Shown: in pieces, positions 1 to 35,880 of the stretch
Layout: every line of letters starts with the position of its first letter
How positions within the stretch are numbered: position 1 is the first letter of the stretch
From: a virus
Length of the DNA stretch: 35,880 bases
UHGV virus genome: UHGV-0165226
Strand: one strand, 5' to 3'
Program-made: the position numbers and the translations under genes
The notes under the pieces: model-generated
What the model saw: only the letters and a program-made list of their open reading frames with translations
Databases searched by the model: none
What the model was told of the DNA's origin: nothing

Positions 1-9
1 TTAGCAAGG

Positions 10-29
10 TTGTGTACATTTGTACACAA
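10..29. promoter_or_regulatory. Near-palindromic operator-like site upstream of the TetR regulator gene
   Basis: Sequence TTGTGTACA-TT-TGTACACAA read at 10..29, an 18/20 inverted repeat just upstream of the ATG at 50. TetR regulators are commonly autoregulated through such palindromes. Confidence 0.3.
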
Positions 30-49
30 TTGCAGAGAGAGGAAATGAC

Positions 50-586
50 ATGCGTCGCGCTAACGATCCGCAACGGCGAGAAAAAATTATCCAGGCCACG
101 CTGGAGGCGGTGAAACTTTACGGAATACATGCTGTTACGCACCGCAAAATTGCTACCCTTGCCGGGGTACCGTTGGGATCGATGACCTACTATTTTTCAG
201 GAATTGATGAGTTGTTGCTGGAGGCGTTCAGCAGTTTTACTGAGATTATGTCCCGGCAATATCAGGCATTTTTTAGCGATGTTAGTGATGCTCAAGGCGC
301 ATGCCAGGCTATCACCGATATGATCTACAGCTCACAGGTTGCAACGCCGGATAATATGGAGCTGATGTACCAGCTCTACGCGCTGGCTAGCCGAAAACCG
401 CTATTAAAAACGGTAATGCAAAACTGGATGCAGCGCAGTCAGCAAACGCTCGAACAATGGTTTGAACCCGGAACCGCCCGCGCGCTTGATGCGTTTATTG
501 AGGGGATGACGCTGCATTTTGTCACCGACCGTAAGCCGCTATCGCGCGAGGAGATTTTGAGGATGGTTGAGAGGGTTGCAGGGTAG
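50..586 (+). CDS. rcdA: TetR/AcrR-family transcriptional regulator (host gene flanking the prophage)
   Basis: In-frame ATG at 50 after a GAGAGAGGA purine run; 178 aa; N-terminal HTH region ([39 protein letters not shown]). Sequence and length match my recollection of E. coli RcdA (YbjK); the symbol is from memory and unverified. Confidence 0.8.
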
Positions 587-603
587 TAGATAAGTTTTAG
601 ATA

Positions 604-631
604 ACAAAAAACCCATTTATGTAAACGGGTT
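604..631 (-). terminator. Possible intrinsic terminator downstream of int (minus strand)
   Basis: Hairpin AACCC...GGGTT (610..631) preceded on the plus strand by an A-run, which is a U-run on the minus-strand transcript. Confidence 0.35.
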
Positions 632-635
632 AATG

Positions 636-669
636 AAAACAATAAGTTAGATTAAAAACAATAAGTTAG
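636..669. repeat. Tandem 15-bp direct repeat AAAACAATAAGTTAG x2 in the int-proximal junction region
   Basis: Copies at 636..650 and 655..669, 19-bp period, between the TetR stop and the int stop. Candidate arm-type Int or IHF sites, or part of the att region. Confidence 0.6.
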
Positions 670-690
670 GTTGGTGGTCAGTGGTGGTTA

Positions 691-1743
691 TTACGGGGTA
701 ATGCCAACCGCTGCCGCCACTTTGTCGCCACTTGGCAGCGTTGCCAGAGGATTGAAACGGAGCGCCGTTTCTAGATGATCCGGTGCCAGATGTGCGTAAC
801 GCATAGTCATTTTTATATCGTGGTGTCCGAGAATTTTTTGTAAGGCCAGAATGTTTCCACCCGACATCATGAAGTGCGCCGCAAACGTATGGCGCAGAAC
901 GTGTGTGAGTTGACCGCGAGGGAGCACGATAGACGTTTTTTCCATCACGGATAAAAATTGAAAATAGCAGTCTGTGAAGAAATTGAACCCATCAAGCGCC
1001 ATGATCTCTTCGTAAAGCTCTTTACTGATAGGGATGCTTCTGTTTTTCTTCCCCTTCGTTCTGACAAAGGTAATTCGGTATTTGGTCACCTGTGAGCGGG
1101 TAAGATTTACGGCTTCACGCCAGCGTGCGCCTGTGCTTAAGCATATCTTAACTACCAGTGCCAGAATTGGGTCCTGACGTTTGCAATCAGCCAGCAATTC
1201 AACAATCTGCTCATGGGTAAGCCATGCCATCTCTTTTTCTGCGATGGTGAATTTTCGCATGTTCTCCAGTGGGTTCGGATACGACCATTCGCCCAGACGG
1301 GATAGTTCGCTAAAAACACTACTTAGATAGCTTTGCTCCAGGTTAATGGTGACCGGGCTTGCTCCTTTCTTCCATTTCTCGCTGAAGTAGATCTCGCCTG
1401 TCAGGCGTTTATCTCGATAGTGGGCAAACATTTTAGAGGTGAGATCGGTTGCAAGAGGATTGCCCAGAGCGTCAACCATCAACAGCAATTTGTCATAGAC
1501 ATGCTGCCCAGCTGTCAGAGATTTACCATGTAGTTTGAACCATAGCTCAACCACGTCTTTCAGTGTTCGACGATCCACTGATTCACCCAGCCAGGGCTTT
1601 GCTTCGGTTTCTTCCATCGTGTGGCGCTCAAAAGCCAGTGCTTCGCCTTTGGTAGCGAATTGTTTACGCACACGACGCCCACTTCGTCCGGCGGGGTAAC
1701 ATTCGCAAAGCCATTTCCCTGTGGTTAGTTTTCGTACTGCCAT
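691..1743 (-). CDS. int: Tyrosine integrase, P2 Int-like
   Basis: 350-aa ORF. N-terminus has the P2 Int-like pattern (GRSGRRVRKQFATKGEALAFERHT); C-terminal catalytic region (HVLRHTFAAHFMMSGG...LGHHDIKMTMRYAHL) carries the tyrosine recombinase R-H-R-Y signature. Sits at the prophage edge, transcribed toward the junction. Confidence 0.92.
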   Translation of the reverse strand: MAVRKLTTGKWLCECYPAGRSGRRVRKQFATKGEALAFERHTMEETEAKPWLGESVDRRTLKDVVELWFKLHGKSLTAGQHVYDKLLLMVDALGNPLATDLTSKMFAHYRDKRLTGEIYFSEKWKKGASPVTINLEQSYLSSVFSELSRLGEWSYPNPLENMRKFTIAEKEMAWLTHEQIVELLADCKRQDPILALVVKICLSTGARWREAVNLTRSQVTKYRITFVRTKGKKNRSIPISKELYEEIMALDGFNFFTDCYFQFLSVMEKTSIVLPRGQLTHVLRHTFAAHFMMSGGNILALQKILGHHDIKMTMRYAHLAPDHLETALRFNPLATLPSGDKVAAAVGITP

Positions 1744-1767
1744 AAAAAGCCCTCATATCAGAGGGCT
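1744..1767 (-). terminator. Intrinsic terminator of the cargo gene, abutting the int start codon
   Basis: Perfect 7-bp stem AGCCCTC / GAGGGCT with 6-nt loop (1748..1767). On the minus-strand transcript it is followed by UUUUU (plus-strand AAAAA at 1744..1748) running straight into the int ATG. Confidence 0.6.
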
Positions 1768-1825
1768 AAATTTAACTGTATATGTAACCAGTAATCAATG
1801 TGTGATTACTATGAAACATACATTG

Positions 1826-3502
1826 CTAAGCAACATGTAGTTCATCGTTGGCGGAAGTGGCTGCTTTGCGCTCCTGCTCAATAGCTAGAGACTCTCTATA
1901 TTCTTTCGCCTCTGCAAACATTGTCCAGTGGGCGTTGATGTTCATGTCTTCAATAACTGATTTGATTTCTTTTAAATTTACGTTAAAAAACTCTTTTCGT
2001 GAGTTAATTTTATTGACCTGCTTTTCGTTGAAAACTTTATGCAGATGGTTTTCTAATGATGGTGCATCATCACTATAAATCATCGCATGAACATCGAACG
2101 AAAAAGGAACACTAGCATCTCCGAGTTCACGAACACGATCAAGTGGTTCAAGGCGGCGTGTCATTCCAATTTTATATACATCTTCGCCAAATGAACCAAT
2201 ATTACTAATGATATAGACGTGGCCTGATCTGGTTTGTTGAGCCATAGAAATAGCTCGTTGATTTTTAGCTTCAGCTTCTTCATATTTTAACTGTAGTTCA
2301 GCTATTTTTTGCTCTAAAGCTAAGCGTTGTTCTTCATTTGCAAGCATAAGTTCTTTCGTTGCTTTATTTATAGCTTGCTGAATAGCTTTTTCTTCTTTTT
2401 CAGCTTCTTTTATCGCTTTTTCATATTCTCTACGAGCTCTTTCCTCTTCACGAAGCTGTTCTTTAATCCTTCTTTGCTCTTCTTTTTCTTCGAGCATAAT
2501 TTCATTAACTGCTACACCCCATTTTAGCTCGTTGAGTCTTGCCTGAAGATAGATGTCACTTATTTTTGCGGACCTAAAGGCAGAGCCATTGTAATTTACT
2601 AGTTGAAATGCATCTTTTATTTCTTGGGAAAGTTTTCCAAAATTGTTGTGTTTGACTTTTGATAAAATACTGTCAACTCTTCCATTGAAGGCATCCAAAA
2701 CAAAGTTTATGGCAGTATTACGCCTGTTTTGCTCAACATAATCACACGAAGCAGCTTTATTAGTTTTTATTAATGATTTGGTTAACTCTCTGGCTTTTTG
2801 TAATTCCTTGCCTGCATCTGTAAATTCATAATTTTCTGCCAGCTCATCAAGTACACTACGGTTAGGGATGATCCATTCATCACCATAACCTTCAATTTTA
2901 TTTTTCATTGATTTTGCAACTGCTTCATATTTTTCTGCAAACTCTTTAGCTTCATATGCTGAACCAGCAATCTCCTTTGCTCTTTCTTCTGCATCAGAAA
3001 TAATTTTTACTGCATTGTCATTAGCATTTGAGATTAGCTCATTTGCTTTATTATTAGCATTATCAAGACGTTCTTTGGCTTTCAGGCGTGCATCGCGAGC
3101 GTCTTTGGTGATTGCTATAGCTTCGCTATTAGCGTTGCTTATTGTCATCTGAGCTTGATAATTTGCTTCGTTTACTGTTTTAGCCGCCTTAATTTGGGCT
3201 TCATCTATTTTTTGCTTGGCTATTGAGTCCGCATTTTTTATCTTATTCTCTGCATCCATTACTGCGCTGTGCAATTCTTCGTATTGCCACAATGGTGCTG
3301 CTCGCCCTTCAAGCTCTGATAATTCTCGTACGGTCTGTGCTAGTTTTTCTTGATTTTCAACCAGTTGGTTAGAAAGGGCTATGTTGTTAGCTGTCAGGTT
3401 ATCTATAGCCGCTTTGTGTTTTTTACTTTGTTTAAATAATATTACAGCTAGAACAGGGGCGAGAAATGCTAATAAGAGTATAACGATGGCAAATGAATTC
3501 AT
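1826..3502 (-). CDS. Cargo protein: N-terminal transmembrane anchor, long coiled coil, C-terminal T5orf172/GIY-YIG-like domain (DUF4041-type architecture)
   Basis: 558-aa ORF, ATG at 3502 with AAGGA upstream. Hydrophobic N-terminus (FAIVILLLAFLAPVLAVILF), about 300 aa of K/E/A-rich heptad-like sequence, then GHVYIISNIGSFGEDVYKIGMTRRLEPLDRVRELGD...FDVHAMIYSDDAPSLENHLHKVF, which resembles the T5orf172/MUG113 motif. Strongly AT-rich relative to neighbours. Confidence 0.75.
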   Translation of the reverse strand: MNSFAIVILLLAFLAPVLAVILFKQSKKHKAAIDNLTANNIALSNQLVENQEKLAQTVRELSELEGRAAPLWQYEELHSAVMDAENKIKNADSIAKQKIDEAQIKAAKTVNEANYQAQMTISNANSEAIAITKDARDARLKAKERLDNANNKANELISNANDNAVKIISDAEERAKEIAGSAYEAKEFAEKYEAVAKSMKNKIEGYGDEWIIPNRSVLDELAENYEFTDAGKELQKARELTKSLIKTNKAASCDYVEQNRRNTAINFVLDAFNGRVDSILSKVKHNNFGKLSQEIKDAFQLVNYNGSAFRSAKISDIYLQARLNELKWGVAVNEIMLEEKEEQRRIKEQLREEERARREYEKAIKEAEKEEKAIQQAINKATKELMLANEEQRLALEQKIAELQLKYEEAEAKNQRAISMAQQTRSGHVYIISNIGSFGEDVYKIGMTRRLEPLDRVRELGDASVPFSFDVHAMIYSDDAPSLENHLHKVFNEKQVNKINSRKEFFNVNLKEIKSVIEDMNINAHWTMFAEAKEYRESLAIEQERKAATSANDELHVA

Positions 3503-3522
3503 TTTAAAATCCTTTTACTATA

Positions 3523-4119
3523 TTAATTCGAGACTATTGTACTTCTTATACAAGCAACCACTTCAATATCAGAAAATGCACATTCAAAGCTATTCTCTGC
3601 TGTTGTAATTTTAATCATTCCTTTAGGAAGCCTTGTGATTTTTCGAATGGAATAGGTTCCGTCGATATTGATTAACCAGTTTCCATCAAGTACTTCAGAA
3701 AATTTTTGATCACAAATGTATGTGACGAGTCCATCCTGAACAACAATTGGTGATGAAAGGTTTGCAGGAAGAAATGATGAATCGAAGACATATGAACCGT
3801 CTTCAATCATTTTGCCTGCGGCAAGGCGAAACTTAACAAGCTCTTCTGTAGCTGCTGTCAGCGAGCTTTGCTTAAGGCCTTGTCCGGTAGTTAACCATTT
3901 GAGGGAGGTTCCTGTTTCAAGAGCACATTGGATTATCCAGTCAGCAGGAAATGTATCCCGCAAATACCTGTTCGCTAGTGTGCTTTTTGATACTTCCAAG
4001 TGATCAGCTAAAGCCTGTCGTGTCGTAAAGCCATAGGCTTCGACTAATCGCTCAATCGCAGCCTTACCACCTTTATTGGGATTTATTTTGATCTCACTTG
4101 GGTACTTTGATGTTGACAT
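3523..4119 (-). CDS. cI: Immunity repressor, phage 186 CI-like
   Basis: 198 aa, similar in size to 186 CI (about 192 aa) and unlike P2 C (99 aa). HTH-like region (TTRQALADHLEVSKSTLANRYLRD) plus a C-terminal domain. Divergent from the apl/cII operon. Confidence 0.8.
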   Translation of the reverse strand: MSTSKYPSEIKINPNKGGKAAIERLVEAYGFTTRQALADHLEVSKSTLANRYLRDTFPADWIIQCALETGTSLKWLTTGQGLKQSSLTAATEELVKFRLAAGKMIEDGSYVFDSSFLPANLSSPIVVQDGLVTYICDQKFSEVLDGNWLINIDGTYSIRKITRLPKGMIKITTAENSFECAFSDIEVVACIRSTIVSN

Positions 4120-4141
4120 ATCTCTTTTGCGATCCTAGTAT
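4113..4141 (+). promoter_or_regulatory. Candidate lytic promoter pR (sigma-70) for apl-cII
   Basis: TTGACA at 4113..4118, 17-bp spacer, TAGTAT at 4136..4141; predicted start near 4148. The -35 element overlaps the first codons of cI on the other strand. Confidence 0.5.
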
Positions 4142-4148
4142 CAGTTTT

Positions 4149-4164
4149 GTACCCAATTGGGTAC
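4149..4164. promoter_or_regulatory. Perfect 16-bp palindrome GTACCCAATTGGGTAC, candidate operator
   Basis: Lies immediately downstream of the predicted pR -10. A third TTGGGTAC half-site occurs at 4098..4105 on the other side of the promoter. Confidence 0.5.
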
Positions 4165-4214
4165 TTGTCACGATTACTACAGGCTCACCACAAGCCAATA
4201 GGAGATGTTGCATC

Positions 4215-4436
4215 ATGACCCCTAACATTTCAATAACTCTGAATACGCCACACGTCACAATCGAGCGTTATAGCGAACTTACTGGTCTTTCAATCGACAC
4301 AATCAACGATATGTTGGCGGATGGTCGCATTCCTCGGCATCGTCTTCGTAAAGACAAGAAAAGAGAAAAGGTAATGATCAACCTTGCTGCTCTTACCGTT
4401 GATGCACTTACTGATTGCAATGTTGTATTCAACTAG
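4215..4436 (+). CDS. apl: Apl/Cox-like excisionase and switch regulator
   Basis: 73 aa, first gene of the rightward early operon; ATG at 4215 preceded by GGAG at 4201..4204. Position and size match 186 Apl or P2 Cox. The track ORF 4098..4436 starts upstream inside the promoter and is unlikely to be the true start. Confidence 0.65.
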
Positions 4437-4468
4437 TTCCATTTTGGGATACATCAGAGGTGTCGACC

Positions 4469-4978
4469 ATGTTTGATTACCAAGTTTCCAAACATCCACA
4501 TTTTGATGAAGCCTGTCGTGCATTCGCACTGCGCCACAATCTGGTGCAACTGGCAGAACGTGCGGGCATGAATGTGCAGATTCTGCGGAACAAGCTGAAC
4601 CCAGCTCAACCTCATTTATTAACCGCACCAGAAATCTGGCTGCTTACCGATCTGACTGAAGATTCAACGTTGGTAGATGGTTTTCTGGCACAGATTCATT
4701 GTCTGCCATGTGTACCGATTAATGAGGTAGCAAAAGAGAAACTGCCGCATTACGTCATGAGCGCAACTGCAGAGATCGGGCGTGTTGCAGCAGGTGCGGT
4801 ATCTGGTGATGTAAAAACTAGTGCCGGTCGTCGTGATGCTATCAGCAGCATTAACTCTGTAACACGACTGATGGCGCTGGCTGCTGTTTCATTGCAAGCC
4901 CGTTTACAGGCTAATCCTGCGATGGCGAGTGCAGTTGATACCATGACTGGCCTTGGTGCTTCATTCGGTTTGCTGTGA
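4469..4978 (+). CDS. cII: CII-like lysogeny-establishment activator
   Basis: ATG at 4469 with GAGG at 4457..4460; 169 aa, the same length as 186 CII; sequence resembles 186 CII as I recall it ([20 protein letters not shown]...[23 protein letters not shown]). Confidence 0.75.
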
Positions 4979-4985
4979 GGTGTTT

Positions 4986-5282
4986 ATGCTGACGAAAGAA
5001 CCATCATTTGCATCGCTGCTGGTAAAACAAAGCCCGGCAATGCACTACGGTCACGGCTGGATCACGGGTGAGGATGGAAAACGCTGGCATCCATGTCATT
5101 CACAAGATGAATTGCTGTCTGAATTGACCACGAGGAAACGGAGAAAGTCCAAATGTATGCGGCAGAAAGTGAAGTGGTTTATCAGTTTCGTTACAGAGGG
5201 GAGAGTTATTCAGTACCTGAAGATGATTTGCTCTGTTGCTATCCGTCATTGTCGGGCGATGGCAGTTACTTTTTCACGTTAA
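4986..5282 (+). CDS. Early-operon hypothetical protein (conflicts with next ORF)
   Basis: ATG at 4986 with GAGG 5 nt upstream, directly after the cII stop. Overlaps the next ORF by about 130 bp in another frame; the last third of the translation looks low-complexity, so the true 3' end is uncertain. Confidence 0.45.
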   Translation: MLTKEPSFASLLVKQSPAMHYGHGWITGEDGKRWHPCHSQDELLSELTTRKRRKSKCMRQKVKWFISFVTEGRVIQYLKMICSVAIRHCRAMAVTFSR

Positions 5283-5377
5283 AGGATGGGACGTTTTTAC
5301 GGGCAGAGCAGGTTAAAGAGACGATACGAAAAAATGTATCTCCTCTTGAGCGTTACCGTAAGAACAAAGAACGATAG
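5153..5377 (+). CDS. Early-operon hypothetical protein
   Basis: ATG at 5153 with GGAG at 5140..5143; 74-aa translation looks globular. Overlaps the previous ORF. Confidence 0.45.
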   Translation: MYAAESEVVYQFRYRGESYSVPEDDLLCCYPSLSGDGSYFFTLKDGTFLRAEQVKETIRKNVSPLERYRKNKER

Positions 5378-5399
5378 CTGCGTTTGGGGGATATGAAGT

Positions 5400-5741
5400 A
5401 TGGCAATTAATGGCGCTGCAGCAACTGTTCCATTAAGCCCCGGTGAACGCCTGAATGGACTTAATCACATTGCGGAGTTAAGGGCGAAAGTTTTTGGCCT
5501 GAATATTGAGTCAGAGCTTGAGCGGTTTATTAAAGATATGCGTGATCCACGGGATATCAATAATGAACAAAATAAACGGGCACTGGCTGCCATATTCTTT
5601 ATGGCAAAAATTCCAGCTGAACGTCATAGCATCAGCATTAATGAGCTGACCACTGACGAAAAGCGGGAGCTGATTAAAGCAATGAATCATTTTCGTGCAG
5701 TGGTGAGCTTATTTCCCAGACGGCTAACCATGCCGAATTAA
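5400..5741 (+). CDS. Early-operon hypothetical protein
   Basis: 113-aa ORF, ATG at 5400, G-rich stretch upstream, same orientation as the early operon. Confidence 0.6.
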   Translation: MAINGAAATVPLSPGERLNGLNHIAELRAKVFGLNIESELERFIKDMRDPRDINNEQNKRALAAIFFMAKIPAERHSISINELTTDEKRELIKAMNHFRAVVSLFPRRLTMPN

Positions 5742-5808
5742 CCAACTAATGAAATTAATGGCGTAAACCCGCCGGGCATCCCTTTATCTAAATTCAGGAG
5801 AATTGATT

Positions 5809-6042
5809 ATGCGTAATATTGAAACCCTCACGACTAAAACCGGACCGGATGACGCAGGGCTTAATATTTTACTGACAGAGGCTCGTCTGGAAGAACGCCG
5901 GGCAAGGGCTGAAGCAATGGCTGCTCGCCTTGATAGCCTGGCGTGTCATATCTCATCCCGCCAGCTAAACCACGTGGAAGCGGCAGAACTGCTGCGCGTG
6001 ACTGCTGAAGCAATCCAGAACGAAGCGCAGGAGATCCACTAA
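5809..6042 (+). CDS. Early-operon hypothetical protein
   Basis: ATG at 5809 with AGGAG at 5796..5800 (8-nt spacer). The stop overlaps the next start (TAATG). Confidence 0.55.
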   Translation: MRNIETLTTKTGPDDAGLNILLTEARLEERRARAEAMAARLDSLACHISSRQLNHVEAAELLRVTAEAIQNEAQEIH

Positions 6043-6269
6043 TGGCTGATGCAATGGATCTCGTACAGCAGCGCGTTGAAGAAGAACGCCAGCGCCATAT
6101 CCGTGCAGCCCGTGCCAAATCACCGGGCGTGTCACGCGTACTTTGCATTGAATGTGAAGCGCCAATTCCGCCAGCACGACGCCGCGCCATTCCGGGAGTG
6201 CAGCTTTGCATTACCTGTCAGGAAATCGCAGAACTGAAAGGCAAACATTACAACGGAGGTGCTGTATGA
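6042..6269 (+). CDS. TraR/DksA-family C4 zinc-finger protein
   Basis: 75 aa with CIECEAPIP...CITCQ, a CxxC-N17-CxxC arrangement typical of TraR/DksA-type zinc fingers; translationally coupled to neighbours. Confidence 0.75.
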   Translation: MADAMDLVQQRVEEERQRHIRAARAKSPGVSRVLCIECEAPIPPARRRAIPGVQLCITCQEIAELKGKHYNGGAV

Positions 6270-7123
6270 GCACCATCCTGAAATGGGCGGGAAATAAAAC
6301 CGCCATTATGCCAGAACTGAAAAAATACCTTCCTGCTGGCCCGCGACTGGTTGAACCTTTCGCGGGTTCCTGTGCTGTGATGATGGAAACGGATTATCCC
6401 AGCTATCTGGTTGCGGATATTAATCCTGATTTAATCAACCTCTATAAAAAGGTTGCCGCTGATTGTGAATCGTTTATATCTCGCGCCAGAGTTTTATTTG
6501 AGATCGCAAACAGGGAGGTGGCTTATTACAACATAAGGCAGGAGTTTAACTGCTCAACTGAAATTACTGATTTCATGAAAGCGGTATATTTCCTGTATCT
6601 CAATCGTCACGGTTACCGTGGTTTATGTCGCTATAACAAGAGCGGGCATTTCAACATTCCCTACGGTAATTATAAAAATCCGTATTTCCCTGAAAAAGAA
6701 CTTCGCACATTTGCAGAAAAAGCCCAGCGAGCGACGTTTATCTGCGCCAGCTTTGATGAAACGCTGGCGATGTTGAAGGCGGGAGATGTGGTGTATTGCG
6801 ATCCGCCATATGACGGTACGTTTTCCGGCTATCACACTGATGGTTTCACTGAAGATGACCAGTATCACCTGGCATCCGTTCTTGAACATCGGTCATCAGA
6901 AGGACATCCGGTCATTGTTTCTAACAGTGACACATCCCTGATCCGTTCGCTGTATCGCAATTTTCCTCACCACTATATCAAGGTAAAACGCAGCATCGGT
7001 GTGGCAGCTGGCGAGGGTAAATCAGCAACAGAAATCATTGCTGTTTCCGGGCCGCGCTGCTGGATGGGATTTGATTATTCGCGTGGCGTGGATAGTTCTG
7101 CCGTGTACGGAGTACGTGCATGA
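6266..7123 (+). CDS. dam: DNA adenine methyltransferase (Dam-like, N6-A MTase)
   Basis: ATG at 6266 with GGAGG at 6255..6259; motif I FAGSCAV and motif IV DPPY (VYCDPPYDG); N-terminus [11 protein letters not shown] is Dam-like. Confidence 0.9.
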
Positions 7124-9534
7124 GTCATGCCGATATGAACAACTGCTGCGGCTTTAACGAGGCTGCCGCAGCATTCTCATGGAACAGCCCGAAAAAGGCC
7201 ATTAACCCTTATCTGGACCCGGCGGAAGTTGCGCCGGTTTCTACGCTTTCAAACCTGATCACTCTGTACGCTGCCGATAACGAGCAGGAACAGTTGCGCC
7301 GCGAGGCACTGAGTGATCAGGTCTGGGAGCGTTATTTCTTTAATGAATCACGTGATCCTGTCCAGCGCGAAATGGAGCAGGATAAGCTCATTAGCCGGGC
7401 AAAGCTGGCGCATGAGCAGCAGCGTTTTAATTCAGACATGGTCATTCTGGCGGACGTCAACGCCCAGCCTTCCCATATCAGCAAGCCGCTGATGCAACGT
7501 ATTGAATACTTCAGCAGCCTGGGCAGGCCAAAGGCTTATTCCCGCTATTTACGTGAGACGATTAAGCCATGTCTGGAACGACTGGAGCATGTACGCGACA
7601 GTCAGCTATCTGCATCTTTTCGCTTTATGGCAAGCCATGAAGGGCTGGACGGCCTGCTGATCCTGCCTGAAATGAGTCAGGATCAGGTGAAACGCCTGTC
7701 CACCCTGGTAGCTGCGCATATGAGTATGTGCCTTGATGCAGCTTGTGGTGATTTGTATGCCACCGATGACGTTAAGCCAGAAGAAATCCGCAAGACATGG
7801 GAAAAGGTGGCAGCGGAAACCCTGCGTCTGGATGTCATCCCACCTGCGTTTGAGCAACTCCGTCGGAAAAGAAACCGCCGTAAACCCGTGCCCTATGAAC
7901 TCATTCCGGGTTCGCTGGCGCGTATGTTGTGCGCCGACTGGTGGTATCGGAAATTATGGAAGATGCGTTGCGAATGTCGGGAAGAGCAGTTGCGCGCTGT
8001 TTGCCTGGTCAGCAAAAAAGCATCTCCTTATGTCAGCTATGAAGCCGTGATGCATAAACGTGAGCAGCGCCGTAAGTCGCTGGAGTTTTTCCGTTCTCAT
8101 GAACTGGTGAACGAAGACGGCGACACGCTGGACATGGAGGATGTGGTAAACGCCAGCAGCAGCAACCCTGCGCATCGCCGCAATGAGATGATGGCCTGTG
8201 TTAAAGGTCTGGAGCTTATCGCGGAAATGCGCGGTGACTGCGCCGTTTTCTACACTATCACCTGTCCGTCGCGTTTCCATTCCACGCTAAATAACGGCAG
8301 ACCAAACCCGACCTGGACAAACGCGACGGTAAGACAAAGCAGCGATTATCTGGTCGGTATGTTTGCTGCATTTCGTAAGGCGATGCACAAAGCCGGGTTG
8401 CGCTGGTATGGCGTGCGGGTGGCTGAGCCGCATCATGATGGCACAGTTCACTGGCACCTGTTGTGTTTCATGCGCAAAAAAGACCGCCGTGCCATCACTG
8501 CATTACTGCGTAAGTTTGCCATCCGTGAAGACCGCGAGGAGCTGGGCAATAACACTGGGCCGCGCTTTAAGTCTGAGTTGATTAACCCGCGCAAAGGAAC
8601 GCCGACAAGCTACATCGCGAAATATATCAGTAAGAACATTGACGGTCGTGGTCTGGCTGGCGAGATCAGCAAGGAAACGGGTAAATCTCTGCGTGATAAC
8701 GCTGAATACGTGAATGCCTGGGCGTCTCTGCATCGTGTTCAGCAATTCCGCTTCTTTGGTATTCCGGGGCGTCAGGCTTACCGTGAACTTCGCTTGCTGG
8801 CTGGTCAGGCGGCAAGGCAACAGGGTGACAAAAAAGCAGGTGCGCCGGTACTGAATAACCCGCGTCTTGATGCCATTCTGGCTGCTGCTGATGCTGGTTG
8901 TTTTGCCACCTACATCATGAAGCAGGGCGGCGTACTGGTTCCCCGTAAATATCACCTCATCAGAACCGCTTATGAAATCAACGAAGAGCCGACCGCCTAT
9001 GGCGATCACGGCATTCGTATTTATGGCATCTGGTCACCCATTGCAGAGGGCAAGATCTGCACTCATGCAGTGAAGTGGAAAATGGTTCGTAAAGCCGTTG
9101 ACGTTCAGGAGGCGGCAGCCGACCAGGGCGCTTGCGCCCCTTGGACTCGTGGCAATAACTGTCCCCTTGCTGAAAATTTGAACCAACAAGGGAAAGACAA
9201 ATCAGCTGATGGGGATACCAGAACGGAAATCACCCGCATGGATGACAAGGAATTGCACGATTACCTGCACAGTATGAGCAAAAAAGAGCGCCGGGAACTG
9301 GCAGCAAGGTTACGCCTGGTTAAACCGAAACGGCGTAAAGACTACAAACAGCGAATTACAGATCATCAGCGACAGCAGCTCGTCTATGAACTGAAGTCCA
9401 GAGGATTTGATGGCAGCGAGAAAGAGGTCGATTTACTCCTTCGCGGCGGCAGTATTCCGTCAGGAGCAGGCCTGCGTATCTTCTATCGGAACCAGCGTCT
9501 GAAGGAAGATGATAAGTGGCGGAACCTGTATTAA
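7120..9534 (+). CDS. A: Replication initiation endonuclease, P2 gpA-like (rolling-circle HUH nickase)
   Basis: 804 aa. HUH-type motif [10 protein letters not shown] and active-site tyrosine motif YIAKYISKN. Start overlaps the dam stop (ATGA). Confidence 0.9.
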
Positions 9535-9626
9535 TTACGCGGGTTAACAATTCGTGCTCTTAATAATACCAGGCATATCAGGCCGATGAACGTAAAAAAA
9601 CGTTTTACATCAGTAAGATTATTATA

Positions 9627-9646
9627 TACTGTAAATATAAACAGTA
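9627..9646 (+). promoter_or_regulatory. LexA operator (SOS box)
   Basis: TACTGTAAATATAAACAGTA fits CTGT-N8-ACAG with the AT-rich spacer of the E. coli LexA consensus; a half-site (TGTATACAGT) follows. About 40 bp upstream of the Tum/DinI-like genes. Confidence 0.7.
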
Positions 9647-9686
9647 GTTATGTATACAGTATTGTTTTGGTGTCATAGGAGGAAAG

Positions 9687-9875
9687 ATGCAGGACTATTT
9701 TTTGGAGTCTTTGAAGCTTCAGCGCATTGATTTTTTTCTTAAGCTTGTAGCGGCTAGTGAGTGTAGTGATGAAGAGAAGGGGCTGGCTCTGCAGTGGGTT
9801 TCTGAATTGACTGATGAACTTATGGCAAAAATCAGAAGCCACGAATACAACCGCTCAATGGATGTCATCAGCTGA
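9687..9875 (+). CDS. Small SOS-controlled protein, possibly the N-terminal part of a Tum-like antirepressor
   Basis: 62-aa ORF, ATG at 9687 with AGGAGG at 9677..9682, directly downstream of the LexA box. Confidence 0.5.
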   Translation: MQDYFLESLKLQRIDFFLKLVAASECSDEEKGLALQWVSELTDELMAKIRSHEYNRSMDVIS

Positions 9876-9885
9876 GGTGACTTTT

Positions 9886-10119
9886 ATGCGCATTGAAATA
9901 ATGATCGATAAAGAGCAGAAGATTAGCCAGTCTACCCTGGACGCCCTTGAATCCGAGCTTTACCGCAATCTGCGCCCCCTGTATCCCAAAACGGTAATTC
10001 GTATCCGAAAAGGTAGCTCTAACGGTGTGGAACTGACCGGACTGCAACTGGACGAAGAAAGAAAACAAGTGATGAAAATTATGCAGAAGGTGTGGGAAGA
10101 CGACAGCTGGCTGCATTAA
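9886..10119 (+). CDS. DinI-family protein (Tum/DinI-like, SOS-induced)
   Basis: 77 aa starting MRIEIMIDKEQ...LDALESEL...VWEDDSWL, resembling DinI (MRIEVTIAK...); ATG at 9886 with GAGGTGA upstream. The ORF frame is open back to 9814. Confidence 0.75.
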   Translation: MRIEIMIDKEQKISQSTLDALESELYRNLRPLYPKTVIRIRKGSSNGVELTGLQLDEERKQVMKIMQKVWEDDSWLH

Positions 10120-10125
10120 GAAACG

Positions 10126-10160
10126 TTGCTGGCATCAGTACTTGATTCTGAAGCCAGCAA
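10126..10160. terminator. Hairpin between the convergent DinI-like gene and the cargo operon
   Basis: TTGCTGGC (10126..10133) pairs with GCCAGCAA (10153..10160), with an extra CAG/CTG pairing inside the loop. No strong U-tract. Confidence 0.4.
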
Positions 10161-10208
10161 GGTTGAACAACGAGCAGGGCGAGGCGTTAGTGTTATCATC
10201 AAAGAATT

Positions 10209-10766
10209 TCACATAAACATCTGGATTTGCTCGTTTTTTAGTTGGTTGATTTTTTCGCGCAATCTGATCTTTTCATCAGCTTTTTCCAAAGAGGCTGGTG
10301 ACATGCAGTTAATCAAAGCGTCAAGGTGCTCTGGAGATTTGATAATAAAGAACTTTTTGTATTTATTAACAAAAACGACAGAGCATTTTTTACGTTTAAG
10401 AAGCTCAATCACGTTACTCAGAGTACCCGTGCTCTTCGTATCCCAAACCATTAATCCATAATCGGCTTCTTCTGCCATTTTGAGATCTTTCGCAGTGAAA
10501 AACGCGCGAGTGCCGGCTGCATGGCTAGTACTTACTACATGTACAGGCCATGAGCCAAGATTATTGCGCGGTTTTTCTGAGCTACTGAATACTGTGGCTT
10601 TTTTACATCCAAGTTCTAGCAATACGCGTTGAACAGATGAATCAACACCATTGGCATCACCAACTACAATACGAAAACGCGAGTTAACAATTTTTTTCAG
10701 ACGATCCACGATGAGTGTGTCAAGGTTTTTGATGGTTATTGAACCAGCAACAAATACCGTAGTCAT
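10209..10766 (-). CDS. SLOG/DprA-LOG-like Rossmann-fold protein (cargo operon, gene 2)
   Basis: ATG at 10766 with GGAG 6 nt upstream, 2 nt after the stop of the PRTase gene; about 185 aa. Core VFVAGS...IVVGDANGVDSSVQRV...ATVF resembles the glycine-rich nucleotide-binding loop of DprA/Smf/LOG (SLOG) proteins. AT-rich. Confidence 0.7.
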   Translation of the reverse strand: MTTVFVAGSITIKNLDTLIVDRLKKIVNSRFRIVVGDANGVDSSVQRVLLELGCKKATVFSSSEKPRNNLGSWPVHVVSTSHAAGTRAFFTAKDLKMAEEADYGLMVWDTKSTGTLSNVIELLKRKKCSVVFVNKYKKFFIIKSPEHLDALINCMSPASLEKADEKIRLREKINQLKNEQIQMFM

Positions 10767-10768
10767 CA

Positions 10769-11350
10769 CTATCTCCAAGTCAAAGCTGCAACATAAATGC
10801 TTCTAACCTTAGTATAATCGTTTAGCACAGCACAAGCAGCCTCCATAGATGCGCCTGTATGGTAGAGGTCGTCAATGATAAGGACATTCCAGTTGCCATT
10901 ATTCTCAATACTGTCATTAACAGAGAACGAATTACCCAGCGCCGTGATTTTCTCTTCTTTTGTATTCAGGTTCTTTAGCGAAGCCCCGCCGGGGGCTTTC
11001 AACAAGAGGTCATCGAAGCATGGTTTGCCAACTAGTTTGGCTAGTTCCTGAGCTATTTCGGTCACTGGCTGGCGTGCACGCTGATTAGATGCAGCCATTG
11101 GAACGATAAACCCGACATTGCTGAAATGAGGAAAGGCATGCTCTGCTAGGCATTGGGCTAAAGGCTTAACTTGTGACCAATCGTCACGGTATTTAAGCTG
11201 GAAAAGAGATTCGCCTACCTCAGTACGCTCAGTCTCAAACCGCATATGTCCCCACTCATCGTAACCAATGGGAATGCTGCGGATGCTGTGTTTATCCATC
11301 GCAAGACCTAATTCCCAATTTCCAACAATCTGTTTTATGTTGACTTTCAT
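10769..11350 (-). CDS. Phosphoribosyltransferase (PRTase)-like protein (cargo operon, gene 1)
   Basis: 193 aa, ATG at 11350. C-terminal NVLIIDDLYHTGASMEAA matches the type I PRTase PRPP-binding loop (hydrophobic run, two acidic residues, T-G-A-S). No N-terminal Cys4 zinc finger. Confidence 0.75.
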   Translation of the reverse strand: MKVNIKQIVGNWELGLAMDKHSIRSIPIGYDEWGHMRFETERTEVGESLFQLKYRDDWSQVKPLAQCLAEHAFPHFSNVGFIVPMAASNQRARQPVTEIAQELAKLVGKPCFDDLLLKAPGGASLKNLNTKEEKITALGNSFSVNDSIENNGNWNVLIIDDLYHTGASMEAACAVLNDYTKVRSIYVAALTWR

Positions 11351-11614
11351 GGCTCACCGTTTGCTGTGTAAAACACCAAAGATTACCTCTTGTTATATTT
11401 GGTGAAAGCGAAAGTTTCATTTTTTGCAGTGGAGATCAAATGTTACTCCGTGAACATTTTTAGCATGTGGCCTCGCTACACGGTTTGGCGTAACTACTGC
11501 ATGTCTATACTGCATGAATCCGCATGATCGTTTAAGGATCGCTCTAGTTGGGGCCTGCTAGGTATGGCGGGCTTTTGCTTATGTCATGCAGGTGCATGAA
11601 AACCACTATATAAA

Positions 11615-11645
11615 GCGGGCAGGCGTGGCGGGGATACGAGCGCGC
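11615..11645. other. Candidate cos (cohesive-end) site
   Basis: GGCGTGGCGGGGATACGAGC at 11622..11641 resembles the 19-nt cohesive ends of 186 (GGCGTGGCGGGGAAAGCAT) and P2 (GGCGAGGCGGGGAAAGCAC) as I recall them. Memory-based; not verified. Confidence 0.35.
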
Positions 11646-11717
11646 GCATTGATTTCAAAAGATGAAATCAAGTGGTACGATAAGTAGGATTACTACCAAT
11701 TCTCAAAGGGATGTCTC

Positions 11718-13415
11718 ATGCATAGAATTGTTAAAGCTCATCTTGATAACTTCGTGAAAAGTCACGGTATTGAAAATCATCAAGAGGACACGCAGTTCGA
11801 GCTATTTTGTAATAAAGCTTTGCTGTCTTCTCGTATAAGTATGGATTATGAAATTGACGATGTAACAACCGGGGCTGGTGATGATGGCATGGATGGTGTT
11901 GCCATCATAATTGATGAAGAATTGTGTATATCTTCTGAAGATGCTACTTCAATATTTTCCTCATTACGTAAAAATCATGATGTTGATATTGTTTTCATTC
12001 AATCAAAGCGTAGTGAGTCTTTTGATTTAGGTGATTTTTTAAAGTTTAAAGCTTCCGTTTTTAGATTTATAGAGGATTCTCCTTACTTATGTGTGGATGA
12101 AATTCAAAAAAATGCAAGGGAAGTTTTTGATGTCATAATAAAAAATGTACCTAAGATAAGAGGTGGGCGACCAACTTTTACTGCTAAATATGTTGCAACT
12201 GGTTTATATAAAAAACCTAAAGAGTTAGAGAATGCTCGGAAGTTATTTGCAAAAGAAATTGACGAGTTGGGATATTTCTGTAATGTTAGCGTTGAGTTTG
12301 TTGATCGTGATGAATTAACACGTACTTGGATTGATACTTATTCAGTTGTCAATGCTGAATTGCCATTATTTAGTAATGCACCACTTCCCAAAATTAATGG
12401 TATAGAAGAAGCTTATCTTGCTGTCGTTAAAGCAAAGGATTTTGTTGGTAATTTATTGATGACGGACGAGGGGTCTCTCCGTAATCATGTTTTTGTTGAG
12501 AACGTCCGGGCGTTCTTGGGAATTGATAATCCTGTTAACGCATCGATTGCTGAGACAATTAAAAATAAAGATGCCGCTTCACGATTTCCTGTTTTAAATA
12601 ATGGAATAACAATTGTTAGTCCGGATGTAAAACTTCAAGGGAGTATTTTACATCTAGAAAATTTTCAGATAGTTAATGGCTGTCAGACATCAAATGTGCT
12701 TTACGAATGCCGCGATTCCTTAGATGATACGATGATGGTTAACTTGAAAGTCGTAGAGACATTAAACGAAGATGTTTTTTCAGAATTGGTTCGAGCGACT
12801 AACAGTCAGACTAAGGTTGATGAGACTCAGTTCTATTCTCTTCGTCCAATAATAAAGAAAGTAGAAGCGTACTTTGATACTTATGAAGGGCAGGATGGTC
12901 GTTTATATTTAGAAAGACGTGAAAGACAATTTATCGGTAGAGATATACCTGCAGTTAGAGTATTTTCAGTTCATATGGCAGCTAAATGTGTAGCAGCTAT
13001 GTTCTTCCGTCGGCCAGATCTTTCATATAGATACCCTAAAAAAATGTATGAATTGTTGGCTGAGAAAATATTTTCTAATGATACCAAGGAGATTGTATTT
13101 TATTCAGCATGTTTAACATTATATAGATTACACTTACTTACTTCTAATGCTGATATTCCACAAAATATCAGGAAGTATAAATGGCATTTAATGGCGGTAG
13201 TTGGTGCTTTAATTGCCGGAAAGGATGTGCCTAATTTTGGCTCTAAGAAAATGGATGCGTATTGTAATAAAATCATCACTGAAATGACAAAGCATGGTGA
13301 TAAAATAAAAGCTACTTTCCAGAAGGCTGTTGATATTGTTTTGTCAATTGATGATATCACTGATGATAGAATGAAAAGGCAAGCTATTTTAGAGGAAATG
13401 CTTGCCAAGATTTAA
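11718..13415 (+). CDS. AIPR-family (abortive-infection phage-resistance-like) protein
   Basis: 565 aa, ATG at 11718. Central motif VLNNGITIV...FQIVNGCQTS matches the AIPR family signature (NG...QT). Very AT-rich. Confidence 0.75.
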   Translation: MHRIVKAHLDNFVKSHGIENHQEDTQFELFCNKALLSSRISMDYEIDDVTTGAGDDGMDGVAIIIDEELCISSEDATSIFSSLRKNHDVDIVFIQSKRSESFDLGDFLKFKASVFRFIEDSPYLCVDEIQKNAREVFDVIIKNVPKIRGGRPTFTAKYVATGLYKKPKELENARKLFAKEIDELGYFCNVSVEFVDRDELTRTWIDTYSVVNAELPLFSNAPLPKINGIEEAYLAVVKAKDFVGNLLMTDEGSLRNHVFVENVRAFLGIDNPVNASIAETIKNKDAASRFPVLNNGITIVSPDVKLQGSILHLENFQIVNGCQTSNVLYECRDSLDDTMMVNLKVVETLNEDVFSELVRATNSQTKVDETQFYSLRPIIKKVEAYFDTYEGQDGRLYLERRERQFIGRDIPAVRVFSVHMAAKCVAAMFFRRPDLSYRYPKKMYELLAEKIFSNDTKEIVFYSACLTLYRLHLLTSNADIPQNIRKYKWHLMAVVGALIAGKDVPNFGSKKMDAYCNKIITEMTKHGDKIKATFQKAVDIVLSIDDITDDRMKRQAILEEMLAKI

Positions 13416-13466
13416 TTATACCTTGACATGTATATTAACGTGATTTTTTAAGTTGAATATCTAAGT

Positions 13467-13501
13467 AAAAAGAGTGCTTTTATTGTTAAGCACTCTTTTT
13501 T
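13467..13501. terminator. Bidirectional intrinsic terminator between the AIPR gene and portal gene Q
   Basis: Stem AGAGTGCTT (13471..13479) / AAGCACTCT (13488..13496), 8-nt loop, flanked by AAAA upstream and TTTTT downstream, so it works on either strand. Confidence 0.75.
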
Positions 13502-13502
13502 A

Positions 13503-14540
13503 TTAAGCTAACTCAAGGCTATATGTATTGAATTTAATAATGTCATCTTCTACCCACTCATTAATTTCTTTGATTCTTTCCTGTAAGGGGGTTAATTCGT
13601 TACGGACGAATACCTTGCTGGCTTTTTCAATATCGCCAAATCCACCAGTGTTTTGTGGAATAATGCCCATCATCTGCGGAGGAACTCGATGTGCTGCCAT
13701 CATGTCATCGCGACTGACATTTTTGATATTCAGAAACTCATCCTTCGCCGCGACTTCTGACAACGGGATGATCTGAAGCCCGTCCTTTTTGCCGTTAGGC
13801 GAGTACATAAACAAATTGCGGAAGTTGCCTGGACCTTTGGCACTTTTCATCGCGTTGCGGAGGTTGTTTACATCTTCCTGGTTTTGCGCGGCGTCGGTCA
13901 TGTACATGATGAAGCCTGCATGACTGCCGTTAATGTAATACTTCCGGCGGAACAGCGTGGCGGACTCGTTGAGCAGGGCTGACGGAATGACAGAAAGATA
14001 GCCGGGCAGGCCGTAGATTTCTTGATTAATATCCGGCTCCATCAGGTGAAAAATGCTGCCTTTCGTGAACTGATACGGCTGCGTGGTCATGCCGTATTGC
14101 ACAAACCAGTAGGTATCCAGGTCTAACCCGCGTCGGGTGTATTTTGCCAGCGCAGGCTCAAGGGCGATAACTTCACCGAATCGGTTCGTGCGTTTCTCCA
14201 GGTAGGCGTTACCAAATACCAGATAGTCCTGCACAAAACGCGAAAAAGCCTGCTGGCTGAGCAGCGGGTGGGGGATGTAGGTACTGGTCAGAATGTTGCA
14301 TTTCACCGCAATTGGTGAACTGTGATGCACGGCGGCGCGGAAGGTGCGCGCCAGTCCGTCAAAGCTTACTGGCGGCTCATACCAGCGATCTGTCTGTAAG
14401 CATTCCACATAGTCCAGCAGTTCGCGGCGGTCCATAACAGGAACGGGATCACCGAAGCTGAATGCTTCGGCTGTAGTTTGACTTTTATGCTGGATCTGGT
14501 TCGTCGACGCAGCGCGGTTCTTCTTACTCTTTCCCATCAA
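13503..14540 (-). CDS. Q: Portal protein (P2 gpQ)
   Basis: 345 aa, P2 gpQ size; conserved position opposite the terminase gene; 4-bp overlap with P. Confidence 0.92.
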   Translation of the reverse strand: MMGKSKKNRAASTNQIQHKSQTTAEAFSFGDPVPVMDRRELLDYVECLQTDRWYEPPVSFDGLARTFRAAVHHSSPIAVKCNILTSTYIPHPLLSQQAFSRFVQDYLVFGNAYLEKRTNRFGEVIALEPALAKYTRRGLDLDTYWFVQYGMTTQPYQFTKGSIFHLMEPDINQEIYGLPGYLSVIPSALLNESATLFRRKYYINGSHAGFIMYMTDAAQNQEDVNNLRNAMKSAKGPGNFRNLFMYSPNGKKDGLQIIPLSEVAAKDEFLNIKNVSRDDMMAAHRVPPQMMGIIPQNTGGFGDIEKASKVFVRNELTPLQERIKEINEWVEDDIIKFNTYSLELA

Positions 14541-16303
14541 AAAATCTCCACAATATTACTGGTATTGGCGGACTCGCCCTGCAGTGGTTCGTTAAACAGT
14601 GCGTGCATTGTTGCCCAGGCCAGATCGGCGTGGCTGGCTTCTTCGCTGCGGCTGGCTTCATAGGTTGGGCGGTTGCCACTGGCGGTGGTTGCGCGACGGA
14701 TTGCCATGAATGACTGCGCAATGTCGGTGTGCCCGGCGTCAAACTCCAGACGGCGGTGGCTGATAATGTCGTAGGCCTTGAGTACCAGGGCGTTTTTAAC
14801 GTTGGGGTTGTAGACAAACTCCCGGACGGCAGGAAAGAACGCTTTCACGTTCTCGTAAACCCCGTGACCAACGCCGGTTGAGTCGATACCGATATAGGTC
14901 ACGTTGTACTGTTCGGTAAGTTTTTTGATGGCGTCAGCCTGGGCGCGGAAGTCCATCCCGCGCCACTGGTGACGCTCAAGAATGCGGAACTTACCACCCG
15001 GCACGGCTGGCGGTGCCACCACCACGCATCCAGCGCTGTCGCCGTTTTGCGTACCTTTTGCCGGGTCATAACCGATCCACACTTCGCGCCAGCCAAACGG
15101 GCGCAGCGCCAGTGCATGAAAGTCGGTCCAGACTTCCCAACTGTCCACCATGCACGCCTGCAGCTCGCTGAGCGGAAACACGGACGCGAGATCGTCCACA
15201 AACTCGCACATCAGCAGGTTCTGGTATTCGTCCGGGCTGTACTCCATGCGTAGCTGGTCGAGGTCGAACAGGTTACAGCCGCCGCGCACCGCATCTTCCA
15301 CGGTGACTATCTGGCGGTATTGCCCGTCTGCGCACAGCAGGCCGGGGGCCAGATTGCTGTGGGACAGGTCGATGTCCACCTTATCGGCTTTGTTGCGCCC
15401 ACGGTTGAACAGCGCACCGGACCAGAACGGATAAGCACTGTGTGTCAGACTGGATGGCGTGGAAAAATAGGTTTGTCGCCATTTTTTGTGAATAGCCATA
15501 CCGGAAGCCACTTTGCGCAGCTCCTGGAATTTCGGTATCCAGAAATATTCATCCAGATACAGGTTGCCGTGGTAACTCTGGGCCGTGCGGGCATTGGTGC
15601 CGAGGAAGTAAAGCGTGGCCCCGTTAGGAAGCACCATCGGATCGCCTTTCAGCTCCACCTCCACTTCTTTGGCAAAGTCGATGATGTACTGTTTAAAGAC
15701 GTGGGCCTGAGCCTTGCTGGCAGAAAGGAAAATCTGGTTACGCCCGGTCAGCAGGGCGTCAATCAGGGCTTCACGGGCAAAGTAAAAGGTCGCGCCGATC
15801 TGGCGTGACTTCAGCAGGTTGCGGATGCGGTTGGTTTTTCCGGCTTCCCACCAGTGGCGCTGGTAGTTGAACATGGAGGAATGGAAGATTTCTTCCAGTT
15901 TCTCAATCTGTTCATCGGTGAAAACATTCTTTTCCGGCTGACGACGTGGGCCTTTGTTGCGGTTGGCAACGTTAGGGTTTAAGTCGGCTTCGTTGCCGCC
16001 ATTGTTAAACTTGCCGATCCGCGCGTGGCGCTCAGACTGGCGTGCCAGCAGGTCAATTTCTTTGAAATCTTTCCCTTCTTTGTGCTCCTTCATAATGAGC
16101 TGGCAGTAGCGTGCGGCGGTGGTGAGCTGCATCTGATCCAGCGGCCCATAGTCACCCCACTTGTCGCGTTTTTTCCAGCTGTGAACGGTTGCAACTTTCT
16201 CGCCCAGCATTTCAGCAATGCGGGCGACGCGGTATCCCTGAAAGTACAGCAGCATGGCCTGCCGACGGGGATCGAGATCTGCGGGTGTCAGTGTGGTGTT
16301 CAT
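14537..16303 (-). CDS. P: Terminase large (ATPase) subunit (P2 gpP)
   Basis: 588 aa (P2 gpP is about 590); divergent from the O-N-M-L capsid operon as in P2. Confidence 0.92.
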   Translation of the reverse strand: MNTTLTPADLDPRRQAMLLYFQGYRVARIAEMLGEKVATVHSWKKRDKWGDYGPLDQMQLTTAARYCQLIMKEHKEGKDFKEIDLLARQSERHARIGKFNNGGNEADLNPNVANRNKGPRRQPEKNVFTDEQIEKLEEIFHSSMFNYQRHWWEAGKTNRIRNLLKSRQIGATFYFAREALIDALLTGRNQIFLSASKAQAHVFKQYIIDFAKEVEVELKGDPMVLPNGATLYFLGTNARTAQSYHGNLYLDEYFWIPKFQELRKVASGMAIHKKWRQTYFSTPSSLTHSAYPFWSGALFNRGRNKADKVDIDLSHSNLAPGLLCADGQYRQIVTVEDAVRGGCNLFDLDQLRMEYSPDEYQNLLMCEFVDDLASVFPLSELQACMVDSWEVWTDFHALALRPFGWREVWIGYDPAKGTQNGDSAGCVVVAPPAVPGGKFRILERHQWRGMDFRAQADAIKKLTEQYNVTYIGIDSTGVGHGVYENVKAFFPAVREFVYNPNVKNALVLKAYDIISHRRLEFDAGHTDIAQSFMAIRRATTASGNRPTYEASRSEEASHADLAWATMHALFNEPLQGESANTSNIVEIF

Positions 16304-16349
16304 GGCACAAACCTACAGCCTTGAATGACGGCTTTCCCCGCCTGCGGTT

Positions 16350-16367
16350 TGTGTGGTTGTCGGTACA
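16350..16367 (+). promoter_or_regulatory. Ogr/Delta-type late promoter element (TGT-N12-ACA) in the P/O intergenic region
   Basis: TGTGTGGTTGTCGGTACA; candidate -10 (CATAAG) about 40 bp downstream, ahead of O (16446). Confidence 0.45.
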
Positions 16368-16445
16368 AATACCGCGCATTGTTTCACTGCCCCCATCACC
16401 GCAACCATAAGGCTCCAGTAAGTTTTTTCTAACGGAGCACGGCTC

Positions 16446-17279
16446 ATGACAGTGAAAGCAAAGCGTTTTCGCATCGGGGTGGAAGGTGCCACCACCGACG
16501 GACGCGAAATCCAGCGTGAATGGCTGGAACAGATGGCAGCCAGCTACAACCCGGCGGTGTATACCGCGCTGATTAACCTTGAGCACATCAAGTCTTATCT
16601 GCCGGACAGCACCTTTAACCGCTACGGCAAGGTGACTGCGCTGTTTGCTGAAGAAATCACGGAAGGTCCGCTGGCAGGCAAGATGGCGCTGTATGCCGAC
16701 GTTGAGCCAACGGAGTCCCTGGTGGAACTGGTGAAAAAAGGCCAGAAATTATTCACCTCTATGGAAGTCAGCCCGAAGTTCGCTGATACGGGCAAAGCCT
16801 ACCTGGTCGGCCTGGCTGCCACTGATGACCCTGCCAGTCTGGGCACTGAAATGCTGACATTCAGCGCCAGTGCAGCCCATAACCCGCTGGCAAACCGCAA
16901 GCAGAATCCCGCCAATCTTTTTACCGCTGCAGAGGAAACGGTGATCGAACTGGAAGAAATCCAGGATGACAAACCGTCCCTGTTTGCCCGTGTCACGGCG
17001 CTGTTCACCAAAAAAGAGCAGTCCGATGACGCCCGGTTCTCTGATGTGCATAAGGCCGTGGAACTGGTCGCCACTGAGCAGCAGAACCTGAGTGCGCGCA
17101 CCGAAAAATCCCTGTCTGAGCAGGAAGAACGCCTGTCTGAGCTGGAGACTGCCCTGCAGGCACAGCAGACCGCCTTTAACGAACTGGTGGACAAGCTGAG
17201 CCATGAAGACAGCCGCCAGGACTACCGCCAGCGTGCAACAGGCGGTAACGCCCCCGCTGACACTCTGACCAATTGCTGA
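16446..17279 (+). CDS. O: Capsid scaffolding protein (P2 gpO)
   Basis: 277 aa; FRIGVEGATTDGREI...YLVGLAATDDPASLGTE matches my recollection of P2 gpO. Confidence 0.92.
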   Translation: MTVKAKRFRIGVEGATTDGREIQREWLEQMAASYNPAVYTALINLEHIKSYLPDSTFNRYGKVTALFAEEITEGPLAGKMALYADVEPTESLVELVKKGQKLFTSMEVSPKFADTGKAYLVGLAATDDPASLGTEMLTFSASAAHNPLANRKQNPANLFTAAEETVIELEEIQDDKPSLFARVTALFTKKEQSDDARFSDVHKAVELVATEQQNLSARTEKSLSEQEERLSELETALQAQQTAFNELVDKLSHEDSRQDYRQRATGGNAPADTLTNC

Positions 17280-17295
17280 TGGAGCACAAAACCTG

Positions 17296-18354
17296 ATGAA
17301 GAAGAATACCCGCTTTGCTTTTAACGCTTACCTGCAGCAACTGGCGCGTCTGAACGGTGTGGCCGTTGAAGAACTGTCCAGCAAGTTCACTGTAGAGCCG
17401 TCTGTGCAGCAGACGCTGGAAGATCAGATCCAGCAGTCCGCCGCATTCCTGACGCTGATTAACGTCACGCCAGTGACTGAGCAGTCTGGTCAGTTGCTGG
17501 GGCTGGGGGTTGGCAGCACCATTGCCGGAACCACTGATACCACAGCTAAAGAGCGTGAGCCTGTCGATCCGACGCTGATGGTCGATGTGGAATATAAATG
17601 CGAGCAGACTAACTTTGACACGGTGCTGACCTACGCGAAGCTGGACCTGTGGGCGAAGTTTCAGGATTTCCAGGTGCGTATCCGTGACGCCATCGTAAAA
17701 CGTCAGGCACTGGACCGCATCATGATCGGCTTTAACGGCGTGAAGCGTGCGAAAACCTCCAACCGTAGCGAAAACCCGCTGCTGCAGGATGTGAACAAAG
17801 GCTGGCTGCAGAAAATCCGTGAAGATGCACCGGATCACGTCATGGGCAGCACCACCACGGGCGGTGAAACCACACCGGGTGCGGTGAAAGTCGGTAAAGG
17901 TGGCGAATATGCCAACCTGGACGCCGTGGTGATGGATGCCGTCAATGAGCTTATCGACGTGGTCTACCAGGACGATGACGAGCTGGTGGTGATTTGCGGT
18001 CGTGAGCTGCTATCTGACAAGTATTTCCCGCTGGTCAACAAAGAGCAGGAAAACAGTGAAAAACTGGCTGCCGATATGATCATCAGCCAGAAACGCATGG
18101 GTGGCCTGCAGGCCGTGCGTGCGCCGTTCTTCCCGCCGAATGCGCTGCTGATCACCCGTCTGGATAACCTGTCCATCTACTGGCAGGAAGACACTCGCCG
18201 CCGTTCAGTTATCGACAACCCGAAACGTGACCGGATTGAAAACTTTGAATCCGTTAACGAAGCCTATGTGGTTGAGGACTACCGCTGCGCCGCACTGGTG
18301 GAAAACATCCAGATTGGCGACTTCAGCACCGCCGCAGCAGAAACCGGAGCGTAA
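17296..18354 (+). CDS. N: Major capsid protein (P2 gpN)
   Basis: 352 aa; close match to remembered P2 gpN (TRFAFNAYL...KFTVEPSVQQTL...SEKLAADMIISQKRMGGLQAVR). Confidence 0.93.
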   Translation: MKKNTRFAFNAYLQQLARLNGVAVEELSSKFTVEPSVQQTLEDQIQQSAAFLTLINVTPVTEQSGQLLGLGVGSTIAGTTDTTAKEREPVDPTLMVDVEYKCEQTNFDTVLTYAKLDLWAKFQDFQVRIRDAIVKRQALDRIMIGFNGVKRAKTSNRSENPLLQDVNKGWLQKIREDAPDHVMGSTTTGGETTPGAVKVGKGGEYANLDAVVMDAVNELIDVVYQDDDELVVICGRELLSDKYFPLVNKEQENSEKLAADMIISQKRMGGLQAVRAPFFPPNALLITRLDNLSIYWQEDTRRRSVIDNPKRDRIENFESVNEAYVVEDYRCAALVENIQIGDFSTAAAETGA

Positions 18355-18357
18355 TCC

Positions 18358-19008
18358 ATGAGCCTGAGTCCCGCACGGCAGCATCGCCTGCGCGTTCAGG
18401 CTGAACAGGCCGCCCGCGAGGGCGGCAGTGTTCGCCACGCGTCGGGCTATGACCTGATGCTGCTGCAACTGGCGGAAGACCGTCGCCGTCTCAAGGGCGT
18501 TCAGTCCACGGTCAAAAAAGCGGAAATCAAGGTGGAGCTGCTGCCGAAATACGTCGCCTGGGCAGAGGGTGTCCTGGCTGCCGGAGGCGCTCAACAGGAT
18601 GACGTGCTGATGTACGTGATGCTGTGGCGCATTGATGCCGGAGATTATGCCGGGGCGCTGGAGATCGGGCGTCATGCCCTGCGTCATGGTTGGGTGATGC
18701 CGCTGGGTAATCGCAATGTGCAGACCGTGCTGGCAGAGGAAATGGCAGACGCGGCGCAGAGCGCAATGCTTGCCGCCACCGGCTTTGATGCCGATCTGTT
18801 GCTGCAGACGCTGGAGCTGACAGACGGTCTGGATATGCCGGACCAGTCACGGGCTCGTCTGCATAAAGCGATTGGCGCTGTCCTGAGTGAAAGCAACCCG
18901 GCTTCCGCCCTTAATCATCTCAACCATGCGTTACAGCTCGATCCCCGCTGTGGCGTGAAAAAAGACAAACAGCAGCTGGAGCGCCGACTGCGCAATGACA
19001 GCCGCTGA
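18358..19008 (+). CDS. M: Terminase small/endonuclease subunit (P2 gpM)
   Basis: 216 aa, immediately downstream of N as in P2. Confidence 0.85.
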   Translation: MSLSPARQHRLRVQAEQAAREGGSVRHASGYDLMLLQLAEDRRRLKGVQSTVKKAEIKVELLPKYVAWAEGVLAAGGAQQDDVLMYVMLWRIDAGDYAGALEIGRHALRHGWVMPLGNRNVQTVLAEEMADAAQSAMLAATGFDADLLLQTLELTDGLDMPDQSRARLHKAIGAVLSESNPASALNHLNHALQLDPRCGVKKDKQQLERRLRNDSR

Positions 19009-19103
19009 CAGAACGTGCCCCCGCGCACGGGCGGCACGGGGTGGCGAAAGGCACTGCCACATCAAAACCCCGTCCACCGCCCTCTATTTCAGGAGAAAGC
19101 AGC

Positions 19104-19568
19104 ATGAAGTTTGTTGCGCCAGAACAGGCACCGGAACAGGCGGAAATCATCAGAAACACGCCGTTCTGGCCTGATGTGGACCTGTCGGAGTTTCGCAGTG
19201 TCATGCGCACTGACGGCACGGTGACGCAGCCGCGTTTAAAGCAGGTTGCGCTGTCGGCAATTTCGGAGGTCAACGCAGAGCTGTATGAGTTTCGCAGACG
19301 CCAGCAGATGCTGGGATATGCCTCGCTGGCAGAGGTTCCGGCGGAACAGCTGGACGGCAAAAGTGAGCGCATTCAGCACTATTTCAACGCGGTTTACTGC
19401 TGGGCACGCGCCATGCTCAACGAACGTTACCAGGACTATGACGCCACGGCATCCGGTGTGAAGCGGGGCGAGGAACTGGCGGAAGCCAGCGGTGATTTAT
19501 GGCGTGACGCCCGCTGGGCCATCAGCCGGGTACAGGACGCGCCGCACTGCACAGTGGAGCTTATCTGA
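19104..19568 (+). CDS. L: Head completion/stabilisation protein (P2 gpL)
   Basis: ATG at 19104 with AGGAG at 19091..19095; the track ORF extends to a GTG at 19041. Position between M and X. Confidence 0.8.
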   Translation: MKFVAPEQAPEQAEIIRNTPFWPDVDLSEFRSVMRTDGTVTQPRLKQVALSAISEVNAELYEFRRRQQMLGYASLAEVPAEQLDGKSERIQHYFNAVYCWARAMLNERYQDYDATASGVKRGEELAEASGDLWRDARWAISRVQDAPHCTVELI

Positions 19569-19771
19569 TGAAAGTGCGTGCGCATCAGTATGACACGGTG
19601 GACGCGCTTTGCTGGCGTCATTACGGGCGCACGCAGGGTGTCACGGAGCAGGTACTGAAGGCAAATCCGGGGCTTGCCGAATATGGCCCCTTTTTACCTC
19701 ACGGGCTGCAGGTGGAGCTGCCGGACATTCCGACAACCACCACCGTGCAGACCGTCCAGCTATGGGACTGA
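19568..19771 (+). CDS. X: Tail protein X (P2 gpX, LysM-like)
   Basis: 67 aa, the same length as P2 gpX; ...RTQGVTEQVLKANPGLAEYGPFLPHG... resembles gpX. Confidence 0.85.
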   Translation: MKVRAHQYDTVDALCWRHYGRTQGVTEQVLKANPGLAEYGPFLPHGLQVELPDIPTTTTVQTVQLWD

Positions 19772-19774
19772 ATT

Positions 19775-19990
19775 ATGACGCTTGAGCGAATCAGCGCCTT
19801 TATCACGTATTGCATCGCCGTCGTGCTGGCCTGGCTGGGCGATTTGTCCATCAAGGATGCCTCAACGCTGGGCGGCCTGATGATCGGTGTGCTGATGCTG
19901 GCTATCAACTGGTACTACAAACACAAAGCCTACCAGCTTCTGCGCGACGGGCAGATCTCGCGGGAGGACTATGAATCCATCAATCGTTAA
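19775..19990 (+). CDS. Holin (two transmembrane segments, pinholin-like)
   Basis: 71 aa with two hydrophobic segments (ISAFITYCIAVVLAWLG; LGGLMIGVLMLAINWYY) and a charged C-terminus; overlaps the endolysin start. Confidence 0.7.
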   Translation: MTLERISAFITYCIAVVLAWLGDLSIKDASTLGGLMIGVLMLAINWYYKHKAYQLLRDGQISREDYESINR

Positions 19991-20483
19991 ACGCTGCCTT
20001 GTCGGGGCCGTGCTGGCTATTGCTGCCACGCTGCCGGGGTTTCAGCAGCTTCACACCTCCGTGGAGGGGCTGAAACTGATTGCCGATTACGAAGGCTGTC
20101 GTCTGCAGCCGTATCAGTGCAGCGCGGGTGTCTGGACCGACGGCATTGGTAATACGTCGGGCGTCATTCCCGGCAAAACTGTTACGGAACGACAGGCAGC
20201 AGAAGGGCTTATCTCCAACGTGCTGCGTGTGGAGCGGGCGCTGGAAAGGTGTGTGAAGCAACAGCCGCCACAAAAGGTGTATGACTCGGTGGTGTCGTTT
20301 GCCTTCAACGTGGGGACAGGCAATGCCTGCAGCTCCACGCTGGTGAAATTGCTCAATCAGCGGCGCTGGGCGGATGCGTGCCGACAGTTGCCGCGCTGGG
20401 TTTATGTAAAAGGTGTGTTTAATCAGGGGCTGGATAACCGCCGTGCGCGGGAGATGGCCTGGTGTTTACAGGGAGCAAACTGA
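19971..20483 (+). CDS. Endolysin, T4-lysozyme/P21 R-like, with a probable N-terminal SAR signal-anchor
   Basis: 170 aa; N-terminal Gly/Ala-rich hydrophobic stretch (CLVGAVLAIAATLPG), then a lysozyme core (EG...D...GVWTDGIGNT) resembling P21 R. Confidence 0.85.
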   Translation: MNPSIVKRCLVGAVLAIAATLPGFQQLHTSVEGLKLIADYEGCRLQPYQCSAGVWTDGIGNTSGVIPGKTVTERQAAEGLISNVLRVERALERCVKQQPPQKVYDSVVSFAFNVGTGNACSSTLVKLLNQRRWADACRQLPRWVYVKGVFNQGLDNRRAREMAWCLQGAN

Positions 20484-20484
20484 A

Positions 20485-20862
20485 ATGAAAAAGAAATTAA
20501 TCAGCGGACTGTTTCTGATGTTATGGATGGCGCTGTTAATCGCAGCAATGGTGTATCCGCAGGGGATCTTTCCGGTACTGGCAGCGTCCGGCGTTTGGGT
20601 AGCCTGTTTGCTGACATGGGCGGTAATTCCGGTAGCACTGGCTGCGTTAATTCAGAATGGCCCGCTCTGGCAGGAGTTAAGGGCATCTTTGCTGAAGACA
20701 ATTACCCGAAAAGAAAACGTATTTATCAGTTGGGTGATGCGATTGCTGATTGTTGTAAGTCTCGCATGGACGGGGTGGGCTATTACCCTGGTCTTTTATC
20801 TACTGACCGTTATTGCCTTCTGGATCACCCGTAATCAGATGGCGCAACAGGTAGCAGCATGA
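20485..20862 (+). CDS. lysA: LysA-like lysis accessory membrane protein
   Basis: ATG at 20485 with GGGAG upstream; about 125 aa, multiple hydrophobic helices; position as P2 lysA. Confidence 0.65.
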   Translation: MKKKLISGLFLMLWMALLIAAMVYPQGIFPVLAASGVWVACLLTWAVIPVALAALIQNGPLWQELRASLLKTITRKENVFISWVMRLLIVVSLAWTGWAITLVFYLLTVIAFWITRNQMAQQVAA

Positions 20863-21287
20863 ACCGGTTGCTGCTGGTTGTGCTGGCGTTATTACTGGCG
20901 GCGCTGGGCTGGCAGACGTGGCGGCTGGCTGATGCCAGCCAGACCATCAGCACGCAGGCAAACGAGCTGCAGAGCAAAAGCCAGGCACTGGCAAAGAGCA
21001 ACAGCCAGCTTATCAGCCTGTCCATTCTGACTGAAACCAATAACCGGGAGCAGGCGCGGCTCTATGCCGAAGCAGAACAGACCAGCGCACAGCTGAGACA
21101 ACGACAACGCCGGATTGAGGAACTGAAACGTGAGAACGAGGATTTACGCCACTGGGCTGATACTCCTTTGCCTGCTGACATTATCCGGCTGCGGGAACGT
21201 CCGGCACTCACCGGAGGTGCAGCTTACCGTCAGTGGTTGTCCGCGAGTGACGCCGTGTCGGCTGGAGCAGGCAGCACCGCGCACTAA
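20859..21287 (+). CDS. lysB: LysB (Rz-like inner-membrane spanin)
   Basis: 142 aa; N-terminal TM (LLLVVLALLLAALGW), then coiled coil; P2 LysB is about 141 aa. Confidence 0.75.
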   Translation: MNRLLLVVLALLLAALGWQTWRLADASQTISTQANELQSKSQALAKSNSQLISLSILTETNNREQARLYAEAEQTSAQLRQRQRRIEELKRENEDLRHWADTPLPADIIRLRERPALTGGAAYRQWLSASDAVSAGAGSTAH

Positions 21288-21420
21288 CGGTGATCTGAAT
21301 GCGTTGCTGGATGAAACGGAGGCCGCCTGGGCGGTCTGTGCAGACAAAGTGGACATGATTATTGCGTGTCAGGAGCGAAACAGTGAACAAACCACAATCC
21401 CTGCGCCACGCCCTCAATAA
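21130..21420 (+). CDS. lysC: LysC (Rz1-like outer-membrane lipoprotein spanin), overlapping lysB in another frame
   Basis: 96 aa, the same as P2 LysC; lipobox LTLSGC after a hydrophobic signal; GTG start at 21130. Starts inside lysB and ends inside R. Confidence 0.65.
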   Translation: MRTRIYATGLILLCLLTLSGCGNVRHSPEVQLTVSGCPRVTPCRLEQAAPRTNGDLNALLDETEAAWAVCADKVDMIIACQERNSEQTTIPAPRPQ

Positions 21421-21814
21421 AGCGGTGCCTTATGTCCGCAATAACCCGGACAAACTGCATCTGTTTGTGGATAACGGTTCGCTGGTTGCCACGGGGGCCA
21501 GCTCCATGTCATGGGAGTACCGCTATACCCTGAACGTGGTGATAGAGGATTTCAGCGGCGACCAGAATCTGCTGATGGCCCCGGTTTTACTGTGGCTTCG
21601 GGATAACCAGCCCGATGCCATCAATAACCCGGCGTTACGGGAAAAGCTATTCACCTTTGATGTGGATATTTTGCGCAACGATGTCTGTGATATCAGCCTT
21701 AATCTGCAACTGACGGAATGTGTGCTGGTCAGCACTGACGGCAGTGTGTCGAGCGTTGAAGCTGTAGCAGAACCCGATGAACCTGAAGAAATGTGGACGG
21801 TGAAACGTGGCTGA
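21383..21814 (+). CDS. R: Tail completion protein (P2 gpR)
   Basis: Resembles P2 gpR (SLRHAL...NPDKLHLFVDNGS...RYTLNVVIEDFSGD). Start uncertain: GTG at 21383 has AGGAG 7 nt upstream; the track start at 21362 is TTG without a clear SD. Confidence 0.8.
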   Translation: MNKPQSLRHALNKAVPYVRNNPDKLHLFVDNGSLVATGASSMSWEYRYTLNVVIEDFSGDQNLLMAPVLLWLRDNQPDAINNPALREKLFTFDVDILRNDVCDISLNLQLTECVLVSTDGSVSSVEAVAEPDEPEEMWTVKRG

Positions 21815-22256
21815 ACTGCAGAAGGTGGACGACTGGCTGAGTGCCTTGCTGGCGAATCTGGAACCAGCCACGAGAAGCCGCATGATGCGCCAGCTGGCGC
21901 AGGAACTGCGCCGGACACAGCAGCAGAATATCAGGATGCAGCGCAATCCAGATGGCAGCAGTTATGAACCGCGCAGGGTAACAGCACGCAGCAAGAAGGG
22001 GCGCATCAAACGTCAGATGTTTGCAAAGCTGCGCACGACAAAATACCTGAAAACTGCCGCCAGCGCCGACTCTGCCAGTGTACAGTTTGAAGGCAAGCTG
22101 CAGCGCATTGCCCGCGTTCACCATTACGGCCTGCGAGATCGCGTCAGTCGTAAGGGACCGGAGGTGCGTTATGCAGAGCGGCAGTTGTTAGGTTATAACG
22201 ATAAAATTTTGTCATTATCGCAAGACGTATTATTACGTGCTTTGGTTGATAGCTAA
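21807..22256 (+). CDS. S: Tail completion/virion morphogenesis protein (P2 gpS)
   Basis: 149 aa (P2 gpS is about 150), GTG start overlapping the R stop. Confidence 0.8.
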   Translation: MAELQKVDDWLSALLANLEPATRSRMMRQLAQELRRTQQQNIRMQRNPDGSSYEPRRVTARSKKGRIKRQMFAKLRTTKYLKTAASADSASVQFEGKLQRIARVHHYGLRDRVSRKGPEVRYAERQLLGYNDKILSLSQDVLLRALVDS

Positions 22257-22261
22257 GCTAA

Positions 22262-23131
22262 TCAAAACAATCTCAATAAATTATGATCAATCGTAAGCAA
22301 GTTGGAGATAACAAGTTTGTTATTATCAATATTGAATTTTTCTAATATTGCTGCTACAGCACTGGGGTAAGGTTGTGAAGCATATGGAGAAATGTATATT
22401 TTTTCGATTAGCTTTACAGGATCTGTTTTTATTCTTATCCCTTTGGGAGTATAGTTTTCGATGTCGCTATTAATAATTTTTGGTGTTATGGATAAACGTA
22501 CTTCATTTTCATGTGAAAAAGCTTTTCGTTTTAAAAAAGGAACCATTCTTCCGTTCACGACGCAATCTTCAGATGTTAGTTTTTCATCGAAATAATCAAT
22601 GTATTTTACTTCACTAATAGAGATAATCTCTTCAGATTGAAGTGAATCTATCAAGCGTGATATTGATGTTTGAATTGCTATTCCTTTGTTAGCATCTGAA
22701 TACAAACGCCACATTCCTTCTGACTCATGTTCATTTTGATGCCAACAATTCACTGTGACGGAGTTTAAAATCTTAAAATAGATAGATTCTATTTTTGGTA
22801 ATTGTGTATCCATCATTGTTTGCAACTTGGTGATTTCTGTTTCGGCTTTTTCATTAGAGATTCTGCCTAATAGTTCGTTTTCCCTGATACGCTCTACGGT
22901 ATCATTGAAATATGATTGTATATCATTAAACTTACTTTTGACGATGCTTGCCCACGCATTTAAGGCAACCTTAGGTAATAACCCCTCATATGGATCGCTA
23001 TTGCTGTAAGAACTAAGAGGAGAAAAATATAGCTCTTCTCTGGATAATATATCGATGAATTTATCAAGAGACATATAGCGCCACAGTTTTGTTTCAGGTT
23101 TTAAATTTGGACTAATTTGGAATTTATTCAT
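22262..23131 (-). CDS. Cargo protein with DUF2971-like N-terminal region, at the P2 orf30 site between S and V
   Basis: 289 aa on the strand opposite to the late operons; very AT-rich. N-terminus KLWRYMSLDKFIDILSREELYFSPLSSYSNSDPYEG resembles the DUF2971 signature as I remember it. Confidence 0.7.
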   Translation of the reverse strand: MNKFQISPNLKPETKLWRYMSLDKFIDILSREELYFSPLSSYSNSDPYEGLLPKVALNAWASIVKSKFNDIQSYFNDTVERIRENELLGRISNEKAETEITKLQTMMDTQLPKIESIYFKILNSVTVNCWHQNEHESEGMWRLYSDANKGIAIQTSISRLIDSLQSEEIISISEVKYIDYFDEKLTSEDCVVNGRMVPFLKRKAFSHENEVRLSITPKIINSDIENYTPKGIRIKTDPVKLIEKIYISPYASQPYPSAVAAILEKFNIDNNKLVISNLLTIDHNLLRLF

Positions 23132-23147
23132 TGTTTTTTATCAGCAT

Positions 23148-23165
23148 TGTATAGTGAGTGATACA
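23148..23165 (+). promoter_or_regulatory. Ogr/Delta-type late promoter element (TGT-N12-ACA) upstream of V
   Basis: TGTATAGTGAGTGATACA with CATAAT (23185..23190) downstream; V starts at 23213. Confidence 0.45.
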
Positions 23166-23212
23166 AACCGCAATATTTATACTTCATAATCACCCCATGT
23201 CAATCTATAGGC

Positions 23213-23791
23213 ATGAACTCACAACTCACAGAAATCATGCGCCTTATCACCAATCTGATCCGCATAGGTGTAGTCACCGAAGTGGACCGGGAAAACTGGC
23301 TTTGTCGGGTGAAAACGGGCGACCTTGAAACCAACTGGATTAACTGGCTGACGCTGCGCGCGGGTAATGCCCGCACATGGTGGCGACCATCGGAAGGTGA
23401 GCAGGTGGTGCTGCTGAGTCTGGGCGGCAATCTGGAAACCGCCTTTGCGTTACCCGCCATCTATTCGAATCAGTTCGCGCCACCGTCGACGTCGGCGGAC
23501 GCCTGCGTGATAGAACATCCTGACGGTGGCTGGTTTGAATACGAACCCGCCACCGGGCGCTGGTATGTCAGGGGCATCAAATCAATGGTCATTGAGGCCG
23601 CTGACAACATCACCATGAAAACCAGTGAGTTTGTACTGGAGGCTGACCGCACGCGTATTAACAGCGAAGTGGTGATCAATGGTGGCGTTACCCAGGGCGG
23701 CGGTGCGATGAGTTCTAACGGGATTGTGGTTGATGCGCATCAGCATACTGGCGTCCTGAAAGGCGGCGATACAACCGGAGGCCCGGTATGA
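23213..23791 (+). CDS. V: Baseplate spike/assembly protein (P2 gpV)
   Basis: 192 aa; resembles P2 gpV (ELETNWINWLTLRAG...WWRPSEGEQVVLL). Confidence 0.9.
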   Translation: MNSQLTEIMRLITNLIRIGVVTEVDRENWLCRVKTGDLETNWINWLTLRAGNARTWWRPSEGEQVVLLSLGGNLETAFALPAIYSNQFAPPSTSADACVIEHPDGGWFEYEPATGRWYVRGIKSMVIEAADNITMKTSEFVLEADRTRINSEVVINGGVTQGGGAMSSNGIVVDAHQHTGVLKGGDTTGGPV

Positions 23792-24147
23792 CGCTTTATA
23801 GCGGGATGAACAATACCAGCGGCAAAGTCATTACTGATATTGATCATCTGCGCCAGTCGGTGCGGGACATTCTGCTGACACCGCAGGGTAGCCGCATTGC
23901 CCGCCGGGAATATGGTTCCCTCCTGTCGGTTTTAATAGATCAGCCACAAAATCCGGCATTACGCCTGCAGGTCATGTCGGCAGTGTATGTGGCGCTGAGT
24001 CGCTGGGAGCCACGGCTGACGCTGGATTCCATCACTATCAACAGCAACTTTGACGGTTCTATGGTGGTGGAGCTGACCGGGCGGCGGAATAACGGTGTGC
24101 CTGTGTCCCTTTCCGTATCAACAGGAGCAGAGAATGGCAGTGATTGA
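23788..24147 (+). CDS. W: Baseplate protein (P2 gpW, gp25-like)
   Basis: 119 aa (P2 gpW is about 115); translationally coupled to V and J. Confidence 0.9.
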   Translation: MTLYSGMNNTSGKVITDIDHLRQSVRDILLTPQGSRIARREYGSLLSVLIDQPQNPALRLQVMSAVYVALSRWEPRLTLDSITINSNFDGSMVVELTGRRNNGVPVSLSVSTGAENGSD

Positions 24148-25042
24148 CCTTTCGCAGTTGCCTGCACCGCAGATTGTGGATGTGCCGGACTTTGAGACGC
24201 TGCTTGCCGAACGCAAAGCAGAATTTGTGGCGCTTCATCCGAAAGATGAGCAGGAAGCCGTGATCCGCACGCTGGAACTGGAATCTGAACCCGTCACTAA
24301 ATTGTTGCAGGAGAACGCTTACCGTGAGTTGCTTCTGCGCCAGCGCATTAACGAAGCCGCGCAGGCGGTGATGGTGGCTTACGCGATGGGCGGCGATCTT
24401 GACCAGCTCGCTGCTAACTACAACGTGACACGCCTGACGGTGACGCCTGCTGATAATGATGCTGTGCCGCCCGTTGCAGCTGTGATGGAAAGCGATGAAG
24501 CGTTACGCCTGCGTGTGCCTGCAGCCTTTGAGGGGCTTTCAGTTGCGGGACCAACTGCCGCTTATGAATTTCATGCCCGAAGCGCCGACGGTCGGGTGGC
24601 GGATGCCAGTGCAACCAGTCCGGCACCTGCAGAGGTGGTGCTGACAGTCCTTAGCCGCGAAGGAGACGGAACAGCAGAAAAAGACCTGCTGGATGTGGTG
24701 GAGAAAGCACTGAACAGTGAGAATGTCCGCCCGGTGGCTGACCGTCTGACGGTTCGCAGCGCGGAAATCATCCCGTACCGCGTGGAAGCCACCATTTTTC
24801 TCTATCCGGGACCGGAAGCAGAGCCGGTAATGGCAGCGGCAAAAGCCAGCCTGCAGAGGTACATTGCCAGTCAGACGCGTCTTGGTCGGGATATTCGCCG
24901 TAGCGCCATCTTTGCCGCCCTGCATGTTGAGGGTGTGCAGCGTGTGGAGCTGGCTTCTCCTCTGGCGGATGTGGTCCTGAACAAAACACAGGCGGCATCA
25001 TGTACGCAGTGGAGCGTGACCAACGGAGGAACGGATGAATAG
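24134..25042 (+). CDS. J: Baseplate protein J (P2 gpJ)
   Basis: ATG at 24134 with AGGAG at 24123..24127; 302 aa; close match to remembered P2 gpJ (IDLSQLPAP...LESEP..KLLQENAYREL). Confidence 0.92.
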   Translation: MAVIDLSQLPAPQIVDVPDFETLLAERKAEFVALHPKDEQEAVIRTLELESEPVTKLLQENAYRELLLRQRINEAAQAVMVAYAMGGDLDQLAANYNVTRLTVTPADNDAVPPVAAVMESDEALRLRVPAAFEGLSVAGPTAAYEFHARSADGRVADASATSPAPAEVVLTVLSREGDGTAEKDLLDVVEKALNSENVRPVADRLTVRSAEIIPYRVEATIFLYPGPEAEPVMAAAKASLQRYIASQTRLGRDIRRSAIFAALHVEGVQRVELASPLADVVLNKTQAASCTQWSVTNGGTDE

Positions 25043-25640
25043 TCTGCTGCCACCGGGTTCAACTTCACTGGAGCGACGACTGGCGCAAACCTGCAGCGGG
25101 ATTTCTGATCTGCAGGTGCCGCTGCGTGACTTGTGGAATCCGGCAACCTGTCCGGTCAGTTTCCTGCCTTATCTCGCCTGGGCGTTCTCTGTGGATCGCT
25201 GGGACGAGGGCTGGACAGAAAGCGTCAAGCGCCAGGTGGTGAAGGATGCTTTTTATATTCATCAGCATAAAGGGACCACCAGTGCCGTGCGGCGGGTGGT
25301 GGAGCCGTTCGGCTTTCTGATCCGCATTATTGAGTGGTGGCAGACCGGAGAGGCACCGGGCACGTTTCGCCTGGATATCGGCGTGCAGGACCAGGGCATC
25401 ACTGAAGATACCTATCTGGAACTTGAGCGACTGATAAGCGATGCCAAACCATGTAGCCGTCACATGATCGGCATGTCCATCAATCTGCAGACCAGCGGCC
25501 CGCATTGGGTGGGAGCCGCCAGCTATATTGGCGAAGAAATCACGATCTATCCGTATATCAACGAAACAATTATTTCCGGTGGCACCGCGCATGAAGGCGG
25601 GGCGGTCCATGTTATTGACACAATGAGAGTGAATCCATGA
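25035..25640 (+). CDS. I: Baseplate/tail protein I (P2 gpI)
   Basis: 201 aa; resembles P2 gpI (LLPPGS..LER...LRDLW.P.TCP...[15 protein letters not shown]). Confidence 0.9.
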
Positions 25641-27058
25641 GCACAAAATTTTATACCCTGCTGACGGATATTGGTGCGGCGAAACTTGCCAGCGCCGCCG
25701 CGCTCGGTGTGCCTTTAAAAATTACCCATATGGCGGTAGGCGATGGCGGCGGAACATTGCCAACGCCGGACGCAAAGCAGACAGCATTAGTAAATGAGAA
25801 ACGCCGGGCTGCGCTGAATATGCTGTACATCGACCCGCAGAACAGCAGCCAGATTATTGCTGAACAGGTGATCCCTGAAAACGAGGGCGGTTGGTGGATA
25901 CGTGAAGTGGGCCTGTTTGATGAGTCCGGGGCATTGATTGCCGTGGGCAACTGCCCGGAAAGCTATAAGCCGCAACTGGCTGAAGGCAGCGGGCGTACCC
26001 AGACCGTGCGTATGGTGTTGATTACCAGCAGCACGGACAATATCACCCTGAAAATCGACCCTGCCGTAGTGCTGGCAACCCGCAAGTATGTGGATGACAA
26101 GGCACTGGAGCTGAAGGTGTACGTGGATGACCTGATGGCAAAACATCTTGCCGCACCGGACCCGCATTCACAGTATGCACCCAAAGAAAGTCCGACGTTT
26201 ACCGGAACCCCCAAAGCGCCAACGCCAGCGGCGGGAAATAACACCACGCGGATTGCGACCACTGAGTTTGTTCAGGCCGCTATTACCGCTCTGATTAACG
26301 GTGCGCCAGCCACGCTGGACACACTGAAAGAAATTGCCGCAGCCATTAACAATGACCCGAAATTCAGCACCACCATTAACAATGCGCTGGCACTGAAAGC
26401 TCCGCTGTCGAGTCCCGCACTTACCGGAACGCCAACAGCACCTACTGCGGCACAGTCGGTCAACAATACACAGATTGCCACCACGGCTTTTGTGAAATCA
26501 GCAATTGCGGCAATGGTGGGTTCTGCCCCTGCGGCACTGGATACACTGAATGAACTGGCGGCGGCGCTGGGGAATGACCCTAACTTTTCAACAACAGTGC
26601 TTAATGCACTGGCAGGCAAACAACCGCTGGACAATACGCTGACTAATTTGAGTGGAAAGGATGTTGCCGGTCTTCTCGCATACCTTGGTTTGGGAGAAGC
26701 GGCAAAACGGGACGTGGGAACAGGGGAAAATCAGATACCGGATATGGTTTCATTTAGTGGTGTGAGGGATTTTTATGGAAAACAACTTTTGCCAGGAGGG
26801 TTGATACTCCAGTGGCTGACGATTCCATCAAGTGCAGCAGTCAAAGCTGTAACACTGGATAATGGTAATTATCAGCTGTCAGGCTATAAATGGCCCCAGT
26901 CATTTGGTGTCCTGTTTGCTGTGTTTGCCACAAAAGTTTCTGGCTCGACTAACGAAGCATACGCAATCTCAGTTAATCGTCACTCTACCGATGTAATTGT
27001 CACCTGGAATGCCCGTAAGGCTGATGATGTCCATATTTTAGGAATTGGGAAATTATGA
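25637..27058 (+). CDS. H: Tail fibre protein (P2 gpH-like); the C-terminal portion from about 26686 lies inside the invertible segment
   Basis: 473 aa; conserved gpH N-terminus ([18 protein letters not shown]...), then variable repeats. The reading frame continues across the left crossover site. Confidence 0.9.
26685..26709. repeat. Left 25-bp inverted repeat and crossover site of the invertible tail-fibre segment
   Basis: TTGGTTTGGGAGAAGCGGCAAAACG; its exact reverse complement is at 28193..28217. The outer edge resembles a Hin/Gin hix/gix-like site. Confidence 0.8.
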
Positions 27059-27474
27059 AAATGAAATGGTCCCCATCTGTTCAGGGATTTTTCTCTGAAA
27101 ACAACAGCGATATTCCCGATGATGCTTTCGATATTGAAGATGCTCTTTATTATGAACTTATGAATGGTCAGAGTACGGGGAAAATTATTATCAATAGCCC
27201 GGATAACTACCCTGTACTTACTGAATATCCAGCGAAGACACATGAGCAGGAAATAGCTGAAGCGGAGGGAATGAAAAATATACTTATTGAACAGGCCAAC
27301 GATTATATGAACAGTAAACAATGGCCTGGTAAAGCGGCTATTGGCCGGCTGAAAGGTGAGGAACTGGCACAATATAATTTGTGGCTGGATTACCTAGACG
27401 CACTGGAACTGGTCGATACTTCCGGTGCGCCAGATATTGAATGGCCTACACCTCCGGTAACTCAGGCCAGCTAA
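27055..27474 (+). CDS. Tail fibre assembly protein (Tfa, gpG-like), current-orientation copy
   Basis: 139 aa directly after H; C-terminus ...[15 protein letters not shown] is a conserved Tfa motif and resembles the C-terminus of the opposite-strand copy. Confidence 0.85.
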
Positions 27475-27841
27475 TCTCAGGAGCCGTCGAAGTGTCGACG
27501 GCTTTTACTTCTTTTTTGTAGTCCATCCAGGCAGATAGTTTTTCTTTATCTGTACTGCTGATATCACCAAGCATTAATTCCACCCGCCAGTCAGCTGTGA
27601 CATTATCGGCATGAGCAAGTAACTGCATTCGCTGATTTTCAGCACGTGCGACATAATCAATCGCCGGAGATTTCAGTACCGGTAAACCATTTTCATCTGA
27701 CGTGATTAATTTCCCCCCTTCCTGCTGTCCGGCAATTAATTCATTGTATAAGTCTGTACTTATCTCAACAATGTCAGCAGGCATGTCGCTGTTTATACCA
27801 TCAAAGAAAAAACCATTAGTCGATTTTGAGAAATAAATCAT
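27446..27841 (-). CDS. Alternative tail fibre assembly protein (Tfa'), expressed after inversion
   Basis: ATG at 27841 (minus); about 131 aa; C-terminus ...[17 protein letters not shown]; its 3' end overlaps the 3' end of tfa by 29 bp. Confidence 0.75.
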   Translation of the reverse strand: MIYFSKSTNGFFFDGINSDMPADIVEISTDLYNELIAGQQEGGKLITSDENGLPVLKSPAIDYVARAENQRMQLLAHADNVTADWRVELMLGDISSTDKEKLSAWMDYKKEVKAVDTSTAPEISWPELPEV

Positions 27842-27849
27842 AGATATAC

Positions 27850-28215
27850 CTATACACCGATTGCTACCCAAAAACAGGACCTTTCATATTTGACAATTTC
27901 TCCCTGAGATATACCGCCAACAATTATATAGAACTGTGATTTGCTGATATCAGAACAGTTCGCTATGCCCATTGCAGATATACCAGCCACCGACGTTGTA
28001 TGTGGCACAGCCAACAGCGCAAGTGAACGATTTGGGAATGTTACCGGGTAAGTCACCGTATAGTTTGATGCTCCACTGACAATACCCCACTGAATAATCA
28101 GACCTGAAGGGAGTTTTTGAAAACCCGTTGATGAAAGTGAACTGGCAAACGCCGCCATATCCGGAATTTGGTTTTGCTCGTTACCCACATTTCGTTTTGC
28201 CGCTTCTCCCAAACC
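27850..28215 (-). CDS. Alternative tail-fibre C-terminal exon (H' variable part), no own start
   Basis: Minus-strand ORF encoding [20 protein letters not shown]..., which parallels [20 protein letters not shown] in H. It is in frame across the right inverted repeat, so inversion would fuse it to the constant part of H. Confidence 0.7.
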   Translation of the reverse strand, partial: GLGEAAKRNVGNEQNQIPDMAAFASSLSSTGFQKLPSGLIIQWGIVSGASNYTVTYPVTFPNRSLALLAVPHTTSVAGISAMGIANCSDISKSQFYIIVGGISQGEIVKYERSCFWVAIGV

Positions 28216-28217
28216 AA
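28193..28217. repeat. Right 25-bp inverted repeat and crossover site of the invertible segment
   Basis: CGTTTTGCCGCTTCTCCCAAACCAA, exact reverse complement of 26685..26709; adjacent AAACCAACGTTTATGAAAA resembles a hix/gix half-site arrangement. Confidence 0.8.
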
Positions 28218-28284
28218 CGTTTATGAAAATGCAGAGATAATGGCTAACTGGCATCATCCCCGGTTTTTATTCAGGGGGATGATC

Positions 28285-28851
28285 ATGCTTATTGGCTATG
28301 TGCGCGTGTCAACAAATGACCAGAACACCGATTTGCAACGTAATGCACTGAACTGCGCGGGATGTGAGCGGATTTTTGAGGATAAAATCAGTGGCACTAA
28401 GTCCGACAGACCAGGGTTGAAAAAACTGCTCAGGACACTATCGGCAGGAGACACGCTGGTTGTCTGGAAGCTGGACAGGTTGGGGCGCAGTATGCGGCAT
28501 CTTGTTACGCTGATAGAAGAGTTGCGTCAGCGAGGCGTGAATTTCCGAAGCCTGACTGACAGTATTGATACCAGCACCCCAATGGGCCGTTTCTTTTTTC
28601 ATGTCATGGGTGCCCTGGCTGAAATGGAACGCGAACTGATAGTTGAACGTACCAGGGCAGGGCTGGCTGCAGCTCGTGCCAAAGGCAGAGTAGGTGGACG
28701 CCGTCCTAAGTTGACCACCGAACAGTGGGCACAGATTGGGCGTTTACTCGAGGCCGGAGAATCAAGACAGCGTATTGCACTGATTTTTGATGTAGGCGTT
28801 TCTACCATTTATAGAAAATTTCCGGCAAATAAGAGCAATGAATCTCCCTGA
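28285..28851 (+). CDS. Serine recombinase, DNA invertase (Hin/Gin/Cin/Pin family)
   Basis: ATG at 28285; 188 aa; near-identical in pattern to Hin (IGYVRVSTNDQNTDLQRNAL...LVVWKLDRLGRS...GRFFFHVMGALAEMERELIVERT...VSTIYRKFPA). Sits right next to the inverted repeats. Confidence 0.92.
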   Translation: MLIGYVRVSTNDQNTDLQRNALNCAGCERIFEDKISGTKSDRPGLKKLLRTLSAGDTLVVWKLDRLGRSMRHLVTLIEELRQRGVNFRSLTDSIDTSTPMGRFFFHVMGALAEMERELIVERTRAGLAAARAKGRVGGRRPKLTTEQWAQIGRLLEAGESRQRIALIFDVGVSTIYRKFPANKSNESP

Positions 28852-28898
28852 ATCAGCATTATTTTGATTATCCCTGCAGCAGACAAATACCGTCATTT

Positions 28899-28916
28899 TG
28901 TGTGAATAACGGTACA
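28899..28916 (+). promoter_or_regulatory. Ogr/Delta-type late promoter element (TGT-N12-ACA) upstream of FI
   Basis: TGTGTGAATAACGGTACA, closely resembling the P/O element (TGTGTG...CGGTACA). Confidence 0.45.
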
Positions 28917-28992
28917 ACTGCGCTTAGCTGTTTGTCAGGCACAATCACTTCAACATAGGGCGAAGCCTAATCCAATCAGGAGGTTCGCCACT

Positions 28993-30165
28993 ATGGCTCA
29001 GGATTACCACCACGGGGTGCGCGTTGTTGAAGTCAACGAAGGCACCCGATCCATTACCACGGTGAGCACCGCCATCGTGGGTATGGTCTGCACGGGCGAT
29101 GATGCCGATGCAAAAATGTTTCCTCTTAATAAACCCGTGCTGATCACTGATGTGCTGACTGCCAGCGGTAAAGCGGGTGAGTCCGGTACGCTGGCCCGTT
29201 CGCTGGACGCCATCGCTGACCAGGCAAAACCCGTGACCGTTGTTGTGCGTGTGCCGCAGGGTGAAACGGAAGAAGAAACCACGACCAATATCATCGGCGC
29301 AGTGACTGCTGAAGGTAAAAAAACAGGCATGAAAGCCCTGTTATCTGCCCAGTCACAGCTCGGCGTTAAACCGCGCATTCTCGGCGTGCCAGGTCACGAC
29401 ACGAAGGCGGTAGCTACTGAGTTGCTGAGCGTGGCGCAAAGCCTGCGTGGGTTTGCTTACCTGTCAGCGTATGGTTGCAAGACGGTGCAGGAAGCAATCA
29501 CTTACCGTGAAAACTTCAGTCAGCGTGAAGGAATGCTGATCTGGCCCGACTTTACTGGCTGGGACACGGTGCTGAATGCCGAAGCAACGGCTTATGCCAC
29601 CGCCCGTGCGCTCGGTCTGCGCGCCAAAATTGATGAGCAGACCGGATGGCACAAAAGCCTGTCCAACGTGGGCGTGAACGGTGTCACCGGAATTTCTGCT
29701 GATGTGTTCTGGGATCTGCAGGACCCGGCAACCGATGCAGGTCTGCTGAACCAGAACGACGTCACCACGCTTGTGCGCAAGGATGGTTTCCGCTTCTGGG
29801 GTTCCCGCTGTCTGAGCGATGATCCGCTTTTTGCTTTCGAAAACTACACCCGCACGGCGCAGGTGCTGACGGACACGATGGCAGAAGCACACATGTGGGC
29901 GGTGGACAAACCGCTGAACCCGTCGCTGGCCCGCGACATTATCGAAGGTATCCGCGCCAAAATGCGCAGCCTGGTCAGTCAGGGCTATCTCATTGGTGGT
30001 GATTGCTGGCTGGACGAGTCGGTGAACGACAAAGACACGCTTAAAGCCGGAAAACTCACCATCGACTACGACTACACGCCAGTGCCGCCACTTGAAAATC
30101 TGATGCTGCGCCAGCGCATCACCGATCAGTACCTGGTGAATTTCGCCAGCCAGGTCAGCGCGTAA
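28993..30165 (+). CDS. FI: Tail sheath protein (P2 gpFI)
   Basis: 390 aa (P2 FI is about 396); AGGAGG upstream; sheath-like sequence. Confidence 0.93.
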
Positions 30166-30174
30166 GGGGACAAC

Positions 30175-30690
30175 ATGGCTTTACCACGCAAATTAAAACA
30201 TCTGAACCTGTTTAACGACGGGAACAACTGGCAGGGAATCGTTGAGTCGCTGACGCTGCCGAAATTCACCCGCAAATATGAGAAGTATCGCGGCGGCGGT
30301 ATGCCGGGGGCGGTGGATGTGGATCTGGGACTGGATGACAGTGCACTGGATACAGAATTTTCTATTGGTGGTACCGAACTGCTGCTGTTTAAGCAGATGG
30401 GCAAATCCACGGTGGATGGCATCCAGTTGCGCTTTACCGGCTCTATCCAGCGTGACGATACCGGGGAAGTGCAGGCCGTGGAGCTTGTGGTGCGTGGACG
30501 TCACAAAGAAGTGGATTCCGGCGAGTGGAAGACGGGCGAAAGCAACACCACCAAAGTGACCAGTACCAACAGCTACGCGAAGCTGACCATCAATGGTGAG
30601 GTGCTCTATGAAGTGGACCTTATCAACATGGTGGAAATTGTGGACGGTGTGGACCTGATGGAAGCGCACCGCAACGCCCTCGGCCTCTGA
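30175..30690 (+). CDS. FII: Tail tube protein (P2 gpFII)
   Basis: 171 aa (P2 FII is about 172), immediately after the sheath gene. Confidence 0.92.
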   Translation: MALPRKLKHLNLFNDGNNWQGIVESLTLPKFTRKYEKYRGGGMPGAVDVDLGLDDSALDTEFSIGGTELLLFKQMGKSTVDGIQLRFTGSIQRDDTGEVQAVELVVRGRHKEVDSGEWKTGESNTTKVTSTNSYAKLTINGEVLYEVDLINMVEIVDGVDLMEAHRNALGL

Positions 30691-30744
30691 TGTATCTGAA
30701 CGGCGCGGGATACCGCGCCAGAACCCAATTTACAGGACAACAAA

Positions 30745-31047
30745 ATGAGCGATAAGCAGACTGAAAAGACCATTCAACTGGATACCCCTATCAAGCGCGG
30801 TAAAACGGAAATCACCGAAATTGTGCTGCGTAAGCCGCAGTCCGGTGCGCTGCGCGGCACGCGCCTGCAGGCCATTATGGATATGGATGTGAACGCGATG
30901 ATGACCGTGATCCCCCGCATTTCCAGTCCGGTACTGACTGCACAGGAAATCGCAGAGATGGACCCGGCAGATCTCACCGCTATGTCGGTTGAGGTTGTCA
31001 CTTTTTTGTTGAAGAAGTCGGTGCTTGCCGGTTTACCGACAGCCTGA
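30745..31047 (+). CDS. E: Tail assembly chaperone (P2 gpE)
   Basis: 100-aa ORF between tube and tape measure; contains the slippery heptamer near its 3' end. Confidence 0.85.
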   Translation: MSDKQTEKTIQLDTPIKRGKTEITEIVLRKPQSGALRGTRLQAIMDMDVNAMMTVIPRISSPVLTAQEIAEMDPADLTAMSVEVVTFLLKKSVLAGLPTA

Positions 31048-31181
31048 CGGTTGACGATCTGGTGGCAGACATCGCCACCATTTTTCACTGGCCGCCATCC
31101 GTTACTGACGTTATGCCGCTGACCGAAGTGCTGGAATGGCGGTATAAAGCGATTCAGAGAAGCGGGGCCAACGATGAGTGA
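30745..31181 (+). CDS. gpE+E' fusion product made by programmed -1 frameshift
   Basis: After T_TTT_TTG (31002..31008) the -1 frame is open to a TGA at 31179..31181, adding about 58 aa and overlapping the start of T. Total about 146 aa (P2 E+E' is about 142). Confidence 0.6.
31002..31008 (+). other. Slippery heptanucleotide T_TTT_TTG (X_XXY_YYZ) for the E/E' -1 frameshift
   Basis: Read directly; phased X_XXY_YYZ in the E reading frame (codons ACT TTT TTG). Confidence 0.6.
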
Positions 31182-34100
31182 TAACAACCTGCGGCTGCAG
31201 GTCATTCTTAATGCGGTTGACAAACTCACCCGCCCATTCCGTGTTGCACAGGCCAGTTCGAAAGAGCTGGCTGGCGCAATCAGAAACTCCCGTGACGCAT
31301 TAAAGCAACTCAATCAGGCGGGTAATAGCCTGGAAAAATTTCGCAAGCTGCAGGCTGATAACAAGAAGTTAGGCGACAGGCTGAACTATGCCAGACAGAA
31401 GGCTAATTTGCTTAGCTCTGAGCTGGAGGCGATGGAACAACCATCACAACGGCACCTTGTGGCTTTAGGTCGGCAAACGCTGGCAGTCCAACGCCTGGAA
31501 GAACAGCAAAAATATTTGCAGAAGCAAACGGCGCTTGTGCGTGCAGAACTGTACCGGGCGGGAATTTCTGCGAAAGATGATGCGGGAGCAACTGCCCGTT
31601 TAGCCCGTGAAACATCACGTTATAACCAGGAATTGTCGAAACAGGAGGCGCGGCTGAAGCGACTGGGTGAAGCTCAGCGCAGGATGAATGCGGCGCGTGC
31701 CAGTTATGCCCGTTCGCTGGAGGTGCGCGATCGTATTGCAGGAGCCGGAGCCACTACCACGGCTGCAGGGCTGGCAATGGGGACGCCAGTGATGGCGGCA
31801 GTAAAAAGCTATACCAGCATGGAAGATGCCATGAAAGGTGTGGCAAAGCAGGTCAATGGTCTGCGTGACGATAATGGAAACCGTACTGCACGTTTTTATG
31901 AAATGCAGGATGCCATCAAGGCTGCCAGCGAACAGTTGCCGATGGAAAACGGTGCGGTGGACTTCGCTGCACTGGTTGAAGGTGGTGCGCGCATGAACGT
32001 CGCAAACCCTGACGACAGCTGGGAAGACCAGAAACGTGACCTGCTGGCCTTCGCCAGTACGGCAGCAAAGGCGGCAACAGCCTTTGAGCTGCCAGCGGAT
32101 GAACTGTCAGAAAGTCTGGGGAAAATCGCCCAGCTCTACAAAATACCTACCCGCAATATTGAACAGCTCGGCGATGCGCTGAACTATCTGGATGATAACG
32201 CCATGTCGAAAGGGGCGGACATCATTGATGTGATGCAACGTCTGGGCGGTGTGGCTGACCGTCTGGATTATCGTAAAGCGGCGGCACTGGGTTCCACCTT
32301 TCTGACACTGGGCGCTGCGCCGGAGGTTGCAGCCAGTGCAGCAAACGCGATGGTGCGTGAATTGTCCATTGCCACCATGCAAAGCAAGAGTTTCTTTGAA
32401 GGGATGAATCTGCTGAAACTCAATCCTGAAGTGATTGAAAAGCAGATGACGAAGGATGCGATGGGAACTATCCAGCGTGTGCTGGAGAAGGTGAACGCAC
32501 TGCCGCAGGACAAGCGTCTGTCTGCCATGACCATGTTGTTTGGTAAAGAGTTTGGCGATGACGCGGCGAAACTGGCAAACAACCTGCCGGAACTACAGCG
32601 CCAGCTAAAACTGACAGCGGGCAATGATGCGCTCGGTTCCATGCAGAAAGAATCCGACATCAACAAGGACTCACTTTCTGCTCAGTGGTTGCTGGTTAAA
32701 ACCGGAGCGCAGAATACCTTCAGCAGCCTGGGCGAAACGCTGCGCCAGCCGCTGATGGATATTCTGTACACGGTGAAAAGCATCACGGGGGCGTTGCGCC
32801 GCTGGGTGGAAGCTAACCCGGAACTGACAGGCACACTGATGAAAGTAGCCGCTGTGGTGGCTGCGGTTACCGTAGGCCTCGGCACCTTAGCGGTGGCGCT
32901 GGCTGCAGTGCTGGGGCCGCTGGCAGTGATCCGTCTGGGATTCTCTGTGCTGGGTATCAAAACGTTACCTTCCGTTACGGCAGCAGTAACTCGAACCAGC
33001 AGCGCGTTGTCCTGGCTGGCTGGCGCACCACTGGCACTGCTGCGACGCGGGCTTGCTTCATCGGGCAACGCCGCAGGTTTACTTACTGCGCCGTTGTCGT
33101 CTTTGCGCCGCACGGCATCACTGACGGGAAATGTCCTGAAAACTGTAGCAGGTGCGCCGGTTGCACTTTTGCGGTCTGGATTATCCGGTTTACGTGCTGT
33201 TGCTGTGATGTTTATGAATCCTCTGGCGGTACTGCGCGGTGGACTGGTCGCCGCAGGCACGGTGCTGCGAGTACTGGCATCTGGTCCACTGGCGATGCTG
33301 CGCGTTGCGCTGTATGCCGTATCTGGTCTGTTAGGTGCTCTGCTCAGTCCGATAGGTCTTGTGGTTACTGCACTGACGGGTGTGGCGCTGGTTGTCTGGA
33401 AATACTGGCAACCCATCACCGCATTTCTCGGTGGCGTGGTGGAAGGATTCAAAGCGTCGGCAGGTCCCATCAGTGCTGCATTCGAACCACTTAAGCCTGT
33501 GTTTCAGTGGGTTGGCGACAAAGTGCAGGCGTTGTGGGGTTGGTTTACTGATCTGCTGACGCCTGTTAAGTCGACCTCTGCTGAACTGCAGAGCGCAGCG
33601 GCAATGGGGCGACGATTCGGGGAGGCTCTGGCGGAGGGGCTGAATATGGTCATGCATCCGCTGGACTCCCTGAAATCCGGTGTTTCCTGGTTGCTGGATA
33701 AACTCGGCATTGTCAGTAAAGAAGCTGCAAAGGCGAAACTGCCGGAAAGCGTGACGCGTCAGCAACCTGCGACGGTGAATGCAGACGGTAAAGTGATGAT
33801 GCCATCGGGTGGTTTTCCATCATGGGGATATGGCTTTGCGGGGATGTATGACAGCGGCGGCTATATCCCGCGCGGGCAGTTTGGCATCGTCGGTGAAAAC
33901 GGGCCGGAAATTGTTAACGGCCCGGCAAATGTGACCAGCCGGAGAAATACAGCTGCACTGGCTGCCATTGTTGCCGGAATGATGGGCGTTGCTGCCGCGC
34001 CTGCAGAGCTTCCACCGTTGCATCCTTTGGCGCTTCCCGCGAAAGGTGGTGAAGCGATGATGAGTCGCGCAGCCACTGTGCCGCCAGTTCAACGGATTGA

Positions 34101-34251
34101 GGCACCGACGCAGATCATCATCCAGACGCAGCCAGGACAAAGTGCTCAGGATATTGCGCGGGAGGTGGCACGCCAGCTTGATGAACGTGAACGCAGGCTG
34201 AAGGCAAAAGCCAGGAGTAACTACAGCGATCAGGGGGGATACGACGCATGA
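31174..34251 (+). CDS. T: Tail tape measure protein (P2 gpT)
   Basis: 1025 aa; coiled-coil N-terminal half, hydrophobic Gly/Ala-rich central repeats; follows E/E'. Confidence 0.92.
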   Translation: MSDNNLRLQVILNAVDKLTRPFRVAQASSKELAGAIRNSRDALKQLNQAGNSLEKFRKLQADNKKLGDRLNYARQKANLLSSELEAMEQPSQRHLVALGRQTLAVQRLEEQQKYLQKQTALVRAELYRAGISAKDDAGATARLARETSRYNQELSKQEARLKRLGEAQRRMNAARASYARSLEVRDRIAGAGATTTAAGLAMGTPVMAAVKSYTSMEDAMKGVAKQVNGLRDDNGNRTARFYEMQDAIKAASEQLPMENGAVDFAALVEGGARMNVANPDDSWEDQKRDLLAFASTAAKAATAFELPADELSESLGKIAQLYKIPTRNIEQLGDALNYLDDNAMSKGADIIDVMQRLGGVADRLDYRKAAALGSTFLTLGAAPEVAASAANAMVRELSIATMQSKSFFEGMNLLKLNPEVIEKQMTKDAMGTIQRVLEKVNALPQDKRLSAMTMLFGKEFGDDAAKLANNLPELQRQLKLTAGNDALGSMQKESDINKDSLSAQWLLVKTGAQNTFSSLGETLRQPLMDILYTVKSITGALRRWVEANPELTGTLMKVAAVVAAVTVGLGTLAVALAAVLGPLAVIRLGFSVLGIKTLPSVTAAVTRTSSALSWLAGAPLALLRRGLASSGNAAGLLTAPLSSLRRTASLTGNVLKTVAGAPVALLRSGLSGLRAVAVMFMNPLAVLRGGLVAAGTVLRVLASGPLAMLRVALYAVSGLLGALLSPIGLVVTALTGVALVVWKYWQPITAFLGGVVEGFKASAGPISAAFEPLKPVFQWVGDKVQALWGWFTDLLTPVKSTSAELQSAAAMGRRFGEALAEGLNMVMHPLDSLKSGVSWLLDKLGIVSKEAAKAKLPESVTRQQPATVNADGKVMMPSGGFPSWGYGFAGMYDSGGYIPRGQFGIVGENGPEIVNGPANVTSRRNTAALAAIVAGMMGVAAAPAELPPLHPLALPAKGGEAMMSRAATVPPVQRIEAPTQIIIQTQPGQSAQDIAREVARQLDERERRLKAKARSNYSDQGGYDA

Positions 34252-34733
34252 TGATGGTGCTGGGATTGTACGTGTTTATGCTGCGCACCGTTCCGTATCA
34301 GGAACTGCAGTATCAACGCAGCTGGCGACATGCGGCAAACAGCCGGGTAAACCGACGTCCGTCCACGCAGTTTCTGGGACCGGACAACGACATGCTGACG
34401 CTTTCCGGTGTTCTTATGCCGGAGATAACAGGTGGCAGGCTGTCGTTGCTGGCACTGGAGCAGATGGCAGAACAGGGGAAAGCATGGCCTCTGATTGAAG
34501 GCAGCGGCACGATTTACGGCATGTATGTGATTGAGGGACTGAATCAGACTAAAACGGAGTTTTTCCGCGACGGTATGCCGCGCCGGATTGAGTTCACCCT
34601 GTCGCTCAAACGGGTGGATGAATCCCTGTCCGATATGTTCGGTGATCTCAGTGCGCAGCTGAATAATCTGCAGGACACGGCAACATCTGCATTAAGCGAT
34701 ATCAGTAAAACGGTGGGAGGGCTGCTGTCGTGA
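34248..34733 (+). CDS. U: Tail protein U (P2 gpU)
   Basis: 161 aa (P2 gpU is about 159); translationally coupled to T and D. Confidence 0.88.
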   Translation: MMMVLGLYVFMLRTVPYQELQYQRSWRHAANSRVNRRPSTQFLGPDNDMLTLSGVLMPEITGGRLSLLALEQMAEQGKAWPLIEGSGTIYGMYVIEGLNQTKTEFFRDGMPRRIEFTLSLKRVDESLSDMFGDLSAQLNNLQDTATSALSDISKTVGGLLS

Positions 34734-35830
34734 ATTTCAGCTCTGAACTGCTTAACAAAGGCAACAAAACTCCGGCATTCAGCATCAGTATTGAAGGCAG
34801 GGATATCACCACTGTGCTGGACAACTGCCTGATGGGGCTGACGCTGACGGATAACCGGGGCTTTGAAGCAGACCAGCTTGATCTGGAACTGGACGACGCC
34901 GACGGAAAAATCGTGCTGCCGCGTCGTGGTGCGGTTATTACGCTGGCGCTGGGCTGGAAAGGGCAGCCGCTTTTCCCGAAAGGGGCATTCACGGTGGACG
35001 AGATTGAACACACTGGCGCACCGGATCGCCTGACTATCCGGGCGCGAAGTGCTGATTTTAGGGAAACGCTGAATACCCGCCGTGAAAAATCGTGGCACAA
35101 GACCACTGTCGGGGAAGTGGTGAAGGAAATAGCCGCGCGTCACAAGCTGAAGATGGCACTGGGTAAAGACCTGTCTGATAAACCCGTGGATCATATAGAC
35201 CAGACTAATGAGAGTGACGGCAGTTTTCTGATGCGGCTGGCGCGCCAGTACGGTGCCATCGCGTCGGTGAAAAATGGCAATCTGTTATTCATCCGGCAGG
35301 GACAGGGTAAAAGCGCCAGCGGTAAACCACTGCCGGTGATCACTATCACACGTAAGGACGGCGACAGTCACCGCTTTACCCTGGCAGATCGCGGAGCTTA
35401 CACGGGCGTCATTGCCAGCTGGTTGCATACCCGCGAACCCGCGAAGAAAGAAAGCACTACGGTGAAGCGTAAGCGCAGGACTAAGAAGCAGAAGAAAGAG
35501 CCGGAAGCGAAGCAGGGCGATTACCTGGTGGGGACGGATGAAAACGTGCTGGTACTTAATCGCACTTATGCCAACCGGAGCAACGCCGAACGGGCAGCGA
35601 AAATGCAGTGGGAACGTCTGCAACGCGGCGTTGCATCATTCTCGCTACAACTGGCGGAAGGGCGGGCAGATCTCTACACAGAAATGCCTGTGAAGGTCAG
35701 TGGCTTTAAACAGCCGATAGATGATGCGGAATGGACCATTACGACTCTGACGCATACCGTCAGCCCCGATAACGGTTTTACAACCAGTCTGGAGCTTGAA
35801 GTGAGGATTGATGATTTCGAAATGGAATGA
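34730..35830 (+). CDS. D: Tail protein D (P2 gpD, late tail gene)
   Basis: 366 aa with GTG start overlapping the U stop; last P2 tail gene before ogr, which would lie beyond the window. Confidence 0.88.
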   Translation: MNFSSELLNKGNKTPAFSISIEGRDITTVLDNCLMGLTLTDNRGFEADQLDLELDDADGKIVLPRRGAVITLALGWKGQPLFPKGAFTVDEIEHTGAPDRLTIRARSADFRETLNTRREKSWHKTTVGEVVKEIAARHKLKMALGKDLSDKPVDHIDQTNESDGSFLMRLARQYGAIASVKNGNLLFIRQGQGKSASGKPLPVITITRKDGDSHRFTLADRGAYTGVIASWLHTREPAKKESTTVKRKRRTKKQKKEPEAKQGDYLVGTDENVLVLNRTYANRSNAERAAKMQWERLQRGVASFSLQLAEGRADLYTEMPVKVSGFKQPIDDAEWTITTLTHTVSPDNGFTTSLELEVRIDDFEME

Positions 35831-35880
35831 TTCTTCGCAATGGAGAACTTTTAAGTTTGCAAAATGGAATAATGCGGTAT

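Follow-up and report, generated by a model that had tools for sequence, protein, structure and literature searches.

In the textbook picture of P2 and 186, the integrase gene (int) rides on the repressor transcript. In phage 186, int is read from the lysogenic transcript (PMC2951348; PMC7708051). In the 186 genome, the cI stop codon overlaps the int ATG, and in 186 and 16 related loci the gap between cI and int is 0–10 nt. In IS10/Tn10, which is protected from external promoters, an inverted repeat reportedly hides the translation signals of transcripts that come in from flanking DNA, and the element's own promoter is reported to be placed such that its transcripts lack the 5' half of that repeat (Davis, Simons & Kleckner 1985, Cell 43:379, as cited in PMC13181058). 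In LexA-controlled integron integrase promoters, a LexA box overlaps the promoter of a tyrosine recombinase gene and recombination is tied to the SOS response (PMC3108266). P2-like prophages carry variable, AT-rich defence cargo at fixed positions, classically gpA-portal and Z/fun (PMC9122126; PMC9519451; PMC13586616). Among prophage-carried defence genes, SNIPE is a nuclease that sits in the membrane and cleaves phage DNA in the course of injection (Saxton et al., Nature 2026, PMC13190303). Its N-out, C-in topology was shown experimentally, its DUF4041 domain binds DNA and probably also the tape measure protein, its N-terminal region is the variable part of the family, and an E414A substitution abolishes defence (Saxton et al., PMC13190303).

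Here, we analyzed UHGV virus genome UHGV-0165226 (35,880 nt; the window), a 186-like prophage (Peduoviridae) whose integration site is beside the host gene rcdA. Like the 186 lysogenic operon (pL/pE to cI to int), the window has a 186-type cI, Apl/Cox, CII (CP76) and a LexA-controlled tum-like function, and its tyrosine integrase (350 aa, 691..1743; Pfam Int_N and Phage_integrase) is 54.5% identical to 186 Int by tblastn. In contrast to 186, in which the cassette described below is absent, cI and int are not adjacent in the window but are separated by 1,779 nt that hold a cargo gene, a LexA-box promoter-like element and a hairpin, all on the minus strand, as are the other features given with coordinates. 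We read this region as a prophage SNIPE/PD-lambda-1-family defence gene together with an autonomous, hairpin-shielded, LexA-controlled int cassette, and we give this reading as a whole a probability of about 0.65. A preliminary description of this DNA had predicted altered integrase regulation, and the comparison with 186 supports it, as int here has its own conserved promoter-like element. A terminator scan also found a terminator-like hairpin with a T-run (610..631) downstream of the int stop codon, with which int would form a self-contained transcription unit beside attL.

Between the cargo stop codon (1826..1828) and the hairpin, we found a promoter-like element with a LexA box (1798..1769) that the preliminary description had missed. 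This predicted int promoter is made up of a –35 hexamer, TTGATT (1798..1793), a LexA/SOS box, CTGGTTACATATACAG (1791..1776), that fills the –35/–10 spacer, and a –10 hexamer, TTAAAT/TAAATT (1775..1769). The box agrees with the consensus at 16 of 20 positions and has CTGG instead of CTGT; the –35 and –10 are weak, and the promoter scan made no call at this element. The hairpin comes next, with a 5' arm AGCCCTC (1767..1761), a loop tgatat (1760..1755) and a 3' arm GAGGGCT (1754..1748), and it folds with –13.3 kcal/mol. With the U-tract TTTT (1747..1744) that follows, it occupies 1744..1767, and the int ATG is next, at 1743. The int Shine-Dalgarno sequence, GAGGG, lies inside the 3' arm. When we folded a transcript that starts at 1762, the hairpin no longer formed. 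An Rfam search over the cassette gave only a sub-threshold RyhB match (28.5 bits vs 55), which we treated as chance.

Comparison with relatives showed that the same order of elements (–35, LexA box, –10, hairpin burying the int Shine-Dalgarno sequence, ATG) is present in 41 of 72 loci, in Enterobacterales, and these 41 loci represent 40 distinct cassettes, 39 of which bear a hairpin. In all 41 loci, the predicted promoter with its LexA box recurs at a fixed position, with the box starting at –45 to –52 from the int ATG, while the flanking sequence diverges. The boxes match the 20-nt LexA consensus at a mean of 15.7 positions, and 28 of the 40 distinct cassettes have a perfect CTGT-N8-ACAG. A sigma-70 promoter score of at least 9 out of 12 was reached in 31/40, and the hexamer just after the box gives a spacer of 16–18 nt in 40/40. 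The hairpin is kept as a structure and not as a sequence: we found 13 stem types in the relatives, the stem sequences differ between clades with the pairing kept, and a G-rich, Shine-Dalgarno-like run is present in the 3' arm of most stem types. RNAalifold, applied to leaders aligned with MAFFT, detected the LexA palindrome alone, since hairpins that differ in sequence had not been brought into register, and we therefore assessed covariation by folding each sequence separately and by an arm-swap test. In this test, native leaders folded with a mean of –10.8 kcal/mol as compared to –4.8 kcal/mol for arm-swapped chimeras (p = 6.5e-6). In all 39 hairpin-bearing cassettes, the 5' arm begins –6 to +4 nt from the end of the –10, a geometry that puts the beginning of the arm upstream of any plausible predicted start site.

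Taken together, these data suggest that many Enterobacterales relatives use a portable LexA-controlled, read-through-shielded int cassette, in contrast to the textbook picture of P2 and 186. In such a cassette, transcripts of cI and the cargo gene would carry the complete hairpin; in the clade of the window they would end at the U-tract, and in every clade the int Shine-Dalgarno sequence in them would be buried. The geometry predicts that transcription from the LexA-controlled promoter begins within the 5' arm; because such transcripts could not form the hairpin, they could be translated. With the hairpin as a shield and a promoter that LexA is predicted to bind, expression of int would no longer depend on the repressor operon and would be SOS-induced along with the phage's LexA-controlled tum/DinI-like operon; in the window, a perfect LexA box is found before a DinI-family ORF. 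From the sequence comparison, it is likely that the transcript of cI and the cargo gene is kept from expressing int, and that the SOS response turns int on. For the evolutionary form of this proposal, in which a 186/P2-like lineage swapped int expression from the repressor operon for an autonomous, SOS-gated, read-through-shielded cassette whose hairpin is formed only by externally initiated transcripts, we see about even odds. One difficulty counts against the cassette reading, namely where the Int needed for integration after infection would come from with int LexA-repressed and also shielded from CII-activated pE/pL transcripts.

This arrangement resembles IS10/Tn10 in that an inverted repeat pairs with the ribosome-binding site, and covariation supports the pairing. 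It differs in that the gene is a phage integrase and not a transposase, the start site is a predicted one, the hairpin in the clade of the window also resembles an intrinsic terminator, and an antisense RNA is not indicated here. It resembles the integron integrases in having a tyrosine recombinase gene with a LexA box that overlaps the (here predicted) promoter. In contrast to integrons, the recombinase family and the type of element are different, a hairpin over the ribosome-binding site is added, and the gene is carried by a temperate phage, in which an antirepressor-like operon is under SOS control as well.

We considered two other explanations of the cassette, both of which we think improbable. 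In the better of the two, transcription does start at the promoter but takes in the complete hairpin, which then acts as a 5' stabilizer, an attenuator or a translational operator for a phage protein and not as a filter against read-through. If an alternative –10, TACAGT inside the box, is used, transcription would start just upstream of the hairpin (1–3 nt before the 5' arm) and promoter transcripts would contain it, which counts against the cassette reading; however, TACAGT lies only 12 nt from the conserved TTGAC(C/A), as compared to the 16–18 nt given by the hexamer after the box. Such regulation by phage proteins has been described for P4, in which the integrase and the excisionase Vis negatively regulate int and Vis was proposed to act on the int mRNA (PMC2951348). 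However, an operator bound by a protein would be expected to keep its sequence, and the stems differ completely between clades.

Less probable still is that the hairpin is a plain intrinsic terminator of a cI-cargo operon and that the LexA-like palindrome is non-functional, with int expressed by partial read-through or from another signal. In the window, the hairpin has the look of an intrinsic (Rho-independent) terminator, a GC-rich stem-loop with a U-tract: the stem has 7 bp, 5 of them GC pairs, it is followed by TTTT(A)T, and the hairpin headed the list of terminator-like sites. The deviation of the window box from CTGT and the weak hexamers also fit a plain terminator. In contrast, a T run of at least 4 after the stem is present in only 16 of the 40 distinct cassettes, and what has been conserved is therefore not termination; the U-tract after the hairpin is restricted to close relatives of the window. 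The box and hairpin also occur together whatever lies upstream: with at least 12 different cargo families, without cargo in ESSI2_ev040, and after gpU-gpD-ogr in Rahnella, Pantoea and relatives. The fixed position of the box amid diverging sequence likewise argues against a palindrome without function. The preliminary description had assigned to the cargo gene a terminator ending directly at the int ATG. The hairpin (1767..1748) and U-tract are real and do end at the ATG, but because the hairpin is present with other cargo, without cargo and downstream of gpD-ogr, it is not the cargo gene's own and belongs to the int cassette. Because most clades lack the U-tract, we propose that the role conserved among clades is to mask the int ribosome-binding site and not to terminate transcription.

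If the cassette reading is true, Int synthesis would be a direct output of LexA, and the cI-int (or ogr-int) junction would be a safe harbour in which defence genes can insert and be expressed from the repressor transcript while control of integration and excision is undisturbed. Confirmation would account for a defence hotspot at the junction of cI and int, would add the integrase to the SOS outputs of these prophages and would provide a compact natural insulator design. In the full-text literature that we searched, in which subscription journals are largely outside coverage, we came across no report of a LexA box upstream of int for phages of the P2/186 type. Term look-up in a 2011 phylogeny of P2-like regulatory genes, a 2026 survey of P2/P4 hotspots and Panis et al. 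2010 also gave no mention of one.

The same cI-cargo-int junction is present in 163 of 5,426 complete E. coli genomes, and in relatives the cI-int site is occupied by HEC-01 and by PADLOC candidate defence systems (PDC families). The P2-like hotspots described above likewise hold variable, AT-rich defence cargo at one set position, although the classical ones are at other sites. We do not claim the cI-int site as a new hotspot because the 2026 survey already lists a minor hotspot between integrase and primase.

In the window, the cargo gene (1826..3502, 558 aa) lies between int and the 186-type cI immunity repressor gene (3523..4119, 198 aa; Pfam Phage_CI_repr, E = 8e-32, and Phage_CI_C, E = 4e-27), with which the leftward lysogenic operon begins. 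This 198-aa cI allele (82–100% identical) accompanies the SNIPE-like gene in all eight loci that carry one. The spacer between cI and the cargo gene (3503..3522) is 20 nt long, not 21 bp as first described, and it holds the cargo gene's own Shine-Dalgarno sequence, AAGGA, 6 nt before the ATG, as had been noted. A promoter scan predicted no promoter-like site on the cargo strand between cI and the cargo gene, and there was no convincing terminator there; the only terminator-like match nearby was inside cI and had no T-run. Because the gap is 20 nt and neither a promoter nor a convincing terminator is predicted in it, co-transcription of the cargo gene with cI is plausible, and the cI transcript is most likely the source of the protein in the lysogen. 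The earlier view that the cargo gene is far more AT-rich than its neighbors holds with respect to int (37.0% vs 48.8% GC); however, cI has 40.2% GC and its C-terminal half, at 35.6%, is as AT-rich as the cargo gene.

The cargo protein has one hydrophobic segment, aa 4–23 (3434..3493), with a Kyte-Doolittle 19-residue mean of 3.16 as compared to 1.6 or less in every other window of the protein, which agrees with the single N-terminal transmembrane helix called previously. The helix is followed by a KQSKKHK cluster, and by the positive-inside rule this predicts an N-out, C-in orientation in which most of the protein is cytoplasmic. A variable helical adapter region follows (aa 24–264, 2711..3433), which is predicted to form long helices and has no sequence similarity to the corresponding region of the PhiR26_1 homologue. 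Next come a DUF4041 domain (aa 267–322, 2537..2704; Pfam PF13250, 46.6 bits vs a cut-off of 27, E = 3e-12) and a GIY-YIG-type nuclease domain (aa 427–520, 1943..2224; T5orf172, E = 3e-17; MUG113, E = 4e-20). All of these Pfam matches exceed the gathering scores, so the T5orf172/MUG113-like C-terminus of the preliminary description was called correctly. The nuclease domain shares GHVY (427–430), VYKIG (442–446), RR (449–450) and APSLE (480–484) with the PhiR26_1 protein annotated as PD-lambda-1, and Glu484 (codon 2051..2053), inside the conserved APSLE motif, aligns with residue 414 of that protein, the E414 of SNIPE. The GIY-YIG motifs and this catalytic Glu equivalent are invariant across 17 cargo homologues (82–100% identity). 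An AlphaFold2 model made from the 17-sequence alignment had low confidence (mean pLDDT 53.5, pTM 0.23, globular parts <50); it shows helices at aa 2–64, 72–203 and 315–424 and leaves the folds unconfirmed. A sequence search of the nuclease domain against solved structures gave only a chance DARPin match.

We found that the cargo protein matches the PADLOC PD-Lambda-1 model PDLC03976 (E = 2.4e-120, aa 116–550, profile positions 37–481 of 491) and PHROG 1847 (E = 8e-133), and that its C-terminal 293 aa are 50% identical to the PhiR26_1 protein, which we take as the SNIPE equivalent by its annotation and consistent numbering rather than by a stated accession. Sequence similarity thus places it in the known SNIPE/PD-lambda-1 family (Vassallo et al. 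2022, PMC9519451; PMC13190303) and not in a new kind of gene. It shares with this family a transmembrane anchor, DUF4041, a long helix, a C-terminal GIY-YIG (T5orf172) domain with the catalytic Glu equivalent, a match to the full-length PADLOC model, and carriage as a single gene by a prophage. It differs in its N-terminal 264 aa (195 aa in the PhiR26_1 homologue), which are unrelated and about 70 aa longer, a divergence that falls within the N-terminal variability described for SNIPE, and in its carrier, here a 186-like myovirus with the gene at the cI-int site as compared to a lambdoid phage for the annotated homologue. The earlier suggestion that the gene serves in defence or exclusion thus proves right, the family being experimentally characterized (PMC13190303). 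By homology, the cargo protein would be a single-pass inner-membrane protein with a cytoplasmic DUF4041 and GIY-YIG-type (T5orf172) nuclease, constitutively in the membrane, that cuts the DNA of superinfecting phages upon injection; by analogy, its divergent N-terminal 264 aa probably set the entry route or the phages targeted. As one more prophage-borne SNIPE homologue, of which databases already hold many, it adds little, but its distinct N-terminal adapter could help test the proposed role of this region in phage specificity.

A role for the cargo protein in structure or segregation, or in exclusion at the membrane by a block of entry that leaves the DNA uncut, is very improbable: a 'chromosome segregation ATPase' annotation in ON470620 and OM835953 and weak matches to SMC, DivIVA and V-ATPase subunit E coiled coils favor it, but the protein lacks a Walker A motif, the NCBIfam SMC match scores 15.5 bits vs a cut-off of 729, the other coiled-coil matches are also far below threshold, and the invariant GIY-YIG motifs and Glu, the residue whose substitution in SNIPE abolishes defence, point to a nuclease. 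We rejected an SMC/ATPase identity on the first two of these grounds, and a DivIVA identity was rejected as well, the weak, sub-threshold DivIVA/Wag31 match being over the N-terminal adapter region. Both GenBank phage records mislabel the SNIPE-like gene.

The window begins inside rcdA, a host TetR-family gene (20..586), after which comes a prophage. Across 600..4500, this prophage shares 99.9% identity with Escherichia phage vB_EcoM-813R9 and 96% with Klebsiella phage KP12. The 558-aa cargo ORF (3502..1826) lies between cI (4119..3523) and int (1743..691), all three on the minus strand, and on the plus strand we found apl/cox, cII (Pfam CP76), fil and replication genes in turn. The cI/int region is a 186-type switch region, and the window Int is 54.5% identical to that of phage 186. 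Past the int stop, ahead of a terminator-like hairpin (631..610, minus strand) that adjoins the host junction, a 15-nt direct repeat, AAAACAATAAGTTAG, occurs in two copies (636..650 and 655..669), which might serve as Int arm-type sites or be features of attL.

As the preliminary description had reported, a terminator-like hairpin (1767..1748, followed by TTTT) stands directly against the int ATG; at –13.3 kcal/mol, it headed the list of terminator-like sites. We sampled 77 loci with Int relatives, taking one genome for each species, and examined the 70 nt upstream of each int ATG; with the window and phage 4LV2017 included, the set comprised 72 loci. At 41 of these, int is preceded by a shared module: a –35 hexamer (TTGAC(C/A) or TTTACA), a LexA/SOS box that fills a spacer of 16-18 nt, a –10 hexamer rich in A/T and a hairpin with a G-rich, Shine-Dalgarno-like 3' arm, followed by the ATG. 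The LexA box starts –45 to –52 from the int ATG in every cassette; among the 40 distinct cassettes the match to TACTGTATATATATACAGTA averages 15.7 of 20, the perfect CTGT-N8-ACAG is found in 28, and 31 have a sigma-70 promoter score of at least 9 of 12. In the window, all on the minus strand, the elements are the –35 TTGATT (1798..1793), the LexA box CTGGTTACATATACAG (1791..1776; 16 of 20), the –10 TTAAAT / TAAATT (1775..1769), the 5' arm AGCCCTC (1767..1761) and the 3' arm GAGGGCT with the Shine-Dalgarno (1754..1748). Judged from sequence, the "terminator" belongs to a widespread LexA-box int cassette that appears shielded from read-through, for which we found no description in the literature open to search. 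This reinterpretation of the hairpin is what our analysis adds; the cargo itself is ordinary.

An 8-bp inverted repeat, AGTAATCA-cacat-TGATTACT (1790..1810, minus strand), overlaps the predicted int promoter –35; it is present in the window and one further locus (L006) and absent from the remaining cassettes. In a read-through transcript (1830..1735), this repeat lies within a second stable structure (–32.1 kcal/mol, z = –5.0). A sub-threshold Rfam RyhB match spanning the int promoter and hairpin (1741..1809, minus strand; 28.5 bits where the gathering score is 55, E = 0.07) is regarded as a chance likeness of the U-tract hairpin to an sRNA terminator.

Among the hairpin stems, 13 sequence types can be distinguished, including AGCCCTC / GAGGGCT, ATGCTCTCC / GGAGGGCAT, CACATTCTC / GAGAATGTG, ACCCCCTT / AAGGGGGT, TCCTCCATT / AATGGAGGA and ACAGTCCTC / GGGGGCTGT. 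When we joined the 5' half of one stem type to the 3' half of another, mean folding was –4.8 kcal/mol in these chimeras as compared to –10.8 kcal/mol in native leaders (Mann-Whitney p = 6.5e-6), and 10 of 13 representatives have a z-score of –4.3 or lower against shuffled sequence. At least four T follow the stem in only 16 of 40 cassettes, all close relatives of the window; the conserved property is therefore occlusion of the ribosome-binding site, and the terminator-like character is an addition in the window's clade.

The hairpin had been taken for the cargo gene's own terminator, an assignment that fails because it is also found with other upstream genes and without the cargo. Phage 4LV2017 has an int 96.8% identical to the window's and different upstream genes; their homology stops within the hairpin, yet the 4LV2017 5' arm still pairs. 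In phage ESSI2_ev040 (locus L083), where Int is 86% identical and the cargo is absent, the 78 nt from the cI stop to the int ATG (3423..3500 of that locus) hold the cassette alone, with TTGACA, a perfect LexA box and a hairpin, ATACCCCT / AGGGGTAT, over the Shine-Dalgarno. The cassette of Rahnella, Pantoea, Ewingella, Mixta, Acerihabitans, Winslowiella and one Pectobacterium is directly downstream of, and co-directional with, the tail genes gpU and gpD plus ogr (L027-L035, L037-L039, L046 and L079; about –3200 to 0 relative to int). The int cassette thus occurs in two different genome contexts, behind cI and behind ogr, and in the latter the repressor operon cannot feed int. In contrast, neither LexA box nor hairpin is present in phage 186 or at 16 related loci, where int directly adjoins cI or is overlapped by it; this agrees with published work, in which int of 186 and of P2 is transcribed as part of the lysogenic transcript (PMC2951348; PMC7708051).

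In all 39 hairpin-bearing cassettes, the 5' arm starts within –6 to +4 nt of where the –10 hexamer ends, so a start site 6-9 nt past the –10 must fall within the 5' arm or the loop. A window transcript starting at 1764 retains a 4-bp stem remnant and one starting at 1762 has no stem. The simplest reading of these sequences is that int control would be a filter set by where the transcript starts. Transcripts arriving from cI and the cargo, or from late genes, would carry both arms and bury the Shine-Dalgarno, and in the window's clade those from cI and the cargo would also terminate at the hairpin; transcripts from the predicted LexA-controlled promoter would lack the 5' arm, allowing int to be translated. 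The main difficulty for such a filter would be the supply of Int for integration after infection. The same start-dependent logic was reportedly described for the IS10 transposase by Davis, Simons and Kleckner in 1985 (cited in PMC13181058).

A tyrosine recombinase under LexA control is known from integron integrases (PMC3108266). Elsewhere in the window, just after replication gene A (7120..9534), we found a perfect LexA box, CTGTAAATATAAACAG (9629..9644, plus strand), ahead of a 62-aa ORF (9687..9875, plus strand) and a DinI-family ORF (9886..10119, plus strand; Pfam DinI, E = 7e-23). The two ORFs have the look of a split version of the tum antirepressor operon of 186, tum being transcribed from the LexA-regulated p95 promoter (PMC7708051), and with this tum-like operon the phage appears SOS-wired.

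The cargo is an additional, ordinary member of PD-lambda-1/SNIPE, a defence family already known and characterised not long ago, which bears out the earlier guess at a defence gene. Overall, the features in the preliminary description are confirmed and its reading of them was correct in essence. PD-lambda-1 was discovered through a functional screen (PMC9519451) and has since been characterised as SNIPE, which is constitutively membrane-localised and consists of a transmembrane helix, DUF4041 and a GIY-YIG nuclease, with a periplasmic N terminus and the remainder cytoplasmic; its DUF4041 is a DNA-binding domain that probably also binds the tape measure protein, E414A abolishes defence, and SNIPE without its transmembrane helix is toxic (PMC13190303). 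The cargo protein matches the PADLOC PD-Lambda-1 models (E = 2.4e-120) and PHROG 1847 (E = 8e-133). Its expected single N-terminal hydrophobic helix (aa 4-23, then KQSKKHK) and T5orf172/MUG113 domain (aa 427-520) are both there, and the proposed check for DUF4041 located that domain at aa 267-322. Compared to the 500-aa protein of the lambdoid phage PhiR26_1 annotated PD-lambda-1, the cargo is 50% identical across the C-terminal 293 aa, with higher identity in the nuclease motifs, and E484 aligns with residue 414, the Glu of APSLE. Both proteins start with a transmembrane helix; however, the N-terminal 264 aa of the cargo have no sequence relation to the PhiR26_1 protein, which fits the variable, possibly specificity-determining N-terminal region reported by the SNIPE authors. 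The cargo has its own Shine-Dalgarno (AAGGA) within the gap after cI, as described, although this gap measures 20 nt rather than 21, and it is more AT-rich than int (37.0% vs 48.8% GC), while the claimed difference from cI (40.2% GC) was overstated. The C-terminal half of cI (3523..3820) is AT-rich like the cargo, at 35.6% GC. In two GenBank phage records (ON470620.1 and OM835953.1) the SNIPE-like gene carries the name "chromosome segregation ATPase", and in some JGI records it is listed as "vacuolar-type H+-ATPase subunit H"; these names are wrong and derive from coiled-coil matches. The cargo protein has no Walker A motif, and we rejected SMC, DivIVA and V-ATPase readings because their weak coiled-coil matches are far under cut-offs.

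Cargo homologues number in the thousands; the best 120 are all from Enterobacterales, 82-100% identical and 525-565 aa long, and most go by the name "DUF4041 domain-containing protein". Of 5,426 complete E. coli genomes, 163 contain the cI-cargo-int junction (coverage at least 80%). Close homologues of nearly full length are also encoded by Synechococcus phages (aa 45-541, 52% identity) and by viruses that infect the thermophile Marinitoga (aa 145-555, 54-55%), which implies that this SNIPE subtype, long N-terminal region included, has spread widely by horizontal transfer. In our sample, the SNIPE-like gene is always found with one cI allele (82-100% identical), and this 198-aa allele is found only alongside it (window, L006, L009-L011, L013, L015 and L020); cI proteins taken for comparison from six loci that carry other cargo are at most 56% identical to it. 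This constant linkage suggests that cI and the SNIPE-like cargo travel as a single module.

Among 26 loci with a recognisable 186-type cI plus the cassette, the cI-to-int distance ranges from 395 to 3,286 nt. The site, a hotspot that is already known and not new, holds the SNIPE-like protein at 8 loci, PDC-S20 (KAP NTPase) at 3 (L014, L052 and L075), PDC-M11 A+B at 2 (L012 and L016), HEC-01 A+B at 1 (L024), PDC-M18 A+B at 1 (L018) and uncharacterised genes of at least 7 further families. Unannotated pairs are also found there (L007 and L001), for example a 350-aa protein together with a multi-pass membrane protein of 201 aa. Further defence cargo occupies the classical gpA-portal hotspot of the window (10209..13415), where we found an AbiU/AIPR protein (11718..13415, plus strand; PADLOC AbiU, E = 4e-112) and, on the minus strand, a weak match to a ShosT-like phosphoribosyltransferase (10769..11350; E = 1e-8) overlapped by the gene of a 189-aa partner (10209..10778).

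Follow-up and report, generated by a model that had tools for sequence, protein, structure and literature searches.

A probable LexA-repressed tumA-tumB-like SOS operon in a P2-like phage genome with a 186-type switch

Genes and features of the locus

The DNA analysed here, in the following called the window, is a stretch of 35,880 nucleotides of the virus genome UHGV-0165226. Downstream of a P2 A-like replication gene it carries a small module of two open reading frames, ORF1 and ORF2, preceded by a LexA (SOS) box and followed by a structured 3' region (Table 1). A preliminary description of the same DNA had reported a near-consensus SOS box some 40 bp before an ORF of 62 amino acids (aa), with a DinI-family ORF 10 bp further on. 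Both observations hold: the distance between the end of box 1 and the start codon of ORF1 is 40 bp, and 10 nt separate the stop codon of ORF1 from the start codon of ORF2. Phage 186's Tum protein, for which a length of about 146 aa had been given, indeed has 146 aa in the record of that phage (NC_001317).

Table 1 Features of the module and of its genomic surroundings (positions in the window)
Feature	Position	Strand	Basis or remark
cI, 186-type immunity repressor gene, 197 aa	3523-4119	-	Pfam Phage_CI_repr and Phage_CI_C; 32 % identical to 186 CI
P2 A-like replication gene, 804 aa	7120-9534		Position upstream of the module
Putative -35 hexamer of the tum promoter, TTTACA	9604-9609	+	Analogy with 186 p95, and conservation
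LexA (SOS) box 1	9627-9646	+	TACTGTAAATATAAACAGTA; 2 mismatches to the consensus
LexA box 2, candidate	9642-9661	+	CAGTAGTTATGTATACAGTA; degenerate left arm; 5-bp overlap with box 1
RBS of ORF1, AGGAGG	9677-9682	+	Read from the sequence; AGGAGG(G/A)AA in relatives
ORF1, putative tumA-like antirepressor gene, 62 aa, ATG start, TGA stop (9873-9875)	9687-9875	+	Homologue of Fels-2 STM2728
RBS of ORF2, GAGGTG, overlapping the TGA stop of ORF1	9874-9879	+	Read from the sequence
ORF2, tumB-like DinI-family gene, 77 aa, ATG start	9886-10119	+	Pfam DinI
Structured 3' region: hairpin (10126-10160) and long hairpin (~10169-10233), then T6 (10234-10239)	10126-10239	+	RNA folding

Positions 1-25000 of the window are 97.5 % identical over 83 % to Escherichia phage vB_EcoM-813R9, a member of the Peduoviridae, and these first 25 kb are also approximately 96 % identical to Klebsiella Peduoviridae. 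The ORF1 protein presumably has the product of the cI gene as its target. Apl/Cox-like and CII-like genes flank cI, which agrees with the 186-sized CI and CII of the preliminary description, and an integrase gene is also located upstream of the module in the window. The module follows gene A, as it does in phages 186, PSP3, and Fels-2, and is accompanied by CI, Apl, and CII of the 186 type, the location expected of a 186-type tum operon. Judged by these similarities, the host element is a P2-like (Peduoviridae) prophage of the Fels-2/PSP3 type with a 186-type switch.

The product of ORF2 matches the Pfam DinI profile (PF06183) over its entire length (positions 1-63 of 63) with an E-value of 6.6e-23 and a score of 81.3 bits, the cut-off being 24.2, and it matches the structure of E. 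coli DinI (1GHH) with an E-value of 2.7e-6. The score of 42.7 bits obtained with NF007893, the NCBIfam equivalog model of the host DinI, is below the cut-off of that model (111). According to these profile scores, ORF2 is a phage DinI-like paralogue and not the chromosomal DinI. It is 100 % identical to STM2726.1 of Fels-2 and 78 % identical to TumB of PSP3. GGGG or GAGG motifs are present in relatives at the position of its ribosome-binding site.

RNA folding of the stretch downstream of ORF2 (positions 10110-10250) gave a free energy of -44.2 kcal/mol (z=-3.37), and none of 200 shuffled sequences folded equally well. A convergent gene extends with its 3' end into the structured stretch. The hairpins and the run of T residues that follows them are likely to function as the terminator of the operon.

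No family for ORF1 was present in Pfam, NCBIfam, or the PDB, and the search of PDB sequences with an ORF1 profile did not give a meaningful match. PGAP labels its product as "hypothetical protein", and PHROGs lists it under "unknown function". The protein is 96.8 % identical to STM2728 of Fels-2, and its homologues form 493 protein clusters, with 87 representatives at 50 % identity. The AlphaFold model of ORF1 is a two-helix hairpin (helices 2-23 and 28-61; pLDDT 87.9) in which the conserved cysteine is located in the turn. Helical hairpins of this kind match nonspecifically in fold searches.

Origin of the split layout

The start codons of ORF1 and ORF2 are 199 nt apart, which is equivalent to a frame offset of +1, and, read backwards, the frame of ORF2 stays open as far as an ATG at position 9814, as had been observed before. 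Four explanations had been put forward for this division: two separate proteins, a frameshift mutation, a sequencing error, or recoding. The first of these stands. The other three are excluded because the layout is conserved, the two ORFs have separate ribosome-binding sites, and the frame, the spacer, and the stop codon vary among relatives.

The layout is widespread. A 661-bp region comprising the module matches 67 phage records, and a tblastn search with the 62-aa ORF yielded 66 phage records, including those of Fels-2, SopEPhi, RE2010, and many Klebsiella phages. Among genomes sampled at one per species, ORF1 is present at 33 loci. A DinI gene directly follows ORF1 in 20 of these loci; it is partial in three of them (L016, L019, and L033) and intact in the others, while ORF1 is on its own in the remaining 13. 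Of 5426 complete E. coli genomes, 1124 contain the 536-bp module, the genes of which are annotated by PGAP as "hypothetical protein" and "DinI-like family protein". The stop codon of ORF1 in relatives is TGA, TAG, or TAA, and the spacer between the ORFs is 9-12 nt in length. The distance from the start of ORF1 to that of ORF2 is 198, 199, 200, or 201 nt, so that all three frame relations occur.

The two ORFs could be the remnants of a broken tum gene of about 146 aa, interrupted by a frameshift or nonsense mutation or by an error in sequencing or assembly, since 62 and 77 aa together nearly equal the length of 186 Tum (146 aa) and the ORFs are in different frames at a distance of only 10 nt. 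This is very improbable, as the same layout is seen in the 66 phage records, in the 20 of 33 genomes, which belong to different genera, and in the 1124 E. coli genomes mentioned above; a sequencing error was rejected because of this prevalence. The annotation of PSP3 already distinguishes tumA and tumB, and both ORFs of the window have a Shine-Dalgarno sequence and an ATG of their own. An uninterrupted ORF of 140-146 aa differing by a single indel was not found in close relatives among the sequences examined. The 87 relatives of ORF1 obtained in a profile search of 1.84 billion representatives are, with few exceptions, standalone proteins of 55-75 aa, and even the homologues of the N-terminal half of the 186 type are mostly proteins of 63-91 aa, several of which have been named "Tum protein" by their source. 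ORF1 also evolves as a protein, with purifying selection acting as far as its own stop codon: variable columns are distributed over codon positions 1, 2, and 3 as 28/15/56, and the codon differences comprise 522 synonymous and 247 nonsynonymous ones.

A programmed +1 ribosomal frameshift near the stop codon of ORF1, by which a fused Tum-like protein would be made alongside the two separate products, has equally little to recommend it. In the window, the 72 nt ahead of the ORF2 ATG are open in the frame of ORF2, overlapping the end of ORF1, and 186 makes both a long and a short form of Tum. The variation among relatives in the distance between the start codons, with all three frames represented, and in the stop codon of ORF1 is at odds with it and led to the rejection of a fusion by recoding. 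In L004 and L009, two loci that have the same +1 offset as the window, a stop codon in the frame of ORF2 is located 3 nt upstream of the ATG of ORF2, and in several other loci this frame is open for just 6-12 nt before the ATG. Reading of the window sequence did not reveal a frameshift-prone site near the stop codon of ORF1. A hairpin at the junction (9864-9881), comprising the ORF1 stop codon and the ORF2 ribosome-binding site, was also considered as an element for translational coupling or attenuation; it was rejected, as it is not significant (z=-1.15, with 27 of 200 shuffled sequences folding as well) and is absent in relatives.

The split of tum in the window is thus natural, and the module specifies two separate proteins. 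The single fused polypeptide of ~146 aa, the form found in 186, is absent from the window, the layout of which is the split form of PSP3 and Fels-2. The fused Tum of 186 is the unusual form, separate small proteins being the norm.

Relationship to Tum and to other phage antirepressor operons

Lemire, Figueroa-Bossi and Bossi (2011; PMC3121763) likened Tum to a fusion of an antirepressor with DinI and pointed out that tum is split in two in Fels-2 and PSP3. A passage in the same article, in which Bunny et al. 2002 is cited along with a personal communication, describes the upstream gene of PSP3 as an antirepressor. The UV-inducibility of 186, PSP3, Fels-2, and SopEPhi has been attributed to tum (PMC2771037), and Tum of 186 sequesters CI once the promoter p95 has been derepressed from LexA (PMC7708051). 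The PSP3 record states that tumA is "similar to 5' end 186 tum; UV induction of prophage" and that tumB is "similar to dinI and 3' end of 186 tum"; the record of Fels-2 refers its DinI gene to TumB of PSP3. A literature search under the names tumA and tumB did not yield anything relevant.

The preliminary description had proposed a Tum/DinI-like module belonging to a 186-type switch, to be examined by alignment of both ORFs with Tum and DinI. The module is supported as such by ORF2, by the links of ORF1 to Tum, by the position after gene A, and by the presence of CI, Apl, and CII. In the alignment with 186 Tum, ORF2 corresponds to residues 71-145 (41 % identical, E=3e-24), so that the part directly downstream of ORF1 is DinI-like, as is expected of a tum operon. 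The homology of ORF1 to Tum was examined by means of profiles because BLASTP did not detect similarity of ORF1 to 186 Tum or to TumA of PSP3. With residues 1-70 of 186 Tum as the query, phrog_698, the family of ORF1, was retrieved with a value of 6.7e-6 in a colinear match covering positions 7-44 of both, and phrog_8554 with 3.3e-12. ORF1 itself matches phrog_8554 (1.1e-8) and phrog_1993, the family of the Tum N-terminal part (0.002). A comparison of the two families with hhalign gave an ungapped alignment of positions 4-43 with 4-43 (P=0.002). In a graded alignment by way of intermediate family members, the residues shared are E7, the motif (Q/E)R(I/V) at 12-14 (containing R13), C26, and A-L...E-L around position 40 (E40). 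These profile links, which are of modest strength, support the view that ORF1 is remotely homologous to, and colinear with, the N-terminal half of 186 Tum. On the same type of evidence, ORF1 and TumA of PSP3 are members of different subfamilies within one superfamily.

The closest known counterparts of the module are STM2728/STM2726.1 of Fels-2 and the corresponding genes of SopEPhi, RE2010, and Klebsiella P2-like phages, in which the same gene pair is present in the same order after gpA. Fels-2 differs from the window in its CI, which is 41.5 % identical to that of the window overall and 66 % in the N-terminal domain, and in what lies downstream, where a 243-aa ORF takes the place of the convergent defence-like genes of the window. 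PSP3 has a split tumA/tumB, a LexA box, and the position after gene A in common with the window, but its spacer is 3 nt long and it has a single LexA box, with 15 mismatches at the position of the second one. In 186, tum also follows gene A and its product acts on a 186-type CI, the promoter is repressed by LexA, the -10 hexamer is the left arm of the LexA box, and an antirepressor part precedes a DinI-like part. Unlike the module of the window, however, tum of 186 encodes one polypeptide of 146 aa with a linker of ~20 aa, and internal starts also give the DinI-like part; according to the 186 record, which annotates p95 and a LexA site as well, one of these starts, a GTG, gives the DinI-like 77 aa alone. 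The LexA box of 186 is single, and orf97, located downstream in 186, is absent in the window.

The dinI-gfoA/gftA operons of Gifsy-1, -2, and -3 are also controlled by LexA and combine a DinI homologue with a small antirepressor binding to a non-cleavable repressor (PMC3121763). In these operons dinI comes first, the opposite of the order in the window, and the phages are lambdoid, not P2-like. Their repressors belong to a different family (gfoR/gtgR, of the DicA/RacR group), according to the description in PMC3121763.

Operator, induction, and the reach of TumA

LexA boxes were scored by the number of mismatches to the palindromic consensus TACTGTATATATATACAGTA and by identity to colicin operators. 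Box 1 is the sole site in the 35.9-kb window with at most three mismatches to the consensus, and such sites did not occur in 100 shuffled sequences. It is kept at the same position in 31 of the 33 genome loci and also in 120 IMG/VR contigs. The left arm of the box, TACTGT (9627-9632), is at the same time the putative -10 hexamer, located 17 nt downstream of the hexamer TTTACA, which is putatively the -35 of the tum promoter. TTTACA and the 17-nt distance are kept in nearly all of the ~30 species loci, while the letters of the spacer vary, and the geometry matches that of the annotated p95 promoter of 186 (TTCACA, 18 nt, TACTGT). A generic promoter scan of the window did not call a promoter at TTTACA/TACTGT, because TACTGT agrees with TATAAT at only three of six positions. 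A LexA box overlapping a putative promoter is thus located directly upstream of ORF1, as in a 186-type tum SOS operon.

The box reported in the preliminary description stands, although a second, weaker box that overlaps it (Table 1) had been overlooked. Box 2 has six mismatches to the consensus in the window, one of them at the G of the left CTG-equivalent. Among the 31 loci, 20 were scored as having a second box, with 3-6 mismatches; relatives in Pantoea, Erwinia, and Tatumella have a single box only, as do 186 and PSP3. The second boxes of the colicin N and pesticin operators have five and six mismatches, respectively, when counted by the same method, and colicin operators bind two LexA dimers (PMC2994835). 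Over positions 9625-9663, 33 of 39 bases of the window operator are identical to those of the colicin N operator; for the operator of Fels-2, which is of the same putative double type, this number is 36 of 39. A 42-bp stretch of the promoter-operator of Fels-2 matches more than 1100 plasmids, and in the two matches that were inspected it is located directly upstream of the colicin N gene (cna) or the pesticin gene (pst). The colicin and pesticin operators have two LexA boxes offset by 15 bp, the same offset as between box 1 and the candidate box 2 of the window. They differ in that they drive bacteriocin genes on Col-type plasmids, and the sequence beyond the operator is unrelated to the phage locus. 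Moreover, box 2 has a weakened left arm in the window: the base at position 9646, in the overlap of the boxes, is an A in the window, whereas it is a G in Fels-2, in the commonest of the 120 IMG/VR contigs, and usually in relatives. This A completes the right arm of box 1 and changes the left arm of box 2 from GTGG to GTAG. The operator thus resembles, at the sequence level, the double overlapping LexA boxes of the colicin type, with box 2 as a candidate second LexA site.

The reading favoured here, to which we assign a probability of roughly 0.86, is that the region is a bicistronic tumA-tumB SOS operon, repressed by LexA, that would combine antirepression of CI with modulation of RecA. In an undamaged lysogen, LexA would be bound over the -10 hexamer and the start region, to box 1, which overlaps the -10 hexamer, and probably also to box 2, and the promoter would be shut. 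Upon DNA damage, RecA would be activated and LexA would cleave itself, allowing the operon to be transcribed. The TumA-like hairpin protein of 62 aa would then bind the 186-type CI and keep it from binding its operators. As CI is inactivated in this way, the lytic promoter would fire and the prophage would be induced. The TumB-like protein of 77 aa would be produced from its own start codon, either independently or by translational coupling across the 10-nt gap, and might modulate the activity of RecA filaments and thereby how strong or how long-lasting the SOS signal is. This role of TumB is the least certain step of the mechanism. Thirteen of the 33 loci do not have a DinI gene; TumB would therefore be dispensable for the core function. 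We infer LexA control and antirepressor activity, both described in the literature on 186, PSP3, and Fels-2, for the copy in the window, and the part of CI that would be contacted is likewise a proposal for this copy.

The amino acid sequence of TumA is conserved to a much higher degree than that of CI: TumA is 97-98 % identical in phages with a CI that is just 41-51 % identical to that of the window. In six such phages, the identity of TumA is 90.3 % for SopEPhi and 96.8-98.4 % for the other five, while their CI is 66-77 % identical to the window CI in the N-terminal DNA-binding domain and only 27-35 % in the C-terminal domain. For CI of 186, these values are 40 % and 22 %, respectively. One block of the N-terminal domain is almost invariant: SKST(L/M)A(N/T)R(Y/V)(L/M)RD.FPA(D/E)W(I/V)IQC.LETG. 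CP019275.1, in which TumA is 100 % identical and the CI match is limited to positions 7-80, was considered as a test of CI specificity and set aside, as its repressor gene is annotated as frameshifted.

A nearly invariant ORF1 next to a divergent CI is unexpected for an immunity-specific antirepressor, unless the conserved N-terminal domain is what is contacted. The same observation could be taken to mean that ORF1 is an SOS-induced small protein with another function, for instance as a modulator of a host process, and that the prophage is induced by another route. The lack of a curated family for ORF1, its labels in PGAP and PHROGs, and the lack of pairwise similarity to characterized Tum proteins would agree with this. 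Such a function is nevertheless unlikely given the profile homology of ORF1 to the non-DinI-like half of 186 Tum and the genomic position, LexA control, and downstream DinI partner that it has in common with tum and tumA. In addition, all seven phages examined that carry this type of ORF1 have a 186-type CI, with an N-terminal domain conserved at 66-77 %, and Fels-2, with its closely similar ORF1, is controlled by LexA in vivo and is induced when LexA is absent (PMC8072944). An antirepressor directed against CI thus remains the preferred function of the ORF1 protein. The pattern of TumA and CI conservation fits the hypothesis that TumA contacts the N-terminal domain of CI, with cross-induction as a possible consequence, albeit in a sample that is small and phylogenetically non-independent.

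More tentatively, and with a greater chance of being wrong than right, the sequence data could mean that TumA of the Fels-2 type is a broad-specificity antirepressor acting on the N-terminal domain of CI, that its expression is controlled by a two-box operator which colicin and pesticin plasmids share and may have exchanged, and that the change from G to A at position 9646 shifts the induction threshold. Neither a broad specificity of TumA nor an operator in common with colicins is mentioned in the searchable literature, outside which Bunny et al. 2002 lies. If true, one SOS-induced copy of TumA could cross-induce P2-like prophages with CI proteins that are 40-50 % identical.

The module as such is already known: it has been described in the literature and in the annotation of PSP3, and it is very common in Enterobacteriaceae. 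What it implies for the prophage of the window is that it would be SOS-inducible by the antirepressor route of 186 and Fels-2 and not by cleavage of its repressor. The analysis also reveals a gap in annotation, as the upstream gene does not have a name or a model in Pfam or NCBIfam and yet is present in about one-fifth of the complete E. coli genomes; a tumA-like gene is also carried by many Klebsiella and Salmonella prophages. The candidate double operator and the conservation of TumA offer small testable leads with respect to the induction threshold and to cross-talk between prophages. Naming the gene as a tumA-like antirepressor gene would allow inducible and non-inducible P2-like prophages to be separated by sequence alone.

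Region between int and cI

In Fels-2, a related P2-like phage, cI and int are adjacent, whereas in the window the repressor gene is separated from int by an inserted PD-Lambda-1-type defence gene, the product of which matches the Pfam families DUF4041, T5orf172, and MUG113. A second LexA-box-like site is located downstream of the stop codon of this gene, before a hairpin with a T5 run that borders directly on the start codon of int (1743), and the exact 20-mer was found again in eight IMG/VR contigs. In the cI regions of two Klebsiella phages (L040 and L041), the open frame upstream of cI was seen to encode an additional, partial copy of the N-terminal conserved motif (e.g., ANRYARDTFPADWVVICSMETGASIEWLAFG). 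Either duplication of an HTH fragment or the method used to extend the ORFs, in which case the copy is an artefact, may account for this.

Features of the int-cI and cargo regions (window positions)
Feature	Position	Strand	Remarks
LexA-box-like site AACTGTATATGTAACCAGTA	1774-1793		4 mismatches to consensus; CTG-N10-CAG intact
PD-Lambda-1-type defence gene (558 aa)	1826-3502	-	PADLOC 5.9e-120
Overlapping gene pair	10209-11350	-	convergent with tum operon
189-aa protein gene	10209-10778	-	weak DprA-like Pfam match (0.13)
PRTase-like protein gene	10769-11350	-	PADLOC ShosT 1.3e-8, PsyrT 1.7e-7
Weak LexA-like palindrome TACTGCATGTCTATACTGCA	11495-11514		5 mismatches to consensus; no CAG arm
AbiU/AIPR abortive-infection protein gene (565 aa)	11718-13415	+	PADLOC AbiU 4.4e-112

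Cargo downstream of the tum operon

The slot that is occupied by orf97 in phage 186 holds, in the window, two overlapping genes that look like a Shosta-type defence pair. For the 189-aa protein, the weak DprA-like match was the sole Pfam match obtained. The same cargo region carries the gene of an AbiU-type protein, which also matches Pfam AIPR (1.5e-43) and bears the PHROG label "Abi alpha-like". The LexA-like palindrome approximately 200 bp upstream of this gene is probably a chance occurrence.

Variation in the tum operator and in the DinI gene

Where the two LexA boxes of the tum operon overlap, the window carries a single-base variant, an A at position 9646. In a set of 120 viral contigs, the sequence seen most often has G at this position, and the exact 35-mer of the window was found in none of them. 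The whole module was matched at 100 % in E. coli NZ_CP138423.1.

The DinI-family gene is not a constant companion of tumA: in 13 of the 33 tumA-carrying loci, each from a different species, no DinI gene was present within 3 kb of the LexA-box-tumA unit (L006, L008, L017, L020, L025-L032, and L034). In three of these (L008, L020, and L034), tumA is directly followed by AACGTTGCTGGCGT, a sequence resembling AACGTTGCTGGCAT at 10122-10135, which in the window comes after the DinI-family gene tumB. This resemblance suggests that the DinI gene has been cleanly gained or lost.

Follow-up and report, generated by a model that had tools for sequence, protein, structure and literature searches.

A predicted P2-family cos site in a Fels-2-like prophage and the break in linkage between the defence genes on either side

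The cos site of bacteriophage lambda is arranged as cosQ, cosN and cosB and includes repeated R sites, which are bound by terminase. The cohesive ends of P2, 186, PSP3 and the satellite P4 are known, and all are 19-nt 5′ ends. For P2 and P4, a 55-bp cos core was published by Ziermann and Calendar in 1990 (as quoted in PMC5694545, PMC3931495 and PMC9594776), and longer flanks around the P4 core strongly raise transduction (PMC9594776). A 19-mer identical to the one described below is given as the cos site of the Salmonella phage SEN8 (PMC5427200), and the records of SEN8 and of Cartapus begin at this 19-mer, labelled “putative cos site”. Because the 19-mer has already been annotated in this way, the feature is a known one; because the annotations in SEN8 and Cartapus are homology-based, they do not constitute independent proof of the ends.

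The interval between gpA and gpQ of these phages has been described as a defence hotspot “adjacent to cos” and, in the accounts given of it there, is treated as one hotspot (Rousset et al. 2022, PMC9122126; PMC13586616). The same accounts report both AbiU and DprA+PRTase from P2-like phages (PMC9122126; PMC13586616), and a DprA+PRTase system from the hotspot has been validated (PMC9122126). That cohesive ends may drive exchange was put forward as speculation by Rousset et al. (PMC9122126), and in the passages of the 2026 study that mention cos, recombination or flanks (PMC13586616), cos is not analysed as a boundary. The stretch between cosL and Q had been noted earlier as a site for foreign genes (PMC5694545, in a passage citing Dodd and Egan 1996 and Nakayama 1999).

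The window analysed here, i.e., the whole stretch of 35,880 nucleotides of UHGV-0165226, is a P2-family prophage of Fels-2-like type, in which integrase, CI, gpA, Q to L, the tail genes and ogr are all present. Over 10200–13500 its identity with E. coli 30EVA1 (NZ_CP138423) is 100%; other parts of the window differ from that genome, and the comparison with it was confined to this segment. Between the open reading frames 10769–11350 on the minus strand and 11718–13415 on the plus strand there is a gap of 367 bp, 11351–11717. The preliminary description had called it the longest non-coding stretch of the window, and it is (the runner-up has 296 bp) when the window is tiled greedily by open reading frames of at least 60 aa. 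The gap is tripartite: a leader of the PRTase operon (11351–11497), the cos core (11498–11647) and a leader of the AbiU/AIPR gene (11648–11717). The order of the genes around it is gpA, DinI, cos, Q, P, M, which is the position of cos in the P2 family and includes both parts of a gpP + gpM terminase; the product name that PGAP gives to the gpM-like gene is “terminase endonuclease subunit”. The features are collected in Table 1.

Table 1. Coordinates of the cos region, its elements, the flanking cargo and the prophage genes in the window; signed positions are relative to the predicted top-strand cut.
Feature	Position	Strand	Remarks
Predicted cos core	11498-11647 (150 bp)	+	-124 to +26 relative to predicted top-strand cut
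Three distal direct repeats YGCATG	11498-11503, 11511-11516, 11521-11526	+	spacing 13 and 10 nt
Two GATC(G) motifs 11 bp apart	11526-11529, 11537-11540		-96 and -85
GC-rich inverted repeat GCCTGCTA/TGGCGGGC, then TTTT	11553-11576	+	-69 to -46, between the repeat clusters
Proximal inverted pair TCATGCA-GG-TGCATGA	11584-11599		CATGC at -37, GCATG at -28
Counterpart of published 55-bp P2/P4 cos core	11593-11647	+	41-44/55 identical to P2, P4, 186, PSP3
Predicted 19-nt 5′ cohesive end GGCGTGGCGGGGATACGAG	11622-11640	+	register from alignment to annotated cohesive ends
CGCGCGC, outer flank of bottom-strand cut	11641-11647	+	last conserved cos bases; near-invariant to +25
Leader/promoter segment of PRTase operon	11351-11497	-	cargo-specific, outside cos
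Putative leader/promoter segment of AbiU/AIPR	11648-11717	+	
Right-end cargo: ShosT-like PRTase (10769-11350) + partner (10209-10778)	10209-11350	-	
Left-end cargo: AbiU/AIPR gene	11718-13415	+	Pfam AIPR 1.5e-43; PADLOC AbiU 4.4e-112, residues 2-563
Bidirectional terminator hairpin between AbiU and Q	13467-13500		13-bp stem, flanking A and T runs
Integrase	691-1743		
CI-type repressor	3523-4119		
Dam-like methylase	6266-7123		
gpA	7120-9534		
DinI	9814-10119		
Portal Q (P2-type)	13503-14540		
gpP-like large terminase	14537-16303	-	Pfam Terminase_6N, Terminase_6C, Terminase_5
gpM-like small terminase	18358-19008	+	Pfam Phage_term_smal 3e-40

The middle part of the gap is very probably where a P2-family prophage of the Fels-2 type has its cos site, judging from comparison with known ends. 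Junctions of P2, 186, PSP3 and P4 were rebuilt by circularising these genomes at the cohesive ends annotated in their records, and the 150-bp block aligns with all four in exact register, the layout of the repeats and the flanks of the cut included. The order of elements common to the alignment is three distal TGCAT(G) motifs, a spacer, the proximal (CATGCA)nnTGCAT(G/T)AAAACC, AAAGCGGGCA, the cut, the 19-mer and (C/T)GCGCGC. When the gap is aligned locally with real cos junctions the score is 30–39, compared with 9 ± 1.3 (maximum 15) for shuffled sequences, and the 55-bp core of the P2 family is conserved relative to each of the four reference junctions. The preliminary description had placed a possible cos in this gap and had likened the 20-mer GGCGTGGCGGGGATACGAGC, which is located at 11622–11641, to the ends of P2 and 186. 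Both proposals are supported by the register-exact match to the cos of these two phages over repeats, cut flanks and 19-mer, by the finding that 11498–11647 is the sole conserved block of the gap, and by a break in linkage at the cut, which is set out below. The support is of two kinds, homology and population genetics. The 19-mer is identical to those of 186 and PSP3 at 15/19 positions and to those of P2 and P4 at 14/19, its first 13 nt are the same as in 186, and the GGCG(A/T)GGCGGGGAAAGCA(C/T) homology of the family's cohesive ends is found in it. There is one exact match to GGCGWGGCGGGGA in the whole window.

By this register, the top strand is predicted to be cut between 11621 and 11622 and the bottom strand between 11640 and 11641, the exact positions being an extrapolation from the alignment, since the 19-mer differs from the mapped end of 186 at 4/19 positions. 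As read from the sequence, each predicted cut is preceded on its own strand by GCGSGC plus one base (GCGGGCA at the top-strand cut and GCGCGCG at the bottom-strand cut). The same twofold GCGSGC flank is present in P2 and 186, in which the counterpart of CGCGCGC (11641–11647) is TGCGCGC.

The extent of the conserved signal can be seen from related sequences. In blastn searches of phage records, 78–91 P2-like phages, from Salmonella, Klebsiella, Yersinia and Escherichia, match 11495–11648 only; Fels-2 and SopEPhi are among them. The exact 19-mer is found in at least 120 IMG/VR contigs, and when 115 unique sequences are lined up at this 19-mer, the frequency of the majority base is 0.8–1.0 from −124 to +26 and ~0.3 directly outside on both sides, the collapse on the AbiU side occurring at +26/+27. 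The conserved signal is therefore one-sided, with 124 bp on the side of the virion right end and 7 bp past the cohesive end on the side of the left end. None of 120 IMG/VR loci, the majority of which are prophage predictions, begins or terminates at the 19-mer, and no mapped virion ends for this variant of cos were found in the public data looked at (the IMG/VR loci and the SEN8 and Cartapus records).

The clustered TGCATG and CATGCA motifs to which the preliminary description drew attention are located at 11498, 11511, 11585 and 11593, and a degenerate copy, CGCATG, is found at 11521. Over the whole window the hexamer is scarce (16 found, 42 expected), so that four copies in 101 bp are far beyond chance (Poisson p ~2e-7 per 101-bp stretch, ~6e-5 over all such stretches of the window). 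On the evidence of the alignments, these motifs are the family-wide repeats of cos: three direct copies distal to the cut and an inverted pair adjacent to it. Counted over 89 unique cores, the distal GCATG copies at −123, −110 and −100 are kept in 78/89, 84/89 and 82/89, respectively, and the same triple is present in P2, 186, PSP3 and P4; these distal repeats are candidate binding sites for terminase. The CATGC of the proximal pair is kept in 81/89 cores and its GCATG in 88/89, and the equivalents of the pair in 186 and PSP3 are TCATGCAACTGCAT.

Two further elements lie between the two clusters of repeats. The GATC motifs are found in 80/89 and 81/89 unique cores and are conserved above the level of the spacer between them; the junction alignment contains no such pair in P2, 186, PSP3 or P4. 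A packaging site regulated by Dam as in P1 was considered and rejected: a site of that type has GATC-containing hexamer repeats flanking the cleavage site on both sides, and the cos arm has no more than two GATC motifs, which lie on the same side of the cut, 82–96 bp away from it. The GATC pair occurs together with a phage dam gene in 43/49 loci, a co-occurrence that is uninformative, since dam is missing from 5 of the loci that do have GATC, and hosts carry Dam in any case. A bolder suggestion is that, given the phage-encoded Dam, the GATC pair might render recognition or cleavage of cos sensitive to Dam methylation.

The second element is the GC-rich inverted repeat at 11553–11576, which as RNA folds with −18.1 kcal/mol (z = −3.8). 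Its consensus, GCCCGCCAG-N-CTGGCGGGC-TTTT, is present in ~85% of cores, with the pairs kept in 84–97%, and the copy in the window departs from it by two T.G mismatches. Among the 89 unique cores there is almost no covariation, the variation being mostly one-sided or pair-breaking, and therefore no selected RNA structure is claimed for 11553–11576. Inverted repeats of other sequence are found at the same place in 186, in P4 and in one divergent locus, and P2 has none there. The hairpin resembles an intrinsic terminator of the plus strand, and no plus-strand gene lies directly upstream of it in the window. Its role might be either insulation from early transcription or that of a packaging element.

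On either side of the conserved block are the cargo genes, each with its own leader. The preliminary description had named the flanks as a divergent pair of PRTase/SLOG operon and AIPR gene. The AIPR gene stands, with a full-length match to the AbiU model in addition to the AIPR domain, and Fels-2 has an AIPR gene at the equivalent place after cos with 93% aa identity. The PRTase stands with weak matches (PADLOC ShosT 1.3e-8 and PsyrT 1.5e-7; NCBIfam ComF 3.6e-5). Its downstream partner, 10209–10778, gives no Pfam match and matches PsyrA, a model of a DprA/SLOG-type antitoxin, at E = 0.007, for which reason the label “SLOG” is weakly supported. The pair is at most a candidate for a defence system of the ShosTA/PsyrTA type, in which a PRTase toxin is combined with a DprA/SLOG-type antitoxin. 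The AIPR gene of the window (93% aa identity) is also carried by E. coli EC444; the left cargo of Fels-2 and EC444 differs from that of the window.

Each of the outer segments of the gap travels with its own cargo. The segment 11351–11497 together with the PRTase operon is 99.7% identical in other E. coli prophages, and the identity left of −124 is ~25–35% in other loci that have this cos. On the other side, 11656–11684 and the candidate Shine–Dalgarno sequence (AAGGGA, 11706–11711) are kept in the AIPR gene carriers Fels-2 and EC444, the AIPR leader being common to these two only, and a palindrome at 11649–11671 is specific to the window. A role of 11351–11497 and 11648–11717 as promoters of the cargo units, which had been suggested beforehand, is thus plausible, and the part of the suggestion that fared less well is the promoters themselves. 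Pattern matching gives, for the AbiU gene, a candidate promoter of the extended −10 type (TG at 11673–11674, −10 TACGAT at 11676–11681, −35 near 11652–11659) and, for the PRTase operon, a single, weak minus-strand candidate (−35 GTAACA at 11446–11441, −10 AAAAAT at 11424–11419). A scan of the gap for sigma-70 and terminator consensus sequences gave counts no better than those of shuffled sequences, and a relaxed promoter scan of the gap gave weak candidates alone.

The TGCATG motifs could, in principle, be the operators of a regulator rather than packaging signals, and the gap mainly a divergent promoter-operator region. The flanking units are indeed transcribed divergently, and the start of the old-tin transcript of P2 is ~150 bp to the left of cos, which makes its promoter overlap the distal TGCAT repeats. 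Yet the TGCATG block is conserved across 60 clusters of right cargo and 27 clusters of left cargo, in cargo-free loci as well, and also in P4 despite its different neighbours, whereas the cargo-linked segments are located outside 11498–11647. A block that is present whatever the cargo, and in P4, is not a cargo operator, and this reading is very improbable. It is exceedingly unlikely that the gap encodes a small RNA, as the preliminary description had entertained, or a small protein. A stable hairpin with a run of T after it does lie at 11553–11576, mechanically called open reading frames of 42–45 aa overlap the gap, and in one phage record a hypothetical protein is annotated over the core; but the covariance models of Rfam 15 gave no match at E ≤1 in 11200–11850 on either strand, the stem shows the near-absence of covariation noted above, and the sharp-edged conserved block coincides with the elements of cos.

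A cos it may be and still not the working one. In P2, 186 and PSP3, cos lies ~160–200 bp from the stop codon of Q, from which it could be argued that the real cos of the window is next to Q, at 13416–13502, and that 11622 marks a decayed duplicate. Almost no credence can be given to this, as 13416–13502 is AT-rich, has no match to the 19-mer of cos or to its 13-mer, and contains a terminator hairpin alone, and 78/87 related loci likewise have cargo between cos and Q. That hairpin, at 13467–13500 (fold z = −4.6 on the plus strand and −5.6 on the minus strand), is the terminator for AbiU and for the Q-P operon; its counterpart in P2 is tQ. The prophage might instead be cryptic, with a non-working homologue of cos that persists by descent: the core of the window is 88% identical to the consensus of its lineage, and its inverted repeat has two uncommon C-to-T changes, seen in 9/89 and 4/89 cores. 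This is improbable, given that the positions of the repeats, the 19-mer and both flanks of the cut site are intact, that the same core is present in other E. coli prophages, and that the gene set of the prophage is full, from integrase, CI and gpA through Q to L and the tail genes to ogr.

If 11498–11647 is taken as cos, the cargo of the hotspot falls into two groups, one between gpA and cos and one between cos and Q. Among the 87 loci with a detectable end of Q, the distance from cos to Q is at least 527 bp in 78 and P2-like, 153–182 bp, in 9. The cargo forms 60 clusters between cos and Q and 27 between gpA and cos, and the 59 two-ended loci display 55 distinct combinations of left and right. 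The locus is modular. The 1420 nt to the left of the cut are common to the window and the E. coli prophages CFSAN061762 (2 mismatches) and D2 (5 mismatches), which diverge from the window at 11640 and 11647, respectively; their cargo before Q is ParA with a RelA/SpoT-domain protein, or an AAA ATPase. The core of the window recurs unchanged in other E. coli prophages, D2 having one mismatch upstream of it, at 11466.

The same separation is found across the population when pairs of loci are sorted by whether they share the left flank (−324 to −125) or the right flank (+27 to +226) and their median identities are compared. Pairs sharing the left but not the right flank (n = 111) have identities of 0.992 in the 124-bp arm and 0.951 at the 3′ end of gpA, and of 0.865 at the 3′ end of Q, which is near the 0.82 of background. 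In pairs sharing the right but not the left flank (n = 14), Q is raised (0.937) and the arm is at background level (0.875 vs 0.855). The background consists of 5503 pairs that share neither flank (arm 0.855, gpA 0.775, Q 0.82); the sharing pairs are phylogenetically non-independent, 61 and 21 loci contributing to the two sets. Thus, gpA, the left cargo and the cos arm form one haplotype block, and the right cargo and Q form another. The break between them is inside the invariant stretch from −10 to +26 (about 35–45 bp), which contains both predicted cuts.

Such a break would be expected from a physical cut of the genome at this point, and it supports the placement of the termini independently, if indirectly, of the alignments; the linkage pattern would be no different, however, if homologous recombination restricted to the invariant stretch, and not cutting by terminase, had produced it. 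In the right-sharing pairs the identity of Q is below that of the cargo, which implies that cassette exchange with Q as homology arm also occurs. As the arm is inherited with the gpA side and the Q side separately, cos splits the gpA–gpQ hotspot into two freely assorting slots. A stronger proposal, to be held tentatively and with more doubt than confidence, is that cos is a hard linkage boundary and that the two slots are reshuffled by terminase cutting itself; if so, the combinatorial diversity of the cargo would be explained without cassette-specific recombination.

The steps by which this might come about can be outlined. The phage's own terminase, gpM (18358–19008) with gpP (14537–16303), would be expected to recognise the 124-bp arm by its three direct YGCATG repeats, its GC-rich inverted repeat and its inverted TCATGCA/TGCATGA pair, although which protein binds the repeats is a prediction, as are the cleavage positions and the promoters. 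Staggered cuts between 11621 and 11622 and between 11640 and 11641 would then generate 19-nt 5′ cohesive ends, GGCGTGGCGGGGATACGAG. Since nothing is conserved past +26, foreign genes can directly abut the left cohesive end, and since the outer segments of the gap are leaders of the cargo units, the AbiU gene would be the first unit of the virion DNA at its left end and the ShosT-like operon the last at its right end. This agrees with the expectation in the preliminary description that, with cos here, there would be one defence locus at each end of the packaged genome. A single crossover at any point of the backbone, followed by packaging from cos to cos, would reassort the two ends. Because the genome is cut at cos, two cargo slots that are neighbours in the prophage would behave as genetically unlinked.

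The feature is an ordinary P2-family cos, known in kind and in sequence, and what is added here are its exact coordinates, its extent of 150 bp with the grammar of its repeats, and the split of the hotspot into two slots at the level of the population. With the predicted ends, the physical termini of the genome are fixed for a type of prophage that is very common and for the most part unannotated, and whose cos is left unmarked in PGAP-style records. The hotspot becomes two slots, one per virion end: the left-end slot is inherited together with Q, and the right-end slot together with gpA and the arm of cos. This has a bearing on the reshuffling of defence repertoires in P2-like phages and on which genes enter a new host first. 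As the conserved signal is ~150 bp rather than 55 bp, the design of cosmids of the P2/P4 type is affected. Current understanding is refined by this, not changed.

Compared with the cos sites of P2, 186, PSP3 and P4, that of the window has the same register and layout, the same cut flank (AAGCGGGC(A/G) before the cut, GGCG after it), a GC-rich 19-mer followed by (T/C)GCGCGC, and an agreeing position in the arc from gpA to Q and type of terminase. It differs from them at 4–5 positions of the 19-mer, which ends in GGATACGAG here and in GGAAAGCAT or GGAAAGCAC there, and in the GATC pair and the T-tailed hairpin, which are specific to the lineage of the window. In P2, 186 and PSP3, Q follows within ~160–200 bp after cos, whereas here the 1.7-kb AbiU gene is interposed. 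SEN8, Fels-2, SopEPhi and Cartapus have the 150-bp core with cargo on both sides, as the window does, and differ in the left cargo and in a core that is ~83–88% identical. The resemblance to lambda is a functional analogy only, in that there is a staggered cut with a one-sided arm of short repeated motifs, and markers across the cut are genetically unlinked. The lambda overhang is 12 nt rather than the 19 nt predicted here, here the arm of repeats is on the right-end side of the cut, and no IHF site was identified. Finally, in comparison with the papers on the gpA–gpQ hotspot, the present analysis places cos inside the hotspot, finds that its two halves assort independently, and locates the break between them at the predicted cut site.

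The prophage of E. coli CFSAN061762 (L012) has the same left cargo and the same cos arm as the window, and yet its cohesive end and flank read ...GATACGAT|TGCGCTC rather than ...GATACGAG|CGCGCGC as in the window, so that the last base of the predicted 19-nt cohesive end (the 19-mer) and the outer flank belong to the right-hand module. A non-P2 element (L047, IMGVR_UViG_2700989567_000009) encoding RecE-like, RecT, P4-type integrase, ParB-HTH, IstB/DnaC-like and DndB-like proteins also has the window's 19-mer. Its cos further shares CGCGCGC and the GC hairpin and has a degenerate form of the proximal repeat; the distal TGCATG triple is absent from it. This element may be a satellite that borrows the packaging of a Fels-2-type helper, or it may be a recombinant fragment.

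Roughly 90% of Fels-2-type cos arms retain a pair of GATC(G) motifs; the cos sites of P2, 186, PSP3 and P4 are without it. In Fels-2-type phages, a gene for a D12-class adenine methylase immediately precedes gpA; the GATC pair and the methylase gene are found together in 43 of 49 loci, a co-occurrence that is non-discriminating.

Coordinates of the features discussed (window positions, except for L047)
Feature	Position	Strand	Description
GATC(G) pair	11526-11540		two motifs, exactly 11 bp apart, within cos arm
D12-class adenine methylase	6266-7123		just upstream of gpA
Palindrome TTGATTTCA-N5-TGAAATCAA	11649-11671		perfect, 9 bp; overlaps candidate AbiU promoter; z = -4.2 as hairpin
DUF4041 plus T5orf172 protein	1826-3502	(-)	558 aa; between integrase and CI repressor
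DUF2971 protein	22262-23131	(-), opposite strand	289 aa; between virion-morphogenesis gene and baseplate V
cos of L047	1475-1493	(-)	in L047

On the right-hand side, the RefSeq/PGAP annotation of NZ_CP138423 (E. coli 30EVA1) labels the AbiU/AIPR gene (window 11662-13415) a ‘frameshifted’ pseudogene with its start at 11662. The 565-aa open reading frame beginning at 11718 corresponds to the Fels-2 CDS and covers positions 3 to 532 of the 537 of the AbiU model in a profile match; an upstream ATG, which is in frame in relatives, is out of frame in the window through a 2-nt difference. The pseudogene label is probably a start-site artefact. Because the left arm of the palindrome at the candidate promoter is not kept in the leaders of Fels-2 or E. 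coli EC444, this palindrome may be an operator specific to the window allele, or may have arisen by chance.

Two further defence-type genes lie elsewhere in the window, and annotation comparison found both missing from the otherwise related 30EVA1 prophage. The DUF4041 plus T5orf172 protein scores 2.4e-120 against the PD-Lambda-1 defence model; its gene adds a third piece of defence cargo, located in a different variable site. The DUF2971 protein matches PDC-S31, a candidate defence model (2e-24).

In P2 (NC_001895 33424-33470, L003), the old-tin transcript starts have been mapped about 150 bp to the left of cos; therefore, a candidate cargo promoter (-35 TTGAAT, picked by eye) would overlap the distal TGCAT repeats of the P2 cos. 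The cargo leader of the window falls entirely outside the cos core.

Follow-up and report, generated by a model that had tools for sequence, protein, structure and literature searches.

The window analysed here, a stretch of viral DNA of 35,880 nt (UHGV virus genome UHGV-0165226), raises the question of what an AT-rich reading frame is doing between the predicted cos site and the portal gene of a phage: whether it is cargo or phage backbone, to which family its product belongs, how this product would act, and whether the gene is intact. Taken together, our data make it probable that the locus is a self-contained moron with its own ribosome-binding site and terminator, which sits in the cos-to-portal slot and encodes a single-protein candidate defence enzyme of the AbiU/AIPR type. 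Neither the type of gene nor the type of location is new, as the family, the slot and the occurrence of AIPR/AbiU genes in P2/P4 hotspots have all been published.

Host element and predicted cos site

The content of the window is that of a P2-family (Fels-2-like) prophage of Escherichia coli. The segment 11500..13560 (2,061 queried bases) was 100% identical to the chromosome of E. coli 30EVA1, in which the prophage adjoins rcdA; the matching locus in NZ_CP138423.1, from 1358834 onwards, corresponds to the window from 11662 onwards. The original prediction described an extremely AT-rich gene of 565 codons, and a frame of this length with an ATG start was indeed found (Table 1), with 34.6% GC against 50-56% in the neighbouring phage genes (GC 0.346 and GC3 0.253 for the abiU-like gene; GC 0.498 for Q, 0.563 for P and 0.528 for A). 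The gene is foreign by its base composition.

Table 1. Coordinates of the abiU-like locus and its surroundings in the window (strand: +, -, or. where none applies).
Feature	Position	Strand	Remarks
Replication gene A	7120..9534	+	
SLOG/DprA-like + PRTase pair, left of cos	10209..11350	-	cargo, context
Conserved region left of cos cut	11500..11621	.	candidate terminase recognition region, GGCCTGC..GGCGGGC hairpin
Predicted cos 19-mer GGCGTGGCGGGGATACGAG	11622..11640	.	predicted cohesive end, by homology
CGCGCGC, last conserved bases	11641..11647	.	left junction of cargo slot directly after
Putative weak promoter	11653..11681	+	TTTCAA, 17 nt, extended -10 TGgTACGAT; inferred by eye
Shine-Dalgarno AAGGGA	11706..11711	+	6 nt 5' of ATG; conserved in Fels-2 and EC444
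abiU-like gene (AIPR family)	11718..13415	+	ATG start, 565 aa, intact
Predicted N-terminal PD-(D/E)xK nuclease domain	11718..12341	+	aa 1-208; E28, D59, Q95-x-K97
Predicted AIPR core, ParB/sulfiredoxin fold	12483..12812	+	~aa 256-365; motifs NVR, NNGIT, NGCQT
Predicted C-terminal alpha-helical domain	12813..13412	+	aa 366-565; invariant E399-R400-R401
Intrinsic terminator hairpin	13467..13501	.	symmetric, between converging abiU-like gene and Q
Portal gene Q	13503..14540	-	context; 3' end = right junction of slot
Terminase P	14537..16303	-	
Scaffold O	from 16446		

The conserved region that adjoins the cos cut on the left belongs to the phage backbone rather than to the cargo: 11500..11621 was matched in 1,249 E. 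coli genomes at 80-100% identity, and the sequence to its right does not match them. The cos site itself is predicted by homology to two experimentally defined cos sites, those of P2 and 186. The 19-mer GGCGTGGCGGGGATACGAG is identical at 15/19 positions to the annotated cos of 186, GGCGTGGCGGGGAAAGCAT (the cos of P2 being GGCGAGGCGGGGAAAGCAC), and the window, P2 and 186 have in common both the GTGCAT.AAAACC...AAGCGGGC motif on the left of cos and the (T/C)GCGCGC context on its right. Together with the following CGCGCG(C), the 19-mer is identical in 10 related prophages (Fels-2 and nine E. coli prophages), while the sampled relatives all diverge from the first base after CGCGCG(C); in all of them the right-hand slot begins 7 bp past the cos 19-mer. 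From the start of cos to the portal gene there are 187 nt in P2 and 196 nt in 186, against 1,862 nt from the end of cos to the Q stop in the window, where the gap is filled by the AbiU cassette. The gene had been placed between cos and Q, an order borne out by the predicted cos (11622..11640), the gene (11718..13415) and the Q stop (13503). It had further been suggested that the gene would consequently be the first DNA to enter on injection. For a gene acting from the resident prophage, injection order is not needed to explain its position, and last-in-first-out has been questioned even for lambda in a 2023 paper.

Leader and terminator of the cassette

Upstream of the gene, a weak extended -10 candidate, TGgTACGAT (11673..11681), was picked out by eye, and a consensus promoter scan of the region reported no usable sigma-70 promoter. 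The GATGAAATCAAGTGGTACGATAAG stretch in the leader is conserved with Fels-2 and EC444, carriers of the same gene. Right of cos, a perfect 8-bp inverted repeat, TTGATTTC-aaaagat-GAAATCAA at 11649..11671, overlaps the putative promoter; it may be due to chance, as neither Fels-2 nor EC444 conserves its left arm.

On the other side of the gene, the hairpin AAAAAGAGTGCTT-ttattgtt-AAGCACTCTTTTTT (13467..13501) folds at -18.6 kcal/mol (z = -4.06), a stability reached by none of the 200 shuffled sequences; the consensus terminator scan missed it. Considering the A-run on its 5' side, the T-run on its 3' side and its distance of 2 nt from the Q stop codon (13503), it is plausibly a bidirectional terminator, and the earlier description of it as such, shared with Q, was a fair one. 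Other-cargo relatives have different hairpins at this position, so the hairpin apparently travels with the cargo. The moron features of the cassette are therefore its GC content (0.346 vs ~0.5-0.56) and its own terminator, the promoter being a weak candidate found by eye.

Assignment to the AbiU/AIPR family

The protein matched the Pfam family AIPR (PF10592) over aa 260-514 with a score of 150 bits (cut-off 25; E 1.5e-43), so that the AIPR signature read earlier from the letters alone is now backed by a profile; the PADLOC search added the AbiU model, matched over its full length (aa 2-563 aligned with profile positions 3-532 out of 537, E 4.4e-112). "Abortive" is here a family name, the window protein being assigned to the family by its sequence.

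A 589-aa AIPR protein, which reaches 590 bits on the AbiU model, is encoded on the Lactococcus cremoris plasmid pC42 and is followed by a 341-aa ORF; these lengths are those published for AbiU1 and AbiU2. AbiU was originally described by Dai et al. (2001). The window protein resembles AbiU of L. lactis (AbiU1/AbiUi) in its full-length match to the AbiU model, in its length class (565 vs 589 aa), in the succession of a predicted nuclease domain and an AIPR core and in being a single-gene system, but it is only 24% identical to the lactococcal-type protein of pC42 (E 4e-26, window protein aa 21-465), and its gene lies in an enterobacterial P2-family prophage, whereas AbiU is carried by a lactococcal plasmid. 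The gene for AbiU2 (HEPN) is absent after the window gene, the next gene being portal Q on the opposite strand. Apparently, AbiU2 is not required, because AbiUi alone gives resistance in Lactococcus, with an efficiency of plating of 10^-1 to 10^-2 and delayed phage transcription; the same review gives the mechanism of AbiU as unknown (PMC13064643).

The gene had also been regarded as a stand-alone one, and this view was upheld: there is no partner gene at the locus, and the orthologues found in Halioxenophilus, a Bacteroidales MAG and Brenneria (64-89% identity) lie in non-phage chromosomal contexts with no conserved neighbour, which supports a single-gene system. A two-gene system was rejected on the strand of Q and the missing conserved neighbour. 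Membership in the Mza system was rejected as well. MzaE has the AIPR core in common with the window protein, and sub-threshold matches were obtained with PADLOC (35 bits) and NCBIfam (42 bits); however, the latter value falls far short of the 1050 bits required for an equivalog, and the neighbourhood consists of phage genes, with no mzaABCD among them.

Predicted domain architecture

The AlphaFold2 model, built from a 101-sequence alignment (mean pLDDT 90.7, pTM 0.84), shows a predicted architecture of a FokI/Mrr-like PD-(D/E)xK nuclease, a ParB/sulfiredoxin-fold AIPR core and a helical domain. The modelled nuclease domain is similar to those of MspJI and AspBHI, two modification-dependent enzymes, and a second group of matches in a fold search comprised ParB-like PadC, sulfiredoxin and BrxU. 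When residues 205-440 were modelled alone (pLDDT 88.6), the best eleven matches all belonged to the ParB/sulfiredoxin superfamily: PadC (6.2), sulfiredoxins (5.5 and 4.9), pNOB8 ParB (5.2), BrxU (5.2), KorB (4.8), SspE (4.6) and a DndI-type DUF262 protein (4.5), and further Atu1540, SbnI and a free serine kinase. The invariant NGCQT motif lies in the model at a strand-to-helix turn, presumably the place of DGQQR in DUF262 and of GCHR in sulfiredoxin. For the C-terminal domain, the pLDDT of the blocks was mostly 82-97 (64 in one block), and no informative fold match was obtained with the AlphaFold2 model.

A Foldseek comparison of the full model with the PDB gave nothing significant (best E 0.058), SspE and PadC appearing as weak hints. 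Sequence and profile searches of the PDB returned no matches, and Pfam returned nothing for the first 252 residues with the limit set at E 10. When 40 AIPR-core sequences were scanned with Pfam at the same limit, neither ParB nor DUF262 was seen; the 101-sequence profile, aligned by hhalign with one DUF262 protein, reached a probability of 0.2, and the window protein had no Pfam match to DUF262 (DGQQR) or DUF1524 (HNH-like). The likeness of the modelled core to ParB and DUF262 would thus be one of fold only, none being detectable at the sequence level. GmrSD, BrxU and SspE, which combine a DUF262 ParB-like NTPase with a DUF1524 nuclease, differ from the window protein in the reversed order of the domains, in the HNH-like type of the nuclease (PD-(D/E)xK in the window protein) and in the DUF262 sequence signature, which is absent from the window protein. 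A ParB-superfamily core fused to another nuclease domain, as predicted for the window protein, is a feature described by Makarova (2013). AbiU-1 was assigned to the PD-(D/E)XK superfamily (PMC13099982, 2026) and an AbiU model was superposed on FokI in a 2026 review (PMC13064643); the ParB-plus-nuclease architecture of AbiU/AIPR is already published.

Distribution of the gene and occupancy of the cos-to-portal slot

The abiU-like gene is accessory, not core. It was found in 7/5,426 complete E. coli genomes, about 1,250 of which carry the same cos region, and relatives have other cargo at the same position, so that the possibility, raised along with the original prediction, of a core gene conserved throughout the lineage did not materialize. 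One of the seven E. coli copies is identical to that of the window and six have ~84.5% nucleotide identity, one of these six being interrupted by IS1. In E. coli HN257 (NZ_CP139803.1), the homologous AIPR gene is split by IS1B into two aligned pieces spanning 2.7 kb.

The protein of the Fels-2 prophage of Salmonella Typhimurium LT2 (STM2723.1, annotated only as "hypothetical protein") is 93.5% identical to that of the window and is encoded at the same place; the discovery value of the present gene is small, given such a copy in a long-known prophage. Like the E. coli EC444 gene (WP_087890510; ~84.5% nucleotide identity), the Fels-2 gene lies between an identical cos 19-mer and Q and has the same 5' leader, and both loci differ from the window in the 3' flank, the terminator hairpin and the cargo across cos.

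Eight other sampled relatives with an identical cos have different cargo, with 1.1-2.5 kb between cos and Q. The slot of sister prophages is filled by a retron Ec67-type reverse transcriptase, an AAA ATPase, a DUF262 protein, an ImmA/IrrE protease with a partner, or one of several hypothetical gene sets. With a synthetic query in which the sequence left of cos was joined to the 3' end of Q, both parts were found within ~775 nt of each other in only 58 of the 1,259 matching genomes, a count that is approximate in view of the variability of the Q 3' end itself; in this lineage, the slot is therefore usually occupied. Similarity to the relatives resumes only ~17-160 nt inside the 3' end of Q. This variability places the right recombination junction inside the portal C-terminus, so that the tail of the portal protein varies with the cargo. 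The last ~17-160 nt of the portal gene (13503..~13660) and the hairpin that follows differ among prophages with different cargo.

Earlier accounts of the slot between cos and Q, cited in PMC5694545, are those of Dodd and Egan (1996) for retrons of 186-related prophages and of Nakayama (1999) for phiCTX. The toxin gene ctx of phiCTX, which has a promoter and terminators of its own, is located between cosL and Q. Like ctx and the retrons Ec67/Ec86 of 186-related prophages, the cassette of the window is foreign low-GC DNA with its own terminator that replaces the ~170-nt spacer from cos to the portal-gene terminator, and it differs from them in carrying a predicted AbiU-type nuclease in place of a retron or a toxin. 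Rousset (2022) delimited a defence hotspot "adjacent to the cos site", the gpA-gpQ region, and Table S5A of that work includes AIPR-containing arrangements, among them WP_087890510 of EC444.

Proposed function and alternative explanations

We propose that the resident prophage expresses the protein, which would shield the lysogen from unrelated phages. Its ParB-like core may be a nucleotide- or DNA-sensing switch, as are the ParB-like domains of GmrSD, BrxU and SspE, and would license the N-terminal nuclease to nick or cut DNA. Such nuclease action would fit the phenotype of lactococcal AbiU, the sole one on record for the family, with delayed phage transcription and a modest drop in plating. 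The DNA cut might be that of the phage, which would amount to direct immunity, or that of the cell too, which would amount to abortive infection.

It is possible, though on balance doubtful, that the protein is a direct enzyme similar to type IV restriction and not an abortive one: its ParB-like domain would sense a feature of the incoming DNA (a modification, an end or a structure), the nuclease would cut this DNA only and the cell would survive. The predicted architecture would be equally compatible with such a mode. The closest folds of the core include the ParB-like domains of BrxU (GmrSD family), SspE and a DndI-type DUF262 protein, and the nuclease domain resembles modification-dependent MspJI and AspBHI; the DUF262 protein in the same slot of a sister prophage and the mildness of the published AbiU phenotype point in the same direction. 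Against this stand the lack of a DUF262 or DUF1524 profile match and the fact that both the family name and the delayed transcription fit either mode.

The candidate defence function proposed above also has to be weighed against a role in the service of the phage itself, either as a ParB-like, cos-linked accessory of packaging or partition or as a selfish nuclease driving its own spread. The ParB fold, the vicinity of cos and the partition genes carried by about a quarter of P2-like hotspots would agree with it, but almost none of the relatives that have this cos carry the gene, its orthologues of 64-89% identity are found in the non-phage chromosomal contexts mentioned above, no ParA or centromere-like partner accompanies it and its best full-length match is to a defence-family model, which makes this explanation very improbable.

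Integrity of the reading frame

In 30EVA1, RefSeq/PGAP annotates the gene as "AIPR family protein, frameshifted" (locus 14163..15916, equivalent to window 11662..13415). The upstream ATG at 11662 lies 56 nt before 11718 and is out of frame; in EC444 and Fels-2 the distance is 54 nt, which keeps the frame, and in EC444 this accounts for the 583 aa of the E. coli reference protein (WP_087890510). All of the 15 aligned homologues, which are 61-93% identical to the window protein, 565-570 aa long and derived from Enterobacterales, Halioxenophilus, Endozoicomonas and delta-proteobacterial and Bacteroidales MAGs, start with MHRI.K.HL at the Met equivalent to 11718. The Fels-2 gene is annotated with the short start, and all invariant residues of the 101-sequence alignment (down to 25% identity) are present in the window protein. 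As these lines of evidence agree, the ATG at 11718 is the true start, and the extension by 18 codons is an over-long start call in the reference protein, given the family-wide start at the equivalent Met. The chance that the gene is a dead, frameshifted pseudogene, as the PGAP flag and the out-of-frame upstream ATG would have it, is thus practically negligible in the face of a start site kept by homologues from several phyla; the flag is an annotation artefact, and the RefSeq pseudogene call is corrected here.

The lengths of the 565-566-aa AbiU clade are nearly invariant, with 61-67% identity across Enterobacterales, Halioxenophilus, Endozoicomonas, delta-proteobacterial and Bacteroidales genomes and MAGs, which points to strong constraint and wide horizontal transfer. 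Being so strongly conserved, the clade offers a convenient entry point in E. coli to this defence family.

Relation to the P4 satellite hotspot

AbiU is among the systems found in both P2 and P4 (de Sousa 2026, PMC13586616). An AIPR gene cloned from the P4 hotspot was outside the seven systems reported as protective (Rousset 2022), a result that is not transferable to the window protein, because the P4 protein is only distantly related to it. The P4 hotspot starts at the equivalent place, the inserts of P4 following cos and TGCGCG; conservation stops 6-7 bp beyond the 19-nt overhang of cos both in Fels-2/186-type phages and in P4, with side and orientation identical. With this common start of the slot in phages and P4 satellites, cos could anchor the exchange of cargo. 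In a 2026 survey, the mechanism of cassette exchange between P2 and P4 is stated as unresolved. We found no near-identical AbiU common to a helper-type phage and a P4 satellite, and for this reason we offer only tentatively, and consider unlikely, the idea that the shared cos, or the end cut there by terminase, serves as a recombination anchor by which AbiU and other defence cassettes pass between helper and satellite.

Two slots separated by cos

Left of cos, the SLOG/DprA-like and PRTase pair gave weak PADLOC matches to PsyrA and ShosT/PsyrT and a weak ComF match. A DprA + PRTase pair from the P2 hotspot, similar to it in domain composition, was validated against T7 and lambda (Rousset 2022). 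The SLOG protein encoded at 10209..11350 is WP_061356426 and differs from the commoner WP_024219117. Prophages with the WP_024219116/7 pair left of cos carry, on its right side, either an AAA ATPase or a set of three hypothetical genes, and in all, the SLOG/DprA-like and PRTase pair was seen with three different right-hand cargos and AbiU with three different left-hand cargos, including those of Fels-2 and EC444. The abiU-like gene had been called a second, independent cargo gene of the hotspot, which agrees with the occurrence of both the pair and AbiU with other partners across cos. This shows that the gpA-gpQ "hotspot" of the lineage is in fact two slots, split by cos and assorting independently, and the A-to-Q region is recast accordingly. 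In EC444, the left-hand slot contains an ORF of 203 aa (L003 5351..5962) annotated as "valyl-tRNA synthetase", probably a misannotation, because this label is implausible for an ORF of such size and place. Further low-GC dips (0.34-0.44) were seen at ~22000..23000 and ~27000..28000, in the late/tail region of the prophage, and might be other cargo or variable tail-fibre segments.

Follow-up and report, generated by a model that had tools for sequence, protein, structure and literature searches.

What role does a single gene play when it lies antisense between the late operons of a P2-like prophage, in a stretch far richer in AT than its neighbours? The question is raised by UHGV-0165226, a virus genome of 35,880 nucleotides whose full length is referred to here as the window. 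The window holds a P2-like prophage that follows the host gene rcdA (TetR-type; 20..586), with int, CI, the replication genes, Q/P, the genes from O to S, the genes from V to G and the tail genes to D in that order; in the near-identical GPEC1189 prophage, whose S/V cassette shares 99.9% identity, Ogr lies just past the right end. A preliminary description, made from the sequence alone, had placed a 289-aa open reading frame opposite the late operons at the S/V site, the position of orf30 in P2. That frame is present at 22262..23131 on the minus strand with an ATG start, and P2 Orf30 is likewise antisense at S/V, so that position and orientation are shared.

The gene is convergent with S (tail completion/virion morphogenesis; 21807..22256, plus strand, from the ORF and the PGAP annotation of the near-identical prophage), with 5 bp between the two stop codons, and divergent from V (baseplate assembly/spike; 23213..23791, plus strand), the first gene of the V late operon, from which it is separated by an 81-bp spacer (23132..23212). 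It is the only gene between S and V, and there is no second gene in the cassette. Its GC content is 0.326, compared to 0.586 for S and 0.561 for V, and the 500-bp bin 22501-23000 (GC 0.342) ranks third lowest in the window, in agreement with the earlier statement that this is one of the most AT-rich stretches. We estimate at ~2e-10 the probability that 289 codons would stay open by chance at the local composition. There are 576 database homologues of the protein, and NCBI labels an identical protein as a DUF2971 domain-containing protein.

The protein and its predicted fold

The preliminary description likened the N-terminus of the protein to DUF2971, which it called an uncharacterised family. 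Membership in the family stands, with a Pfam DUF2971 (PF11185) score of 33.6 bits against a gathering cut-off of 22 (E = 1.1e-7), but the match is central rather than N-terminal, spanning residues 140-213 and covering the whole 89-position model. The term "uncharacterised" is dated, as the family has a published ADP-ribosyltransferase prediction (PMC12522546), an anti-phage member named Aristaios (PMC11381338) and an entry in PADLOC, PDC-S31. Four PDC-S31 HMMs match the protein, the best being PDLC04993 (E = 2e-24), and the PDLC04990 profile covers residues 14-232. The locus thus combines the two features of a PDC-S31 candidate, an HMM match and a stand-alone gene, although PDC-S31 itself is a computational candidate, and no publication on its activity was found. 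PHROG 34615 (unknown function) aligns with residues 13-277 (E = 2e-42), and NCBIfam profiles gave no match.

In an alignment of 51 homologues with 36-61% identity, the invariant positions were W17-R18-Y19, D46-P47-x-E49-G50, C129-W130, S137-E138, M140-W141, Y144, Y177, K201-R202 and H207-E208-x-E210-x-R212, and the N-terminal LWRY motif was likewise invariant. The published motifs of DUF2971 are present as Y144 (motif II) and E208-x-E210 (motif III), and R18 is invariant within the subfamily. The AlphaFold model (pLDDT 92.7, pTM 0.86) has a beta-rich core into which a long hairpin of two helices (residues 54-124) is inserted; R18 on strand 15-20 and the ExE motif at the start of strand 210-215 occupy the elements where they would be expected in an ADP-ribosyltransferase. 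The hairpin is hypervariable, with a mean entropy of 2.9 bits compared to 1.1-1.4 bits in the core.

The predicted structure contains the ADP-ribosyltransferase core fold. In a Foldseek search, DarT accounted for six of the seven top matches, with weak E-values (0.03-0.5), and DarT structures (PDB 7omv, 7yk3 and 8baq) were the best and only globular matches; viral fold matches in BFVD were uninformative, all being uncharacterised proteins at a TM of ~0.33. The likeness to the DarT of DarTG systems extends to an acidic, putatively catalytic motif before a beta-strand, DarT being an NAD+-dependent ADP-ribosyltransferase in anti-phage defence. There is no detectable sequence similarity to DarT, however, as the DarT family gave no match in Pfam or PADLOC at E <= 10 and a profile search of PDB sequences returned coiled-coil noise only, with no DarT. 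The DUF2971 protein also differs from DarT in its 70-residue helical hairpin insert, in an extra C-terminal region of ~70 residues and in having Arg instead of His in motif I, and its locus lacks the DarG macrodomain antitoxin or any second gene. With neither a DarG gene nor a DarT sequence signature, the locus is not a DarTG system. ADP-ribosyltransferases of the R-S-E type normally have Arg in motif I.

The predicted fold agrees independently with two published accounts. A bioinformatic analysis assigned DUF2971 to the DarT/AbiGi-like ADP-ribosyltransferases, noting large helical inserts, an ExE motif, a conserved Tyr and a motif I that varies (PMC12522546), and an ART-like fold has been reported for Aristaios (PMC11381338). 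From these motifs, R18, Y144 and E208-x-E210 are the probable catalytic residues. The protein could also serve in defence without being an active ADP-ribosyltransferase, acting instead as a scaffold or as a module binding NAD+, nucleotides or nucleic acids (for example, through NAD+ depletion or sequestration). An Arg in motif I where H-Y-E enzymes have His, the moderate DarT similarity and the fact that the Aristaios mechanism is still to be established (PMC13064643) would fit this explanation. It is nevertheless unlikely, as the ExE pair and the Tyr never vary and Arg in motif I is normal for R-S-E-type enzymes (PMC12522546).

The only tested DUF2971 member is anti-phage (PMC11381338). This is Aristaios, the Lactococcus plasmid gene pUCCL641_199 (316 aa; PMC11381338), which is reported to have an Abi-like phenotype with phage transcription or protein synthesis blocked (PMC13064643, PMC12967558). 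The precedent bears on whether the protein is instead a host-directed ADP-ribosylating effector or lysogenic-conversion factor, with a bacterial or eukaryotic target and a benefit to the lysogen in virulence or stress response. About 18% of DUF2971 proteins are predicted to be secreted effectors and the family came from a Legionella effector survey (PMC12522546), and toxins, cytolethal distending toxin among them, occur as morons in P2-like phages (PMC9122126). Against such a role, the family matches give no secretion signal or partner genes, PADLOC counts the family as a defence candidate, and the S/V slot otherwise holds anti-phage systems (see below), making an effector quite improbable.

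An exchangeable cassette in a slot with high turnover

Among phage records, 49 match the flanks of the gene at up to 96.6% identity, and none of them (0/49) carries the insert. One of these empty sites is that of Escherichia phage 500465-1, where 68 bp lie between S and V. In a global alignment with this phage, homology of 95% stops at 22180, inside the 3' end of S, and restarts exactly at the V ATG (23213). Because homology breaks at these two points, the exchangeable unit is a cassette at 22181..23212 (no strand) that comprises its own AT-rich S tail, the antisense cargo and its own version of the pV region. The final ~25 codons of S (from ~22181) are part of what is swapped, so that S C-termini vary by cassette; the GC content of the cassette is 0.33-0.41. 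A TGT-N12-ACA dyad is the sole part of the pV region that is conserved between the cassette and the empty-site relative.

A tblastn search of 50,697 phage records recovered only one distant homologue, in an Acinetobacter phage (29% identity). The S-V region occurs in ~1,066 of 5,426 complete E. coli genomes, while the DUF2971 gene occurs in 10 of the 5,426 (10 of the ~1,066 with an S-V region), at 99.3-99.9% identity and with a DUF2971 annotation. As the closest phages have S and V adjacent and only 10 of ~1,066 S-V regions carry the gene, it is accessory cargo and not a structural gene.

Of 57 E. coli S-V junctions, chosen as a systematic and spread-out sample, 32 were empty and 25 were occupied, by at least eight different cargos. 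The occupants include DUF6216, hypothetical proteins, a TIR protein, FRG proteins, GmrSD, AAA+DUF4435 and AAA+HNH. Bona fide defence systems occupy the slot in sister prophages: PADLOC identified PARIS (AriA, 6e-40; AriB, 2e-24) and Septu (PtuA, 3e-139; PtuB, 9e-100), in addition to a GmrSD/NsnA-like nuclease, PDC-S15 (FRG) and an ApeA-like protein (as a pair). Of eight E. coli cargos examined, all but one share the antisense orientation of the DUF2971 gene. Being small, with a high turnover of cargo and known defence systems inside, the S/V slot behaves as a defence hotspot, and the marks of such hotspots in P2-like prophages (conserved flanking genes, cargo turnover and known systems) are all found there.

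Several further occupants were observed. DUF6216 is a common occupant of the slot in E. coli, also in BL21, and one E. coli cargo is a 283-aa hypothetical protein without matches; the unannotated E. coli cargos are candidates for new defence genes. In Klebsiella phage Kp4865-2, the slot holds a 503-aa P-loop protein in the sense orientation (locus L002, 2559..4070, plus strand) with a Walker A GKTL motif, weak AAA_7/ORC-CDC6-like Pfam matches and no PADLOC match.

P2 itself (NC_001895) carries Orf30, a non-essential protein of 261 aa whose gene lies antisense, with the O-operon terminator on one side and the pV activator site on the other. The DUF2971 gene resembles it in position, antisense orientation, low GC, non-essential character and a spacer of ~80 bp with a pV activator site. 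Homology to Orf30 was considered and rejected (BLASTP E = 0.9), only position and orientation being common. Orf30 has no Pfam or PADLOC match, and DUF6216, also considered as a relative of Orf30, proved unrelated.

The cassette swapping seen here is the same as at the P2 moron sites (old/tin, Z/fun) and at gpA-gpQ (PMC9122126, PMC9519451). Published P2 hotspots are gpA-gpQ (PMC9122126) and Z/fun (PMC9519451), another has been described between a tail gene and CI (10.1101/2024.10.15.618418), and a 2026 preprint refers generally to hotspots "within the late genes" and "downstream of GpL" (10.64898/2026.02.27.708500). The S/V slot is not singled out in these four sources (PMC9122126, PMC9519451, 10.1101/2024.10.15.618418, 10.64898/2026.02.27.708500).

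The window also contains cargo at other hotspots. Between int (691..1743) and CI (3523..4119) lies a gene for a 558-aa DUF4041 + T5orf172/MUG113 protein (1826..3502, minus strand) that matches PD-Lambda-1 in PADLOC (E = 2e-120); this region is missing from the otherwise near-identical GPEC1189 prophage. The gpA-gpQ hotspot spans 10118..13581 and includes an AIPR protein (11718..13415, plus strand) matching AbiU in PADLOC (E = 4e-112), an ORF at 10769..11350 (minus strand) that is weakly ShosT/PsyrT PRTase-like (1e-8) and an ORF at 10209..10778 (minus strand) with no matches, the latter two of which may form a Shosta-like pair. In GPEC1189 the gpA-gpQ cargo differs, consisting of a hypothetical protein and a TIR protein. 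Between the window and the GPEC1189 prophage (L003), the DUF2971 cassette is 99.9% identical and most of the backbone 98-99.7% identical, while the int-CI and gpA-gpQ hotspots and the tail-fibre region (26700..28200) differ completely. Since the cassette is shared while int-CI and gpA-gpQ differ, the hotspots are swapped independently.

Distribution and history of the family at S/V

Homologues from Kluyvera (61% identity), Citrobacter (59%), Pantoea (~55-56%), a metagenome contig (47%) and Yersinia (42%) all lie antisense between gpS and gpV in P2-like prophages. Identity falls in the same rank order for the cargo and its neighbour, at 61/59/55/47/42% for DUF2971 compared to 82/80/68/66/47% for gpV. 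Because its identity tracks the rank of gpV at lower values, the enterobacterial clade is a long-term, faster-evolving resident of the slot. The S/V-resident genes have a GC content of 33-37% everywhere, compared to 53-62% in the flanking phage genes. This composition persists although protein divergence follows the phage backbone; it looks to be maintained rather than simply marking a recent arrival.

The same observations bear on whether the gene is a silent or selfish passenger, either an AT-rich acquisition kept off (for example, by H-NS) or an addiction element without current benefit, in a slot that tolerates inserts. A GC content of 33-37% in every relative, the rarity of the gene in E. 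coli (10 of 5,426 genomes) and the lack of an obvious Shine-Dalgarno sequence in the window copy could all be read this way. However, the open reading frame is intact, the motifs are invariant in homologues down to 36% identity, and the same slot is kept in prophages of Escherichia, Kluyvera, Citrobacter, Pantoea and Yersinia. In addition, a 2026 preprint reports that defence pseudogenes are rare and that cargo is swapped while functional (10.64898/2026.02.27.708500). A passenger role is accordingly given little credence.

In IMG/VR, S and V flank 14 of 40 related loci, with the gene antisense in 13 and sense in one. The sense case is a distant DUF2971 protein (25% identity, Pfam 26.9 bits) on a P2-like viral contig (L134, 2986..3774, plus strand), which points to a second, independent acquisition of the family in the slot. 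Some IMG/VR P2-like contigs (L106, 2383..2964, plus strand; L107) encode a 193-aa predicted membrane protein before the S/V DUF2971 gene on the same strand, forming a two-gene cassette; this protein has no Pfam match, its DUF2971 neighbour is 55% identical, and it could be either a DUF2971 partner or separate cargo.

Among the species-representative genomes, none of 80 homologue loci (0/80) is flanked by S and V, which restricts the association with P2 to the enterobacterial clade. Distant members occur outside P2-like phages in Pseudomonas, Vibrio, Acidobacteriota and Clostridia and on Bacillus and haloarchaeal plasmids. Their neighbours identified by PADLOC include ThsA (2e-178), AbiEii, PDC-S01 and restriction enzymes, an observation that is qualitative and was made without a control set. 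A plasmid search for DUF2971 homologues yielded no Lactococcus among the matches listed.

Expression signals in the spacer

The preliminary description expected two opposing signals in the 23132..23212 spacer, a promoter of the cargo's own and the late promoter element for V, and sequence support was found for both. The late element is the TGT-N12-ACA dyad at 23148..23165 (plus strand), of the Ogr/late activator site type for pV, and it falls within the 5' leader predicted for the cargo transcript. Its distance to the V ATG equals that of the annotated P2 activator site, and it is kept in all S/V loci compared. Five TTGT-N12-ACAA dyads were observed in the window compared to 0.93 expected by chance, three of them at P2 late promoter positions: 16349 (P/O), 23147 (V) and 28898 (F). 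The other two, at 22686..22705 inside the DUF2971 coding sequence and at 10..29 at the left window end, before or at the start of rcdA, may be chance matches or extra activator sites.

The predicted cargo promoter is a near-consensus sigma-70-like TTGACA-N16-TATAAA at 23176..23203 (minus strand). It occurs once in the window, where 0.01 occurrences would be expected by chance. The empty-site relative has the degraded hexamers TTGCCA and GGCAGT in place of TTGACA and TATAAA, and the Citrobacter and Pantoea cassettes keep TTGACA. The -35 hexamer of the cargo overlaps the -10 region of pV, as placed by alignment with P2. A promoter/terminator scan reported no promoter in the spacer and no terminator between S and the cargo; it missed the spacer site because it demands a T at position 6 of the -10 hexamer. 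A strong antisense promoter over pV was also considered as a general feature of the slot and was rejected, as only the DUF2971 cassette reaches 11 of 12 positions and the other S/V cargos have nothing above threshold in the spacer.

A search for inverted repeats at the junction of S and the cargo picked up only an AT-rich palindrome (22195-22218) and no GC-rich hairpin. With neither a terminator nor such a hairpin between these two convergent genes, late transcripts would be expected to continue through the cargo in antisense. Judged by their sequence, the spacer features would suit expression in the lysogen and shut-off in the phage's own late phase.

Such an arrangement can be set against a role that benefits the phage in its own infection, in which a host-takeover or anti-defence ADP-ribosyltransferase would modify host RNA polymerase or an immune protein. 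Phage ADP-ribosyltransferases that reprogramme the host are well known, with T4 Alt, ModA and ModB as analogues, and the gene lies inside the late region and diverges along with the flanking phage genes. Nonetheless, it is antisense to the late operons with a predicted promoter of sigma-70 rather than late type, neither the closest relatives nor any of the 49 matching phage records contain it, and its fold match is DarT and not an Alt/Mod-type enzyme. A phage-benefit role is therefore considered improbable. All four alternatives are disfavoured by orientation, slot content, motif conservation or family precedent.

Proposed function and significance

The explanation preferred here, held at about even odds, is that the gene is a prophage-borne, single-gene, Aristaios-like abortive-infection defence with a DarT-like ADP-ribosyltransferase effector and no antitoxin. 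In the lysogen, leftward transcription of the gene would start at a sigma-70 promoter of its own within the S/V spacer, and the protein would stay idle until another phage infects. Because no antitoxin gene is present, the hypervariable hairpin (residues 54-124) and/or the C-terminal region is proposed as a sensor or autoinhibitor. Once triggered, the R18/Y144/E208-x-E210 site would consume NAD+ to attach ADP-ribose either to nucleic acid, the target of DarT, or to part of the gene-expression machinery. By homology with Aristaios, this modification would stop transcription or replication of the invader and lead to abortive infection. During the prophage's own lytic phase, the late activator and RNA polymerase at pV may silence the cargo, as may unterminated convergent transcription through S, so that self-targeting would be avoided.

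A broader reading would join an overlooked S/V hotspot, pV copies borne on cassettes and overlapping promoters into a lysogeny/lysis switch in which the onset of late transcription physically silences an antitoxin-free DarT-like ADP-ribosyltransferase, with the hairpin as the sensor of the invader. This combination is possible but rather doubtful.

Much of the background is already known, including the RefSeq DUF2971 annotation, a validated defence member, the published ADP-ribosyltransferase prediction, the PADLOC candidate entry and the classical moron position of orf30. Modestly new are the role of the S/V slot as a defence hotspot, with PARIS, Septu and GmrSD among its occupants, and an enterobacterial DUF2971 clade that is long resident there and AT-rich throughout. 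The cassette in which pV and the predicted cargo promoter would overlap is likewise modestly new.

Should the gene prove anti-phage, Enterobacteria would have their first demonstrated DUF2971/PDC-S31 defence, and DarT a relative that lacks an antitoxin, raising the question of how such an enzyme stays silent and what triggers it. Published surveys have centred on gpA-gpQ and Z/fun, so candidate systems can readily be drawn from the S/V cargo, several hypothetical proteins included. Overlap between pV and the predicted cargo promoter offers a simple, testable model for how prophages may escape their own abortive-infection genes; if the switch is real, a prophage could keep an abortive-infection toxin and still run its lytic cycle unharmed.

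Follow-up and report, generated by a model that had tools for sequence, protein, structure and literature searches.

The tail-fibre region of this genome raises the question of whether the prophage encodes a single receptor-binding tip or two alternative tips that are exchanged by inversion of the DNA between them, and, if the latter, whether the inversion system is still functional. The preliminary description of the window (the whole stretch of DNA analyzed here, 35,880 bp) had proposed an invertible host-range module. In our assessment, the locus is very likely a working DNA-inversion switch with two states, of the same type as the Gin, Cin, Pin, and Fin systems, which is carried by a P2/Fels-2-like prophage of E. 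coli.

The module is located between the tail-fibre assembly gene and FI, that is, in the G–FI interval, which in P2 contains a terminator and fun(Z); its earlier placement at the P2 Z/fun position was therefore accurate. The gene order around it, V-W-J-I-H-tfa ... FI-FII-E-T-U-D, is the same as in Fels-2, N17, and Cartapus and fits a Fels-2-type tail module of Peduoviridae. The late operon appears to be intact, including genes for baseplate, sheath, and tube as well as a late-promoter-like element downstream, and several defence genes are present on the same prophage.

Inverted repeats and recombination sites

Two perfect 25-bp inverted repeats had been reported to flank about 1.5 kb of DNA. 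On re-inspection, the two arms proved to be exact reverse complements of each other, and they form the sole perfect inverted repeat of at least 16 nt in the whole window, compared to a chance expectation of ~6e-7 for such 25-nt inverted pairs. An imperfect inverted repeat wider than the 25-bp arms could also be recognized (26673-26747 / 28155-28229, 75 nt, 79%). In addition, the edges of the repeats, which had been thought to resemble hix/gix sites, could be aligned to recombination sites of the pix/gix/cix type that are inverted relative to each other. The features are as follows:

26673..26698, plus strand: left 26-bp recombination site, pix-like, TTCTCGCATACC-TT-GGTTTGGGAGAA, within the H coding sequence, 1 mismatch to the family consensus
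26685..26709: left arm of the perfect 25-bp inverted repeat, TTGGTTTGGGAGAAGCGGCAAAACG, exact reverse complement of 28193-28217
28193..28217: right arm of the perfect 25-bp inverted repeat, exact reverse complement of 26685-26709
28204..28229, plus strand: right 26-bp recombination site, TTCTCCCAAACC-AA-CGTTTATGAAAA, identical at 26 of 26 positions to the e14 site beside pinE

The perfect 25-bp repeat lies inside the pair of 26-bp sites, which flank a segment of 1,533 bp. When the window was scanned with a consensus derived from gix, cix, and pix, these two sites were the only matches (0 expected by chance). The inner half of the left site is identical to that of e14, and the site architecture is that of gix and cix. 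The centre of the right site is AA, inverted relative to the TT of the left site, and the two sites are in inverted orientation. A shufflon with additional sites was ruled out, since the window contains two full sites only and the half-site matches at 10438 and 14850 are no more than chance would give.

Two alternative fibre tips and their chaperones

The open reading frames match the proposed content of the segment, namely the C-terminus of H and tfa on the plus strand and an alternative H exon and tfa′ on the minus strand:

25637-27058, plus strand: tail-fibre gene H, whole ORF, 473 aa
25637..26684, plus strand: constant N-terminal part of H, aa 1-350, as far as the crossover point; Pfam Phage_tail_fib N-terminal domain, E=3e-65
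26687..27058, plus strand: tip A, the variable H C-terminus expressed at present, aa 351-473, beginning at the GLGEAAKR junction motif
27055..27474, plus strand: tfaA, tail-fibre assembly chaperone paired with tip A; Pfam Caudo_TAP, E=3e-22; phrog_188, E=1e-50
27479..27506, plus strand: terminator-like hairpin and T-run directly after tfaA, with a 12-pair stem and a T-rich tail
27446..27841, minus strand: tfaB, chaperone paired with tip B, silent in the present orientation; Pfam Caudo_TAP, E=1.8e-24
27850..28215, minus strand: tip B, promoterless alternative C-terminal exon of H; Pfam Gp53-like_C, E=2e-15

The frame of H had been said to be preserved across both repeats. Inversion of the segment in silico agreed with this: the constant part was unaltered, H stayed in frame, and the fibre changed from 473 aa to 471 aa, with tip B fused to constant H. 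The two forms have aa 1-358 in common. Both tips join constant H in frame and each is followed by its own Caudo_TAP chaperone gene, which bears out the suggestion that inversion would swap the fibre tip together with its chaperone.

The constant part of H is 85% identical to H of Fels-2 and 54% identical to that of P2. Tips A and B show 60% identity over their first 43 aa and are unalignable further on; despite this divergence, both belong to phrog_2557 and the gp53-like C-terminal domain (for tip A, phrog_2557 was detected with E=1.5e-34). Among sequenced phages, tip A was found in Cartapus only. The possibility that tip A has a new fold was considered unlikely, because phrog_2557 is common to tips A and B and tip A has a match, albeit sub-threshold, to Gp53-like_C (E=0.003). 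A search of NCBIfam returned no match for any of the fibre genes. The chaperone genes tfaA and tfaB face each other, and their products are 33% identical; tfaA is 49% identical to TfaP of e14. The hairpin after tfaA, which overlaps the 3′ coding end of the opposite-strand tfaB, is predicted to act as a terminator.

The invertase and a candidate recombinational enhancer

The gene following the segment had been described as a Hin/Gin-like serine invertase, and the product is indeed a full-length protein with Resolvase and HTH_7 domains whose nearest relatives are Gin, Cin, Pin, and Fin. The 5′ end of the gene contains a probable enhancer:

28285..28851, plus strand: serine DNA invertase of the Pin/Gin/Cin/Fin type, 188 aa; Pfam Resolvase, E=2e-53, and HTH_7, E=1e-15
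28303..28374, plus strand: probable recombinational enhancer, nt 19-90 of the invertase gene; gap-free alignment to the annotated P1 cin enhancer, 56/72
28306-28320 and 28355-28369: candidate Fis cores in the enhancer stretch, G-N13-C

In Pfam, the Resolvase domain covers aa 3-135 and HTH_7 aa 138-181. The protein belongs to phrog_125 ('DNA invertase', E=9e-101), matches Gin in PDB 3UJ3 over residues 1-184 (E=8e-93), and aligns residue for residue with Gin in PDB 3UJ3/4M6F, and NCBIfam returned only sub-threshold matches, to other serine recombinases. Its identity is 100% to the Cartapus enzyme, 98.9% to that of N17/N24, 86% to Fels-2 Fin, 85% to e14 PinE, 77% to Cin, and 74% to Gin. All of the active-site residues, Y5, R7, S9 (catalytic), D64, R65, and R68, are intact, including the serine whose mutation had been named as a sign that would speak against a working switch. 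The enzyme also has the wild-type residues H106 and M114, positions of known activating, Fis-independent mutations in Hin and Gin; PDB 3UJ3/4M6F has Val at the position aligned with M114. These wild-type residues would fit an enzyme that is regulated and not hyperactive.

The two G-N13-C cores are near-invariant in pinE, gin, and cin. Conservation of synonymous codons is 54% in the enhancer stretch versus 41% in the rest of the gene (p ~0.009, from pairs that are non-independent), and the distance from the enhancer to the site centre is 96.5 bp here versus 95.5 bp in e14 and Mu. In the register assigned in this analysis, the centres of the candidate Fis cores are separated by 49 bp. Since the spacing of the Fis sites in Hin is 48 bp, one of the candidate cores may be off register by 1. 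Judging from this sequence conservation, the stretch is a probable enhancer, and the candidate cores may bind Fis.

A hairpin of -26.6 kcal/mol (28240-28299, z = -3.1) extends over the ribosome-binding site and start codon of the invertase gene. A role as a conserved translational control was set aside, as the hairpin is absent from e14, Mu, and Fels-2.

Inversion in related genomes

Copies of the module that are ~97% (96-98%) identical are present in complete E. coli genomes, 12 records having the orientation of the window end to end and 6 the inverted one. Over 14,702 bp, a single SNP and an exact inversion of the segment are all that separates the near-clonal isolates N17 and N24; this inversion is bounded by the same repeat as in the window. 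These genomes demonstrate that the segment really inverts in near-identical prophages, and inversions in P2-like prophages and e14 have been demonstrated by sequencing and PCR (PMC4272514; PMC12529663). Based on these relatives, we infer that the copy in the window would be active as well, and the switch is probably working. N17 and N24 lack an extra 289-aa gene that the window prophage has between S and V.

Proposed mechanism

In the mechanism that we propose, invertase dimers would bind the two 26-bp sites, one in gene H and the other just upstream of the invertase gene, and would assemble into an invertasome together with host Fis on the enhancer that lies within the first part of this gene. 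Both sites would be cut at the central AA/TT dinucleotide via Ser9, and rotation and religation would leave the 1,533-bp segment flipped. In the present orientation, constant H (aa 1-350) would be produced with tip A, followed by tfaA, and in the inverted orientation with tip B, followed by tfaB. A population of lysogens would then release virions with two receptor-binding tips, which may serve as host-range bet-hedging. The reaction is expected to depend on Fis, and tips A and B may well confer different host ranges. No host-range phenotype has been documented for the Cartapus lineage, because no indicator strain was found for Cartapus (PMC9928086).

Alternative explanations

One different view, which is unlikely but compatible with a host-range role, holds that the switch mainly benefits the lysogen and not the virion, either because one orientation blocks other phages or because the invertase acts in trans on pix sites of the host. 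In its favour, all 26 bp of the right site match e14 pix, the inner half-sites occur in both elements, and the prophage carries several defence genes. PinQ (38% identical to PinE) and PinE each invert the e14 segment with a phage-resistance phenotype, and e14 StfE2 is reported to block other phages after inversion by PinQ (PMC12529663). However, whereas e14 is a truncated remnant, H encodes a full fibre of 473 aa and belongs to a late operon that appears intact; moreover, P2-type late genes are not expressed in lysogens according to textbook knowledge, and the sequence holds no sign of expression of the H tips in the lysogen.

Because the right site is identical to e14 pix, the switch might, in addition, be part of a host-wide invertase network, an idea that we offer only tentatively. 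The invertase of the prophage could flip the e14 P segment and with it the reported StfE2 anti-T2 phenotype, and PinE or PinQ could set the fibre state of the prophage. If this were true, the host range of the prophage and the phage resistance of the host would be coupled.

It is quite improbable that the repeats and duplicate cassettes are a frozen remnant of a once-active switch whose copy in the window no longer inverts. Broken relatives do exist, such as FORC_081, in which IS26 interrupts the invertase gene at nt ~56, within the enhancer. In the window, however, the invertase ORF is intact and encodes a protein 100% identical to that of Cartapus and 98.9% identical to that of N17/N24, in which inversion of the segment is very recent. 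Neither the two sites nor the 25-bp repeat nor the enhancer cores are damaged, and both silent genes are still open.

Lastly, RecA-dependent homologous recombination between the 25-bp perfect (75-bp imperfect) repeats, with the invertase being incidental, is scarcely credible: although the N17/N24 junctions fall within the identical repeat, so that the exchange point is not locatable from sequence, 25 bp is the textbook lower limit for RecA-mediated exchange, the repeats coincide with pix-type 26-bp sites whose outer half-sites, outside the repeat, still fit the consensus, a dedicated invertase adjoins the repeats and has an enhancer that is conserved in both sequence and spacing, and e14, which has the same site, is locked by deletion of pinE (PMC12529663).

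Comparison with known inversion systems

The two-state inversion switch that we favour has several known counterparts. Among the closest is that of Cartapus (prophage 4 of E. coli LF82; Peduoviridae, Elveevirus; NC_070909), whose 2.7-kb module has 97.5% identity to that of the window and the same orientation, with an invertase protein and both tips that are 100% identical; the window prophage differs in being mosaic elsewhere. The genes of this module are annotated as tail fiber (x2), tail fiber assembly (x2), and 'DNA-invertase, Mu Gin homolog', and the Cartapus paper mentions neither the invertase nor inversion.

Fels-2 of Salmonella Typhimurium LT2, with the invertase Fin (STM2702), shows an identical gene order: H, tfa, tfa′ (opposite strand), H′ (opposite strand), invertase, and FI. 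Fin is reportedly a documented active invertase (Kutsukake et al. 2006, cited in PMC4272514). Fels-2 differs in its host and in having its own tips and chaperones, which are different and longer, and the central dinucleotide in its site region is GA as in Mu, compared to AA in the window.

The P segment of e14 (E. coli K-12) resembles the window in that its invertase gene lies to the right of the segment and is not part of it, the 26-bp site nearer to the invertase and the inner half-sites have the same sequence, and the spacing between site and enhancer agrees within 1 bp. In contrast, e14 is what remains of a lambdoid phage, defective and with truncated fibre genes, and its segment measures 1,797 bp, whereas the window has a 1,533-bp segment and a P2-like tail module that is apparently complete.

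The Mu G/Gin and P1 C/Cin systems have in common with the window a constant fibre N-terminus, two C-termini each with a chaperone, 26-bp sites, and an enhancer (a probable one in the window) within the 5′ part of the invertase coding sequence. However, their segments are 3-4.2 kb long with variable parts of ~320-500 aa, compared to tips of ~120 aa in the window. The central dinucleotide is TC/GA in Mu, cin is located on the other side of the segment in P1, and both phages belong to families other than that of the window prophage.

A similar situation, to judge by description, exists in the P2-like prophages of EPEC E2348/69 (Goldberg et al. 2014, PMC4272514), in which orientations of the tail-fibre segment were found to co-exist by sequencing and PCR. 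One locus is a simple two-variant switch, as in the window, whereas the second is a three-repeat shufflon with four variants, in contrast to the exactly two sites of the window. The Hin/hix system of Salmonella flagellar phase variation shares the enzyme subclass, the 26-bp sites, the enhancer (Fis-dependent in Hin and a candidate in the window), and the ATTT and TAATG tracts between the Fis sites (PMC3798978). It differs in that a promoter is flipped, the hin gene is inside the invertible segment, and the output is a choice of flagellin, not of fibre tip.

Implications for annotation and host-range prediction

The system is not new: Fels-2 has the same layout, the Cartapus module is annotated, and experiments have demonstrated inversion in P2-like prophages (PMC4272514). 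It is a textbook switch of the Gin/Pin type with near-identical copies in public databases, and no new mechanism is added. The natural record of inversion in the Cartapus lineage (N17 versus N24) and the identity of a site with e14 pix are mildly new. The main value lies in annotation: what annotation pipelines list on the minus strand as a 'gp53-like domain-containing protein' or 'hypothetical protein' is no gene of its own but an alternative exon of H that lacks a promoter. The tail-fibre protein of such prophages comes in two forms, and prediction of host range from a single assembly is therefore incomplete. Likewise, assemblies of the same clone may legitimately differ by an inversion at this segment.

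Organization and recombination sites of the tail-fibre switch

As a whole, the window represents an E. coli prophage of the P2 type; a TetR-family host gene and the integrase lie leftmost, after which come V-W-J-I-H and then FI-FII-E-T-U-D. The parts of the switch are as follows.

25637-27058, +, H, tail-fibre gene with a Phage_tail_fib N-terminal domain (C-terminus in the present orientation, tip A)
26673-26698, left 26-bp recombination site, TTCTCGCATACC-TT-GGTTTGGGAGAA
27055-27474, +, tfaA, Caudo_TAP chaperone paired with tip A
27446-27841, -, tfaB, Caudo_TAP chaperone paired with tip B
27479-27506, strong hairpin with a T-run, 3′ of tfaA and within the coding end of tfaB
27850-28257, -, ORF with tip B (the alternative H C-terminal exon), Gp53-like_C domain
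28204-28229, right 26-bp recombination site, TTCTCCCAAACC-AA-CGTTTATGAAAA
28285-28851, invertase, 188 aa, Resolvase and HTH_7 domains

The preliminary description had proposed perfect 25-bp inverted repeats with hix/gix-like outer edges, and both proposals held on re-inspection. The segments 26685-26709 (TTGGTTTGGGAGAAGCGGCAAAACG) and 28193-28217 are exact reverse complements and form the only perfect inverted repeat of at least 16 nt in the whole 35,880-bp window (chance expectation for 25-nt perfect inverted pairs, ~6e-7). Their edges fall within the two 26-bp sites. Nothing else in the window fits a consensus derived from gix, cix and pix (shuffled sequences gave 0 matches), and the two sites are mutually inverted, since their central dinucleotides read TT and AA on the plus strand. 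Imperfect similarity of the arms runs on across 75 nt (79%) because both code for one conserved peptide (...NQIPDM). In e14, the site beside pinE is identical to the right site (26/26), the inner half-sites are identical as well, and the published repeat (TTGGTTTGGGAGAAGG, PMC12529663) equals that of the window over the latter's first 15 nt. An additional role of the module at the lysogen level, either in defence or in crosstalk with e14 via the common site, is a speculative possibility (PMC12529663).

Fibre tips and chaperones

The H junction peptide recurs in the minus-strand ORF from codon 15 on. In-silico inversion of 26685-28217 converts the 473-aa H into a 471-aa protein with residues 1-358 unchanged and a new tip, bearing out the suggestion that the frame is kept, and tfaB then begins 8 nt past this tip. 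Tips A and B share 60% identity across 43 aa and are unalignable beyond that; however, since both belong to phrog_2557 (E ~1e-34 each) and tip A gives a sub-threshold match to Gp53-like_C, they are divergent forms of a single receptor-binding domain. The two chaperones are 33% identical. The hairpin at 27479-27506 is a candidate terminator that can be used in the present orientation only; after inversion, late transcription would no longer meet it and might continue towards the invertase gene.

By chance, the silent tip-B exon is preceded in frame by an ATG (28257, past the right site), so that annotation pipelines call a separate 135-aa "gp53-like domain-containing protein" (in the other orientation, they label the exon "hypothetical protein"); this free-standing gene call is most likely an artefact of annotation. 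Within constant H, one stretch is duplicated in tandem (26189-26264 and 26411-26486, period 222 nt or 74 aa), and residues 259-350 give a second alignment to residues 185-276 of Fels-2 H, indicating a fibre shaft one repeat longer than that of Fels-2.

Inversion in related prophages

In complete E. coli genomes, a query in the window orientation matched 12 records over all 2,701 bases (96-98% identity), and the inverted query matched six other records end-to-end (97%). E. coli N17 and N24 belong to one series of cerebrospinal fluid (CSF) isolates and carry the prophage at an identical chromosomal position; across 14,702 bases they differ by one SNP and an exact inversion, 1,533 bases long, with the same 25-bp repeat at its ends. 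In a prophage with an invertase 98.9% identical to that of the window (2/188 residues differ), the segment thus flips in vivo, and we infer that the window's own copy is active. That this copy is a frozen remnant that no longer inverts is unlikely, because every part is intact and near-identical copies flip.

Two related copies have been altered. In E. coli FORC_081 (L011, 2386-3780), IS26 lies ~56 nt into the invertase gene, within the enhancer stretch, at a point equivalent to window ~28333-28340; these bases occur on both IS26 flanks, fitting an 8-bp target duplication, and this copy is expected to be locked, barring action in trans by another Pin-type enzyme. In E. coli APEC_AN-25, constant H, tfaB, tip B and the invertase are the same (96.5% identical), whereas an unrelated cassette stands in place of tip A plus the initial half of tfaA (window 26763-27280). 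Cassette exchange takes place between the junction motif and the chaperone C-terminus, both of which are conserved. In that record, H is broken into two ORFs.

Invertase and putative enhancer

The enzyme, described earlier as a Hin/Gin-like serine invertase, indeed aligns end-to-end with Mu Gin (PDB 3UJ3/4M6F, E=8e-93) and keeps Y5, R7, S9, D64, R65 and R68. Its identity to other invertases is 100% (Cartapus, an E. coli LF82 prophage), 86% (Fels-2 Fin), 85% (e14 PinE), 77% (P1 Cin) and 74% (Gin). Homologues are present across many phage records.

The Cin enhancer is annotated in the P1 record at cin nt 19-90, and the equivalent stretch of the window (28303-28374) aligns with it without gaps (56/72). 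Two G-N13-C 15-mers, the candidate Fis cores (28306-28320 and 28355-28369), are near-invariant in the window, pinE, gin and cin, and the ATTT and TAATG tracts described for Hin (PMC3798978) also occur between them. Codons for the same amino acid are identical in 54% of cases inside this stretch vs 41% outside (Fisher p ~0.009, with non-independent pairs), which weakly favours a conserved enhancer. Measured from the crossover centre, the first candidate core is 96.5 bp away in the window vs 95.5 bp in e14 and Mu. RecA-mediated inversion between the repeats, with which the junction sequences alone are compatible, is very improbable, as it leaves unexplained why the outer half-sites fit the consensus, why an invertase lies next to them and why the enhancer geometry is conserved. 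Site-specific inversion by the invertase is preferred, and the proposed invertible tail-fibre switch is confirmed as an observation and supported in its interpretation by the repeats, sites, in-frame flip, enzyme and N17/N24 inversion.

TGGCAT(C/G)AT (28249-28257) is invariant 5′ of the invertase genes in the window, N17, e14, Mu and Fels-2, while the surrounding non-coding sequence diverges. As it has the form of an extended -10 element (TGn + CATCAT), the invertase promoter may directly adjoin the recombination site. In a predicted RNA hairpin (28240-28299, +, -26.6 kcal/mol, z = -3.1), the Shine-Dalgarno and start codon of the invertase base-pair with sequence 5′ of them; the hairpin overlaps a weak terminator-like motif (28246-28265) and lacks a conserved counterpart in e14, Mu and Fels-2.

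Relation to known systems and other genes

Fels-2 has the same order as the window (H, tfa, tfa′, H′, invertase, FI), and Cartapus carries the same module (97.5% identity, annotated "DNA-invertase, Mu Gin homolog"), with no discussion of the invertase or inversion in the Cartapus paper. Co-existing orientations were found by sequencing and PCR in P2-like prophages, Mu and e14 (Goldberg et al., PMC4272514). Together with the homologous invertases, these observations mean that this type of switch is already known, and very nearly this instance of it; its value lies in annotation and in predicting host range from prophage sequences. As had been noted, the module sits at the P2 Z/fun position, an interval occupied in P2 by the V-operon terminator and fun(Z). 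A TGT-N12-ACA element (28899-28916) lies 94 nt 5′ of FI, about where P2 has an annotated activator site (91-97 nt upstream), which suggests that the module ends ahead of the late F promoter.

Several other genes resemble defence genes. The integrase (691-1743) and CI repressor (3523-4119) flank a 558-aa gene (1826-3502, -) with a match to the PD-Lambda-1 defence protein (PADLOC E=2e-120; Pfam DUF4041 and T5orf172/MUG113). A 565-aa AbiU/AIPR abortive-infection-type gene (11718-13415, +; PADLOC E=4e-112) adjoins the portal gene, in the slot of hypothetical gene STM2723.1 in Fels-2. A 289-aa DUF2971/PDC-S31 candidate (22262-23131, -; PADLOC E=2e-24) separates tail genes S and V as an insertion that N17 and N24 lack, their S-V gap being just ~70 bp. 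Two adjoining small genes (10209-11350, -; 189 and 193 aa), the second with weak ShosT/PsyrT-like matches (E ~1e-8) and the first with none, may form a two-gene toxin-type module.
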